From: Escherichia coli
GTDB taxonomy: Bacteria > Pseudomonadota > Gammaproteobacteria > Enterobacterales > Enterobacteriaceae
Length of the DNA stretch: 64,000 nt
Assembly: GCF_050920415.1 (NCBI RefSeq)
Contig: NZ_CP169309.1
Strand: one strand, 5' to 3'
The notes under the pieces were generated by a model that worked only from the letters and a program-made list of their open reading frames with translations, had not been told where the DNA came from and made no database searches. The translations under genes and the position numbers were made by a program. Positions 1 to 64,000 of this stretch are shown in pieces; position 1 is the stretch's first letter, and each line of letters starts with the position of its first letter.

Positions 1-1424
1 AGCCATACAGTGATCAGCAGTTAACTGCTGGTGTCAGTGCAGCACTTGGTTTATCAACAATTCCAACCAACACCAAACGCTATACCGGTAATGCAGCATT
101 CGATGCGGCATCTCCTGAGGCGCAGGCAAGTTTTATGCGACAGGCGGATCAACTGCGTCGGCAGCAGCAGGCTGAATATAAAACGATGATTGACAGCCAG
201 GTTCGCGATGCGACAGCTGCGTATATGCGTGGCGTTGAATTTCCTAACCCACCTGGTGAGGCTGATTTTATTGCAGCTTATGGAGTCAGAGAAGGAAAAC
301 TGCGATATACCGAGTTCAGAAATACGCAAATCGCCGGACAGTATATAGGCTCTTTCCGCAACATGCCGACAAGCAGCATTACAGCATATGTTGAGCAATT
401 ACGCCCGGATACTGGTGAGACAGGGGAGGGTTATGCGGCACGAGCCGCTCTTTATGACAACGTTGTGTCGGCTGCAAGTCAGGTGATAAAGCAGCGACAG
501 GCTGATCCTGTACAGTTCTCTCTTGCCGCCGGACAGGCAAAGCCTATCGACATGAGCAATAAGGATAACTTTGGACAGAGCGTTGCCTTGCGTGCTGCTC
601 AGGTCAGTGACCTTGCTAAGTCATATGGCACTCCACTGACGTTCTTTTCCAAAGACGAGGCCAATCAGATCGGTGTTTTCTTTCGTGATGCGCCCGTTTC
701 CCAACAGGCAGCATATCTCGATACCATCAGGCAGAGCACTGGTGGTGGGCAGGTGTATATGTCAGCACTACAGCAGATCAGTGCCAACGCTCCATCTGCT
801 GCCGTTGCCGGGATACTGATGGATAAGCCAGGTGGTATTTTGGCAGAAAAAAACTGGTTTAATCCGGATGTTTCCGTGTCTCCTGAAACCGCTGCGCAGA
901 CAATTCTTGCTGGCGCGGCGGCTCGTAAAGGTACTGATGACGCGAAAGGTATTCCGATGCCTAAAGATGCTGATCTCCGCCTTGAGTTTTCTGACATGGT
1001 GAAGGATGCATTTGCTGGTGATGCTCAGGGGGCATCAATGGCATACGAGATCGCAAAGGACTATTACGCTGGTGTGATGGCGAAAAAAGGCGTGGTATCA
1101 GGCGAAATTGACAATGATATCTGGAAACAGGCTGTTAACGTAGCTACAGGTGGCGTGCATGACTATAACGGAATGGGGAATGTTCTTTTGCCGTGGGGAA
1201 TGTCTGCAGAGCAATTCGATAAGCAGGTTAATCAGGCTTGGAATGAACAAGTTGTTGGCACAGGGATAAAAACACCGCCTGGTCAGTATGGTTTGCAAAG
1301 TTACGGCGATAGTCAGTACCTGGTGAAACTTGGTACTGGTTATCTGCTAAAAGATGATGGTTCTCCCGTTGTTCTTGATCTGACACAGAAGCGTCAGAGA
1401 TTCTCCGGAGATATTCCGCAATGA
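1..1424 (+). CDS. Phage virion internal/ejection-type protein, 5' end outside window
   Basis: Frame 3 is open from base 3 to the stop at 1422-1424 (ORF track starts at the first in-window ATG, 135). Acidic Ala/Gly/Gln-rich product directly upstream of two more large same-strand ORFs and a tailspike; ATGA overlap with the next ORF. Function inferred from position only. Confidence 0.5.
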   Translation, partial: PYSDQQLTAGVSAALGLSTIPTNTKRYTGNAAFDAASPEAQASFMRQADQLRRQQQAEYKTMIDSQVRDATAAYMRGVEFPNPPGEADFIAAYGVREGKLRYTEFRNTQIAGQYIGSFRNMPTSSITAYVEQLRPDTGETGEGYAARAALYDNVVSAASQVIKQRQADPVQFSLAAGQAKPIDMSNKDNFGQSVALRAAQVSDLAKSYGTPLTFFSKDEANQIGVFFRDAPVSQQAAYLDTIRQSTGGGQVYMSALQQISANAPSAAVAGILMDKPGGILAEKNWFNPDVSVSPETAAQTILAGAAARKGTDDAKGIPMPKDADLRLEFSDMVKDAFAGDAQGASMAYEIAKDYYAGVMAKKGVVSGEIDNDIWKQAVNVATGGVHDYNGMGNVLLPWGMSAEQFDKQVNQAWNEQVVGTGIKTPPGQYGLQSYGDSQYLVKLGTGYLLKDDGSPVVLDLTQKRQRFSGDIPQ

Positions 1425-3223
1425 GTTACTTTGGCCTTAATCCAGTAAACCAGAATCAGCAGCTTGACGAAGCAGCATCAAATCCAGCTGGCTTTAACAG
1501 CGATGTTGGTTTTTTCGACAATGCTGTAGGAGCGGCATTGTCTGGTTTGTACTCCGGGCTGGTGGCAAAGCCAGATCAGTTGCTCTGGGCAGGGATGGAT
1601 AAAATCGTATCCCCGATTGCTCAGTTTGTTAACGAAAACACCTCGCTCAATGACACTTCAGTTTCATACATTGCCGAGCAGAGAAAACTAGCAGAGCAGC
1701 AGGTTAAGCGGCTGACGCCTGATGCCGCGACAACCGGAACCGCCGGGCAGGTTCTTTATGGGTTGTTCGATATGGGCGGGCAGGCTGTTATCGGTACAAC
1801 GCTCGGTGGTCCGGCCGGAGGTGCTGCGGCGGTAACTTCGCTACAGGGTTTTTCTGAGTTTGAACGGCTGACAGCACAGGGTGTTGATTTCAGGACGGCG
1901 CAGGAAGCGGGATTAGTGCAGGGTATTACTGCTGGTGCCGGAACAATGATCCCTATGAGCCTCGGGTTACGTGCTGGTGGTGCGCTGGCGGAAGGTGTGG
2001 CGGCTCAGCTTGCGCGGACGGGTGAAAGTTCAGTGCGACGCGCCGCAGCAACAGCAGTAAGTGCAACGCCAGATATTGCCTATGCCGCAGGTACAAATAT
2101 TGCGTTCGGTATGGCACAGCGTGGGCTTACTGCAAAAACGCTTCGTGATGGTGGCTATAGCGAAATGGCTAACCAGTATGATGTGTTGGATCGACAGGCA
2201 ATTGCTATTGATGCTGTTCTTGGGGTGGCGTTTGGTGGTGTCGGCAGATTTATTAACTCTCGCGGCGAGTCTACAAGCGCACCAAATTTTTCACCAGTTG
2301 ATATTGATGCTGCACTGGCGGCGAATGCCGCTCATCATGCTGAAATTGATATTGCGCCCGGCGTGCCGATCAACGTGCTTTCGCGCAATTCTCACATTCA
2401 GGCTCTGCGAAAAGCTATGTCTGATGTTAGCCAGGGGAGACCTGTAGACGTTGCCAGCATTGTTGAGTCTGCATCTTTCAGTGAAATTCCTGGGCGCAAG
2501 AGTCTGCTGTCTCAGGCAGTTAATGAGGCTCTGTCATCTGTAGATGATGGAGTAACGGCGCGCGCTATAGAAAATCGGTTGCTTGAAGAACAGGCCGCGC
2601 AGCTTTTGCCGCGTGGAGATAGACAGGTTTACCAGTCTGAAATCGCTAATAGCCAACGAATTATTGAAAATCTCACTGAACAGCGTGCACAAATTCTTGC
2701 AGAAGAGCCAACCGGTAGCGGTAAAGCTTTGTCTCGTGCTCGATCAGATAAACAGGCCAGACTTCGTGATATTGATCAACGAATCCGGCAGGCACAAGAA
2801 CGCCTGGAATTTTCCCGTAACGCGTTGGCACCGCACGAGCCTGGAGGTCAGTTTTTTGAAGCTCGAGCAGAACTGGCACGGCGACAGCAGGCAGAAAGTG
2901 AACTTAATGCTCAGGCTGTTTCATTCTATAAAACAGCAGAGGTCAGGACGCCAGACGAAGTAGCTCCTTTTGAGCCCGGTAAGATATTGCAACAGACAGA
3001 ACAAAAAATGATGGCAGATCCGGCAGGAGATATTGATCTGCGTATAGCTGAAGACTCGCTGCTTGAATCACCTGACATGATAATCACCGTGCTGGATGAT
3101 GATGGTAATCCACAATCGCGCAGTGCGCGTGAAGTACTGGATGAAGCTAACAGGGAAAGTGAGCAGGCAATACAGGATTCCAGCCTGTTTGATGTTGCTG
3201 TGGCGTGTTTCTTGAGAGGTTAA
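1421..3223 (+). CDS. Phage virion internal/ejection-type protein (600 aa)
   Basis: 600-aa ORF translationally coupled to the upstream ORF (ATGA overlap); Gly/Ala-rich segments and a coiled-coil-like Q/R/E-rich region. No catalytic motif recognised by eye. Confidence 0.5.
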   Translation: MSYFGLNPVNQNQQLDEAASNPAGFNSDVGFFDNAVGAALSGLYSGLVAKPDQLLWAGMDKIVSPIAQFVNENTSLNDTSVSYIAEQRKLAEQQVKRLTPDAATTGTAGQVLYGLFDMGGQAVIGTTLGGPAGGAAAVTSLQGFSEFERLTAQGVDFRTAQEAGLVQGITAGAGTMIPMSLGLRAGGALAEGVAAQLARTGESSVRRAAATAVSATPDIAYAAGTNIAFGMAQRGLTAKTLRDGGYSEMANQYDVLDRQAIAIDAVLGVAFGGVGRFINSRGESTSAPNFSPVDIDAALAANAAHHAEIDIAPGVPINVLSRNSHIQALRKAMSDVSQGRPVDVASIVESASFSEIPGRKSLLSQAVNEALSSVDDGVTARAIENRLLEEQAAQLLPRGDRQVYQSEIANSQRIIENLTEQRAQILAEEPTGSGKALSRARSDKQARLRDIDQRIRQAQERLEFSRNALAPHEPGGQFFEARAELARRQQAESELNAQAVSFYKTAEVRTPDEVAPFEPGKILQQTEQKMMADPAGDIDLRIAEDSLLESPDMIITVLDDDGNPQSRSAREVLDEANRESEQAIQDSSLFDVAVACFLRG

Positions 3224-3786
3224 ATTAAATGAGACAGGAATGTATACAAGCGGTCCAGCAGGCGGCGCAGCGCACGTTAACGGCGCGAGAAATACAGAAC
3301 ATTGAAGACCGCATTTATCGCAATATGCGCTCCATTGCTCGTGATGACCCTATGTCGTGGCGACAACTTTCCGAGTCAGAGCGGCTGTATCGTGCAGCAC
3401 AATTGGCATCTGAAGAATTACAGCGAGAAGCGGCATTAAAGAAACGTCGTGTGGCTCTCACTATAGCTGCACGTCAGAGATTGGATAAATTTATCAATAG
3501 CTATCAAGGGGCTGATGGGAAACTTGGCGCTCTTAACCGTACTATAGCTTTTAATGCAGACGGTAAATCTAATTTCCTCTCTGTTGAATCCAGAACAAAA
3601 GCCACCCGTGATTATGCATTGAGTCAATTGCAGGAGGCATTCGAAGCAGTTGATCCTCGCTTTTTTGGTCTGTTTGAAGATGAAGCGGGCGTACGTAGAC
3701 TGGCCCCCTGAATCTCCAGACAACCAGTATCACTTAAATAAGTGATAGTCTTAATACTAGTTTTTAGACTAGTCATTGGAGAACAG

Positions 3787-4152
3787 ATGATTGATGTCTT
3801 AGGGCCGGAGAAACGCAGACGGCGTACCACACAGGAAAAGATCGCAATTGTTCAGCAGAGCTTTGAACCGGGGATGACGGTCTCCCTCGTTGCCCGGCAA
3901 CATGGTGTAGCAGCCAGCCAGTTATTTCTCTGGCGTAAGCAATACCAGGAAGGAAGTCTTACTGCTGTCGCCGCCGGAGAACAGGTTGTTCCTGCCTCTG
4001 AACTTGCTGCCGCCATGAAGCAGATTAAAGAACTCCAGCGCCTGCTCGGCAAGAAAACGATGGAAAATGAACTCCTCAAAGAAGCCGTTGAATATGGACG
4101 GGCAAAAAAGTGGATAGCGCACGCGCCCTTATTGCCCGGGGATGGGGAGTAA
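3787..4152 (+). CDS. insC: IS2 transposase OrfA (InsC)
   Basis: Translation [41 protein letters not shown]... recognised as IS2 InsC; ORF track starts 15 codons upstream at an ATG within the left inverted repeat. Confidence 0.9.
4104..4110 (+). other. A6G slippery heptamer, putative -1 programmed frameshift site joining insC and insD
   Basis: AAAAAAG at the 3' end of insC inside the insC/insD overlap; IS3-family elements produce the OrfAB transposase by -1 frameshifting at such sites. Confidence 0.55.
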
Positions 4153-5015
4153 GCTTAGTCAGCCGTTGTCTCCGGGTGTCGCGTGCGCAGTTGCACGTCA
4201 TTCTCAGACGAACCGATGACTGGATGGATGGCCGCCGCAGTCGTCACACTGATGATACGGATGTGCTTCTCCGTATACACCATGTTATCGGAGAGCTGCC
4301 CACGTATGGTTATCGTCGGGTATGGGCGCTGCTTCGCAGACAGGCAGAACTTGATGGTATGCCTGCGATCAATGCCAAACGTGTTTACCGGATCATGCGC
4401 CAGAATGCGCTGTTGCTTGAGCGAAAACCTGCTGTACCGCCATCGAAACGGGCACATACAGGCAGAGTGGCCGTGAAAGAAAGCAATCAGCGATGGTGCT
4501 CTGACGGGTTCGAGTTCTGCTGTGATAACGGAGAGAGACTGCGTGTCACGTTCGCGCTGGACTGCTGTGATCGTGAGGCACTGCACTGGGCGGTGACTAC
4601 TGGCGGCTTCAACAGTGAAACAGTACAGGACGTCATGCTGGGAGCGGTGGAACGCCGCTTCGGCAACGATCTTCCGTCGTCTCCAGTGGAGTGGCTGACG
4701 GATAATGGTTCATGCTACCGGGCTAATGAAACACGCCAGTTCGCCCGGATGTTGGGACTTGAACCGAAGAACACGGCGGTGCGGAGTCCGGAGAGTAACG
4801 GAATAGCAGAGAGCTTCGTGAAAACGATAAAGCGTGACTACATCAGTATCATGCCCAAACCAGACGGGTTAACGGCAGCAAAGAACCTTGCAGAGGCGTT
4901 CGAGCATTATAACGAATGGCATCCGCATAGTGCGCTGGGTTATCGCTCGCCACGGGAATATCTGCGGCAGCGGGCTTGTAATGGGTTAAGTGATAACAGA
5001 TGTCTGGAAATATAG
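4110..5015 (+). CDS. insD: IS2 transposase OrfB (InsD), DDE integrase-like
   Basis: 301-aa ORF overlapping insC in the -1 frame; sequence ...[50 protein letters not shown]... recognised as IS2 InsD. Confidence 0.9.
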
Positions 5016-7048
5016 GGGCAAATCCAGTACGTGACCTGGTATATGAAATGCGGGGGCAAAATACTGGCAATGCTAAAGCAAGAAAAGGTGCTAAGGCGTG
5101 GAGAGAAGTTACAGAGCTGCTGCGCCGCCGGTTTAATGATGCTGGTGGGGACATTGGCTATCTCGAAAACTGGGGGATCCCTCAACATCATTCTATGGAA
5201 AAGGTTGGGGCGGTATCAAAGGATAAGTGGGTTAGCGATGTTATAGGTAAGCTGGATCGCAAATATTATATCCGAGCCGATGGACAACTGATGAACGATG
5301 CCGAGTTGTCTGCATTTCTTGGAGAGGCTTATAACACGATCGCTACTGGTGGGCTGAATAAGCTTACTGATACCGGAATGCGAATTTCCGGCGCACGTGC
5401 TAACCGTGGTAATGCATCACGACAGATACATTTCAAAGATGCAGATTCCTATCTGCAATATCAGCAACTTTATGGCGATCGCTCTCTATGGGAAATCATG
5501 GTCGGTCACCTGGAAGGTATCAGTAAAGATATTGCACTGGTGGAAACATATGGCCCAAACCCCGATCATGTTTTCCGCTCTCTTCTTGATCAGGTGAAGG
5601 CAGAAACGGCAACAGCTAACCCGAGTAAAACCGGTAAAGTCGAGCGGCTGGCGAACAACACAGAGAATCTGTACAACTTTATTTCCGGAAAGACACAGCC
5701 TGTAGCAAATCCGCACATCGCGCGATGGTCTGACAATATCCGCAACTGGCTGGTTGCCAGCAGACTCGGATCCGCGTTGCTGTCATCGTTCTCTGATCTT
5801 GGAACCATGTATCTGTCTGCGAAGGTGACCAACCTTCCAATGAACCAGTTATTCCGCAACCAGCTTGAAGCTATGGACCCAACGAACCGTACTGAGCTTG
5901 CGCGGGCGCGCCGCGCTGGTCTGGCGATGGAATCTCTACTTGGCAGCGTTAACCGCTGGGCGATGGATAATATGGGGCCGTCAGTGTCTCGTTGGGCTGC
6001 AACGGCGGTAATGCGTGCCAGTGGGCTTACAGCATGGTCAGATGCGCACAAGCGCGCCTATGGCGTAACCATGATGGGAAGCCTGGGAGAAGTAGTGTCA
6101 CGGACACCAGACCTTCGTAGCCTCGATGACTCTGATTTTCGTATCCTGAAAAGCAAAGGGATTACTGACACAGACTGGAGCGTATGGAAGCTGGCGCAAC
6201 AGGAGGACTGGGGGAACGGTAATAATACGATGCTGACACCGGAAAGCATTATGCGTATCCCTGATTCAGCAGTTAAACATCTTGGTGAGCCTGAACGCGT
6301 GAAATTTGAGGCAATGCGTAAACTGCTCGGTGCCGTAACTGAAGAAGTTGATATGGCTGTTATTACACCGGGAGCACGTGAGCAACTGATAACCGGTTCT
6401 GGTATTCAGCGTGGAACATGGAAAGGTGAATTAACGAGAAGTGTTTTCCTGTTTAAATCGTTCCCTATCTCGGTGGTTATGCGTCACTGGTCACGCGCTA
6501 TGGGTATGCCGTCTGCTGGTGGGCGTGCGGCATATATTGCGACGTTTATTGCCAGCACGACCATTCTTGGCGCTTTGTCTCAGCAACTTAACGACCTTGC
6601 GTCTGGTCGTAATCATCGCGAGATGACAGGAGAAGATGCTGCTAAATTTTGGCTTGGTGCTCTACTGAAAGGTGGTGGTCTTGGCCTTTACGGTGACTTT
6701 TTATTGTCAGATCACACTAGGTACGGAAGCGGCGCGCTGGCGTCGATGCTTGGCCCGGTAGCTGGTCTGGTTGATGACGTAGTGAAGATTGCTCAGGGCA
6801 TACCGTTAAATGCTGTGGAAGGGAAGAATGAGCAGACTGGTGGTGATCTGGTTAAGCTGGGGAAGGGGCTGATGCCAGGTGCGAATCTCTGGTACTTGAA
6901 GGCGGCTCTCGATCACATGATCTTTAACCAGATGCAGGAGTATTTTTCACCAGGCTATTTGCGTAAAATGGAGCAACGTTCGAAGAAAGAGTTTAACCAG
7001 ACATACTGGTGGCGACCACAGGATGTCACTCCGCAATAAGGATGAGAA

Positions 7049-7189
7049 ATGATTGCTTTTATTCTTGTTGTGTTTGCGCTTGTTGCACTTGGCGTTATGA
7101 ACCGTAAATGTATCATTGACGATGGCGAATTTGCTGTTGCAGTTATTTTGATATTATCTGGTGTAGCAGGATACATAGGCTTGTCATAA
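7049..7189 (+). CDS. Hypothetical small hydrophobic peptide (46 aa, two predicted hydrophobic segments)
   Basis: ATG at 7049 preceded by AAGGATGAG 4-10 nt upstream; translation MIAFILVVFALVALGVMNRKCIIDDGEFAVAVILILSGVAGYIGLS; stop TAA 7187-7189; followed by palindromes and a terminator. Too short for the ORF track. Confidence 0.35.
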   Translation: MIAFILVVFALVALGVMNRKCIIDDGEFAVAVILILSGVAGYIGLS

Positions 7190-7209
7190 CGTGAGTGTGA
7201 CATGTCACA

Positions 7210-7233
7210 GGCCGCTTTCGCGGCCTTTTCTTT
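7210..7233 (+). terminator. Rho-independent terminator (GGCCGC-TTTC-GCGGCC followed by TTTTCTTT)
   Basis: 6-bp GC stem with 4-nt loop followed by a T-run on the + strand; preceded by the perfect palindrome TGTGACATGTCACA (7196-7209). Overlaps the stop codon of the convergent minus-strand ORF. Confidence 0.5.
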
Positions 7234-7489
7234 ATGTGGTTTGTTTTCGTAGTTGTTCGGCACAATAGTCGAGATGTGTTTGCAGATCCTGCATAGACAT
7301 CTGTGAGCTGGTGACGTAGTTAATCAGTGCAGTCAGTTCGGCAAGTGGGCCATCGACATTAAATCCATCCTTATCGAGATCCCGGAGTAATTTCATCAAG
7401 TGCGATCCTTCCACCAGTGACCTGACGCCTCCCGGCGTGTGAATCCTTTCGGTAAATCCCTCTTCCAGTGGATAGTGATACTGCTGCAT
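7232..7489 (-). CDS. Hypothetical small acidic protein (85 aa from the ATG at 7489) behind a LexA box
   Basis: ORF track gives 7232..7507 from a TTG; a better start is the ATG at 7489 (MQQYHYPLEEGF...) with GGAGAAG 7 nt upstream. A strong LexA box lies about 20 nt upstream. No family recognised by eye. Confidence 0.5.
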   Translation of the reverse strand: MQQYHYPLEEGFTERIHTPGGVRSLVEGSHLMKLLRDLDKDGFNVDGPLAELTALINYVTSSQMSMQDLQTHLDYCAEQLRKQTT

Positions 7490-7508
7490 CTTATCTTCTC
7501 CATGCAAT

Positions 7509-7528
7509 AACTGTATGTTTATACAGTA
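7509..7528. promoter_or_regulatory. LexA (SOS) box AACTGTATGTTTATACAGTA
   Basis: CTGT-N8-ACAG with an AT-rich spacer, 17/20 match to the E. coli consensus TACTGTATATATATACAGTA; sits in the divergent region between the small minus-strand ORF and the tailspike gene. Confidence 0.6.
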
Positions 7529-7684
7529 TCAAATAATTTGTTTGCTATCCAGCACGTTTTGCGAATCACCTGAAAGGTAATATCTGCTCACATTAACACT
7601 CTTTCCATCCATATATGGTTTTTCAGGTAATAGAATAACCAGATATGCGGCGCAACGGGTGCTGCGACTATCTGGAGATTTAAC

Positions 7685-9940
7685 ATGACGGTCTCAACCG
7701 AAGTTGACCACAACGAATACACAGGCAATGGCGTTACGACTTCATTCCCTTATACCTTTAGGGTTTTCAAGGAATCTGATCTGGTAGTGCAGGTGGTTGA
7801 CCTTGACGAAAATATCGCTGTGCTGGCTCTGGATACTGATTACACTGTCACTGGGGCTGGTGGATATAACGGCGGTAATGTAATTCTGTCGAAGGCGTTA
7901 GCTAACGGTTACCAGATTTCTATATCACGAGAGCTCCCGGTTACGCAGGAAACTGATTTGCGTAATCAGGGGAAGTTCTTTGCAGAAGTGCATGAGGATG
8001 CTTTTGATAAGCTAACGATGCTGATCCAGCAGGTTCGAAGTTGGTTTAGCTTGGCGCTGCGCAAGCCGTCATTCGTGGCAAATTATTATAACGCGCTGAA
8101 CAACTATATTCGAAACCTGAAAGACCCGGTAAACCCGCAGGATGCATCCACAAAGAATTATGTGGACAGTACGGTTTTATCGAATATCGACCATACAATC
8201 CGTGTTCCTGATTCTTATATCGATCCGCTGCCACCTCTCGCTCAACTTGAAGGAAGCATAATCGGCATCGCCAACGGTAAGCCCGTTCCGTTCCCTGTGC
8301 CTTCAGGAACGGCGGCTGACGTATTCAACCAGTTGGCCAGCAGCGCTGACGGGAAAGGTGATGCGCTGATAACAGTGAAGCAGCCTTACCAGGGGGCAAT
8401 TTCTCTTTCGCAGCATATAAAAAATGCACAAGCCATTAGTGTTGTTGATTTTGGAGCGACAATTGATGGAACGCTTCACCCTTTAAGCGAGATATTTTCA
8501 ACACTATCAGCTGCTCAGATGGTATATCCATTTGTTTCATCTCTATCTCAATCTGTTGATTATGCTGCGCTTCAGTCCGCATGTAACACGGGAAAAACAG
8601 TGCTTATTCCAAAGGGAACTGGTTACTATAATTCAACTATTTTTCTGAAAAACTCCGTTAGGATTGTTGGAGAGGGAACTGATACAATAAATAGAGCGCA
8701 ATCATTTATGTCTATTGTTGGTAATATTTCAGCCTTTGCTTTAGATCAAGGTGATTCCCTATCGACAAAAATGATTCAGATTTTTATTGATGGTCTTTAT
8801 ATTTTCTATGATCCAGGAACCACACCAACGAATCCTGAAAATGATGGTGGGAAAATTGCATTTAATTTCTACTCGACAATTCCAAATTCAACAAGCTTGG
8901 AAATGTCTGAAATTAAAAACTGTACAGTTCATGGTGCATGGTCATGCTTTAATGATCAGACTGGCACATACTTGACAAAACTTACGAATGTGTGGGCCAG
9001 AAACTGCCATAATGGTTTTACAAAAGGAACTGGCACTACCATTCTGATGGAAAGATGTTATACATCTGGATGTATATCACCATATCAGTTTGGTTCTGTC
9101 TTTGCAGCTACAATGATTAACTGTGCCATGGATGGATCAAATATTTCGTTAAACGCAGGTTCGCTTGGTGGGGCTGGCGTTCATGTTCTTAACACACATA
9201 GTTTTAACATTATTGGTTTTGATGCGGAGGGTAACACCATCTCTACAGATGGTTATGGAGAGGCAGCACTATTCCATTTCGAAAATAGTAGTGGTGGCAT
9301 TTCTGGCCTGACTGCACATCAGAACAGCATGCGAAGTGTTGCGCCAAGTGATGCTGGTGTAGTTTCCTACATCAGGGCGTCAGGTAGCAGCGATGTTAAA
9401 ATTGAGTCATCAGAAGATGATTTATCTGACACCAACACAGTTGCATATACTGGGTCTGGGTATCCCATCATGCTACATGCAACTGACACAGCTAAAATAA
9501 GCGTCTTTAATAGCAGATTCAGGGCGACTACCACTGGTACCCCTGTCTTAAGTACGCTAAGTACTGGTGATGTATCATGGTATGACTGCCCTAAAAAAAC
9601 AGGACTTATCGTAGATGGTTATTCACAAATAACATCTAAGGAAGGATTGCAAACATCATGCTTCTATACCAGTAAAGGCTCTACTGCTGTTGCTGAAAAT
9701 ACTCCGACAACACTTTTCTCTCTACCAGATTCGCAAGGTACTTACATTATTAGCGTATGGGTGGCTGGAAGCGGAGAAAATTACGCATCTACACAACTGG
9801 CAATGTATGATGGAGATAAGCTAATTCTTGTTGCGTTAAAAATAGCAGCATTTCTTAGTTTTTCAGCAACAGGGAGAATTGTAACCATTACAAGCCAGGT
9901 GGCAGGCACTTTAAACTGGACTTACACTAAAATAGGTTGA
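7685..9940 (+). CDS. Phage tailspike / tail fibre (751 aa), probable O-polysaccharide-specific receptor-binding protein
   Basis: N-terminus MTVSTEVDHNEYTGNGVTTSFPYTFRVF... has the Y-x-G-x-G...F...F signature of podovirus tail-fibre/tailspike particle-binding domains; from memory it resembles epsilon15/phiV10-type tailspikes (unverified). The C-terminal two thirds are visibly AT-rich and Ser/Thr/Asn/Gly-rich, consistent with a beta-helical receptor-binding domain. Confidence 0.75.
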   Translation: MTVSTEVDHNEYTGNGVTTSFPYTFRVFKESDLVVQVVDLDENIAVLALDTDYTVTGAGGYNGGNVILSKALANGYQISISRELPVTQETDLRNQGKFFAEVHEDAFDKLTMLIQQVRSWFSLALRKPSFVANYYNALNNYIRNLKDPVNPQDASTKNYVDSTVLSNIDHTIRVPDSYIDPLPPLAQLEGSIIGIANGKPVPFPVPSGTAADVFNQLASSADGKGDALITVKQPYQGAISLSQHIKNAQAISVVDFGATIDGTLHPLSEIFSTLSAAQMVYPFVSSLSQSVDYAALQSACNTGKTVLIPKGTGYYNSTIFLKNSVRIVGEGTDTINRAQSFMSIVGNISAFALDQGDSLSTKMIQIFIDGLYIFYDPGTTPTNPENDGGKIAFNFYSTIPNSTSLEMSEIKNCTVHGAWSCFNDQTGTYLTKLTNVWARNCHNGFTKGTGTTILMERCYTSGCISPYQFGSVFAATMINCAMDGSNISLNAGSLGGAGVHVLNTHSFNIIGFDAEGNTISTDGYGEAALFHFENSSGGISGLTAHQNSMRSVAPSDAGVVSYIRASGSSDVKIESSEDDLSDTNTVAYTGSGYPIMLHATDTAKISVFNSRFRATTTGTPVLSTLSTGDVSWYDCPKKTGLIVDGYSQITSKEGLQTSCFYTSKGSTAVAENTPTTLFSLPDSQGTYIISVWVAGSGENYASTQLAMYDGDKLILVALKIAAFLSFSATGRIVTITSQVAGTLNWTYTKIG

Positions 9941-9975
9941 TGTTATGCGTGGGGAGCAATGCTCCCCATCATCAA

Positions 9976-11835
9976 TTAAAAAATAAATGGCTTGTCATTT
10001 TTTAATTTTTTCCCAAACTCCCTTGAGCCTTCTAGAGTGAAATGACTATTATCAAAGTAAAGATAATCACCTTTAGTAGAAAGGATGTCACAATTCATTG
10101 ACTTTCCGCACTGCTCGGCAAGCGTATCTATGTATTTATACGAATGCTGGTTGCTACCAAGATAGCCTTTTATCGTATTGTTAATTTCAACTCTACTATT
10201 GTCATAATACTTTTTAGAGTATTTATTTATCCCATCAACTGTGTTTACGCCAGATTTAAAAGCAGACTTAATTATTTCCATTGGCTGTGCCGTAAACTTC
10301 ATCTTAGGCCCAAATACAATAACTTCTCCTTTAGTCCTCTCCTGTATTTTGCCTATAGAGTAAAGCATCCCGAACAGATCGCCAACGCCATAATCATCAT
10401 GAAGGATTATAATGTTAGCTTCAGCTATGGCTGGAGATGAGATTACGTCATTGAATATTTTTTTGCACTTTTCTACATAGGGCATGTCGTTTGGTGTATA
10501 ACCAAAGTTTGAACATAAGTTTGTAGTTCTTATATAAGTTATATCACCCTTCATCCCATTTTCAGTAAGTGCATAAGTCAGATCTATGCCATGAGAATTA
10601 CCGATTATTACTATTTTTTTGTCACCTGTCTTCGGTACAGGGTGAGGCTTGTCTCCATCAACCCAATACCTGTTCATTTGTTCTTTTAGCTGTTCGGACG
10701 TCATTGTGGCAAACGAAAACCTTGATGGAATTCCAGATAGCAATAGTACAGCGAAGCACAAACCAACTACACCACCTACAGGTAGCACGATTGAAGTTAA
10801 TTCATTCAAGGACCTGCCGTTTTTAAATTTTGAAAGTGCCTTTCTTGAAGGGTTTTCAATTAAATAAAATGATGCGGCACCAATAAGAATTGATAAGGCA
10901 ACACCTGATACTGTATAAACCATATCATCCATCTTATTCATTGACATATATACAACTATGGGCCAGTGAACCAGATATACCGAGTATGAAATTTTCCCAA
11001 CCCATTGAGATAATGCATTATCAAGTAATAGGTTATCTTTACATCCAAGATAAATGACAAAGAAAGTAGAAACGACTGGTATTAAGGCAAGATACCCAGG
11101 CCACTTCATTAAGCTGTTAAGCAAGACTATCCCCGATACTGCAAAGGCTATGGCAATCCATCTAAATACAGCAGTGCGTTTTGAATTTTGTATAGTAGGA
11201 AGAAGGTAGGCAAGGCCGCCAGCCAGCATCTCCCAAGCTCTGCTTGACAGAAGATAAAATGCAGCGCCCTGATTATTATAAGAAAGATACACTGAGGCAG
11301 TAAATGATATAATTGCAAGGATGGCAACAACATACCTTATATGCTTAGCGCCCAATAGCTTTGCAATCACCATCATTATGATTGGATATACCATGTAAAA
11401 CTGCCACTCTACAGAAAGCGACCATGTATGAAGAAGCCATTTCTGCTTTGATGCAGTATCAAAATAATCAATGCTATGGTAATACTCAACGTTTGAGAAA
11501 AATAAAAGGCTACTTCTTACGTGTTGAGCCAGGTATTCATATTCAGAAGGTAAAAGAATGAAGTAACCAACTATCAGAACAGCAACTGAAACTACAGTTA
11601 AAGCAGGTATAATTCTTCTTGCCCTATCAAGATAAAATCCTAACAGTGAAAAGTTTCCATTAGATATCTTTGTGTAAATTATTCCAGTCATCAGATACCC
11701 TGATATAACAAAGAATATATCTACGCCTGAAAATCCACCAGAGAACCCTTTGACTCCGAAGTGATAAAGGACAACTGCCATAACAGCAATAGCCCTAAGC
11801 CCGCCTATATCTGTTCTGTATTTTAAAGAAGACAT
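9976..11835 (-). CDS. Membrane acyltransferase-3 family protein with C-terminal SGNH-like domain; probable O-antigen acetyltransferase (OafA/Oac-like)
   Basis: 619 aa; N-terminal R-x10-H motif (RTDIGGLRAIAVMAVVLYH) and about 10 hydrophobic helices typical of acyltransferase-3; C-terminal soluble domain with a GNSH block. Strongly AT-rich gene, convergent with the tailspike. Confidence 0.8.
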   Translation of the reverse strand: MSSLKYRTDIGGLRAIAVMAVVLYHFGVKGFSGGFSGVDIFFVISGYLMTGIIYTKISNGNFSLLGFYLDRARRIIPALTVVSVAVLIVGYFILLPSEYEYLAQHVRSSLLFFSNVEYYHSIDYFDTASKQKWLLHTWSLSVEWQFYMVYPIIMMVIAKLLGAKHIRYVVAILAIISFTASVYLSYNNQGAAFYLLSSRAWEMLAGGLAYLLPTIQNSKRTAVFRWIAIAFAVSGIVLLNSLMKWPGYLALIPVVSTFFVIYLGCKDNLLLDNALSQWVGKISYSVYLVHWPIVVYMSMNKMDDMVYTVSGVALSILIGAASFYLIENPSRKALSKFKNGRSLNELTSIVLPVGGVVGLCFAVLLLSGIPSRFSFATMTSEQLKEQMNRYWVDGDKPHPVPKTGDKKIVIIGNSHGIDLTYALTENGMKGDITYIRTTNLCSNFGYTPNDMPYVEKCKKIFNDVISSPAIAEANIIILHDDYGVGDLFGMLYSIGKIQERTKGEVIVFGPKMKFTAQPMEIIKSAFKSGVNTVDGINKYSKKYYDNSRVEINNTIKGYLGSNQHSYKYIDTLAEQCGKSMNCDILSTKGDYLYFDNSHFTLEGSREFGKKLKNDKPFIF

Positions 11836-11982
11836 AATCGCTATCGTTTTGAGTAAGATGCATTAATGATATCACCTTTAGGGTAATTTCGTTAAGAGTT
11901 ATCCGATCAAATTTAATCCACATATGGTTTATTGTGTATGATGAACTCACCAACTAAGGGGGTTCTTTATGCACAATAAACG

Positions 11983-12396
11983 GTGGTCACTATGGCGCAT
12001 GTGCTGACAACAGAGTCAGTAAATCAGGGGTTAAGCCTGACTGCACTGGCGTCCGTGTTCGTTGGTATACCGCCTGAGGTGGCTTTAGGTGCTCTTGCTG
12101 GTGCGGTAATTTTTGTTACCTCAGCGGTTGAGTATCCGATAAAGCGTAGGTTGCTCCTGGCGCTCCTAAGCTTCCTCTGCGGCGTTCTCTTCTATAAAGC
12201 GACAGCTTCCATTCTGATTGGCTTTGCCAGCCTGATACCAACGATTACGCAGGACTCTTTTGAGAAGGGCATTGTGTATTCCGCCGGGGCATTCGTGTCT
12301 GCAATCGTCGCTGTTCGCATTGGCATCTGGCTGTATCACCGTTCTGAAAATCCGCGCGACATGATCCCGGGGAGAAAAGACGATGACCAGTCCTGA
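11983..12396 (+). CDS. Putative holin (137 aa multi-span membrane protein)
   Basis: First gene of a + strand cluster ending in endolysin and Rz/Rz1; several hydrophobic helices and a charged C-terminus; two closely spaced in-frame Met codons (MVTMAHV). Holin call is positional. Confidence 0.5.
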   Translation: MVTMAHVLTTESVNQGLSLTALASVFVGIPPEVALGALAGAVIFVTSAVEYPIKRRLLLALLSFLCGVLFYKATASILIGFASLIPTITQDSFEKGIVYSAGAFVSAIVAVRIGIWLYHRSENPRDMIPGRKDDDQS

Positions 12397-12676
12397 TCTG
12401 CTTCTCATCCTTAACGCCGCTATCTGCGGTGGCATTGCAATCCGAGTGCTTCTGTTCCGCCGTGACGGGTCACGTCACCGCTGGTGGGGTGGGTGGCTCG
12501 CCTATCTGCTGATCGTCGTGGCAGCCAGCGTACCTATCCGGACTTTCTACGGGTACTACGTCAGCGCCGACTGGTCAGAAGTCATCATCAAAGCCGTGTT
12601 CCTGGCTGCGCTCATCAAGACAAAAGGGAACGTGGTGCAAATTTTCAAGATAACGAGGTCCCAGCATGGACATTAA
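12383..12676 (+). CDS. Putative second holin/antiholin-like membrane protein (97 aa)
   Basis: Overlaps the end of the previous ORF and the start of the endolysin gene; two or three hydrophobic segments; basic C-terminus. Confidence 0.45.
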   Translation: MTSPDLLLILNAAICGGIAIRVLLFRRDGSRHRWWGGWLAYLLIVVAASVPIRTFYGYYVSADWSEVIIKAVFLAALIKTKGNVVQIFKITRSQHGH

Positions 12677-13295
12677 CCAATTCCAGCGTGCAGCTGGCAT
12701 CAGTGAGGTGCTGGCCGCGCGCTGGTACCTGCATATCACCGCAGCCATGAAAGAGTTTGGCATCGAGCAACCGCTGCACCAGGCGATGTTTATCGCGCAG
12801 GTGGGGCATGAGTCTACTGGTTTCACCCGGCTGCAGGAAAACTTCAACTACAGCGTTGCAGGGCTCGCAGGATTCGTCCGCGCCGGGCGACTTACTCAGG
12901 GTCAGGCCAACGCGCTGGGCCGCCGTGCTGGCGAGCCATCGTTACCGCTGGAGCGCCAGCGCGCGATCGCCAATCTGGCGTACAGCAAACGCATGGGGAA
13001 CAATGCCCCTGGTGATGGCTGGAATTACCGTGGCCGCGGACTTATCCAGATTACCGGTTTGAATAACTATCGTGATTGCGGAAACGTCCTGAAAGTGGAC
13101 CTGCTGGAGAATCCTGAACTGTTGGCGCAGGACGAATATGCGGCTCGTAGCGCGGCGTGGTTCTTCGCCAGCAAAGGATGCATGAAGTATACCGGCGATA
13201 TTGCACGTGTAACTCTGATTATCAATGGTGGCCGGAACGGCATCGACGACCGGCGCGCGCGGTACATCACTGCCAGTAAGGTGCTGGCGGTATGA
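12666..13295 (+). CDS. Endolysin, glycoside hydrolase family 19 (chitinase-like lysozyme)
   Basis: 209 aa; motif FIAQVGHESTGF...NYRGRGLIQITG typical of GH19-type phage endolysins; position between holin-like genes and Rz. Confidence 0.85.
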   Translation: MDINQFQRAAGISEVLAARWYLHITAAMKEFGIEQPLHQAMFIAQVGHESTGFTRLQENFNYSVAGLAGFVRAGRLTQGQANALGRRAGEPSLPLERQRAIANLAYSKRMGNNAPGDGWNYRGRGLIQITGLNNYRDCGNVLKVDLLENPELLAQDEYAARSAAWFFASKGCMKYTGDIARVTLIINGGRNGIDDRRARYITASKVLAV

Positions 13296-13774
13296 TCTGG
13301 GCATTCGCAAAAGCATACTGGAAACAGTTGCTTATCGTGGTGATGCTTGCTGTTCTGGTCATATCGGGAATTGTTTCCTGGAATGTACACGGCAGTCGTC
13401 AGTACGATGCCGGGTATGCGCAGGCGAAGGAAGACCGCAAAGCTGAAGATGAGATAGTTCGTCAGCACTACGAACAGGAGAAATCGATCAATGAACGTGA
13501 AGCGCAGCAGAGGATCGACCAGGCGCGCAATGATGCTCTTGATGCTGCCGCTCGCGCTGGCCGGTTGCAGCAACAACTCTTTGCCATCCGTGAGCAGCTC
13601 AGGCAGTATAACGCCATTGTCGGCGCTGGGACGTCAGCCGCAGACACCGGAGTTTTGCTTGCCGACGTGCTCAGCAAATCTCTCGAGAGAAACAGACAAC
13701 TGGCAGAGTATGCTGACCGGGCAGCCGAAGCCGGAAGAGTCTGCGAAAAACAATACGACACCCTGACCAGATAG
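13292..13774 (+). CDS. Rz-like inner-membrane spanin (i-spanin)
   Basis: 160 aa; N-terminal transmembrane helix followed by coiled-coil-prone Q/R/E/A-rich periplasmic domain; ATGA overlap with the endolysin stop; contains an embedded +1 frame lipoprotein ORF. Confidence 0.75.
   Translation: MIWAFAKAYWKQLLIVVMLAVLVISGIVSWNVHGSRQYDAGYAQAKEDRKAEDEIVRQHYEQEKSINEREAQQRIDQARNDALDAAARAGRLQQQLFAIREQLRQYNAIVGAGTSAADTGVLLADVLSKSLERNRQLAEYADRAAEAGRVCEKQYDTLTR
13530..13766 (+). CDS. Rz1-like outer-membrane lipoprotein spanin (o-spanin), embedded in Rz
   Basis: +1 frame ORF wholly inside Rz; from ATG at 13530 the product MMLLMLPLALAGCS... has a signal peptide with lipobox LAGC and a Pro-rich mature part. 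ORF track starts it further upstream at 13491. Confidence 0.7.
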   Translation: MMLLMLPLALAGCSNNSLPSVSSSGSITPLSALGRQPQTPEFCLPTCSANLSRETDNWQSMLTGQPKPEESAKNNTTP

Positions 13775-13884
13775 CATGGCATTTTTCATGGTACTGATTT
13801 CCGGTGACGGTATATAAAACGGTACTAGAAAAATGAAGTTTTGGAAAAATGTTATCACTCAATTGGTTATGATTGTCGTAAATA

Positions 13885-13899
13885 ATTGAGTGGGAATGA
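13885..13899 (+). other. Putative prophage attR core / remnant of the guaA 3' end (ATT GAG TGG GAA TGA = IEWE-stop)
   Basis: 15-nt string encoding the C-terminal residues ...IEWE plus stop of GMP synthase as recalled for E. coli GuaA, in the orientation expected for guaA converging on yfgI; preceded in frame by a stop codon, so it is an isolated gene end, not a gene. Confidence 0.45.
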
Positions 13900-13924
13900 T
13901 TTGATCCCTGCACTATGAATTAGC

Positions 13925-13953
13925 AAAACCCTCTGTTACTACAGAGGGTTTTT
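13925..13953. terminator. Bidirectional rho-independent terminator (AAAA-CCCTCTGT-TACT-ACAGAGGG-TTTTT)
   Basis: Perfect 8-bp stem, 4-nt loop, flanked by A-run and T-run; lies between the guaA-end remnant and the convergent yfgI stop. Confidence 0.65.
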
Positions 13954-13991
13954 ATACTCACGAATCATAGGATTGAAGTTACTGACATCGC

Positions 13992-14531
13992 TTAGTTAAA
14001 CCAGCTGTCCGATTTGTTCTCTTCTGCTTTGCCCACGCTTTTCATCAGATCGCGACCGCCTTCAGTCATATTCCTGTTTGCGTCAGCTTCAGATTGCACC
14101 ACATCGGTTTGCGCAGCTTTGTGCTTCAGTTCCTGATCGATAAATTCGTTTTCTCGCTTAACGCGGGCTTCTTCTTTCGCCAGCGCCAGTTTTTGTTTCT
14201 GAATCTCTAAGCTGCGTAGCTCATCTTCATAACTTTGATCGCGTTTCTTGTCCGCAGTGGCTTCGGCGTCCAGTTTATCCTGACGAGCTTTCTTATTCGC
14301 CGCTGCCGTTGCCGCTCTTTTATTAGCCGCGGCCTGGGCGTTTGCGCGACGTTGCTTCTCTTGCTGGATTTCCCTGTTGCGCTCCGCGACCCATTCGTCA
14401 TGCTGCCTTTGCTCTTCATTTTTACCTTGCTGTTCCGCTTCTGCGACAGCAGAGAGTTGATCCTGCAATGATGAGGCGATAGCCGGATAGCTTAAGGAGG
14501 CTAAGATGGCGCAAAGAAAAACTTTCTTCAT
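13992..14531 (-). CDS. yfgI: YfgI, periplasmic protein (179 aa)
   Basis: Signal peptide MKKVFLCAILASLSYPAIA followed by a highly charged coiled-coil-like region; length and position match E. coli yfgI. Confidence 0.85.
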   Translation of the reverse strand: MKKVFLCAILASLSYPAIASSLQDQLSAVAEAEQQGKNEEQRQHDEWVAERNREIQQEKQRRANAQAAANKRAATAAANKKARQDKLDAEATADKKRDQSYEDELRSLEIQKQKLALAKEEARVKRENEFIDQELKHKAAQTDVVQSEADANRNMTEGGRDLMKSVGKAEENKSDSWFN

Positions 14532-14546
14532 GACTCCTCCTGATTA

Positions 14547-15065
14547 TTAGCTCTTTTCAGGACATTTGGTATTTGGCTGAATACGCGTTTCGTTATACGT
14601 CGTGGTAATAACAACGGCTAAACCTGTCGTAAACTGGCACTCTTTACCCACCTGGGTGGAGGTATACACTTTGGTGCCTTCCTTATACGTTAGAGAAACA
14701 CCTTCCACTAAGGTTTTATCATTCACCATAGAACCTGCTGCCGCGCCAACAGCTCCGCCGCCAACTGCACCTGCCGTCGTTCCGGAATTGCTGCCAGACC
14801 CCACGTTGTGGCCGATAACACCGCCAGCGACTGCACCAATAAGCGCGCCGAAGGCTTGTGCGTTTCGTTTATTTTGGGAGTTGTCTACGGCAACTTTTGC
14901 GGGAAGAATGGAAATAATATTAACGGTTTTAGTTTCTTGTTTGGTATTCAGTTGATCGGTTTGATAAACATCGGCGGCATGATCATCAGCATTTGACTGG
15001 CATCCTGCCAGAGTGAATGACGCTAACATTGCCACAGGCAGAAGACATTTTTTAAATTTCATCAC
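14547..15065 (-). CDS. yfgH: YfgH, outer-membrane lipoprotein with glycine-zipper region (172 aa)
   Basis: Lipobox LAGCQ; Gly-rich GxxxG repeats (GALIGAVAGGVIGHNVGSG...); matches E. coli yfgH. Confidence 0.85.
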   Translation of the reverse strand: MMKFKKCLLPVAMLASFTLAGCQSNADDHAADVYQTDQLNTKQETKTVNIISILPAKVAVDNSQNKRNAQAFGALIGAVAGGVIGHNVGSGSNSGTTAGAVGGGAVGAAAGSMVNDKTLVEGVSLTYKEGTKVYTSTQVGKECQFTTGLAVVITTTYNETRIQPNTKCPEKS

Positions 15066-15375
15066 TATTCCTTGTTATACACATTACGAAAAATAAGACA
15101 TTTAAGATCATCAAAAGAGGAAAGTAAATGTATTGCGTATAAAGGAATAGATTAAATTTATTAAAATTCATGTGGAAAATAATTTATAAAAATACATCAT
15201 TAAAACATATGTATTAATTTTATATTTATTTCGCAGCCAAACAGGATAAACATCAGTCAGGACAAAGACGTAAAATTTAAGATGAAAGAATATCTGCCGC
15301 TTTGATAATCCCAAAGAGCAAAAGCATCCGACAGCGAGGTGCCGTTATGTTCTGTGAAAGTGGAGAAGGTAACCG

Positions 15376-15567
15376 CTAACGTTGTACCGGTGATTCGACG
15401 GAGAGTGTGGATTGCTGAGCTTCTTTTTTGCTCTGATGGTGCTGCCATGCACCGACGGACGAGTAGATAAAACGGCCAAAGAAGAAGATAAAGCTGATGA
15501 GCAGTACGATACGGGTCATGCGACTGTTAAATCGGTGTCGTTTTCGCATACTGGTTGCCTGACTCAC
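15376..15567 (-). CDS. yfgG: YfgG, small membrane protein (63 aa)
   Basis: Translation MSQATSMRKRHRFNSRMTRIVLLISFIFFFGRFIYSSVGAWQHH... matches E. coli YfgG as recalled. Confidence 0.8.
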   Translation of the reverse strand: MSQATSMRKRHRFNSRMTRIVLLISFIFFFGRFIYSSVGAWQHHQSKKEAQQSTLSVESPVQR

Positions 15568-17042
15568 AAAAGGTTCCTTGAAGTATGTCCCACGCCGTGG
15601 ACGGTACTTACATTAAGGCACAACAGGACAAAATGGTCAATTCTTCGTTATGTAAAAAAGCGTCAGTGGATACATATTTTAATGTTATGGAAGTTAATTT
15701 AATTATTTACAATGATGATGTAATAATGATGAATTAACATGATAAACGTAATAATTCATTAATCAGGGTTATTTTGTTTGATATATATCAATTGGAACTT
15801 TCATATGACACTTAGAATCAATGCTCTCTATAGTGATGAATAATCATCATTCGAAGTCAGGTGGGATGCCTGTCTGAATACACCTCCTTCAGGATGTGGG
15901 GGATTCTGCTGAGCATCTATGAAACTGAATGCAACCTATATAAAAATACGTGATAAATGGTGGGGGCTTCCGCTGTTCCTGCCTTCTTTAATCTTGCCCA
16001 TTTTCGCCCATATTAATACTTTCGCGCATATTTCTTCCGGTGAGGTTTTTCTCTTTTACCTGCCTTTGGCACTGATGATCAGCATGATGATGTTTTTCAG
16101 CTGGGCGGCATTGCCAGGGATCGCCTTAGGGATTTTTGTTCGCAAATATGCAGAGCTGGGTATTTACGAAACGCTCTCATTAACAGCTAATTTTATTATC
16201 ATTATCATTCTCTGTTGGGGCGGTTACAGGGTCTTTACTCCCCGGCGTAACAACGTTTCACATGGTGATACCCGTTTAATTGCCCAGCGTATATTCTGGC
16301 AGATTGTATTTCCTGCAACGCTGTTTCTAATACTTTTCCAATTTGCTGCGTTTGTTGGATTACTGGCGAGCAGAGAAAATCTGGTCGGCGTCATGCCCTT
16401 TAACCTCGGGACCTTAATCAATTATCAGGCCTTGCTGGTAGGTAATCTGATTGGTGTCCCGCTGTGCTATTTCATCATTCGGGTGGTGCGAAATCCGTTT
16501 TATTTACGCAGCTATTATTCGCAATTAAAACAGCAAGTTGATGTCAAAGTCACCAAAAAAGAGTTCGCGCTCTGGCTACTGGCATTAGGTGCGTTGTTGT
16601 TGCTGTTATGCATGCCGTTAAATGAAAAAAGCACGATTTTCAGCACCAATTATACCTTGTCATTATTGCTACCCCTGATGATGTGGGGAGCCATGCGCTA
16701 TGGTTATAAGTTGATTTCGCTGCTCTGGGCGGTCGTGCTGATGATTAGCATCCACAGCTATCAAAATTACATTCCCATTTATCCTGGCTATACCACGCAA
16801 CTGACCATAACCTCCTCCAGTTATCTGGTATTCTCTTTTATTGTCAATTATATGGCTGTACTGGCAACCCGTCAGCGAGCGGTAGTCAGACGCATTCAGC
16901 GGCTTGCGTATGTGGACCCGGTGGTTCATCTGCCAAATGTTCGCGCCCTGAATCGCGCGTTGCGTGATGCCCCCTGGTCTGCGCTTTGTTATTTACGCAT
17001 TGAACCGCCCCGGGTTTCCTGGAGAGTGTTTTATCTGTGAAC

Positions 17043-17930
17043 TCAGGCTGCCAGATCATTGTTTCCGATGGAAGCATAATAAGCTTTTTCTGCTTCTGCC
17101 GGAGGAGTATGGCCCAGCCTTCCCAGCAATCGTCGATTGTTATACCAGTCCACCCACGTGAGTGTGGCCAGTTCCACTTCTGCACGGTTTTTCCAGCTCT
17201 TACGGTGTATTACCTCCGCTTTGTAAAGACCATTGATGCTCTCAGCCATCGCGTTGTCATACGAGTCGCCTGTACTCCCTGTTGATGCCAGCAGTTTTGC
17301 TTCTTTTAGTCGCTCCGTATAGGCCAGTGACACATACTGAGAGCCTTTATCGCTGTGATGGATGGTGCCAGACGGACGACGGGCCCACAACGCCTGCTCC
17401 AGCGCATCCAGCACGAATGTCGTTTCCATAGACGATGAGACCCGCCACCCCACGATGTATCCGGCAAACACATCAATGATGAACGCCACATAGACGAAGC
17501 CCTGCCATGTGCTGACGTAAGTAAAATCAGCCACCCACAGCTGGTCAGGACGTTCTGCCACGAACTGACGGTTTACGCGGTCACCTGTGGCAACGGTTTT
17601 CCGGCTGACGGTAGTGCGGACCTTTTTACCCCGGAGAACACCGGCAAGTCCCATAACCGCCATGAGGCGCGCCACTGTACATCTGGCCACCCTGATTCCT
17701 TCCCGTAACAACTGACGCCAGACTTTACGCACACCGTACACCTGATGATTTTCATCGTATACGCGCTGTATCTCTCTCTTCAGCCAGTCATCGCGCTGCG
17801 CACGGGCACTGCGTTTATCAGGATGATGCCGCTGCTGCTGACAATGGTAATACGTTGACGGGGCAATATGCAGTTCACTGCATACCGGTCCGACCCCGTA
17901 CTGCTCACGCAGCTTATCCAGCAGTGGCAT
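17043..17930 (-). CDS. IS3-family transposase OrfB (DDE integrase domain)
   Basis: 295 aa; ...HSDKGSQYVSLAYTERLKEAKLLASTGSTGDSYDNAMAESINGLYKAEVIHRKSW... typical IS3-family OrfB. Confidence 0.9.
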   Translation of the reverse strand: MPLLDKLREQYGVGPVCSELHIAPSTYYHCQQQRHHPDKRSARAQRDDWLKREIQRVYDENHQVYGVRKVWRQLLREGIRVARCTVARLMAVMGLAGVLRGKKVRTTVSRKTVATGDRVNRQFVAERPDQLWVADFTYVSTWQGFVYVAFIIDVFAGYIVGWRVSSSMETTFVLDALEQALWARRPSGTIHHSDKGSQYVSLAYTERLKEAKLLASTGSTGDSYDNAMAESINGLYKAEVIHRKSWKNRAEVELATLTWVDWYNNRRLLGRLGHTPPAEAEKAYYASIGNNDLAA

Positions 17931-18256
17931 TATTTTTTCCAGAGGCGGTCGAACTCCGCCTTCGCAAAATAAGCGGAAGCCTGGCGAAGGATATCGTTAC
18001 TGCGGCGCAGTTCACGATTTTCACGTTCCAGCTCTTTCAGACGCTGACGTTCAGCGGTGGTGAGCCCACCATCACCGCTCCCGGTATCCCTCTCATGCTG
18101 GCGAACCCAGACACGCAGAGTCTCTGGCGTACAGCCAATCTTTGGAGCAATGGAACAAATTGCCGCCCATTGTGAGTCATATTCGCCCTGACTTTCCAGA
18201 ACCATACGAACTGCGCGTTGACGGACTTCGGGGGAAAAACGAGTATTTTTAGTCAT
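17930..18256 (-). CDS. IS3-family transposase OrfA (helix-turn-helix, leucine zipper)
   Basis: 108 aa [57 protein letters not shown]...; ends in an A6 run (plus-strand T6 around 17933-17938) at the OrfA/OrfB junction, the likely frameshift window. Confidence 0.9.
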
Positions 18257-19480
18257 CCTGTTTACCTCTTTCTCAGGAAGTTTAGTCTCCAGGATTTCCG
18301 GGGCGGTTCACATCCCCGGCATGGAAATGCTGGTTAAGAACTATGGCATCATGCTACGGATTCAATACAAGCAAAAACTTTCTCACTGGCTGTCACCATT
18401 GCTGGAACCGGGTGAAGATGTTTATCAGCTTTCGGGTAACGATCTCGCGCTGCGACTGAATACAGAAGCGCACCAGGAGCGCATTACCGCACTGGATAGC
18501 CATCTCAAGCAATTTCGTTTCTTTTGGGATGGAATGCCGATGCAACCGCAGATTGGCGTCAGTTACTGCTATGTGCGCTCGCCAGTGAATCATATCTACT
18601 TACTGCTGGGAGAGCTAAATACGGTTGCTGAACTCTCCATCGTGACCAACGCCCCGGAAAATATGCAGCGTCGCGGGGCAATGTATTTGCAACGCGAATT
18701 GAAAGATAAAGTCGCGATGATGAATCGGCTACAGCAGGCGCTGGAACACAACCATTTTTTCCTGATGGCCCAGCCGATTACCGGTATGCGTGGTGATGTC
18801 TACCATGAGATCCTTCTGCGCATGAAAGGTGATAATGATGAACTGATCAGCCCCGACAGCTTCTTGCCGGTCGCGCACGAATTTGGTTTATCGTCGAGTA
18901 TCGACATGTGGGTCATTGAGCATACGCTGCAATTTATGGCTGAAAACAGAGCGAAGATGCCCGCTCACCGTTTTGCTATTAATCTGTCGCCAACCTCGGT
19001 ATGTCAGGCTCGTTTTCCATTTGAAGTCAGTCAGTTGCTGGCTAAATATCAAATTGAAGCGTGGCAACTTATTTTTGAAGTCACCGAAAGTAATGCTCTG
19101 ACCAATGTTAAGCAGGCGCAGATCACCTTGCAGCATCTTCAGGAATTAGGCTGCCAGATTGCGATTGATGATTTCGGAACCGGCTACGCCAGCTATGCAC
19201 GGCTTAAAAATGTGAATGCCGATCTGCTTAAAATTGACGGCAGTTTTATCCGCAATATTGTGTCAAATAGTCTGGATTATCAGATAGTGGCGTCGATTTG
19301 CCACCTGGCGCGAATGAAGAAAATGCTGGTAGTGGCAGAGTACGTTGAAAACGAAGAGATCCGCGAGGCGGTGCTCTCTTTGGGGATCGATTATATGCAG
19401 GGTTATCTTATTGGTAAGCCGCAACCGTTAATTGATACGCTGAATGAAATCGAACCCATTCGCGAAAGTGCCTGAATAAT

Positions 19481-19507
19481 GCGGGCCGACATTTCTTGTC
19501 GGCCCGC
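19481..19507. terminator. Bidirectional terminator hairpin between convergent pdeF and ppx (GCGGGCCGACA-TTTCT-TGTCGGCCCGC)
   Basis: 11-bp GC-rich perfect inverted repeat with 5-nt loop, 6 nt after the pdeF stop and just beyond the ppx stop. Confidence 0.55.
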
Positions 19508-19513
19508 AAAGCA

Positions 19514-23126
<3,613 letters not shown>

Positions 23127-23297
23127 TACCACTTTTACTCCGTTTTATTCACGGGACACTGCCTGGATATTATGGCGAGCAATATTGGCAGATGTCCAAC
23201 TATGCCAGAAAAGGGGGAAAAAAACTGCTGGAGCTTGCGATTTACAGGTGAATTGAAAAACGCCAGCGGCAGAGCTGGCGCTTTAACTACGGGGGCA

Positions 23298-23935
23298 TTA
23301 CTCGTCGGCAGCGTAGCCCTGCGGCGGCAGACGTTGACCATCCAGCCACGCGGCGTTTTCGTGCATTTTCAGACGACCATCGGCAAACCAGCTAATCACC
23401 AGTGGATAAATAGCGTGTTCCTGGGTTTGCACGCGGGCGGTGATGTCATCCTCCGTATCACCAGCAAATACCGGGACTTTCGCCTGTAAAATAACCGGGC
23501 CACCGTCCAGTTCATCGGTGACGAAATGCACCGATGTACCGTGCTCTTCATCGCCATTTTCCAGCGCCTGACGATGGGTGTGTAATCCGGGATATTTCGG
23601 CAGCAGAGAAGGGTGAATATTCAGCAAACGCCCGGCATAGTGGGAGACAAACGCCGGGCTGAGAATGCGCATAAAACCAGCCAGCACGACCACATCGGGT
23701 GCGTACATGTCGATTTCATGAATCAACTCCCGGTCATAGGCTTCACGACTGTCAAACGCGCTGGCGATGAGCGTATGGGTAGCAATACCCGCCTGGCGGG
23801 CGCGTTCAAGGCCGAACGCGTCGGCCTTATTGCTGAAAACTGCCCGTAGGGTGCCTTTAATTTTGTTGGCTTTGCAGGCGTCAATTATTGCCTGCAAATT
23901 ACTTCCGTTGCCGGAAATAAGCACCACAATATTCA

Positions 23936-23936
<1 letters not shown>
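23298..23936 (-). CDS. purN: Phosphoribosylglycinamide formyltransferase 1
   Basis: 212 aa MNIVVLISGNGSNLQAIIDACK...; overlaps the purM stop by 1 nt. Confidence 0.95.
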
Positions 23937-24991
<1,055 letters not shown>

Positions 24992-25036
24992 TTACTTGCG
25001 GTAGAAAAATAAAATTCGGCGCAATTCTAACAGGGA

Positions 25037-25052
25037 AAGCAAACGTTTGCGA
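25037..25052. promoter_or_regulatory. PurR operator (PUR box) AAGCAAACGTTTGCGA upstream of purMN
   Basis: Palindrome GCAAACGTTTGC matching the PurR box consensus, 64 nt upstream of the purM GTG. Confidence 0.7.
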
Positions 25053-25249
25053 GACTGCTTTACACAACCTTTTTGCACTTCATTTTCCCAAGCGCGCGGC
25101 GAAAGAATAGCTGCACCGTGGCAAAGGAGAGTTTTTGGATGGAATAATATTCTTTCATAACCACATGAATATAAAGTAACTTTATCTAAAACCGTTATCA
25201 TTTTGACTAAAGTCAACGAAAATAATATTGCCGCCTTGAAGAAAGGAGG

Positions 25250-25270
25250 TATAATCCGTCGATTTTTTTT
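25250..25270 (+). promoter_or_regulatory. upp promoter -10 (TATAAT) and T8 initiation tract (UTP-sensitive start-site selection / reiterative transcription)
   Basis: TATAAT at 25250-25255 followed by CCGTCGATTTTTTTTG; matches the arrangement described for the E. coli upp-uraA promoter. Confidence 0.55.
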
Positions 25271-25297
25271 GTGGCTGCCCCTCAAAGGAGAAAGAGT

Positions 25298-25924
25298 ATG
25301 AAGATCGTGGAAGTCAAACACCCACTCGTCAAACACAAGCTGGGACTGATGCGTGAGCAAGATATCAGCACCAAGCGCTTTCGCGAACTCGCTTCCGAAG
25401 TGGGTAGCCTGCTGACTTACGAAGCGACCGCCGACCTCGAAACGGAAAAAGTAACTATCGAAGGCTGGAACGGCCCGGTAGAAATCGACCAGATCAAAGG
25501 TAAGAAAATTACCGTTGTGCCAATTCTGCGTGCGGGTCTGGGGATGATGGACGGTGTGCTGGAAAACGTTCCGAGCGCGCGCATCAGCGTCGTCGGTATG
25601 TACCGTAATGAAGAAACGCTGGAGCCGGTACCGTACTTCCAGAAACTGGTTTCTAACATCGATGAGCGTATGGCGCTGATCGTTGACCCAATGCTGGCAA
25701 CCGGTGGTTCCGTTATCGCGACCATCGACCTGCTGAAAAAAGCGGGCTGCAGCAGCATCAAAGTTCTGGTGCTGGTAGCTGCGCCAGAAGGTATCGCAGC
25801 GCTGGAAAAAGCGCACCCGGACGTCGAACTGTATACTGCATCGATTGACCAGGGACTGAACGAGCACGGATACATTATTCCGGGCCTCGGCGATGCCGGT
25901 GACAAAATCTTTGGTACGAAATAA
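25298..25924 (+). CDS. upp: Uracil phosphoribosyltransferase
   Basis: 208 aa from ATG at 25298 ([20 protein letters not shown]...); GGAG RBS 8 nt upstream; ORF track is extended 9 codons. Confidence 0.95.
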
Positions 25925-25940
25925 AGAATAAAAATAATTA

Positions 25941-25969
25941 AAGCCGACTTTAAGAGTCGGCTTTTTTTT
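25941..25969 (+). terminator. Intrinsic terminator/attenuator between upp and uraA (AAGCCGACT-TTAAG-AGTCGGCTT + T8)
   Basis: 9-bp stem and 5-nt loop followed by TTTTTTTT, 17 nt after the upp stop. Confidence 0.6.
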
Positions 25970-26009
25970 GAGTAAAGCGCCTATAACACATAATACAGAG
26001 GATAATACT

Positions 26010-27299
26010 ATGACGCGCCGTGCTATCGGGGTGAGTGAAAGACCGCCACTTTTACAGACAATCCCGCTTAGTTTGCAACATTTGTTCGCCATGTTTGGTG
26101 CAACCGTCCTGGTGCCCGTCTTATTTCATATTAACCCGGCGACTGTACTGTTATTTAACGGTATAGGAACGCTGCTGTATCTCTTCATCTGTAAAGGGAA
26201 AATCCCGGCTTATCTTGGTTCCAGCTTTGCCTTTATTTCACCGGTATTGTTACTGTTGCCGTTAGGGTATGAAGTCGCGCTGGGCGGCTTTATTATGTGC
26301 GGCGTGCTGTTCTGCCTGGTTTCTTTTATCGTGAAGAAAGCGGGGACCGGCTGGCTGGACGTGCTGTTTCCACCTGCGGCAATGGGCGCAATCGTTGCCG
26401 TCATCGGTCTGGAGTTGGCGGGCGTAGCTGCCGGTATGGCAGGTTTACTCCCGGCTGAAGGGCAAACGCCAGACTCCAAAACCATCATCATCTCCATTAC
26501 CACGCTGGCAGTCACGGTTTTAGGTTCCGTGCTGTTTCGTGGTTTCCTGGCAATTATCCCGATTTTAATTGGTGTGCTGGTAGGGTATGCGCTCTCTTTC
26601 GCAATGGGGATTGTCGATACCACGCCGATTATTAACGCCCACTGGTTTGCGCTGCCAACTCTCTATACGCCGCGCTTCGAGTGGTTTGCCATTCTGACTA
26701 TTCTGCCAGCGGCGTTAGTGGTTATTGCCGAACACGTAGGGCACCTGGTAGTAACGGCTAATATCGTCAAAAAAGATCTGCTGCGCGATCCAGGTCTGCA
26801 CCGTTCGATGTTTGCTAACGGCTTGTCGACCGTGATCTCCGGCTTCTTTGGCTCCACGCCAAATACTACCTACGGGGAAAACATTGGCGTGATGGCGATC
26901 ACCCGTGTTTACAGTACCTGGGTTATCGGCGGGGCGGCGATTTTCGCTATCCTGCTTTCCTGCGTCGGTAAACTGGCTGCTGCTATCCAGATGATCCCAT
27001 TGCCGGTGATGGGCGGCGTTTCGCTGCTGCTTTATGGTGTTATCGGTGCTTCCGGTATTCGTGTTTTGATCGAATCGAAAGTGGATTACAACAAAGCACA
27101 GAACCTGATCCTGACTTCCGTGATTTTGATCATCGGTGTCAGTGGTGCCAAGGTAAACATTGGCGCGGCGGAGCTGAAAGGTATGGCGCTGGCGACCATC
27201 GTCGGTATCGGCTTAAGTTTGATCTTCAAACTGATTAGTGTGCTGCGCCCTGAAGAAGTGGTGCTGGACGCAGAAGACGCGGATATAACAGACAAATAA
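26010..27299 (+). CDS. uraA: Uracil:proton symporter (NCS2 family)
   Basis: 429 aa from ATG at 26010 ([36 protein letters not shown]...); ORF track is extended 14 codons. Confidence 0.95.
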
Positions 27300-27393
27300 T
27301 GTACCGACCGGGCAGTGTTGCTGCCCGGTTCAAACATCATGGGATTCTGTGGTAAACTTCTCGCGATTTTGTGAAATCCTGGTTGAGGTATCT

Positions 27394-28095
27394 CTGAACA
27401 CACCGGCACAGCTCTCTTTGCCACTTTATCTTCCTGACGACGAAACCTTTGCAAGTTTCTGGCCGGGGGATAACTCCTCTTTACTGGCCGCGCTGCAAAA
27501 CGTGCTGCGTCAGGAACATAGCGGTTACATCTATCTCTGGGCACGCGAAGGCGCGGGGCGCAGCCATCTGCTGCACGCGGCTTGCGCGGAATTGTCGCAG
27601 CGTGGCGATGCGGTGGGCTATGTCCCGCTGGATAAACGCACCTGGTTTGTTCCGGAAGTGCTCGACGGTATGGAGCATTTGTCGCTGGTCTGTATCGACA
27701 ACATTGAGTGTATTGCAGGCGATGAGTTGTGGGAGATGGCGATTTTCGATCTCTACAATCGAATTCTGGAATCGGGTAAAACACGGTTGTTAATCACCGG
27801 CGATCGTCCACCGCGGCAGTTGAATCTGGGATTACCGGATCTCGCGTCGCGACTCGACTGGGGGCAGATCTACAAATTGCAGCCTCTTTCTGATGAAGAT
27901 AAGTTGCAGGCGCTACAGTTACGCGCGCGTTTGCGTGGTTTTGAACTGCCGGAAGATGTGGGGCGTTTCTTGCTGAAGCGGCTCGACAGAGAGATGCGCA
28001 CGTTATTTATGACGTTGGATCAGTTGGATCGTGCGTCGATTACCGCGCAACGTAAGCTGACCATTCCGTTTGTGAAAGAGATTCTGAAACTGTAG
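27394..28095 (+). CDS. hda: DnaA-inactivating protein Hda (AAA+), probable CTG start
   Basis: 233 codons from CTG at 27394 ([21 protein letters not shown]...), in line with the CUG start reported for Hda; the ORF-track ATG at 27349 would add 15 residues. Confidence 0.85.
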
Positions 28096-28107
28096 ACAAG
28101 ACGTTTA

Positions 28108-28172
28108 TTGTCGGATGCGCACCCATAGTATTCGTCGGCCGGATAAGACGCGGCAAGCGTCGCATCCGGCAA
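28108..28172. repeat. REP/BIME-like palindromic repeat
   Basis: GCCGGATAAGACGCGGCAAGCGTCGCATCCGGC and an adjacent CGGATGCGC unit in the hda-yfgD intergenic region; typical enterobacterial REP sequence. Confidence 0.5.
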
Positions 28173-28200
28173 CGTGATTTAACTCGCGAAAGGGCGCATA

Positions 28201-28560
28201 TTAACCCACGATTTCCAGCACCTGCTCCGGTGGACGACCAATTCGCGCTTTGCCATTCGCGACCACAATCGGGCGCTCCATTAGCTTCGGATTATCCACC
28301 ATTGCCTGAATCAGCGCCTCTTCGCTAAGCGAACTGTCAGCCAGGTTCAGTTCTTTATAAAGATCCTCTTTCTGGCGCATCAATTCACGAGCGCTATTCA
28401 TTCCCAGCATTTTCAGCAAATCGCGCAGCGTTGCCGCATCGGCGGGTGTCTCAAGGTAGAGCACCACTTCTGGCTCCACGCCGTTTTCTTTCAGCAGGTT
28501 CAGCGTTTCCCGGCTCTTTGAACAGCGTGGGTTATGGTAGATTTTTACCTGTTTGGTCAT
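28201..28560 (-). CDS. yfgD: ArsC-family (Spx/ArsC-like) reductase
   Basis: 119 aa MTKQVKIYHNPRCSKSRETLNLLKENGVEPEVVLYLETP... with the CxxS/redox motif of the ArsC family. Confidence 0.9.
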   Translation of the reverse strand: MTKQVKIYHNPRCSKSRETLNLLKENGVEPEVVLYLETPADAATLRDLLKMLGMNSARELMRQKEDLYKELNLADSSLSEEALIQAMVDNPKLMERPIVVANGKARIGRPPEQVLEIVG

Positions 28561-28580
28561 TGTTCTTCCTTTAATGCGAA

Positions 28581-30044
28581 TTACATCTTGGTATAAGGCT
28601 TAAAGCGTTCTTGCAGCTGGCGCAACTGGTCGATGCGCGCATCGTAACGCGCTTGTTGCAGGCTGCCTAATTTCACCTGAGAACTGGCGCTACTCAACAA
28701 GGAAATGGCCTGATCGAGTCGCCCGGCGAGCGCATAACCTTCTGCTCGCGCAGCCAGTTCCTGATCGCGGTTATTTAGTGCGGCTTCCGCCTGTGCCAGT
28801 AAATCCCAGCCGTTGCTGTCATCTTTATTGTTAAAAGTGTAGCGATTCAGAATATTGGCCGCTTCCTGTGGTTGCCCCCCTTGCAGATAAGCGTTCGCCA
28901 GGTTGAGCTGCAACACCGGATTGGTGCGCAAATCGCGGGCATTTTTCAGGCGATTGATAGCGTCATTGGCTTTGTTTTGCCCAAGATCGATATCGGTAGC
29001 CAGATCGAGATACCATGCGTTGCCAGGTTCTGCCGCCAGTAACGGTTGCAGCGTTTTACGCGCTTCGTCGTATTTATTGGCTTCCATCGCCTGTAAAGCA
29101 CGACCATATTGCGCCGCTCGTTGCTGACGAACGTTTCCTTTCGCCCATTCATCCAGCAAATCACTGGTGAGCTGATTACGTCCGGAATTATACATCCCCA
29201 GTGTGCGCGCTTTCGCCAGATAGAAATCCTCCGACGACTGCACCACCATCGGGCGCATCTGATTAGCACGGTTGCGGGCATCTGCCAGACGACTTTCCGG
29301 CAATGGGTGAGTCAATAAAATTTCCGGCGGACGCGAGGAGTAACGCGCCTGATCGAGCAATTTTTCGAGGAAGGTCGGCATCGCCTGCGGATCGAATCCT
29401 GAGCGTTGCAGCACCTGAATACCAATGCGATCCGCTTCCTGTTCATTTTGCTGGGTGAAGCTGATCATCCCCTGGCGCGTTCCCGCCAGTGTACCGGTCA
29501 GCGCTGCCATCCCCGCCTGCGGACTGGCCATCGCCAGTAAAATAGAACCTAACGCGCCGACCCAGGTAAGCGGTGCGCTGCGCTGTTGATCTTCCATCGC
29601 TCGCGCCAGGTGACGTTGGGTGACGTGGGAGATTTCGTGCGCCATAACTGAAGCCAGTTGACTTTCGTTATCGGAATAACGGAACAGGGCAGAGTGCAAC
29701 ACCACGTTGCCGCCAAAGAAAGCAAAGGCGTTAATTTCGTCGTTATTGATCAAAAAGAAATGGAACGGCGTCTTAACCGAATTGGCATGCGAAACCAGAC
29801 GCATCCCCAGCGAATTAATGTACTGCGTTAACAACGGGTCATTAATTAACGGCGCACTGCCGCGTAATTGGCGGACATAATAGTCGCCCATCTGCATTTC
29901 CTGACCAATGGAAAGCGTGCTTCCTGCGGAGGTTCCCATATCCGGCAAGGTGTCTGCGCTATCGGCAAACGCCGGGGCTACCTGACCGATAGTCATAGCA
30001 GCAATGAGGGTAGCAACCAGGTTTTTTTTCAACTGCCTGAACAT
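28581..30044 (-). CDS. bepA: Periplasmic M48 metalloprotease/chaperone with TPR domain (BepA)
   Basis: 487 aa; signal peptide; HEISH zinc-binding motif ([12 protein letters not shown]); C-terminal TPR-like repeats. Confidence 0.95.
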
Positions 30045-30256
30045 AACCTCTGTCCTGTGTTTCTGGAGATAGTCATTTGACCGATACTGTGAAATATCGT
30101 TCCCACCGCGCCGCCTTTGAGTGTAACGGCGAAGATTAGCCCACTCAAATGACTTTTCAGTTTCCTGAATCCGTCATAAAAAGCGAAGTCTTTTTTGTGA
30201 CATTTCGATACAATTGCGGATCACAATCCCGCTCTTGAGGTTCAGGGAAGGTCTTT

Positions 30257-31318
30257 ATGCTCGAAATGTTGATGCAATGGTATCGCCGCCGTTTTAGTGA
30301 CCCGGAAGCGATTGCCTTGCTGGTTATTTTAGTTGCCGGATTTGGCATTATCTTTTTCTTTAGCGGCCTACTCGCACCGTTGCTGGTGGCGATTGTGCTG
30401 GCCTATTTACTGGAATGGCCAACCGTGCGGCTACAATCAATAGGCTGCTCCCGACGCTGGGCGACGTCGATTGTATTGGTCGTTTTCGTCGGTATTTTGC
30501 TGCTGATGGCGTTCGTGGTAATGCCTATCGCCTGGCAACAGGGCATCTACTTAATCCGCGATATGCCGGGGATGCTCAATAAGCTCTCTGATTTTGCCGC
30601 CACGTTGCCGCGCCGCTATCCGGCGTTAATGGATGCGGGGATTATTGATGCAATGGCCGAAAATATGCGCAGCCGGATGCTCACCATGGGCGATTCGGTG
30701 GTGAAAATTTCCCTCGCCTCGCTGGTCGGTTTGCTGACCATTGCCGTCTATCTGGTGCTGGTACCATTGATGGTCTTCTTCCTGCTGAAAGACAAAGAGC
30801 AGATGCTGAACGCCGTTCGCCGGGTGCTGCCGCGTAACCGTGGACTGGCAGGACAGGTGTGGAAGGAGATGAATCAACAAATCACCAACTATATCCGCGG
30901 CAAAGTGCTGGAGATGATCGTGGTGGGGATTGCCACCTGGCTGGGATTCTTACTCTTCGGGCTGAACTATTCGCTGCTGCTGGCGGTGCTGGTCGGCTTC
31001 TCGGTACTTATTCCGTACATTGGTGCATTTGTGGTGACCATTCCGGTGGTTGGCGTGGCGCTATTCCAGTTTGGTGCTGGCACGGAATTCTGGAGCTGCT
31101 TCGCGGTGTATCTGATCATTCAGGCGCTGGACGGCAACCTGTTAGTACCTGTGTTGTTCTCCGAAGCGGTTAACCTGCATCCGCTGGTCATTATTTTATC
31201 AGTAGTGATCTTCGGTGGTTTGTGGGGATTCTGGGGCGTATTCTTCGCCATTCCATTGGCGACGCTGATCAAAGCCGTGATTCACGCCTGGCCCGATGGG
31301 CAAATCGCGCAAGAATAA
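30257..31318 (+). CDS. perM: AI-2E family transporter PerM (YfgO)
   Basis: 353 aa polytopic membrane protein; matches E. coli perM position and length. Confidence 0.9.
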   Translation: MLEMLMQWYRRRFSDPEAIALLVILVAGFGIIFFFSGLLAPLLVAIVLAYLLEWPTVRLQSIGCSRRWATSIVLVVFVGILLLMAFVVMPIAWQQGIYLIRDMPGMLNKLSDFAATLPRRYPALMDAGIIDAMAENMRSRMLTMGDSVVKISLASLVGLLTIAVYLVLVPLMVFFLLKDKEQMLNAVRRVLPRNRGLAGQVWKEMNQQITNYIRGKVLEMIVVGIATWLGFLLFGLNYSLLLAVLVGFSVLIPYIGAFVVTIPVVGVALFQFGAGTEFWSCFAVYLIIQALDGNLLVPVLFSEAVNLHPLVIILSVVIFGGLWGFWGVFFAIPLATLIKAVIHAWPDGQIAQE

Positions 31319-31354
31319 TCTTCAGCCCGACGAACTGTTTCGCCGGGCTGATTT

Positions 31355-32203
31355 TTAGGGTTCCTGACGTAAATAAATCGCCCGATAACAAATACTCACC
31401 AACACTGCACCGCCGATAATATTACCCAGCATCACCGGGAGCAGATTGGCGGTAATAAAATGGCTGACCGTCAGTGCCGGAAAATTGTCTGCGCTACTGT
31501 GCGCCAGTTGCCAGAAGGAGGTAGGGGCGAAATGGCGAATGGCAATGGCGAACGGAATCACAAACAAATTGGCGATACAGTGCTCAAAGCCACTGGCGAC
31601 AAACAGGGTGATGGGCAAAATCATGGCGACGATTTTGTCGCATAATGAACGTCCGCAATAACTCATCCACAGCGCCAGACAAACCATCAGATTGCACATA
31701 ATGCCGAGGCTGACAGATTCAGTAAATGTATGATGCATTTTGCCCTCGGCGCAGTGTAAAACCGCGACTCCCCACATCGCGTTTTCACTCATCACCAGCC
31801 CGGAAAACCAGATTAACAAACTGAAACAGGCAATACCTGCCAGATTACCGCAGGCCACCAGAAGTGCATTAATCAGCCATGTTCGCCAGCTAATAATGCC
31901 CCGACTTTTTGCCATCACCGTCATTACCGACGAGGTGAACAGGCTGGTGCCGCAAACCGCCAGCAAAATAAAGCCGAGTGTAAAGCAAAGGCCACCCACC
32001 AGATGGGTTAATGCCTGTGAAGACGGGGCATCGGCGATAACGGTAAGGTAAAAAGTAAATCCGATCGTCATAAACACGCCTGCGGACATCGCCATTAAAA
32101 AGACCGACACTTTGCTGCGGGCAATTTTATGGGCGGCAATCCGTTCAGCGATTGCCGCTTTTCTGGCGCTCAACTGCAAGTCGAAAGAGAGTTTGTTTCT
32201 CAT
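31355..32203 (-). CDS. focB: Formate channel (FNT family)
   Basis: 282 aa; FNT-type multi-span protein directly downstream of the hyf operon. Confidence 0.9.
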   Translation of the reverse strand: MRNKLSFDLQLSARKAAIAERIAAHKIARSKVSVFLMAMSAGVFMTIGFTFYLTVIADAPSSQALTHLVGGLCFTLGFILLAVCGTSLFTSSVMTVMAKSRGIISWRTWLINALLVACGNLAGIACFSLLIWFSGLVMSENAMWGVAVLHCAEGKMHHTFTESVSLGIMCNLMVCLALWMSYCGRSLCDKIVAMILPITLFVASGFEHCIANLFVIPFAIAIRHFAPTSFWQLAHSSADNFPALTVSHFITANLLPVMLGNIIGGAVLVSICYRAIYLRQEP

Positions 32204-32224
32204 GCATACTCCTGCAAAAACAGA

Positions 32225-34237
32225 TTACAACACCTCGCGAACCGAGATCCCCAGCCGCTGCATTCGTGACAGCAGCGTGGTGCGCTTCATCCCTAATCGC
32301 GTCGCCGCGCCACGGGGCCCGGCAACAATGCCATTGGTTTCTCGCAATACCTGAACAATGCGCTTACGTTCTTCTTCGTCATTCTCTGGCGTCGTCGGGT
32401 GCAGTAACTGCGCCATTGAACTGCGAAGCGCTGAATCTTCATTTAGCGTCGGCAGTAAACGGCTTTGTCGGACATTAAGATGTAAATTCAGACTGTTACC
32501 GCGAGTCAGTAGTACCGCTCGCTCAATCACGTTTTCCAGCTCGCGCACGTTGCCCGGCCAGTCCCACGACATCAACTGGCGTAGCGCTTCTGTTGGAATG
32601 GCATCAATTGTGCGATTCATATGGCGAGCCATTTTTTGTGTAAAATGTTTTGCTAAAAGAGGGATATCTTCCGGACGGTCGCGTAGCGGCGGCAATTCCA
32701 GTGGAAAGACGTTCAGGCGATAAAAGAGATCGCTGCGAAACTGGCGATCTTCTACCATTTGCCACAAATCACGGTTGGTGGCGGCAATGACTCTGACATT
32801 CACCGGGATCGTTCTACTCCCACCGAGACGCTCAATTTCCCGCTCCTGTAATACGCGTAGCAGTTTGGGCTGAAGTTCTAACGGCAGATCGCCAATTTCA
32901 TCGAGAAATAACGTGCCGCCATCGGCAATTTCAAAACGACCACGATGAGTGTTAATCGCGCCAGTAAATGCCCCTTTGTCGTGACCGAATAACTCACTTT
33001 CCAGAAGACTGGCGGGGATGGCAGCGCAGTTGATTTTGACCAGCGGCTTGTCGCGTCGTGGGCTAAGTTGATGGATCGCTCTGGCGATCACCTCTTTGCC
33101 GGTTCCGGTTTCACCACAAATCAACACCGTACTGTCGCTCTTCGCCACAATATCTACCTGCTGGAGCAAATCTTCCATTGCCTGGCTTTGATAGATAATG
33201 TCACCGACGCCCAGATTCGAAAGGAGCTGCTCGCTAAGCTGGTGGTTTTCTTGCTGCAAGCTTTCCTGCAAATCGGTCATGCTACGCCAGGCATCGGCAT
33301 TGCCAACGGCAATAGCGATGCGATCGGCAATATGTTGTAGTAGCTGGCAGTTTTCCTCCCCAAAGAGAGTGGAAGAGGTATGCGCCAGCAACAATGCACC
33401 CGGTGTATGGTTGCCAAAGGTGAGCGGTATAAGGAGCGCAGATTCGCAGCCGTTAGATGCAAGTAAGTGTAATAACGGGTCGCGTTGCCAGAGAAACAGA
33501 TCGTCTGCACGGTGCGTCAAGGTCGGTTGTCGGGTTTGTAGCGTTTGTGTCAGCAATACACTTTCGCCAGGCATACAGCGTGGCAGACTCGCACAATGTG
33601 AGGCAGAAAGATCGCTGCACCACAGGCTGAACTTCTCGTTCTTTCGATGATCGCCCAGTACCATACTGACTGAAGCCAGACCGAAAAAATGATGGATCTC
33701 ACGAGCGACGTCAGCGATCAGATCGTCGAGATCAAGATGTGACAACACTGCATTAGTGATATCCACCAGTACCCGATGATGATCGCGATCTTTCTCCAGC
33801 AAACGCAGCGCCACCTGCTGTTCTTCATCATTGAGCCATGATTGCAGAACCGGAGTGATTATGTGTGCCAGCCAGTTAAACAGTGTGCAATCCTGGGGAG
33901 TAAAACGATTGCCGTGGGTGCGAATAAAGCGTAGCTCCGCCATTCCACTACTGCCGAGAAGGACGGCGTGGCGCGAATAATCGACCATCTCGCCCTGATA
34001 CTCTGTTGTTGCCGTCACATCGCTGCCATCATCATGGTAGCGGTAATAGAAGTTGCTTTTGAGAACATGCAGTTCAATAAGTTGTACCGGGCTGAACGGC
34101 GGCGGCAGCGGGATGAAGGCGCGTAATAAAGACGCCTTGCCGTGTTTCTGCGCTAACCGCTCCGCGAGCATTCCGTTTACCGCTTCAATTGTTATTCCTT
34201 GTGGCGGGGCAAACATCGCCTCGTCTGACATAGCCAT
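32225..34237 (-). CDS. hyfR: Sigma54-dependent transcriptional activator of the hyf operon (GAF + AAA+ + HTH)
   Basis: 670 aa; AAA+ sigma54-interaction motifs (GETGTGKE, GAFTGA) and C-terminal HTH. Confidence 0.9.
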   Translation of the reverse strand: MAMSDEAMFAPPQGITIEAVNGMLAERLAQKHGKASLLRAFIPLPPPFSPVQLIELHVLKSNFYYRYHDDGSDVTATTEYQGEMVDYSRHAVLLGSSGMAELRFIRTHGNRFTPQDCTLFNWLAHIITPVLQSWLNDEEQQVALRLLEKDRDHHRVLVDITNAVLSHLDLDDLIADVAREIHHFFGLASVSMVLGDHRKNEKFSLWCSDLSASHCASLPRCMPGESVLLTQTLQTRQPTLTHRADDLFLWQRDPLLHLLASNGCESALLIPLTFGNHTPGALLLAHTSSTLFGEENCQLLQHIADRIAIAVGNADAWRSMTDLQESLQQENHQLSEQLLSNLGVGDIIYQSQAMEDLLQQVDIVAKSDSTVLICGETGTGKEVIARAIHQLSPRRDKPLVKINCAAIPASLLESELFGHDKGAFTGAINTHRGRFEIADGGTLFLDEIGDLPLELQPKLLRVLQEREIERLGGSRTIPVNVRVIAATNRDLWQMVEDRQFRSDLFYRLNVFPLELPPLRDRPEDIPLLAKHFTQKMARHMNRTIDAIPTEALRQLMSWDWPGNVRELENVIERAVLLTRGNSLNLHLNVRQSRLLPTLNEDSALRSSMAQLLHPTTPENDEEERKRIVQVLRETNGIVAGPRGAATRLGMKRTTLLSRMQRLGISVREVL

Positions 34238-34266
34238 TAACAGTCCTTATTAATGAGAAATCCTTC

Positions 34267-34680
34267 TCACGCAATTTTTCTGGCCATCAGATAGATGGCC
34301 GGTTCCTGCACAATTTCATCCAACAGATGAATGAATTGAATGCTACGCGCCTGCCACACAGACGTCGCGTCATCTGCCAGTGGCGCGAATGCCCGGGTCA
34401 ACAGGGCGGTGTGGCTGGCGTCAATAACAATCTCACCAAAGGTCATCACCCCCAGCATCTTACGTCGGGCTTGCTCCTCTTCGACCTGTGCAAGCCAATC
34501 TTCGTATTCCGTCTGTGGGCAGCGGAAGGCGACATTCAGACAATCAATCACGCCAACGTGATGACCGATAGCCAACGAGTAATACATTACCTGGGAGCTG
34601 TGTTCCGGCATCTCGTCGCTACTGGCGATAAATTTTTTTCGCAGTGTCCAGAAAACAATTTCCCCGCACTCCTCAGCCAT
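34267..34680 (-). CDS. hyfJ: Hydrogenase-4 component J (HycH-like maturation factor)
   Basis: 137 aa; position and length match hyfJ. Confidence 0.85.
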
Positions 34681-35431
34681 GTAACCCCCGGAGAACGCGA
34701 AAGAGTTGCTGAACGATACTATTGAGACGCGGATCGTCGGCTTCGCGCAACCAGGTGTTAACCCGATTTCCTGTAGGATCGTCGCTTAAATGGCGCAGGA
34801 GCCGATCGCAAATTTCTCGCCCCTGACGATAGCCCGCCAGCCGCCTCGCTTCTCGCTCAATGGCGATACGCTGTGATGGCGGGATATGCGGCCACAGCGG
34901 TTGCATGGTCACCCCGGTGGGATCGCGATAATCCACCGCGTGAATCTTCTGTTGTAGCAAACCGAGCGCCACGGCGAAACCGTGAATGGTGGCGGCCGGT
35001 GTTGGCGGGCAGCCGGGGATCCAAACATCAATGGGGACAATGGTGTCGCTGCCGCCCCAGACGCTGTAGAGATCGTGGAAAATACCGCCGCCGACACCGC
35101 ACGCGCCGTAGGAAACACAGATTTTATGATCGGGGGCAGACTCATATGCCCGAAGTGCAGGCATACGCATCGCCCGGGTGACTGCGCCAGTAAATAACAA
35201 AATATCGGCGTGACGAGGTGATGAAACAACCTTAATGCCAAAGCGTTCTGCGTCGAACACTGGCGTGATGGCGGCAAAAATTTCGATTTCACAGGCGTTG
35301 CAGCCGCCACAATCCACGCGATAAACGTAGGCCGAACGACGGATATCCTGTAGCAAATGCTGCTTCATCTTTTGCGTTTGTTCGTCCAGCGTGATGGGCT
35401 GGCTGACATGTTGCGTAAGCACTGGACTCAT
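34673..35431 (-). CDS. hyfI: Hydrogenase-4 small subunit (NuoB-like, [4Fe-4S])
   Basis: 252 aa with conserved Cys ligands (…GGCNACEIE…, …WIPGCPP…). Confidence 0.9.
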
Positions 35432-35973
35432 AGCTGCTCCTTAGCCACCAGCGGTTCATCTGTGTCGTCGTTGATCAGCGTCGCGCGTTGTTTGCATTCC
35501 GGGCAGACGCTCGCTTGCGCCCACAACATTTCGCGGTTTTGTGGTGCATTTTGTTGCTGTGCCAACAGTTCTGCAGCCAGTGCGACGGTTTTTTGCGGGG
35601 CAAACGGGCGTTCGCAACGGCTGCAACGTTGTAGATGGAACTTCGCGCGGGTATAGAGATCGGCTTTATTGGTGACGGTCAGTTCAAAGTTATCAGTAAG
35701 CTGAATGGCTCTGGTCGGGCACACTTCTTCACAACGTCCGCAGTAAATACAACGCCCCAGATAGAGCTGCCAGGTGCGCGTATTTTGCTGGTCGTCGGTC
35801 TGGATAGTCAGCGCATTTGCCGGACAAGCACAGGCGCAGGCACCGCAGGCAATACATTGGCTGGGCATCAGGTCCGGTTTCCCGCGAAAGCCTGGGCTGA
35901 CCTCCAGTGGCGCGAAGGGATATTTCACCGTCGCGGTTCCGGCGCGCATAATAGTTTTCAGTAACTTCAGCAT
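35428..35973 (-). CDS. hyfH: Hydrogenase-4 ferredoxin-like subunit (2x[4Fe-4S])
   Basis: 181 aa with two CxxCxxCxxxCP motifs. Confidence 0.9.
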
Positions 35974-35982
35974 TTTCTGTCC

Positions 35983-37698
35983 TTACTTCAGCGGCGAACG
36001 GTTACGATCAATGCCGTAGCGTTCGATCTCTTTATACGGCACGGTTTTTGACTGGCGCTTGCGCACATCAACCAGCGTCACACGGTCGGTACAGGAGTAG
36101 CAGGGATCAAGGCTACCGATAATCAGCGGTGCGTCAGAAACGGTATTGCCGCGCAGCATGTAACGCAGCACTGGCCAGTTGGCGTAGGTGGCGGCACGAC
36201 AGCGCCAGCGGAACAATTTTTGGTTATCGCCGAGCATGCTCCAGTGCACGTCTTCACCGCGTGGCGCTTCAACAAAGCCCAGCGCGAATGCGTGAGGTTT
36301 ATAGCTAAAGCCTTCGGTCAGCAGTGGGGTATCCGGCATGTTGTCGAGGGCAAATTCCAGCATTGCCAGCGAATCAAACGTCTCTTTGACACGGACCATC
36401 ACGCGGGAGAAGACATCGCCGCCGGTAAAGGTAAACAGCGTTTTTGGAATATTGCCGTAGTCGGCGTAGGGGTGATCAAAGCGCAAATCACGGGCAAAAC
36501 CACTGCCACGGATCAGCGGCCCTACGGGGCTATAATCACGGGCGATTTGTCGGTCGAGAATGCCAATGCCCTGAGTGCGTTGTTCCATATTCGGCGTGGC
36601 AAGCAGCATCTCTACCAGCTCCGACACGTCGGCGCGCATCTCGCGCACCAGTTTCATCGTTTGCAGACGTTGCTCTTTGAGAATATCGCGGCGAACACCA
36701 CCAATCAGATTCAGACCGTAGGTTTTACGCGACCCGGTCAGCAATTCCGCCATCGTCATCGACTTTTCCCGCACGCGGAAAAATTGCATAAAACCGGTAT
36801 CAAAACCAACAAAATGGCAGGAGAGGCCAAGGTTGAGCAAATGACTATGCAGCCGTTCGACTTCCAGCAGAATCGAGCGAATAGTATGCGCTCGTTGCGG
36901 CACCTCAATCCCCAGTGCATTTTCAACCGAGTTGGTATAGGCCACACTGTGGGCAAAACCGCAAATCCCACACACGCGGTCCGACAAGAAGGTCACTTCG
37001 TTGTAGCCCATCCGCGTTTCTGCCAGTTTCTCCATGCCGCGATGGACATAAAACAGGCGGTAATCAGCATCGACAATATGCTCGCCATCCACAAACAAGC
37101 GGAAGTGACCTGGTTCATCGGAGGTGATATGCAGCGGGCCAACAGGGATCACCCGCGCATCGCTGTTGCCCTCGTTGATAAACGGATACGTTTCGGTATC
37201 AGTCGTCGGTTCAGGGCGCAGGCGATAATCCATCGCGTCTTTGCGCAGCGGATGCATATCTTCCGGCCAGTCATCGGGCAACACCAGGCGACGCTGATCC
37301 GGCAGGCCAACCGGAATCAGCCCGTACATATCGCGAATTTCTCGCTCGCCCCAGACCGCGGCAGGGACGCGCGGTGTGACTGACGGAAACTCCCGACTGT
37401 CGGCATCGACCAGTGCCTTCACCACGATCCAGCATTTTTCGGCCCCTTCCATTGAAAGGGCATAATAAACCGCGTAATGACCGTTAAGTGTCCGCTCGTC
37501 GTTGCCAAACAGGACCGGAAGCCAGCCATCATGTTGATAATAAAGATAATGTACAACGTCAGGCAGCAGATTTATTTTCACCGTAATGGTGACCTGTTCA
37601 GGCGTTTGTCGCTCTTCATCCAGCACCGCGCCGGGGAACTGCGTTTTCAGGGCGGCGAGAATCGCTTCGCCACGATTTGACGATGAATTAACGTTCAC
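35983..37698 (-). CDS. hyfG: Hydrogenase-4 large [NiFe] subunit, GTG start
   Basis: 571 aa from GTG at 37698 ([17 protein letters not shown]...) with GGAGA 9 nt upstream, overlapping the hyfF stop; Ni-binding CGICG and C-terminal DPCYSC motifs. ORF track is extended 15 codons. Confidence 0.9.
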
Positions 37699-39268
37699 TG
37701 TGTTTCTCCGAAACAGATGCGGTGCCTGAAGGCAAAAAATCATGCCAGGTGCTACGTTGTGCAGGCAGGTCGTGCGTCCCTGAGAGGACTATAGTGGAAG
37801 CGCCCGCCAGGATCCTGATGACAGGTTGTGGAATATGCGTTCCCATCGCCAGCATCATGACCAGCAGAATCACCATTGGCGAGGTGGTCAACCAGCCAAG
37901 TTCACCCCGGTTAACGGCCTGCGGCGGTTTCGCCATTAACACCCGCGCAGCCATCCGTACCAGGCCCGCCAGCACCAGCGTTAACAGCAATAACAGCAGG
38001 ACGATAATCAACAGGTGATTACGAGCCAGTCCGGCGGTAACGGTCATAAATTCGCTAAGAAAAATGTTGAAGGGCGGCATCCCGGCCAGCGCCAGCGCAC
38101 CGCCGCCAAACAGCACGGCGGTAAATGGCATGATTTTGAGCATTCCGCAGACGACGTTGAGATCGCGCGTGCCGTACTTGAGCAGTACATTGCCGGAACC
38201 GCAGAACAGCAGCGTTTTTGCCAGACTGTGGTTTAAGGTGTGCAGCAGCGCAGCAAAAATTCCCAGCGGCCCGCCAATGCCTAGCGCCACCGCGACCAGT
38301 CCCATGTTCTCCACGCTGGAGTACGCCAGCAGACGCTTAATGTCCCGCTGTACCAGAATGAAAAATGCCGCCACGGCAACCGACAACATGCCGAAGATGA
38401 GCAACAACCGGTTGGGGAAATCGCTGCCGATGGCCTGGCAAATAATGATGTAATAGCGAATCAGCACCAACAGCGCGCAGTTCAGCAATACGGCGGAGAG
38501 CAGGGCGCTGACCGGACTCGGCGCTTCACTGTGAGCATCCGGCAGCCAGGCGTGCATGGGAAATAGCCCGGTTTTGGTGCCAAAGCCAATTAGCACAAAC
38601 ACAAAGGCCAACAGCATTAATGTTGGGTCAAGCAAGGACGATTGCTTAAGAACCTCGCTCCAGAATATCGCCATTTCTGCCTGCGGCATAACGCTGGCGG
38701 CGTTGGCGTATACCAGCACGGTACCGAACAGACCAAAAGCGACACCAACAGTACAAATAATGATGTACTTCCATGCAGCTTCCAGAGATGAACGCTGACC
38801 GTAAATGCCTACCAGAAACGCCGAGCTTAAGGTGGTGGCTTCGATTGCCGCCCACATCACAATCAGGTTATTGCTGGTAACAACCAGCAGCATGGTGAAC
38901 AAAAACAGATGGAAGAAACCGTAGTAATCGCACAGCGTAACGGGTGAAAGCTCGCCGTGAGCCACTTCATGACGCATGTAGCCAATCGAGTAAACACCGG
39001 TGAGAAAGCCAATCACACCAAGAATGGCGAGGAACAAACCGCCCAGACCATCAATATGAAGCCACAGTCCGGCGGCGAATATTTCTTCCGCATCCGCGGC
39101 GGTTTTGACCACCCAGAGTGCCAGAATCAGCAGCAGCGTGATCCCTAAGCTATGTAATACTGTCACCGTGCGAGTCGCAGAGTGTCCCCGTTTCCGGCAG
39201 GCAAAACAGAGCAGCGAAAAAAGCAGCGGCGTGAGCAGGAGTAAAGCGAACATCACAGAATAACTCAT
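37688..39268 (-). CDS. hyfF: Hydrogenase-4 membrane subunit F (NuoN/Mrp antiporter-like)
   Basis: 526 aa polytopic protein. Confidence 0.9.
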
Positions 39269-39272
39269 CTCA

Positions 39273-39923
39273 TTATCCCTTCAGCGCGGTCAAGTTGTTC
39301 ACGTCCAGCGTGCCGTGGGTACGCCATATTTTTCTTGCCAGCAACACCATCACAACGACGGCGAAAATGGCATCGGTAGCGATACCAATTTCCACCAGTT
39401 CCGGTGCACGCCAGGCAAGAAGTGCCAGCACCAGATGGGAGCCGTTTTCCATCAGGCAGTAACCAAAAATTTGCCGCAGGATATTGCGCTGGCTGACAAT
39501 GCACAGCAGGCCAAGCAGAAAATGACCTAACGCCACCGCCAGCGCCGGTTTCAGCCCGGTAGCCATCGGTAGCTTCACGGGCTGAACGACAAATGCGCAA
39601 AGCAGGACAATTAATGCCGCGAGCAATGCCATCATTGCCGGACCGAATAACGCTTTTTCCGGGAGGTTCTGGGGAATATTTCGTGCAGCGTAAATCATGA
39701 TTAACGGTACCATCAGTACTTTGGTGATAAAGGCGCTGGCGGACCAGATCAGCAGTTGCTCTGCGGCGAACAGGCACGAGAGGGTGGCGAAAATAGACAC
39801 CAGCACCAGCGACTGGCAGGCGTAAAATCCGCATGACAGGCGATAGCTTTTGACACTAATCACAAACAGCGATGTCAGCATCATCAGTCCCGCCAGATTA
39901 TTTACGATCATAGAACCGGTCAT
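39273..39923 (-). CDS. hyfE: Hydrogenase-4 membrane subunit E
   Basis: 216 aa polytopic protein. Confidence 0.9.
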
Positions 39924-39934
39924 TCATCATCTCC

Positions 39935-41374
39935 TTACTGCAACCAGGTCGCGGCGAATACGCTGGAAATCAGCGACATCACAATCAGTACAATCAACAC
40001 CAGGCGCATTGATCCTGGCAGCGGTGCGGCATCAGCGACGGCCTCGCTCGGTTTGCCAGGCACAACGCGACCAAACCAGCGAATAAACCAGGCGAAACTG
40101 GCAATCGATTCAATCATCAGCAGAATCATGGCGGGCAGCAGGATCCAGTACTCCACTGACAACGAAAAACCGGCAGCAAACAGTGGGAATTTACTGAAGA
40201 AGCCGTTGAACGGCGGCACGCCAGTAATCGCCAGCGCGGCCACGCAGAAACCCACGCCTGGCAACGGCAGGGTGTGCAATACGCCACGCAGACGCGGCAA
40301 CAAGCGCGTGCCGCAGCTGTAACTCAGCGCACCGGCTACAAGGAAAAACAGGCTTTTAGCGAACGCGTGGTTGACGATGTAGGCGATGCTGCCCTCCAGT
40401 GCCAGCCGCGAGCCGAAGATGGAGAGCGACAAGCCGAAGAACATCCAGCCAAGTTGAGTGATGGTCGACCAGGCCAGCAACCGCTTCATATCCTGCTGCG
40501 GCAAATACATCAGGAAGCCGTAAAGAATGGTGACCAGTGCCATGACCATGCCAACGCCGCCAATCACATGCGGGATATTGCCGCCGTCGATAATGGCGCG
40601 GGCAAAAATGTAAACGCCCACTTTCACCATCGATGCGGCGTGGAGATAGGCGCTGATCGGTGTTGGCGCTTCCATTGCATCCGGTAGCCACGCTTGCATC
40701 GGTAGCTGGGCCGATTTCCCCCACGCGGCAAACAGGATGCCACCATAAACCAGATAGCGTGCGTCGCCGTGTAACTCGCTCATCGCGCTAAGCGCAAACG
40801 TTCCGGTCTGCAAAAACAGCGTGGCGGCGGCAAGATACAACCCCAGCGAACCGATATGAGTGATAAGTAACGCTTTTAGTGCTGAACGTTGCGCTTTATC
40901 GCTCTGGTAATAACTGATCAACGCCCAGGAGCAGCCGCCCGTAATTTCAAAAAACAACAACTGACCGAGCAGCGTCGAGGAGAGTACCAGTCCCGCCATC
41001 GCGCCGATAAAAACCAGCAAAAATGCGTAATAACGATTCGTGCCGTTATGCGGGTGTTCGCGATTTTTATCCGTCAGATAACCCGTGGAGTAGATCGTGA
41101 CCAGCAAACCGAGGAACACCACCACAAACAGAATCAGCGTACTCACGCGATCAATGATCAGGCCAAACAACGCCACATCCCCCACGTTGACCAACGTCAA
41201 CGTGACGGCAACTTTATCGGCCTGATAAAACGCGGAGATCAGCGACAACATGCACAGCGTGGTCAGCGCGGCGAACAAAATCCCCCATTCGGCGGCCCGA
41301 CGTTGTGGCGAAAACGAAACGACCAGTGCGCCGATAAAAGGCAGCAATAACGTCGTCAGAGCAAGATTTTCCAT
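39935..41374 (-). CDS. hyfD: Hydrogenase-4 membrane subunit D (NuoM-like)
   Basis: 479 aa polytopic antiporter-like protein. Confidence 0.9.
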   Translation of the reverse strand: MENLALTTLLLPFIGALVVSFSPQRRAAEWGILFAALTTLCMLSLISAFYQADKVAVTLTLVNVGDVALFGLIIDRVSTLILFVVVFLGLLVTIYSTGYLTDKNREHPHNGTNRYYAFLLVFIGAMAGLVLSSTLLGQLLFFEITGGCSWALISYYQSDKAQRSALKALLITHIGSLGLYLAAATLFLQTGTFALSAMSELHGDARYLVYGGILFAAWGKSAQLPMQAWLPDAMEAPTPISAYLHAASMVKVGVYIFARAIIDGGNIPHVIGGVGMVMALVTILYGFLMYLPQQDMKRLLAWSTITQLGWMFFGLSLSIFGSRLALEGSIAYIVNHAFAKSLFFLVAGALSYSCGTRLLPRLRGVLHTLPLPGVGFCVAALAITGVPPFNGFFSKFPLFAAGFSLSVEYWILLPAMILLMIESIASFAWFIRWFGRVVPGKPSEAVADAAPLPGSMRLVLIVLIVMSLISSVFAATWLQ

Positions 41375-41390
41375 ATTCCGTCAGTGCTCC

Positions 41391-42338
41391 TTACAGACCG
41401 GTTAACCAGAAGACCCAGGCAAGCGCAGCAAGGCTGAAGCCAAGCCAGGTCACATGGTGAATGAGTAAAAAACGCCCGCGTGCCAGCGTGTTTTCTGCGA
41501 TAGAGGCCAGAACAAAAATCAGCAAAACCTTGAGCAGCGTAACGACAAGTGAAGTCAGCAGGCAGGTGAGAGAAAGCTCTTGCGCGCGCCCAAAGGGCAG
41601 AAACAGGGCCACAAACAGTGCTGCCATCACGACCTGTTTCAGCCCCAGCCCCCATTTCGCCAACGCCAGCCCGGCACCGGAATATTCGGTCAGCGGGCCT
41701 TCCTGTAATTCCTGTTCTGCTTCAGCAACATCAAAGGGAATTTTTCCCATCTCAATGAAGCAGGCAAAACCACAGGCCAGTAACGCCAGTACGGTGGTTA
41801 GCGGCGAGTTCCAGCCCGTCGCCAGCGTCTTGCTGATCATCTCGATATGCGTGGAATCCGCTATCAGCGCCAATACCAGCAGTGAGAGAATGAGCATTGG
41901 TTCGACCAGAATGCCGAGCGTCAACTCGCGACTGGCACCGACACCCGCAAACGGACTTCCGGTATCCAGCCCGGAAAGAGCAAAGAAAAAACGAAACAGG
42001 GCAAGAAGATAGATAAGGGTGATCAGATCGCCGCCGCCCGCAAAAGGGGAAACAGTAATAAATAGTGGTAGGGCCATCGCCAGCACCAGCATGCTGCTGA
42101 TTAATACCCACGGCATCAGGCGGAACATCAGACCTGAAGATGTCGGCGCAACTTCCTGGCGTTTAAACAGTTTGTGGATATCGCGATAATCCTGCCAGAT
42201 CCCCGGTCCGCGACGGGAGTGCATACGCGCGCGTATCTGCCGGGAAATCCCCGTAAAAAGCGGGGTTAGCGCCAGCAGAATCACGGCCTGTGCTAACGCA
42301 AAAATGATCAGATATCCGTCGCAAAGAGTTTGTCTCAT
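41391..42338 (-). CDS. hyfC: Hydrogenase-4 membrane subunit C (NuoH-like)
   Basis: About 315 aa from MRQTLCDGYLIIFALAQ...; ORF track is extended 7 codons. Confidence 0.88.
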   Translation of the reverse strand: MRQTLCDGYLIIFALAQAVILLALTPLFTGISRQIRARMHSRRGPGIWQDYRDIHKLFKRQEVAPTSSGLMFRLMPWVLISSMLVLAMALPLFITVSPFAGGGDLITLIYLLALFRFFFALSGLDTGSPFAGVGASRELTLGILVEPMLILSLLVLALIADSTHIEMISKTLATGWNSPLTTVLALLACGFACFIEMGKIPFDVAEAEQELQEGPLTEYSGAGLALAKWGLGLKQVVMAALFVALFLPFGRAQELSLTCLLTSLVVTLLKVLLIFVLASIAENTLARGRFLLIHHVTWLGFSLAALAWVFWLTGL

Positions 42339-42348
42339 GGTGATTTCC

Positions 42349-44367
42349 TTAGACGGCAATAGCGATTAGCAGCACAACCAGTGCGGCGACCACATACAGG
42401 CAATAGAGACGAAAGTCGCCGCTTTGCAGATGCTGTATTTCTTTGGCCAGCCGTTGGGTGGCGCTCACGATGGGGCGGATCACCCGCTCATCCCAAAAGG
42501 GTTCTGTGCTCTGAGCCCTGGCGGTGATGTGCGCGAGACCTTTGTTCAGCCTCAGCGTAGGGTCGAGCTGTTGTCGTAGACGAAATAGCGCAGAAAAGAC
42601 CACACGCAGCGGCTGCATCACGCCATTGCCTGACGGGGCCATCGCATTTTCCCAGCCGTAGCCGCATGCCCAGGCATCTCCTGTGCGACGAAACGCTGCG
42701 CGGCGCGAACGACACCACAGCCAGTAAAGGCCAGGCAGCAAAGGCATCGCCAGTAGTAACAGCAACAGTAATGAGGGAGTGACCCGTGTATGAAACGTGC
42801 CGGGTACAAGTGCCATTCCGCTGGCGACAGTGACGGAAGGGGTATTGGTAAACGCATGGGCAATGTGCATTATCTTCGGTGCCAGCCAACTGGCACTAAG
42901 CGCAATGAATACGCAGAGTGCCGCGAGCAGTAGCATGGCGACGATCATCGTATTTGGCACTTCCTGTGCCTCTTCAGCGTGTGTACTGCGCGGCGCACCA
43001 CAGAAAGTAATGCCGTACATTTTGACGAAGCACATTACTGCCAGCCCACCAGTGACTGCCAGCATCACCATAGCAATAGGACCCGCAAGTTGTAGCGCTA
43101 CGGCTTCCACACGACTTAGTGAGAACAGCGACTGCCAGGTGTACCATTCGCTGATAAAACCATTCAGCGGAGGAATGGCTGATATCGCGAGGCAACCAAT
43201 CAGGCATGCTGCGGCTGTCCACGGCATCCGTTTTGCCAGTGCCCCCATTTTTTCCATGTCGTGGGTATGCAAACGCGAAATAATCGCACCCGCGCCGAGA
43301 AATAGCAGCCCTTTGAACAGCGCATGGTTGAGCAGATGAAACAGTGCGCCGAGCAGTCCAACCACGGTGAGCAGCGGGTCGTGCAGTGACAGACCGACCA
43401 TGGACACACCGACCGCCAGCAAAATAATGCCGACGTTTTCGACGGTACTCCAGGCCAGCAGCCGTTTGATATCCTGTTCCGCCAGCGCATACAGCACGCC
43501 CAGGAGCGCGGAGATTGCGCCGATCGCCATCACCAGAATGCCCCACCACAGCGGCAAACCCGTTTGCGCCAGCAGATCCATCGCCACTTTCAGGATGCCG
43601 AAAATACCGATTTTGACCATTACGCCAGACATCAACGCCGAAGCGTGCGATGGTGCGGCAGGGTGAGCGCGCGGCAACCAGCTGTGCAACGGCATCATCC
43701 CGGCTTTCGCGCCAAAACCGAAGAAGGCCAGCAGGAACACCGCCGACGCCAGCCCCGGAGAAAGTGAAAGCGTGCGGAAACTGGCAAAATCGAGGTTGCC
43801 GCTTTCGCGCCACATCAGCAAGAAGGCAATCATAATCAGCACCGATCCGGCGTGGGCGATAAAAAAGTAGAGCATGCCAGCGTTGATTGACGTTTTATCC
43901 TGCCTGGCAATGACCAGAAACCAGGAAGACAGCGACATCATTTCAAACAGCACGATGAACCAAAAAGCGTTGTCCATCACCAGCAGGGCAACCATCGATG
44001 CGATGAAAAGATTCATAAAGAAGCCCATCGCCGCCGCGCCTTTGCCCTCGTATTCGCGCATATAAGTCAATGAATAGAGCGAACAAACCACCACCAGCAA
44101 GGAGATAACCAGCACCATAAATGCCGAGAGGCTATCCATTCGCAGGGTTAAATCGGCAAAGTCAAAAGGCGTGGCAAAACGGGCGACTAAAGTTACGCCT
44201 GCATGTAATTGCGTAATTCCGCTGATGATGCCAATCGCGCCGCCCACCAGCGATGTGATGCCGGAAAGCTTAATAGCCAGTCTGTCCAGACCGAGTAAAA
44301 ACAGCGAAGCCAGACTGGCAAACAGATAGAGGATCAGCGACCAGGTTAATAATTGCAGGGCATCCAT
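42349..44367 (-). CDS. hyfB: Hydrogenase-4 membrane subunit B (NuoL-like)
   Basis: 672 aa polytopic antiporter-like protein; overlaps hyfA stop by 1 nt. Confidence 0.9.
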   Translation of the reverse strand: MDALQLLTWSLILYLFASLASLFLLGLDRLAIKLSGITSLVGGAIGIISGITQLHAGVTLVARFATPFDFADLTLRMDSLSAFMVLVISLLVVVCSLYSLTYMREYEGKGAAAMGFFMNLFIASMVALLVMDNAFWFIVLFEMMSLSSWFLVIARQDKTSINAGMLYFFIAHAGSVLIMIAFLLMWRESGNLDFASFRTLSLSPGLASAVFLLAFFGFGAKAGMMPLHSWLPRAHPAAPSHASALMSGVMVKIGIFGILKVAMDLLAQTGLPLWWGILVMAIGAISALLGVLYALAEQDIKRLLAWSTVENVGIILLAVGVSMVGLSLHDPLLTVVGLLGALFHLLNHALFKGLLFLGAGAIISRLHTHDMEKMGALAKRMPWTAAACLIGCLAISAIPPLNGFISEWYTWQSLFSLSRVEAVALQLAGPIAMVMLAVTGGLAVMCFVKMYGITFCGAPRSTHAEEAQEVPNTMIVAMLLLAALCVFIALSASWLAPKIMHIAHAFTNTPSVTVASGMALVPGTFHTRVTPSLLLLLLLAMPLLPGLYWLWCRSRRAAFRRTGDAWACGYGWENAMAPSGNGVMQPLRVVFSALFRLRQQLDPTLRLNKGLAHITARAQSTEPFWDERVIRPIVSATQRLAKEIQHLQSGDFRLYCLYVVAALVVLLIAIAV

Positions 44368-44984
44368 TAGCGTTGCTCCTGAGTGAGGGAAAGGGGATCC
44401 TCCCCGCCATTGGCAAACCAGCTTGCGGCAAGGCGCTGTTTTTCTTTCATCTGACGTTGCAGGCTATCGTCGGTGATCAGCCGTAACGCATGATTCGGGC
44501 AAGCGCGAACGCAGGCCGGACCTTCTGGCAAGAAATCACACAGGTCGCATTTCACCGCGACGCTCTGGACACCCGGTTCCCAGCGCAGCAAAGCATGTTG
44601 GGTCGGCGCGTTTTCTTCGCCGTCTTTGAGTGAGCCGTCAGCCTGAAAAACATATTGCGCAGGGGCATTCACCGGACGGCTTCCTGAAGCGCTGATTGCG
44701 CCAAATGGGCAGACCACGGCGCAAAGCTTGCAGCCAATACAGAGGCTTTCGTTGAGTTGGATCGCATCATCTCTCTGGGAGATGGCATTGACCGGGCAGA
44801 CCTGCAGGCAAGGGGCTTCCTCACAGTGATGACACACGACAGGGGCAGTGAGTGTTGACGTCTTCGCCAGGGCCAGGCGCGGGTGTTGCTGTAAACCTTG
44901 CGTTTTATGCACGTCCGAACAGGCAGCGAGACAGGTATTACATCCTGTACACCACAGTGGTTCGGCCACCACAAAGCGGTTCAT
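44367..44984 (-). CDS. hyfA: Hydrogenase-4 ferredoxin-type subunit A (4x[4Fe-4S])
   Basis: 205 aa from ATG at 44984 (MNRFVVAEPLWCTGCNTCLAAC...) with GGAG RBS; four Cys clusters. ORF track is extended 13 codons. Confidence 0.9.
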   Translation of the reverse strand: MNRFVVAEPLWCTGCNTCLAACSDVHKTQGLQQHPRLALAKTSTLTAPVVCHHCEEAPCLQVCPVNAISQRDDAIQLNESLCIGCKLCAVVCPFGAISASGSRPVNAPAQYVFQADGSLKDGEENAPTQHALLRWEPGVQSVAVKCDLCDFLPEGPACVRACPNHALRLITDDSLQRQMKEKQRLAASWFANGGEDPLSLTQEQR

Positions 44985-45025
44985 GTCGGCTCCTTGAAAA
45001 TGATATGAAACATTGCATTTCATAT

Positions 45026-45041
45026 TGCATAAAGGATGCCA
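45026..45041 (-). promoter_or_regulatory. Sigma54 (-24/-12) promoter of the hyf operon: TGGCAT-N5-ATGCA on the minus strand
   Basis: Minus-strand TGGCATCCTTTATGCA has GG and GC 10 nt apart as in the TGGCAC-N5-TTGCA consensus; about 42 nt upstream of hyfA; consistent with HyfR being a sigma54 activator. Confidence 0.6.
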
Positions 45042-45236
45042 GTCTGATTAATTTAATATATTCAATAAGTTATGTATTAACTGGATTCTGAACGGTACAA
45101 AAATGATGGTCATTAACGTTCAGCAATAAATGGATTCGACACCCGTGTCGCAGGGGAAAGCGAGAATGTGATCTTGATCACGAGAAGTGAGGTGTGCTGG
45201 CCGCAAGCGCAGCCAGCACTGAATGGAGCAAAGTAA

Positions 45237-45707
45237 TCAGGCGTGTTCTTTCAGCCAGTTCAGCACAACGTCGTGGTGATTGCTGGTTTTGAAATCGTCA
45301 AAGACATGTTCGATTTTGCCATCAGCGTCAATCAGGAAGCTGATGCGATGAATACCATCGTAGGTTTTGCCCATGAAGGACTTTTCACCCCAGACGCCGA
45401 ATTGTTCGCACACCTGGTGGTCCTCATCAGACAGGAGCGTAAAGTTAAGCAGCTCTTTTTCCGCAAAACGGGAGAGTTTTTCGGGTTTATCGGTGCTGAT
45501 ACCCAGCACATCAACGCCCGCTTTTTTCAATTCATCCATGTTATCGCGTAAGCCGCAGGCCTGTACGGTACAGCCGGGAGTCATGGCTTTTGGGTAAAAA
45601 TAAACCAGAACACGCTGTCCCTGGAAGTCGGTCAAATTAACTTGTTCTCCGTCTTGATCCGGCAAGCTAAATTTCGGTGCGATATCACCGGCTTTCAGTG
45701 GATTCAT
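45237..45707 (-). CDS. bcp: Thiol peroxidase Bcp (peroxiredoxin)
   Basis: 156 aa; MNPLKAGDIAPKFSLPDQDGEQVNLTDF... with the peroxiredoxin TPGCT motif. Confidence 0.95.
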   Translation of the reverse strand: MNPLKAGDIAPKFSLPDQDGEQVNLTDFQGQRVLVYFYPKAMTPGCTVQACGLRDNMDELKKAGVDVLGISTDKPEKLSRFAEKELLNFTLLSDEDHQVCEQFGVWGEKSFMGKTYDGIHRISFLIDADGKIEHVFDDFKTSNHHDVVLNWLKEHA

Positions 45708-46279
45708 TACTTAACTCCATCCTGTTCATCATGTGGGGAATAATTGACGACGTTTATACTGCCTTGTGCATTGAGTTCTGTACATAGGGCTTTAAACGCT
45801 TGCTCAATATTTGCTGCATCCGCAGAGGCGGGACTGTGGGCGGTTATCTGAATATGCAACTGTGCAGCCCGTTCATTTTCAGCAGGTTGCGTGCGCGACA
45901 CCAGCTCCGCAATGTTCATATGGTGCGCGTCGAAAAGTGCCGTGAAGCGTTCAATTAAATGCGGGGAGTCTGCCACATCGACCTGAACCCAGACAGATGC
46001 TGGCATTGGCGGACGCGGACGCGCCGTCGTGCGCTTCATCACGATTAAAAGATCCAGTTCGGCACCTTTCAACGGTAACGTTGATTCAATCAGAGTAATG
46101 GCATTCCATGAACCGGAAAGCAGCATGATAAACGTGAACTCTTCTCCCAGCATCGCCAGGCGACTGTCTTCAATATTACAGCCGCAACTACTGACATGAC
46201 GGGTGATGGTGTTCACAATTCCAGGGCGATCGGCACCCAACGCAGTGATCACCAGATAATGTTGCGATGACAGTGTCAA
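45707..46279 (-). CDS. gcvR: Glycine cleavage system transcriptional repressor, probable TTG start
   Basis: 190 aa from TTG at 46279 (TLSSQHYLVITALGADRPGIV...), AAGGAA 9 nt upstream; ORF track runs 22 codons further upstream from another TTG. Confidence 0.88.
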   Translation of the reverse strand: MTLSSQHYLVITALGADRPGIVNTITRHVSSCGCNIEDSRLAMLGEEFTFIMLLSGSWNAITLIESTLPLKGAELDLLIVMKRTTARPRPPMPASVWVQVDVADSPHLIERFTALFDAHHMNIAELVSRTQPAENERAAQLHIQITAHSPASADAANIEQAFKALCTELNAQGSINVVNYSPHDEQDGVK

Positions 46280-46424
46280 ACTGGTTATTCCTTTAAGGGG
46301 TGAGTTGTTCTTAAGGAAAGCATAAAAAAAACATGCATACAACAATCAGAACGGTTCTGTCTGCTTGCTTTTAATGCCTTACCAAACGTACCATTGAGAC
46401 ACTTGTTTGCACAGAGGATGGCCC

Positions 46425-47303
46425 ATGTTCACGGGAAGTATTGTCGCGATTGTTACTCCGATGGATGAAAAAGGTAATGTCTGTCGGGCTAGCTTGAAAA
46501 AACTGATTGATTATCATGTCGCCAGCGGTACTTCGGCGATCGTTTCTGTTGGCACCACTGGCGAGTCCGCTACCTTAAATCATGACGAACATGCTGATGT
46601 GGTGATGATGACGCTGGAGCTGGCTGACGGGCGCATTCCGGTAATTGCAGGGACCGGCGCTAACGCTACTGCGGAAGCCATTAGCCTGACGCAGCGCTTC
46701 AATGACAGTGGTATCGTCGGCTGTCTGACGGTAACCCCTTACTATAATCGTCCGTCGCAAGAAGGTTTGTATCAGCATTTCAAAGCCATCGCTGAACATA
46801 CTGACCTGCCACAAATTCTGTATAATGTGCCGTCCCGTACTGGTTGCGATCTGCTCCCGGAAACGGTGGGCCGTCTGGCGAAAGTAAAAAATATTATCGG
46901 AATCAAAGAGGCTACAGGGAACTTAACGCGTGTAAACCAGATCAAAGAGCTGGTTTCAGATGATTTTGTTCTGCTGAGCGGCGATGATGCGAGCGCGCTG
47001 GACTTCATGCAATTAGGCGGTCATGGGGTTATTTCCGTTACGGCTAACGTCGCAGCGCGTGATATGGCCCAGATGTGCAAACTGGCGGCAGAAGGGCATT
47101 TTGCCGAGGCACGCGTTATTAATCAGCGTCTGATGCCATTACACAACAAACTATTTGTCGAACCCAATCCAATCCCGGTGAAATGGGCATGTAAGGAATT
47201 GGGTCTTGTGGCGACCGATACGCTGCGCCTGCCAATGACTCCAATCACCGACAGTGGTCGTGAGACGGTCAGAGCGGCGCTTAAGCATGCCGGTTTGCTG
47301 TAA
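46425..47303 (+). CDS. dapA: 4-hydroxy-tetrahydrodipicolinate synthase
   Basis: 292 aa from ATG at 46425 ([19 protein letters not shown]...). Confidence 0.95.
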
Positions 47304-47319
47304 AGTTTAGGGAGATTTG

Positions 47320-48354
47320 ATGGCTTACTCTGTTCAAAAGTCGCGCCTGGCAAAGGTTGCGGGTGTTTCGCTTGTTTTATTACTCGCAGCCTGTAGTTCT
47401 GACTCACGCTATAAGCGTCAGGTCAGTGGTGATGAAGCCTACCTGGAAGCGGCACCGCTTGCGGAGCTTCATGCCCCGGCTGGAATGATTTTGCCGGTGA
47501 CCTCCGGTGATTATGCAATCCCGGTGACCAACGGTAGTGGTGCTGTCGGTAAGGCGCTGGACATTCGTCCACCAGCCCAGCCGCTGGCACTGGTTTCTGG
47601 CGCGCGTACCCAGTTCACGGGCGATACCGCTTCATTGCTGGTGGAAAATGGTCGTGGCAATACTCTGTGGCCGCAGGTGGTTAGCGTGCTGCAGGCGAAA
47701 AACTACACCATCACCCAACGTGATGATGCGGGTCAGACGCTGACCACCGATTGGGTACAATGGAACCGTCTGGACGAAGACGAGCAGTATCGTGGTCGTT
47801 ATCAAATCTCTGTTAAGCCGCAGGGTTATCAGCAGGCGGTTACGGTTAAACTGCTGAACCTGGAACAGGCGGGCAAACCGGTTGCAGACGCGGCTTCCAT
47901 GCAGCGTTACAGCACGGAGATGATGAACGTTATTTCCGCCGGTCTGGATAAATCTGCCACTGACGCCGCGAACGCTGCGCAAAATCGTGCCTCCACCACT
48001 ATGGACGTACAAAGTGCAGCTGATGACACCGGTTTACCGATGCTGGTCGTACGCGGGCCGTTCAATGTGGTTTGGCAACGTCTGCCAGCGGCGCTGGAAA
48101 AAGTGGGCATGAAAGTGACCGACAGCACCCGTTCGCAGGGCAACATGGCCGTAACTTACAAGCCGCTGTCTGACAGCGACTGGCAGGAACTGGGCGCGAG
48201 CGATCCAGGCCTGGCATCCGGTGACTATAAACTGCAGGTTGGCGATTTAGATAACCGCAGCAGCCTACAGTTCATCGATCCGAAAGGTCATACTCTGACT
48301 CAGAGTCAGAACGACGCGCTGGTAGCTGTCTTCCAGGCTGCGTTTAGCAAGTAA
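47320..48354 (+). CDS. bamC: Outer-membrane protein assembly factor BamC (lipoprotein)
   Basis: 344 aa from ATG at 47320; lipobox LLAACSS. Confidence 0.95.
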
Positions 48355-48362
48355 AAATACAG

Positions 48363-48387
48363 GGCTGGAGTCATCCGGCCCTTTTTT
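48363..48387 (+). terminator. Putative intrinsic terminator after bamC
   Basis: GGCTGGA-GTCA-TCCGGCC stem (one G-U pair) followed by CTTTTTT, 9 nt after the bamC stop. Confidence 0.5.
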
Positions 48388-48397
48388 CTGATATGAT

Positions 48398-48413
48398 ACG
48401 CAAACGTGTGCGT
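48398..48413. promoter_or_regulatory. PurR operator (PUR box) ACGCAAACGTGTGCGT upstream of purC
   Basis: 15/16 match to the palindromic PUR box consensus ACGCAAACGTTTGCGT; lies about 150 nt upstream of purC. Confidence 0.65.
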
Positions 48414-48457
48414 CGGCAGAAAAATGCGATTTTGGCGGTAATTCGCACGAAATTTGT

Positions 48458-48512
48458 TTGTCGGACGTAGGGCGGATAAGGCGTTCTTGCCGCATCCGAC
48501 AAAACATCCGGC
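48458..48512. repeat. REP-like palindromic repeat
   Basis: GTCGGACGTAGGGCGGATAAGGCGTTCTTGCCGCATCCGAC... imperfect palindrome of REP type between the PUR box and purC. Confidence 0.45.
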
Positions 48513-48566
48513 ACACCAGACAGCAAAAGATTTTAAAACGTTAATTCACACCCAGGAGTGATAAAG

Positions 48567-49280
48567 ATGCAAAAGCAAGCTGAGTTGTATCGTGGTAAAG
48601 CGAAAACCGTATACAGCACGGAAAACCCGGACCTGTTGGTGCTCGAATTCCGCAATGATACGTCAGCAGGGGATGGCGCGCGCATTGAGCAGTTTGATCG
48701 CAAAGGTATGGTGAACAACAAGTTCAACTACTTCATTATGAGCAAACTGGCTGAAGCGGGTATCCCGACTCAAATGGAGCGTCTGCTCTCCGATACCGAA
48801 TGTCTGGTGAAAAAGCTGGATATGGTGCCGGTTGAGTGTGTCGTGCGTAACCGTGCTGCTGGCTCTCTGGTGAAACGTCTTGGAATCGAAGAAGGTATTG
48901 AGCTGAACCCGCCGCTGTTCGATCTGTTCCTGAAAAACGACGCCATGCACGATCCGATGGTCAACGAATCTTACTGCGAAACCTTTGGCTGGGTGAGCAA
49001 AGAGAATCTGGCGCGTATGAAAGAGCTAACCTACAAAGCGAACGACGTGCTGAAAAAACTGTTCGATGATGCTGGTCTCATTCTGGTCGACTTCAAGCTG
49101 GAGTTTGGTCTGTACAAAGGCGAAGTGGTTCTGGGCGATGAGTTCTCCCCGGACGGCAGCCGCCTGTGGGACAAAGAAACGCTGGAGAAAATGGATAAAG
49201 ACCGTTTCCGCCAGAGCCTCGGTGGCCTGATCGAAGCCTATGAAGCCGTTGCCCGCCGCCTGGGTGTACAGCTGGACTGA
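48567..49280 (+). CDS. purC: SAICAR synthetase
   Basis: 237 aa from ATG at 48567 ([31 protein letters not shown]...). Confidence 0.95.
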
Positions 49281-49447
49281 TTTTTCTATTCATCATCTTG
49301 CCGTGCTGCTGGCACGGCAAGACAACCGCGCTCATAAGATGTGCATTGAACGCTCATTCCTCCGCCATTTCATTCCGCTTTCCTGTGGTAATCTTCCTCT
49401 GAACCACCTACGATCATTTCTATAATGAATATATTGTTGAGGTATCT

Positions 49448-50311
49448 ATGCGTTGGCAAGGGCGACGTGAAAGTGACAATGTTGAAGACAGGCGCAATAG
49501 CTCCGGTGGTCCGTCAATGGGCGGTCCCGGTTTCCGTCTGCCAAGCGGTAAAGGCGGGCTGATTTTACTGATAGTCGTGCTGGTTGCAGGCTACTATGGC
49601 GTTGATTTAACTGGGTTGATGACCGGACAGCCGGTTTCCCAACAGCAATCAACGCGGTCAATTAGCCCAAATGAAGACGAAGCCGCAAAATTCACCTCGG
49701 TGATTCTGGCAACCACCGAAGACACCTGGGGACAGCAGTTCGAGAAGATGGGTAAGACCTATCAGCAACCGAAGCTGGTCATGTACCGTGGAATGACGCG
49801 CACCGGCTGCGGGGCGGGCCAGTCCATTATGGGGCCGTTCTATTGCCCGGCGGATGGCACGGTTTATATCGATCTCTCCTTCTATGATGACATGAAAGAC
49901 AAACTTGGCGCGGATGGCGATTTTGCCCAGGGGTACGTTATCGCCCATGAAGTCGGTCATCATGTGCAGAAACTGTTAGGCATCGAGCCGAAAGTCCGTC
50001 AACTGCAACAAAACGCGACGCAGGCGGAAGTGAACCGCTTATCTGTACGTATGGAACTCCAGGCCGACTGTTTTGCCGGTGTCTGGGGGCATAGCATGCA
50101 GCAGCAAGGCGTTCTGGAAACCGGCGATCTGGAAGAAGCGCTGAACGCGGCGCAGGCCATCGGCGATGACCGTTTACAGCAGCAAAGTCAGGGGCGAGTC
50201 GTACCAGACAGTTTCACTCATGGCACTTCTCAGCAACGCTACAGCTGGTTTAAACGTGGTTTCGACAGCGGCGATCCGGCACAATGCAATACTTTTGGTA
50301 AAAGCATTTAA
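49448..50311 (+). CDS. ypfJ: Predicted zinc metallopeptidase-like membrane-anchored protein YpfJ
   Basis: 287 aa; N-terminal hydrophobic anchor; HExxH motif ([10 protein letters not shown]). Confidence 0.88.
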
Positions 50312-50325
50312 CTTTCGGGGCAGGG

Positions 50326-52341
50326 ATGGCTGAACTGACTGCGCTTCACCCATTAACAGCGCAAATGAAACGTGAAGGGATCCGCCGCTTGCTGGTGTTG
50401 AGCGGGGAAGAACGTTGGTGCTTTAACCTTGCGCTTAAGTTGAGTGATGCCTTACCTGGCGACTGGTTGTGGGTTTCGCCGCAGCCAGTCGCTGAAAACC
50501 ACTGTACTCCCTCGGCGCTACAAACTTTACTTGGACGCGAATTCCGGCATGCGATATTCGACGCCCGCCAGGGCTTTGATGCCGCTGCCTTTGCTGCACT
50601 TAGCGGAACGTTGAAAGCCGGAAGCTGGCTGGTGTTGTTACTCCCTGTATGGGAAGAGTGGGAAAACCAACCTGATGCCGACTCGCTGCGCTGGAGTGAT
50701 TGCCCTGACCCTATTGCGACGCCGCATTTTGTCCGGCACCTCAAACGCGTACTTACGGCGGATCACGATGCTATCCTCTGGCGGCAAAACCAGCAGTTCA
50801 CGTTGACGCATTTTATTCCCCGTACTGACTGGCAACCCGCGACCGGCGCACCACAACCAGAACAACAGCAACTCTTACAGCAGCTACTCACCATGCCGCC
50901 GGGTGTGTCAGCGGTAACTGCTGCGCGTGGGCGCGGTAAGTCGGCGCTGGCAGGGCAACTCATTTCTCGTATTGCGGGCAGTGCGATTGTCACCGCGCCT
51001 GCAAAAGCGGCAACGGATGTACTGGCACAATTTGCGGGCGAAAAGTTTCGCTTTATTGCGCCGGATGCCTTGTTAGCCAGCGATGAGCAAGCCGACTGGC
51101 TGGTGGTCGATGAAGCCGCAGCCATACCTGCGCCGTTGTTGCATCAACTGGTATCGCGTTTTCCTCGAACGTTGTTAACCACTACGGTACAGGGCTACGA
51201 AGGTACCGGACGTGGTTTTTTGCTGAAATTTTGTGCGCGTTTCCCGCATTTACACCGTTTCGAATTGCAACAGCCGATCCGCTGGGCGCAGGGATGCCCG
51301 CTGGAAAAAATGGTCAGCGAGGCACTGGTTTTTGACGATGAAAACTTCACCCATACACCACAAGGCAATATCGTCATTTCCGCTTTTGAACAGACCTTAT
51401 GGCGAAGCGATCCGGATACACCGTTAAAGGTATATCAGCTATTGTCTGGCGCGCACTACCGGACCTCGCCGCTGGATTTACGCCGCATGATGGATGCACC
51501 TGGGCAACATTTTTTCCAGGCGGCTTGTGAAAACGAGATCGCCGGGGCGCTGTGGCTGGTGGATGAGGGCGGATTATCTCAAGAACTCAGCCAGGCGGTA
51601 TGGGCAGGTTTTCGTCGCCCGCGCGGTAATCTGGTAGCCCAGTCGCTGGCGGCGCACGGCAGCAATCCACAGGCAGCGACATTGCGCGGACGGCGGGTCA
51701 GCAGGATAGCAGTTCATCCAGCTCGTCAGCGTGAAGGCATTGGGCAACAGCTTATTGCCCGTGCTTTAAATTATACGCATGACCTCGACTATCTTTCGGT
51801 GAGTTTTGGCTACACCGCGGAGTTATGGCGTTTCTGGCAACGCTGCGGTTTTGTGCTGGTGCGAATGGGTAATCATCGTGAAGCCAGCAGCGGTTGCTAT
51901 ACGGCGATGGCACTGTTACCGATGAGTGATGCGGGTAAACAGCTGGCTGAACGTGAGCATTACCGTTTACGTCGCGATGTGCATGCTCTCACGCAGTGGA
52001 ATGGCGAAACGCTCCCCGTCGATCCACGAAATGATGCCGTCCTTTCTAAGGACGACTGGCTTGAACTGGCCGGTTTTGCTTTTGCTCATCGTCCGCTATT
52101 AACGTCGTTAGGTTGCTTAACGCGTCTGCTACAAACCAGTGAACTGGCATTACCGGCGCTGCGTGGTCGTTTACAGAAAAACGCCATTGACGCGCAGTTA
52201 TGTACCACACTTAAACTTTCAGGCCGCAAGATGTTACTGGCCCGTCAGCGAGAGGAGGCCGCGCAGGCGCTGTTCGCACTTGATAATGTTCGCACTGAGC
52301 GTCTGCGCGATCGCATAACGCAATGGCAATTTTTTCACTGA
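50326..52341 (+). CDS. tmcA: tRNA(Met) cytidine acetyltransferase TmcA
   Basis: 671 aa; helicase-like P-loop (GRGKSAL) followed by a GNAT acetyltransferase domain. Confidence 0.9.
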   Translation: MAELTALHPLTAQMKREGIRRLLVLSGEERWCFNLALKLSDALPGDWLWVSPQPVAENHCTPSALQTLLGREFRHAIFDARQGFDAAAFAALSGTLKAGSWLVLLLPVWEEWENQPDADSLRWSDCPDPIATPHFVRHLKRVLTADHDAILWRQNQQFTLTHFIPRTDWQPATGAPQPEQQQLLQQLLTMPPGVSAVTAARGRGKSALAGQLISRIAGSAIVTAPAKAATDVLAQFAGEKFRFIAPDALLASDEQADWLVVDEAAAIPAPLLHQLVSRFPRTLLTTTVQGYEGTGRGFLLKFCARFPHLHRFELQQPIRWAQGCPLEKMVSEALVFDDENFTHTPQGNIVISAFEQTLWRSDPDTPLKVYQLLSGAHYRTSPLDLRRMMDAPGQHFFQAACENEIAGALWLVDEGGLSQELSQAVWAGFRRPRGNLVAQSLAAHGSNPQAATLRGRRVSRIAVHPARQREGIGQQLIARALNYTHDLDYLSVSFGYTAELWRFWQRCGFVLVRMGNHREASSGCYTAMALLPMSDAGKQLAEREHYRLRRDVHALTQWNGETLPVDPRNDAVLSKDDWLELAGFAFAHRPLLTSLGCLTRLLQTSELALPALRGRLQKNAIDAQLCTTLKLSGRKMLLARQREEAAQALFALDNVRTERLRDRITQWQFFH

Positions 52342-52414
52342 CTCCTTCAATTTTCTCCCATGGTCATTGTGAGTCAGCGGCGTAAAATTAATGACATCAG
52401 TTAAGGAGTTCGCC

Positions 52415-53116
52415 ATGAAACATGACCATTTTGTTGTTCAAAGCCCGGATAAACCTGCACAACAGTTGTTACTGCTTTTCCACGGTGTCGGGGATAACCC
52501 GGTAGCGATGGGTGAGATCGGCAGCTGGTTTGCGCCGCTGTTTCCTGATGCACTGGTGGTGAGCGTCGGTGGCGCGGAGCCGAGCGGTAATCCGGCGGGG
52601 CGTCAGTGGTTTTCGGTACAGGGTATTACGGAAGATAATCGCCAGGCGCGTGTGGATGCCATCATGCCGACGTTTATTGAGACGGTGCGCTACTGGCAGA
52701 AACAGAGCGGAGTAGGGGCTAACGCCACGGCGCTAATCGGTTTCTCACAAGGCGCGATTATGGCACTGGAGAGCATTAAAGCCGAACCGGGTCTTGCTTC
52801 GCGCGTCATTGCCTTTAACGGACGTTACGCCAGCTTGCCGGAAACCGCGTCTACAGCCACGACAATTCACCTGATTCATGGCGGTGAAGATCCGGTTATC
52901 GATCTGGCGCATGCGGTTGCGGCGCAGGAAGCGTTAATCAGTGCCGGTGGTGACGTGACGCTGGATATTGTGGAGGATTTAGGCCATGCAATCGACAATC
53001 GCAGTATGCAATTTGCCCTGGATCACTTGCGTTATACCATACCGAAACATTATTTCGACGAAGCGCTAAGTGGTGGCAAACCTGGCGATGATGATGTAAT
53101 TGAAATGATGCAATAA
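52415..53116 (+). CDS. ypfH: Alpha/beta-hydrolase esterase YpfH
   Basis: 232 aa from ATG at 52415 (MKHDHFVVQSPDKPAQQLLLLFHGVGDN...); GFSQGA nucleophile-elbow motif. Confidence 0.9.
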   Translation: MKHDHFVVQSPDKPAQQLLLLFHGVGDNPVAMGEIGSWFAPLFPDALVVSVGGAEPSGNPAGRQWFSVQGITEDNRQARVDAIMPTFIETVRYWQKQSGVGANATALIGFSQGAIMALESIKAEPGLASRVIAFNGRYASLPETASTATTIHLIHGGEDPVIDLAHAVAAQEALISAGGDVTLDIVEDLGHAIDNRSMQFALDHLRYTIPKHYFDEALSGGKPGDDDVIEMMQ

Positions 53117-53118
53117 TA

Positions 53119-53203
53119 GCCTGGTAGGCCTGATAAGACGCGTGAGCGTCGCATCAGGCATCGTTCACCATTGCCGGATGCGGCATTAACGCCTTATCCG
53201 GCC
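53119..53203. repeat. REP/BIME cluster (two inverted REP units)
   Basis: GCCTGATAAGACGCGTGAGCGTCGCATCAGGC and TGCCGGATGCGGCATTAACGCCTTATCCGGCC between convergent ypfH and ypfN. Confidence 0.55.
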
Positions 53204-53210
53204 ACTTAGC

Positions 53211-53411
53211 TTACTTCTTCGGTTGATCCTTTTTCGGCCAATCGTCGTCATCGTCCCACTTATCGTTGAAATCACGATGCGGGGGAAGCTCCGGCTTGTT
53301 GGCGAGAAATTTCTTATGGTCGACGCGCTTGAGATCTTTAATCACGTTCAGCAGGACGCCAACCAAAAAGACAATCACCAGAATCCACCAATATTTAGCC
53401 AGCCAGTCCAT
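53211..53411 (-). CDS. ypfN: Small membrane protein YpfN (UPF0370)
   Basis: 66 aa from ATG at 53411 ([31 protein letters not shown]...); ORF track is extended 8 codons. Confidence 0.85.
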
Positions 53412-53438
53412 GCTTATTTCCTCTTGCAGAACCACTCA

Positions 53439-54566
53439 TCAGGCGACGAGCTGTTCCATGATACGTTGATACATACGGGCAAGTAGCTGCAGGTCGGCAG
53501 CGTTCACACATTCATTAATTTTATGAATAGTGGCATTGACCGGCCCGAGTTCCACCACCTGCGCCCCCATGCGGGCAATAAAGCGCCCGTCAGACGTTCC
53601 GCCTGTGGTCAGTAGCTGCGGTTTAATTTCATTATAGTGCTCAACCGCGTTAACGACCGCATCCACCAGTTTGCCGCGCGCGGTCAAAAATGGCTGCCCG
53701 GAAAGCCACCAATCCACCGTATAACGCAGTTGATGTTTTTCAAGCAGGGCAAGCACCTGCGCTTTGATCATCTCATCCGTCAGTTCGGTGCTAAAGCGGA
53801 AGTTAAACTGCACAAACAGTTCACCCGGAATAACGTTGTTACTGCCCGTTCCCGCCTGAATATTGGCAATCTGCATACTGGTCGCCGGGAAAAATTCATT
53901 ACCCTGATCCCACTCGATAGCCACTAGCTCATTTAGGAAAGGTGCTGCGCGATGTACCGGGTTGTCAGCCAGATGCGGGTAGGCTACATGCCCCTGCACG
54001 CCATGAATGGTGAGGTTGCAGGTTAACGATCCGCGACGACCATTTTTCACCACGTCACCAACCACTTCGATGCTCGATGGTTCGCCGACCAGGCAGTAAT
54101 CGAGACGCTCATTACGCGCCATTAACGCTTCGACGACTTTTACCGTACCGTTGTGGGCACTGGCTTCTTCATCAGAAGTGATCAGGAATGCCAGTCGACC
54201 TGTATGGTTGGGATGTTGCGCGACAAAACGTTCTGCTGCTACCACCATCGCCGCCAGTGAGCCTTTCATATCTGCCGCGCCGCGCCCGAACAACATGCCG
54301 TCACGAATGGTTGGTTCAAACGGCGGATTAATCCAACGGTCTGCGTCGCCAGGCGGTACCACGTCGGTATGTCCGGCAAAGGCTAACGTTTCGCCCTGCC
54401 CACGCCACGCCCAAAAGTTTTGCGTATCGGCAAAGTCCATGCGTTCAACGGTAAAACCGATCGCCTGCAGACGTTCGATCATGATTGCCTGACATCCCGC
54501 ATCATCAGGGCTTAAGGATGGGCGGCGAATAAGCTGCTGGGTCAGCTCAATAACCGGGCACGACAT
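53439..54566 (-). CDS. dapE: Succinyl-diaminopimelate desuccinylase
   Basis: 375 aa M20 peptidase-family protein ([26 protein letters not shown]...). Confidence 0.95.
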
Positions 54567-54569
54567 AGA

Positions 54570-54944
<375 letters not shown>

Positions 54945-55306
54945 TTATGAGAATAAATACTCATTTAAGGGTGAAAACATTTTGCCTGCAAATCATTATC
55001 AAGAAATATAACATTATCGAAGTATTCAAATTAACAACTATTAAATAATATTAAACATTTTTAACGTAAGCATTAAGAATATTCATCTTGTTATCTGCCT
55101 GTATTTTAAACAGAATTAAACCAGTACTAGATTCCGTATGAATATCTCGAAATGTTGCTGTGTATCACATACAAATCATTGCTGCAGGACCATAGTATTT
55201 ACATAAAGTTTGTCCCCCGGAGGTAGTCATCGCAGCAATCGAGTAAATTAGCTTCACCACGGTATATTGTTTCCGTAGAATACCCATAATTATAAGAGAG
55301 GTTGTT

Positions 55307-55366
55307 ATGATTGAACGTGAACTGGGGAACTGGAAAGACTTTATCGAAGTTATGCTTCGTAAGTAA
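55307..55366 (+). CDS. ypfM: Small protein YpfM (19 aa)
   Basis: ATG ATT GAA CGT GAA CTG GGG AAC TGG AAA GAC TTT ATC GAA GTT ATG CTT CGT AAG TAA = MIERELGNWKDFIEVMLRK, preceded by AGAGAGG RBS; absent from the ORF track because of its length. Confidence 0.7.
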   Translation: MIERELGNWKDFIEVMLRK

Positions 55367-55426
55367 TTCCTGAGACAAAGTACAAACAGAAAGTACCTGC
55401 TGAACAGGTTCTTTATCGGAAAGTTG

Positions 55427-55458
55427 AAAAAGGCGACACATTGGTATGTCGCCTTTTT
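55427..55458. terminator. Bidirectional intrinsic terminator between ypfM and acrD
   Basis: AAAAA-GGCGACA-(loop)-TGTCGCC-TTTTT; A-run and T-run flank a 7-bp stem, so it can terminate both strands. Confidence 0.6.
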
Positions 55459-55464
55459 AATTGC

Positions 55465-58400
55465 TTATTCCGGGCGTGGCTTCAGCGGGAAGCGGCGGCG
55501 TACCAACACAAAGAACAGCGGCACGAAGTAAATAGCCAGAATCGTGGCCGAAATCATCCCGCCCATTACGCCAGTACCCACCGCATGCTGGCCACCGGAA
55601 CCGGCCCCTGTGCTGGTTGCCATTGGCAATACGCCGAAGATAAAGGCCAGAGAGGTCATCAGAATCGGACGTAAACGCTGACGGCAGGCGTGGAGCGTCG
55701 CTTCAAACAGGTCGTGGCCTTTTTGGTTCATCTCGTTAGCAAACTCGACGATAAGGATGGCGTTTTTCGCCGATAAACCAATCACCGTTAACAGGCCTAC
55801 CTGGAAGTAAACGTCGTTTTCCAGCCCGCGCAGCCATGTTGCCAGCAGCGCGCCGATAACGCCCAGCGGCACGACCAGCATCACCGAGAACGGCACCGAC
55901 CAGCTTTCATACAGCGCCGCCAGACACAGGAATACCACCAGCAATGAAATGGCATACAGCGCCGGAGCCTGCGCGCCGGAGAGTCGCTCCTGATACGACA
56001 TCGCCGTCCATTCCAAACCAAAGCCGCTTGGCAACTGCTTCACTAACGATTCCATAATATCCATTGCCGTACCGGTGCTGACCCCCGGCGCGGCTTCCCC
56101 GACAATCTCTACCGCTGAATAACCGTTATAGCGTTCCAGACGCGGCGAGCCTGTTTCCCAGCGTGAGGTCGCGAAAGCAGAGAAGGGGACCATGCCACCA
56201 TCTTTATTTCGTACATACCAGAGATTGATGTCATCTGGCAGCATGCGATATGGCGCAGCTGCCTGCACATAGACTTTCTTCACGCGACCGCGATCCATAA
56301 AGTCATTCACATAGCTCGAACCCCACGCGGTTTGCAGCGTGTCGTTAATATCGTCGATAGCAACGCCCAGCGCCTGAGCTTTACGCTGATCGATATCAAT
56401 CTGCAACTGCGGACTGTCGTCGAGGCCGTTATGGCGTACACGGGTTAACTCCGGATTTTCCGCCGCCAGAGCCAGCAACTGGTTACGTGCTGCCATCAGC
56501 GCATCGTGACCCGCACCAGCGTGGTCCTGCAACTCCATATCAAAACCCGCAGAACTGCCAAGGCCACTAATTGCTGGCGGGCTGCTGGCGATAACGCGAG
56601 CTTCTTTAATCTTATTAAATTCCTTCGTTGCACGTTCGATAATGGCAAACGAGGTGCCGGTCTTACTGTCGCGTTCGCTCCAGTCTTTCAGGCGGATAAA
56701 CATTCGCGCCACGTTTTGCCCGTTACCCCCAGGGCCAGAACCAACGGTGGCAAACACTGACATGATGTTGTCTTTTTCATGGGTGAAGTAATATTTCTCG
56801 ATTTGCTCAACGACTTTCAGGGTCTGTTGTTGGGTTGAACCGCTGGGCAACTGTACCGAGGTAGTAAACATGCCACGGTCTTCCAGCGGCAAGAACGACG
56901 TCGGCAAACGCAGGAACAGGAACACCATGCCGCCAAGCAGCAGGACATAAATCACAATCCAGCGCAGGCTACGGTGGAGAATTTTTGCTACCCCTTTTTC
57001 GTAGCGTTCGGCGTTGCGGTTAAACATCTGGTTAAACCAGGCAAAAAAGCCTTTTTGCCCGTGATGCTCACCTTTTTTCAGTGGCTTAAGTAGCGTGGCG
57101 CACAGAGCCGGAGTGAGGATCATCGCTACCAGTACTGACAGCACCATCGCCGCAACAATGGTAATAGAGAACTGGCGATAGATAGCTCCGGTGGTGCCGC
57201 CGAAGAAGGCCATTGGCACAAATACCGCCGACAGCACCATCGCAATCCCGACCAGTGCTCCCTGGATCTGCCCCATCGATTTACGTGTGGCTTCGCGAGG
57301 AGTGAGTCCTTCCTCACTCATAATACGTTCGACGTTTTCCACCACCACGATGGCGTCATCCACCAGCAGACCGATCGCCAGCACCATCGCGAACATGGTT
57401 AAGGTGTTGACGCTGTAACCGAAGGCGTAAAGTACGGAGAAGGTTCCCATCAACACCACCGGCACGGCGATAGTTGGTATCAGCGTGGCACGGAAGTTTT
57501 GCAAGAACAGATACATAACGAGGAAAACCAGGGCGATAGCTTCCAGCAGCGTTTTCACCACGTCTTCAATGGAGGCTTTAACAAATGAGGTGGTTTCATA
57601 TGCCACCTTGTATTCCAGTCCATGTGGGAAGTACTGCGCCAGTTCGTCGAGACGATTGAGTACCAGCTCCGCTGTTGCCATTTCGTTCGCGCCGGAGGCC
57701 AGTTTTACCCCCAGCCCGGAGGCTGGCTTACCGTTGAAGCGGCTGAGATAATCGTATTTCTCTGCCCCCATTTCGACGGTGGCGACATCGCCCAGCCTTA
57801 CTTCTGAGCCGTCCTGATTCACCCGTAAGGTGATATCGCGGAACTGTTCTGGTGTTTGCAGCAGTGACTGGGCGTTAATGGTGGCGTTGAGCGCCTGCTT
57901 ATCGACGGAAGGCGTACCACCAAGTTGCCCAACCGCAATCTGCGCGTTCTGTGACTCAATGGCATCAGTGACATCTTTAGCCGTCATCTGAAAACTGTTG
58001 AGTTTCGCCGGGTCCAGCCAGATACGCATTGAATATTGCGAACCATAGGCATCGATATCCCCGACGCCATTCACGCGGCTTAATGGGTCCTGAATATTAC
58101 TGGCAACGTAATCGGCAATATCCTGCTTATCCATCGAACCATCGGTAGAGACGAAGGCAATGGTAAGAATGTTGGTATCGCCGGTTTTACGCACCGTCAC
58201 GCCCTGATTTTGCACCGCCTGCGGCAACTTTCGCATGGCTGATTGCAGCTGGTTTTGTACTTGCTGCACTGCTTCGTCCGGATCGGTGCCCGCTTTAAAA
58301 CTTAAGGTGACAGATGCCTGACCGGTGCCACTGCTTTGAGACGACATATACATGATATTATCGAGGCCGGTCATATTTTGCTCGATAACCTGGGTCACGG

Positions 58401-58578
58401 TGTTTTCCAGCGTCTGAGCCGATGCGCCGGGGTAGTTAGCGGTTACTCGCACGTTAGGCGGTGCAAGATCCGGGTATTGTTCAACGGGCAATGAGAAAAT
58501 CGCCAGGGTTCCTGTCAGACACAACAGGATTGCCAGCACCCAGGCAAAAATGGGGCGATCAATAAAGAAATTCGCCAT
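55465..58578 (-). CDS. acrD: RND-family aminoglycoside/multidrug efflux pump
   Basis: 1037 aa; [41 protein letters not shown]... typical AcrB/AcrD N-terminus. Confidence 0.95.
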
Positions 58579-58646
58579 TAAAAGAGGACCTCGTGTTTCT
58601 GCGTATTGTTGTTGGCATGCCTTGCTTCACTGTAGCGGCAAGGTAC

Positions 58647-58666
58647 GGACCAATCGTGGAGAAAAA
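58647..58666 (-). promoter_or_regulatory. Putative BaeR binding site upstream of acrD (minus strand TTTTTCTCCACGATTGGTCC)
   Basis: Close match to the BaeR box consensus TTTTTCTCCATDATTGGC as recalled; 70-90 nt upstream of the acrD start. Confidence 0.5.
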
Positions 58667-58741
58667 AAGGAGTTAATGTAAATTATCATGCCCTTTTATA
58701 CTGAACCTTAAGTGCAAGTATTCTTTGGTAAGTAGGTGGCA

Positions 58742-60442
58742 TTACATTAGCTGGCTTTCCTCACCCTCCGCAGAGCGAAAGCTAATACTCACTAACGTGC
58801 CGCCACCGGAAGGTTGTGAAAAAGTCAGCGTTCCACCCAGTCGTTCCGCGCGTTCGCGCATAATATTCAGACCATAGTGACCTTCGGGTTCTTTCGGTTC
58901 TCCGATGCCAATCCCGTTATCACGGATATAGACTGTGTGATTGCCGTCCGGCGCGGTGACGCAACTAACGGCTATTTCGCTGGCGTTGGCGTGCTTCATC
59001 GCATTGAGTACCGCTTCGCGAATAATTTGCAACAAATGCACCTGCATTTGCGCATCCAGCGCCAGTGTTGGCAGACGGCAGTCGAGAGTCAGTTTTGCGC
59101 TGGTTTGATTTTGTAACGTATCCAGCATTTCCCGCAACGCGGAGGGAAGATCCGCTTGCTGCAGCGTCAGGCGGAACGTGGTCAACAGCTCGCGTAACTG
59201 TCGATAAGCATCATTCAATGCCTGGGAGAAATCGGCCATGATATTTTGTGCGGTGGCGTTATCTTCCGGTATCGAACGTTTAAGTAACGTCAACTGGATA
59301 CGTAAGTAAGAAAGCACCTGGGCCAGCGAATCATGTAATTCCCGTGCGATGGTGGCACGTTCTTCCATCAACAGTAACTGCTGAAAATGCTTCTGCGCCT
59401 GATTAAAGTACAAACCGCGCCCCAGCATCGACGAAACGCTGTTAAGCAGCGGTTCTGATGATGACACGTGGCTATTTTGCCAGTGCAGTTCGCCGTAAAC
59501 CGTCTCTTGCATCGTTACCGGTAAAATCTGCATCGGCAATTCGGGGTTTGGTTTCCCTTCACTAATCCGCCAGTTTTCACCGACATTCAACTCCAGATAT
59601 TCAGCCGCTTCATTGTCGCGAACAATCTGCAAAATATGGCGGAAACAATGCACATCTATCTGGCTGGTGTTCAGCGCCTGCGAACACTGATACAACACCT
59701 CCAGGCGACGCTTGGCCTCGTGGAGATCACGGGTTTTTTCTTCTACTGAAGCTTCCAGCGAACGATACAATTTATGCAGCTCGCTCGACATCTGGTTAAA
59801 GGTTTTGGCCAACAGTCCCAGCTCATTGGGCAGACTGGTATCCAGCGGCGGCGAATCGAACTGGCCGTGTTCAATACGCTGACTGGCGGTAACCAGCTGA
59901 TTCAGCGGGGCAACCACCTGATGGCGTATGCGGCGCAGAGTAAAAAAGACCAGCGTGAAAATACCGATGCCGCCAGCCAGGGAGATCGCCACCACCAGCA
60001 GCATTTTGCGTTCGGCGTAGTGCTGTAAAGCCAGCACGAACAGGTCTATCTGATTAACATAATTATTAATATTGGCCTGATACCACGGCAAATCGCCCTT
60101 GCTGAGCCGATTATTCATCTCCAGCCAGTTGGCATTCAGATGCGCATAGCGGGTTTTTACTGCCTCTGGCACATACCAGACGTTGAGATTGGTTAACACC
60201 GGTGAGTGCAGTGCCTGTTGGAACAGCTGGCGATGCGCATTGAGTTGTGGACTGCCGCTTTGCAAGTCGTAGCCCAGGCGGTAACTCTGCATACGCAACG
60301 ATCCGGCAATATTGATAGCCTCAGCGTCGCGCAAACTGCTCGCCAGAGTTAGCAGTGCGATACCCGTGGAAAGAATCGACAGCAGCACAATGTAAAAAAA
60401 GGCCCGGGCCAGACTGGCCGAGACGGGGCGTTTAACAATCAC
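58742..60442 (-). CDS. narQ: Nitrate/nitrite sensor histidine kinase
   Basis: 566 aa from GTG at 60442 (IVKRPVSASLARAFFYIVLL...); HAMP and HisKA_3/HATPase regions; ORF track is extended 5 codons. Confidence 0.95.
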   Translation of the reverse strand: MIVKRPVSASLARAFFYIVLLSILSTGIALLTLASSLRDAEAINIAGSLRMQSYRLGYDLQSGSPQLNAHRQLFQQALHSPVLTNLNVWYVPEAVKTRYAHLNANWLEMNNRLSKGDLPWYQANINNYVNQIDLFVLALQHYAERKMLLVVAISLAGGIGIFTLVFFTLRRIRHQVVAPLNQLVTASQRIEHGQFDSPPLDTSLPNELGLLAKTFNQMSSELHKLYRSLEASVEEKTRDLHEAKRRLEVLYQCSQALNTSQIDVHCFRHILQIVRDNEAAEYLELNVGENWRISEGKPNPELPMQILPVTMQETVYGELHWQNSHVSSSEPLLNSVSSMLGRGLYFNQAQKHFQQLLLMEERATIARELHDSLAQVLSYLRIQLTLLKRSIPEDNATAQNIMADFSQALNDAYRQLRELLTTFRLTLQQADLPSALREMLDTLQNQTSAKLTLDCRLPTLALDAQMQVHLLQIIREAVLNAMKHANASEIAVSCVTAPDGNHTVYIRDNGIGIGEPKEPEGHYGLNIMRERAERLGGTLTFSQPSGGGTLVSISFRSAEGEESQLM

Positions 60443-60647
60443 ACGCGTCTTCTCCACATAAAATCATTAATGTTCCAGTTTGCTGAAATGCAATTTAATC
60501 AGTGATGGGATTATTTGATCTGCCACAGTTTATAGCGAAATAGTGACTTATTCTGGGCACATGAACATTGCCGATTCCCCTGTAAGTCGGGTAATAACAA
60601 CACTCATATAAAGAATAAGGTTTTTACAACCAAAAAAGAAGGTCGTT

Positions 60648-62627
60648 ATGAATCGTTTTATTATGGCCAACAGTCAGCAATGTCTGGGTTGTCATGCTTG
60701 TGAAATCGCCTGTGTCATGGCTCACAATGATGAGCAACATGTCCTGAGCCAACACCATTTTCATCCCCGAATTACGGTTATCAAACATCAGCAGCAACGT
60801 AGTGCGGTGACCTGTCACCATTGCGAAGATGCGCCCTGCGCCCGTAGTTGCCCTAATGGCGCGATCAGCCATGTTGATGACAGCATTCAGGTCAATCAGC
60901 AAAAGTGTATTGGCTGTAAATCCTGCGTGGTTGCTTGTCCATTTGGTACGATGCAAATCGTCCTGACACCCGTCGCGGCAGGCAAAGTTAAAGCCACGGC
61001 GCATAAATGCGACCTTTGTGCAGGTCGCGAAAGCGGTCCTGCCTGTGTCGAGAATTGTCCGGCGGACGCTCTGCAATTGGTCACTGACGCCGCACTCTCC
61101 GGCATAGCGAAATCTCGCCGCCTGCGCACCTCACGTCAGGAGCATCAACCGTGGCATGCCAGTACTGGGGCACCAGAAATGCCGGCGATGAGTAAAGTCG
61201 AGCAAATGCAGGCAACCCCCGCGCGAGGCGAGCCGGATAAACTGGCGATTGAAGCGCGCAAAACTGGTTTTGATGAAATTTATCTGCCATTTCGCGCCGA
61301 CCAGGCACAACGGGAAGCCTCGCGTTGCCTGAAGTGCGGCGAGCACAGCGTTTGTGAATGGACCTGCCCTCTGCATAACCACATTCCGCAGTGGATAGAG
61401 CTGGTGAAAGCCGGAAATATCGACGCCGCCGTCGAGCTTTCTCACCAGACCAACACCCTGCCAGAAATTACCGGACGTGTTTGCCCGCAAGACCGTCTGT
61501 GCGAAGGAGCCTGCACCATTCGCGATGAGCACGGAGCGGTAACTATCGGCAACATCGAACGCTACATTTCGGATCAGGCGTTGGCGAAAGGTTGGCGTCC
61601 TGACTTAAGCCATGTCATCAAAGTGGATAAGCGGGTGGCGATTATCGGTGCAGGTCCGGCAGGGCTAGCCTGTGCGGATGTTCTGATCCGCAATGGCGTG
61701 GAGGTGACGGTGTATGATCGCCATCCAGAAATCGGTGGCCTGCTCACCTTCGGCATTCCTTCTTTCAAACTGGATAAGTCCCTGCTGGCGCGTCGCCGGG
61801 AAATCTTCAGCGCGATGGGGATTCACTTCGAACTCAATTGTGAAGTGGGTAAAGATGTCACTTTGGATTCGCTTTTGGAACAATACGACGCGGTCTTCGT
61901 TGGCGTAGGCACTTACCGTTCCATGAAAGCGGGTTTACCTAATGAAGATGCGCCGGGCGTTTATGACGCGCTGCCATTCCTCATCGCCAACACTAAACAG
62001 GTGATGGGACTTGAAGAGTTACCTGAAGAGCCGTTTATCAATACCGCCGGACTCAATGTCGTGGTACTGGGCGGTGGCGACACCGCGATGGACTGTGTGC
62101 GTACCGCGCTGCGCCATGGCGCGAGTAATGTCACCTGTGCCTATCGTCGTGATGAAGCTAACATGCCTGGCTCGAAGAAGGAGGTGAAAAACGCCCGCGA
62201 AGAGGGGGCAAACTTCGAATTTAACGTCCAGCCGGTGGCGCTTGAGCTGAATGAGCAAGGTCATGTTTGCGGAATTCGTTTCCTGCGTACGCGTCTTGGC
62301 GAGCCGGATGCCCAGGGGCGTCGGCGTCCGGTGCCGGTGGAAGGCAGTGAGTTTGTGATGCCAGCCGATGCGGTGATCATGGCATTTGGTTTTAATCCTC
62401 ATGGTATGCCGTGGTTGGAGTCGCACGGTGTAACGGTGGATAAATGGGGCCGCATCGTAGCGGACGTTGAAAGCCAGTACCGTTACCAGACCACGAATCC
62501 GAAAATCTTCGCCGGTGGCGATGCCGTGCGTGGTGCGGATCTGGTGGTTACCGCAATGGCAGAAGGACGTCATGCGGCACAGGGGATCATTGACTGGCTG
62601 GGGGTAAAATCAGTCAAATCTCACTAA
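60648..62627 (+). CDS. aegA: Fe-S/FAD oxidoreductase AegA (ferredoxin domain + GltD-like domain)
   Basis: 659 aa; N-terminal 4Fe-4S cluster motifs (CLGCHACEIAC, CIGCKSCVVACP) and C-terminal NAD(P)/FAD-binding GAGPAG domain. Confidence 0.9.
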   Translation: MNRFIMANSQQCLGCHACEIACVMAHNDEQHVLSQHHFHPRITVIKHQQQRSAVTCHHCEDAPCARSCPNGAISHVDDSIQVNQQKCIGCKSCVVACPFGTMQIVLTPVAAGKVKATAHKCDLCAGRESGPACVENCPADALQLVTDAALSGIAKSRRLRTSRQEHQPWHASTGAPEMPAMSKVEQMQATPARGEPDKLAIEARKTGFDEIYLPFRADQAQREASRCLKCGEHSVCEWTCPLHNHIPQWIELVKAGNIDAAVELSHQTNTLPEITGRVCPQDRLCEGACTIRDEHGAVTIGNIERYISDQALAKGWRPDLSHVIKVDKRVAIIGAGPAGLACADVLIRNGVEVTVYDRHPEIGGLLTFGIPSFKLDKSLLARRREIFSAMGIHFELNCEVGKDVTLDSLLEQYDAVFVGVGTYRSMKAGLPNEDAPGVYDALPFLIANTKQVMGLEELPEEPFINTAGLNVVVLGGGDTAMDCVRTALRHGASNVTCAYRRDEANMPGSKKEVKNAREEGANFEFNVQPVALELNEQGHVCGIRFLRTRLGEPDAQGRRRPVPVEGSEFVMPADAVIMAFGFNPHGMPWLESHGVTVDKWGRIVADVESQYRYQTTNPKIFAGGDAVRGADLVVTAMAEGRHAAQGIIDWLGVKSVKSH

Positions 62628-62694
62628 TAGCCTGCGCAGACAAATCCGGCTTCCCAGCGTAAGATAATTGTTCATTTCGCGCAGTGGAGTCGGT

Positions 62695-63270
62695 ATGACG
62701 CAACAAATCACCCTCATCAAAGACAAAATTCTCTCCGATAACTATTTCACCCTGCACAACATAACTTACGATCTCACGCGAAAAGATGGCGAAGTTATCC
62801 GCCATAAACGTGAAGTTTACGATCGCGGTAATGGTGCGACGATCCTCCTGTACAACGCGAAGAAAAAGACCGTCGTTCTGATTCGTCAGTTCCGCGTCGC
62901 TACCTGGGTTAATGGCAATGACAGCGGGCAGCTGATTGAAACCTGCGCCGGGCTGCTGGATAACGACGAACCGGAAGTGTGTATTCGCAAAGAAGCGATT
63001 GAAGAGACGGGGTATGAAGTTGGCGAAGTCCGCAAATTATTTGAACTGTATATGTCGCCAGGCGGTGTGACTGAGCTAATCCACTTTTTTATCGCCGAAT
63101 ACAGTGACAGCCAGCGCGCTAATGCGGGCGGTGGTGTCGAAGATGAAGATATTGAAGTGCTCGAGCTGCCGTTCAGCCAGGCGCTGGAGATGATCAAAAG
63201 CGGCGAAATACGTGACGGTAAGACGGTGTTATTGCTTAACTATTTGCAAATGTCACATTTAATGGACTGA
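62695..63270 (+). CDS. nudK: GDP-mannose pyrophosphatase (Nudix hydrolase)
   Basis: 191 aa from ATG at 62695 ([27 protein letters not shown]...); Nudix box (...[23 protein letters not shown]...). Confidence 0.9.
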
Positions 63271-63395
63271 AAAATAACAATAATATTTCGTTGTTTATTA
63301 TTGGCTCAATCCGATAAATCCGATTGAGCCGCGCTACCTGCGCAACGAAGATACGACTTGTGCTGTTTGTTTGAACTTCTGGGGTCGTACCGTCC

Positions 63396-64000
63396 ATGCG
63401 CTATCGCATTTTTCTTCTCTTTTTTTTCGCTTTATTGCCGACGTCTTTGGTGTGGGCGGCACCAGCGCAACGGGCATTTTCCGACTGGCAGGTCACCTGT
63501 AATAATCAAAATTTCTGTGTGGCGCGCAATACGGGCAATCATAATGGACTGGTGATGACCCTGAGCCGCAGCGCCGGGGCGCATACCGATGCCGTTTTAC
63601 GTATTGAGCGCGGCGGGTTGAAGTCGCCGGATGCGTCGGAAGGGGAGATAGCGCCACGGCTGCTGTTAGATGGCGAGCCGTTGGCGTTGAGTGGTAACAC
63701 GTGGCGGATTTCACCATGGTTATTAGTAACCGATGATACGACAACCATCACCGCGTTTTTGCAGATGATTCAGGAAGGGAAAGCGATCACCTTACGCGAC
63801 GGCGATCAGACCATTTCACTGAGTGGCTTAAAAGCAGCGTTGTTGTTTATTGATGCCCAGCAAAAGCGCCTCGGCAGTGAAACCGCGTGGATCAAGAAAG
63901 GGGACGAACCGCCGCTCAGCGTACCGCCAGCGCCTGCGCTAAAAGAGGTCGCGGTAGTGAACCCGACGCCGACCCCACTTTCTCGTGAAGAACGTAACGA
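63396..64000 (+). CDS. ypfG: Periplasmic DUF1176 protein YpfG, 3' end outside window
   Basis: ATG at 63396; frame open to the window end; translation MRYRIFLLFFFALLPTSLVWAAPAQRAFSDWQVTCNNQNFCVARNTGN... (signal peptide). Not in the ORF track because no stop lies in the window. Confidence 0.85.
   Translation, partial: MRYRIFLLFFFALLPTSLVWAAPAQRAFSDWQVTCNNQNFCVARNTGNHNGLVMTLSRSAGAHTDAVLRIERGGLKSPDASEGEIAPRLLLDGEPLALSGNTWRISPWLLVTDDTTTITAFLQMIQEGKAITLRDGDQTISLSGLKAALLFIDAQQKRLGSETAWIKKGDEPPLSVPPAPALKEVAVVNPTPTPLSREERN

Follow-up and report, generated by a model that had tools for sequence, protein, structure and literature searches.

A probable BaeR operator at the acrD promoter of a minority Escherichia coli lineage, orthologous to the K-12 site

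The Escherichia coli sequence analysed here comes from a minority lineage of the species. Its narQ-acrD spacer very probably holds the operator through which BaeR would control acrD, at the position of the K-12 orthologue of that operator, and BaeR would bind there as a dimer and activate transcription in a class II arrangement. The orthologous site has already been reported in K-12 and the feature is therefore already known; the finding is correct but ordinary, being the known acrD BaeR site with one base change. The features concerned, in the order in which acrD would be transcribed, are listed below with their positions in the window, that is, the whole 64-kb stretch of DNA that was analysed.

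58742..60442, minus strand: narQ coding sequence, 566 amino acids, GTG start (NF008184); the upstream neighbour of acrD, in the same orientation
58674..58691, minus strand: conserved upstream element GCATGATAATTTACATTA, which holds an invariant TTTACA (58682-58677)
58663..58672, minus strand: proposed distal BaeR half-site CTCCTTTTTT, with its CTCC exactly 11 bp ahead of the proximal one
58649..58666, minus strand: 18-bp BaeR box of the published type, TTTTTCTCCACGATTGGT, matching TTTTTCTCCATDATTGGC at 16/18 positions
58652..58661, minus strand: proposed proximal BaeR half-site CTCCACGATT; the conserved block ends at 58652/58651
58629..58634, minus strand: putative -10 hexamer TACAGT, following a conserved TTGCCGC (58641-58635)
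58588..58592, minus strand: acrD Shine-Dalgarno sequence GAGGT, invariant across 34 species
55465..58578, minus strand: acrD coding sequence, 1037 amino acids, RND multidrug efflux permease (NCBIfam equivalog NF007842)

The acrD product scored 2262 bits on the NF007842 profile (cut-off 1854), and the RefSeq annotation of identical E. coli records places narQ and acrD at these two open reading frames. In the 163-bp spacer between them, 71 nt ahead of the acrD start codon, lies a 20-mer which a preliminary description of this DNA had likened to the BaeR consensus; it is exactly the reverse complement of 58647-58666, TTTTTCTCCACGATTGGTCC. The comparison was right. The BaeR consensus of Nishino 2005, as quoted in PMC3915751 and PMC3799227, is 5'-TTTTTCTCCATDATTGGC-3', and the first 18 bases of the 20-mer (58649-58666) depart from it by two mismatches, T11C and C18T. 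The bounds given to the 20-mer hold for those 18 bases; its final CC (58648-58647) lies outside the consensus and is unconserved. A scan against the consensus, as the description had recommended, was carried out as a mismatch search and found this box as the sole site with three or fewer mismatches to TTTTTCTCCATDATTGGC on either strand of the 64-kb window. Counted from the acrD ATG, the box occupies -88 to -71, as it does in K-12. A second published motif, TCTNCANAA (Yamamoto 2008), has a CTNCA core in common with the first, according to PMC3799227; TCTCCACGA includes CTCCA and agrees with TCTNCANAA at six of the seven specified positions.

Comparison with known BaeR sites, which had also been suggested, showed the box to be orthologous by position to the BaeR site at K-12 acrD. 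The K-12 box, TTTTTCTCCACGATTGGC (NC_000913.3, about 2587507-2587524), matches the consensus at 17/18 positions and is identical to the window box except for its final base, with the same offset of -88 to -71. When the spacer was aligned to K-12 MG1655, eight of the 163 positions differed, none of them within 58650-58729, an 80-bp run that includes the first 17 bases of the box; the -10-like hexamer is likewise identical. The last base of the 18-mer, at 58649, is T in the window and C in K-12, and the adjacent 58648 is C in the window and T in K-12. We note that 58650-58729 shows no substitution against K-12 whereas the sequence around it, in the spacer and in the coding regions, diverges by about 5%, and that conservation across species accounts for 58651-58691 only, such that the K-12 identity at 58692-58729 may be due to chance. 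The K-12 boxes of mdtA (TTTTTCTCCCTTATTGGC) and spy (TTTTTCTCCATAATTGGC) were recovered by the same pattern search; the Nishino 2005 consensus was derived from these boxes. Together with the window box they share TTTTTCTCC...ATTGG, and all three stand upstream of core BaeR regulon genes. The three K-12 sites (acrD, mdtA and spy) all end in GGC, whereas the window site ends in GGT. Distance to the start codon also varies among the three boxes, at 71 nt for acrD and 54 and 139 nt for the other two.

The window belongs to a small lineage. Over the regions compared (30000-54000 and 58400-58900) it was 100% identical, through 24 kb and 501 bp, to E. coli MFDS1022581 (NZ_CP169399.1); over the 24 kb, a further 17 complete genomes were 98.8-99.6% identical and the rest at most 97.8%. 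At the narQ-acrD junction, genomes outside this 18-genome lineage were 90-95% identical. Of 5426 complete E. coli genomes, 18 have the GGT allele of the box, all of them in the lineage with at least 98.8% identity. This frequency is also based on other searches, besides a 66-bp megablast query that returned only the 18 genomes with the identical allele and for which low-complexity masking of a T-run is suspected of hiding others. The K-12 promoter region was at least 99% identical in 5357 records. The regulator is retained: baeR was found in 5422 of the 5426 E. coli genomes, and MFDS1022581 carries mdtABCD-baeSR with baeS and baeR annotated, a BaeR identical to that of K-12 at 238 of 240 residues (differing at 214 and 217) and an mdtA box identical to the K-12 mdtA box.

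Regulation of acrD by BaeR has been described repeatedly. Four BaeR binding sites have been reported in E. coli, among them that of acrD (PMC2731931), and control of acrD and mdtABC lies primarily with BaeR, its effect being enhanced by CpxR (PMC4107485). An acrD promoter–lux fusion responded to indole only when BaeS and BaeR were supplied (PMC4780735), and a BaeS/BaeR-dependent indole response of the acrD promoter is also described in PMC4107485 and PMC10052836. In Erwinia amylovora, the acrD promoter was shifted by BaeR in an electrophoretic mobility assay (PMC3915751). The preliminary description had proposed that acrD is under envelope-stress control here, and this is supported by the K-12 orthology, this literature, the presence of baeSR and the invariance of the box core described below.

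To follow the site across species, loci were retrieved with a degenerate DNA pattern for 13 N-terminal residues of AcrD, with one genome per species; the search was anchored on codons because retrieval with the box itself would have selected for the box. At least 120 loci were obtained, and the 82 with a product at least 73% identical to the N-terminus of the window AcrD were kept. Among the loci listed, TCTCCA[CT]G occurred within 420 nt upstream in 75 of the 82 AcrD-like Enterobacterales loci, 74 of the 75 core-bearing promoters had CT[CT]C ahead of the core CTCC by exactly 11 bp, a [A/T]TTTACA-like heptamer preceded these motifs at a constant distance in almost all 75, and TA[ACG]AGT followed exactly 20 nt past the core TCTCCACG in 74 of 75. 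These species are phylogenetically related and the counts are accordingly non-independent. The resulting module has a constant order and fixed internal spacing: TTTACA comes first, CTCC-N7-CTCC second, with 11 bp from one start to the next, and TAnAGT last. How far the module stands from the ATG is variable, again among the loci listed, from about -88 to -92 in Enterobacteriaceae through -128 in most Serratia, about -157 in Erwinia and -162 in Yersinia up to -300 in Erwinia persicina.

In an alignment of 34 Enterobacteriaceae species, a block of high information extends from 58691 to 58651 with largely unconserved flanks on either side. The core TCTCCACG (58662-58655) varies little or not at all, and the last three bases of the 18-mer are weakly conserved, with C in 20, T in 12, A in one and G in one at 58649. 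Conservation is also high at TTGCCGC-TAnAGT-G (58641-58628) and at the Shine-Dalgarno sequence GAGGT (58592-58588). These comparisons show strong purifying selection on the core of the box throughout Enterobacterales. As 58649 is poorly conserved, lies outside the core and often carries T, the C-to-T change of the window is probably neutral. The conserved unit is displaced upstream of the 20-mer first described: the 3' GGTCC of the 20-mer is unconserved, whereas a second CTCC and the TTTACA upstream of it are conserved. At 58673, minus strand, the base before the distal CTCC is A (ACTCC) in the window and in K-12 and T (TCTCC) in the other 33 of 34 sequences; the E. coli representative SCPM-O-B-8794 also has T.

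An exact TCTCCA[CT]G within 420 nt was missing at four loci, L032 (Yersinia artesiana), L056 (Y. thracica), L110 (Superficieibacter) and L018, the last of which carries TATCCACG instead. In the lineages of these core-less acrD orthologues, control by BaeR may have been lost or have drifted. The core is also missing at L057, L106 and L111, but these three loci are uninformative because they have only 50-182 nt of upstream sequence. L091 (Serratia marcescens) and L092 and L118 (Candidatus Symbiopectobacterium) have the full module and the AcrD codons with a product about 25% identical to AcrD; a frameshift in acrD, its decay into a pseudogene or the presence of a second paralogue may account for them.

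A simple scan of 58400-58900 found no sigma-70 -35/-10 pair and no recognisable -35, which we read as an activator-dependent promoter and not as absence of a promoter. BaeR belongs to the OmpR/PhoB family (PDB search: 4B09 and relatives), members of which bind direct repeats head-to-tail. The CTCC motifs at 58672-58669 and 58661-58658 are in direct orientation with 11 bp from start to start, within the 10–11 bp register of direct-repeat operators of this type. We propose that phosphorylated BaeR, a winged-helix protein, would bind as a head-to-tail dimer to two 10-bp half-sites of the CTCC type separated by a one-base gap, at 58672-58663 and 58661-58652; the conserved block stops where the second half-site would end. 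If TACAGT serves as the -10 and transcription begins at the predicted start around 58622, the two half-sites would cover about -50 to -30. The gap from the repeat core to TAnAGT is fixed at 20 nt with no -35 hexamer, and BaeR bound to the repeat may replace the missing -35 and recruit sigma-70 RNA polymerase in a class II, pho-box-like manner. Envelope stress (indole, tungstate, copper or zinc) would then induce acrD through BaeS and BaeR, and it can be speculated that CpxR assists at the adjacent TTTACA, about -60 to -55. The pho box of PhoB is a class II OmpR/PhoB-family activator site in place of a -35. It resembles the layout envisaged for acrD in having a tandem direct repeat beside a -10 without a -35; its sequence differs from the acrD repeat, and the acrD geometry in this comparison rests on the predicted start.

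The model of two half-sites was inferred from the conserved CTCC pair and by analogy with the operators of AdeR and DzrR. In Acinetobacter baumannii, the AdeR operator of adeABC is AAGTGTGGAG-N-AAGTGTGGAG, or CTCCACACTT-N-CTCCACACTT on the other strand, and its crystal structure with DNA is available (PMC5766154). It shares with the acrD site a 10-N1-10 direct repeat, a CTCCAC start, a place upstream of an RND pump gene and an OmpR/PhoB-family regulator, and the proximal half-site CTCCACGATT matches the AdeR half-site at eight of ten positions; the distal half-site here, CTCCTTTTTT, is degenerate, unlike that of the AdeR operator. In a PDB search with BaeR, AdeR was one of many OmpR/PhoB-family relatives, and as it is a relative at the level of the family the analogy is limited to the way the operator works; no BaeR–DNA structure was found. 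The DzrR box of desAB in Dickeya and Burkholderia consists of two CTCCAT direct repeats with a DNase I footprint (PMC10052836), and is comparable in its CTCCA-type repeats, its 11-bp register, its RND pump and its link to an envelope stress response. DzrR is unlike BaeR in being another regulator, reported to be independent of phosphorylation, with other target genes. Within the BaeR regulon, a second CTCC lies 11 bp upstream in the window and 10 bp upstream at mdtA, and at spy the next TCTCC is 22 bp upstream; because of the mdtA and spy spacings, the direct-repeat dimer model does not hold uniformly for all sites of the regulon. The mdtA promoter also has a TTTACA-like stretch, TTTCATAATTCCTCC, upstream of its box.

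An alternative to be considered is that the conserved block is mainly the operator of another factor, CpxR or some other regulator, and that BaeR acts indirectly on acrD. This was the conclusion that the authors of a ChIP-exo study reached on the regulation of acrD by BaeR, having found BaeR peaks at spy and mdtA and none at acrD in MG1655 under ethanol stress (PMC7657598). The most conserved stretch does reach upstream of the BaeR box, where GCATGATAATTTACATTA, and TTTACA above all, is conserved as strongly as the BaeR core across Enterobacterales; the candidates for this element are a CpxR contact (a half-site) or an UP-like element. It contains TTTAC (58682-58678), the reverse of the CpxR half-site GTAAA, and CpxR is a reported co-regulator of acrD. 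That is, however, a single conserved half-site: with up to two mismatches, the CpxR box GTAAA-N5-GTAAA occurred 63 times in the window (48 expected) and not once within 58579-58741, and a full CpxR box in the spacer was rejected on this basis. The invariant core TCTCCACG is moreover the part common to the mdtA and spy BaeR boxes and to the CTNCA core, CpxR is reported to affect acrD in a BaeR-dependent way (PMC2731931 and PMC4107485), and BaeR shifted the Erwinia promoter in vitro. We consider indirect control through another factor's operator unlikely.

Two further explanations carry far less weight. One is that the block has a role at the level of RNA, as a narQ terminator, a structure in the 5'-UTR or a small RNA, or else contains a plus-strand mini-ORF. 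acrD does lie downstream of narQ with both genes in one orientation, and on the plus strand a strong Shine-Dalgarno-like AAGGAG (58667-58672) is followed after 3 nt by a start-stop ATGTAA (58676-58681); this mini-ORF was dismissed, as its GGAG motifs are the complements of the CTCC half-sites. The spacer had no Rfam match at E ≤ 1 and no terminator-like hairpin was found in it, its folding was no better than that of shuffled sequences (z = +0.80), and its conservation tracks the fixed DNA spacing to the -10-like hexamer and not base pairing, all of which makes an RNA-level role very improbable. The other is chance resemblance without function in a T-rich intergenic spacer, since the motif is itself T-rich and low-complexity spacers often give partial matches. 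With three or fewer mismatches, 0.11 sites were expected from shuffles and 11 of 100 shuffles contained a match. At the two mismatches actually observed, however, the analytic expectation was 0.0067 per 64-kb window and there were no matches across 300 windows simulated with a Markov-1 model; the site also has its K-12 orthologue and is invariant over dozens of genera while its flanks vary. These statistics together with the conservation lead us to exclude chance, to which we would give hardly any credence.

Returning to a BaeR operator at acrD, the footprint suggests that the constrained operator is shifted upstream of the quoted 18-mer and held at a fixed spacing from a conserved putative -10. 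It is tempting, if doubtful, to go further and regard the constrained unit as a three-element array, TTTACA-CTCC-CTCCACG, with a register of 10–11 bp and a gap of 20 nt to the -10, and with a CpxR-type half-site fused to the BaeR repeat. If true, such an array would provide a structural reason why CpxR enhances acrD only with BaeR, and the textbook BaeR consensus would be mis-registered by about 3-6 bp, because its 3' GGC is unconserved.

As to what this means for the organism, a divergent E. coli lineage appears, from its sequence, to keep BaeSR control of the AcrD aminoglycoside/beta-lactam efflux pump, which is expected and adds little to what is known of this regulon. The modest addition is the footprint, which marks the constrained bases of the acrD promoter, namely the two CTCC motifs, TTTACA and the fixed spacing to TAnAGT. 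Given that the 3' end of the 18-bp consensus is unconserved, this footprint could improve the position-weight matrices used for BaeR regulon prediction.
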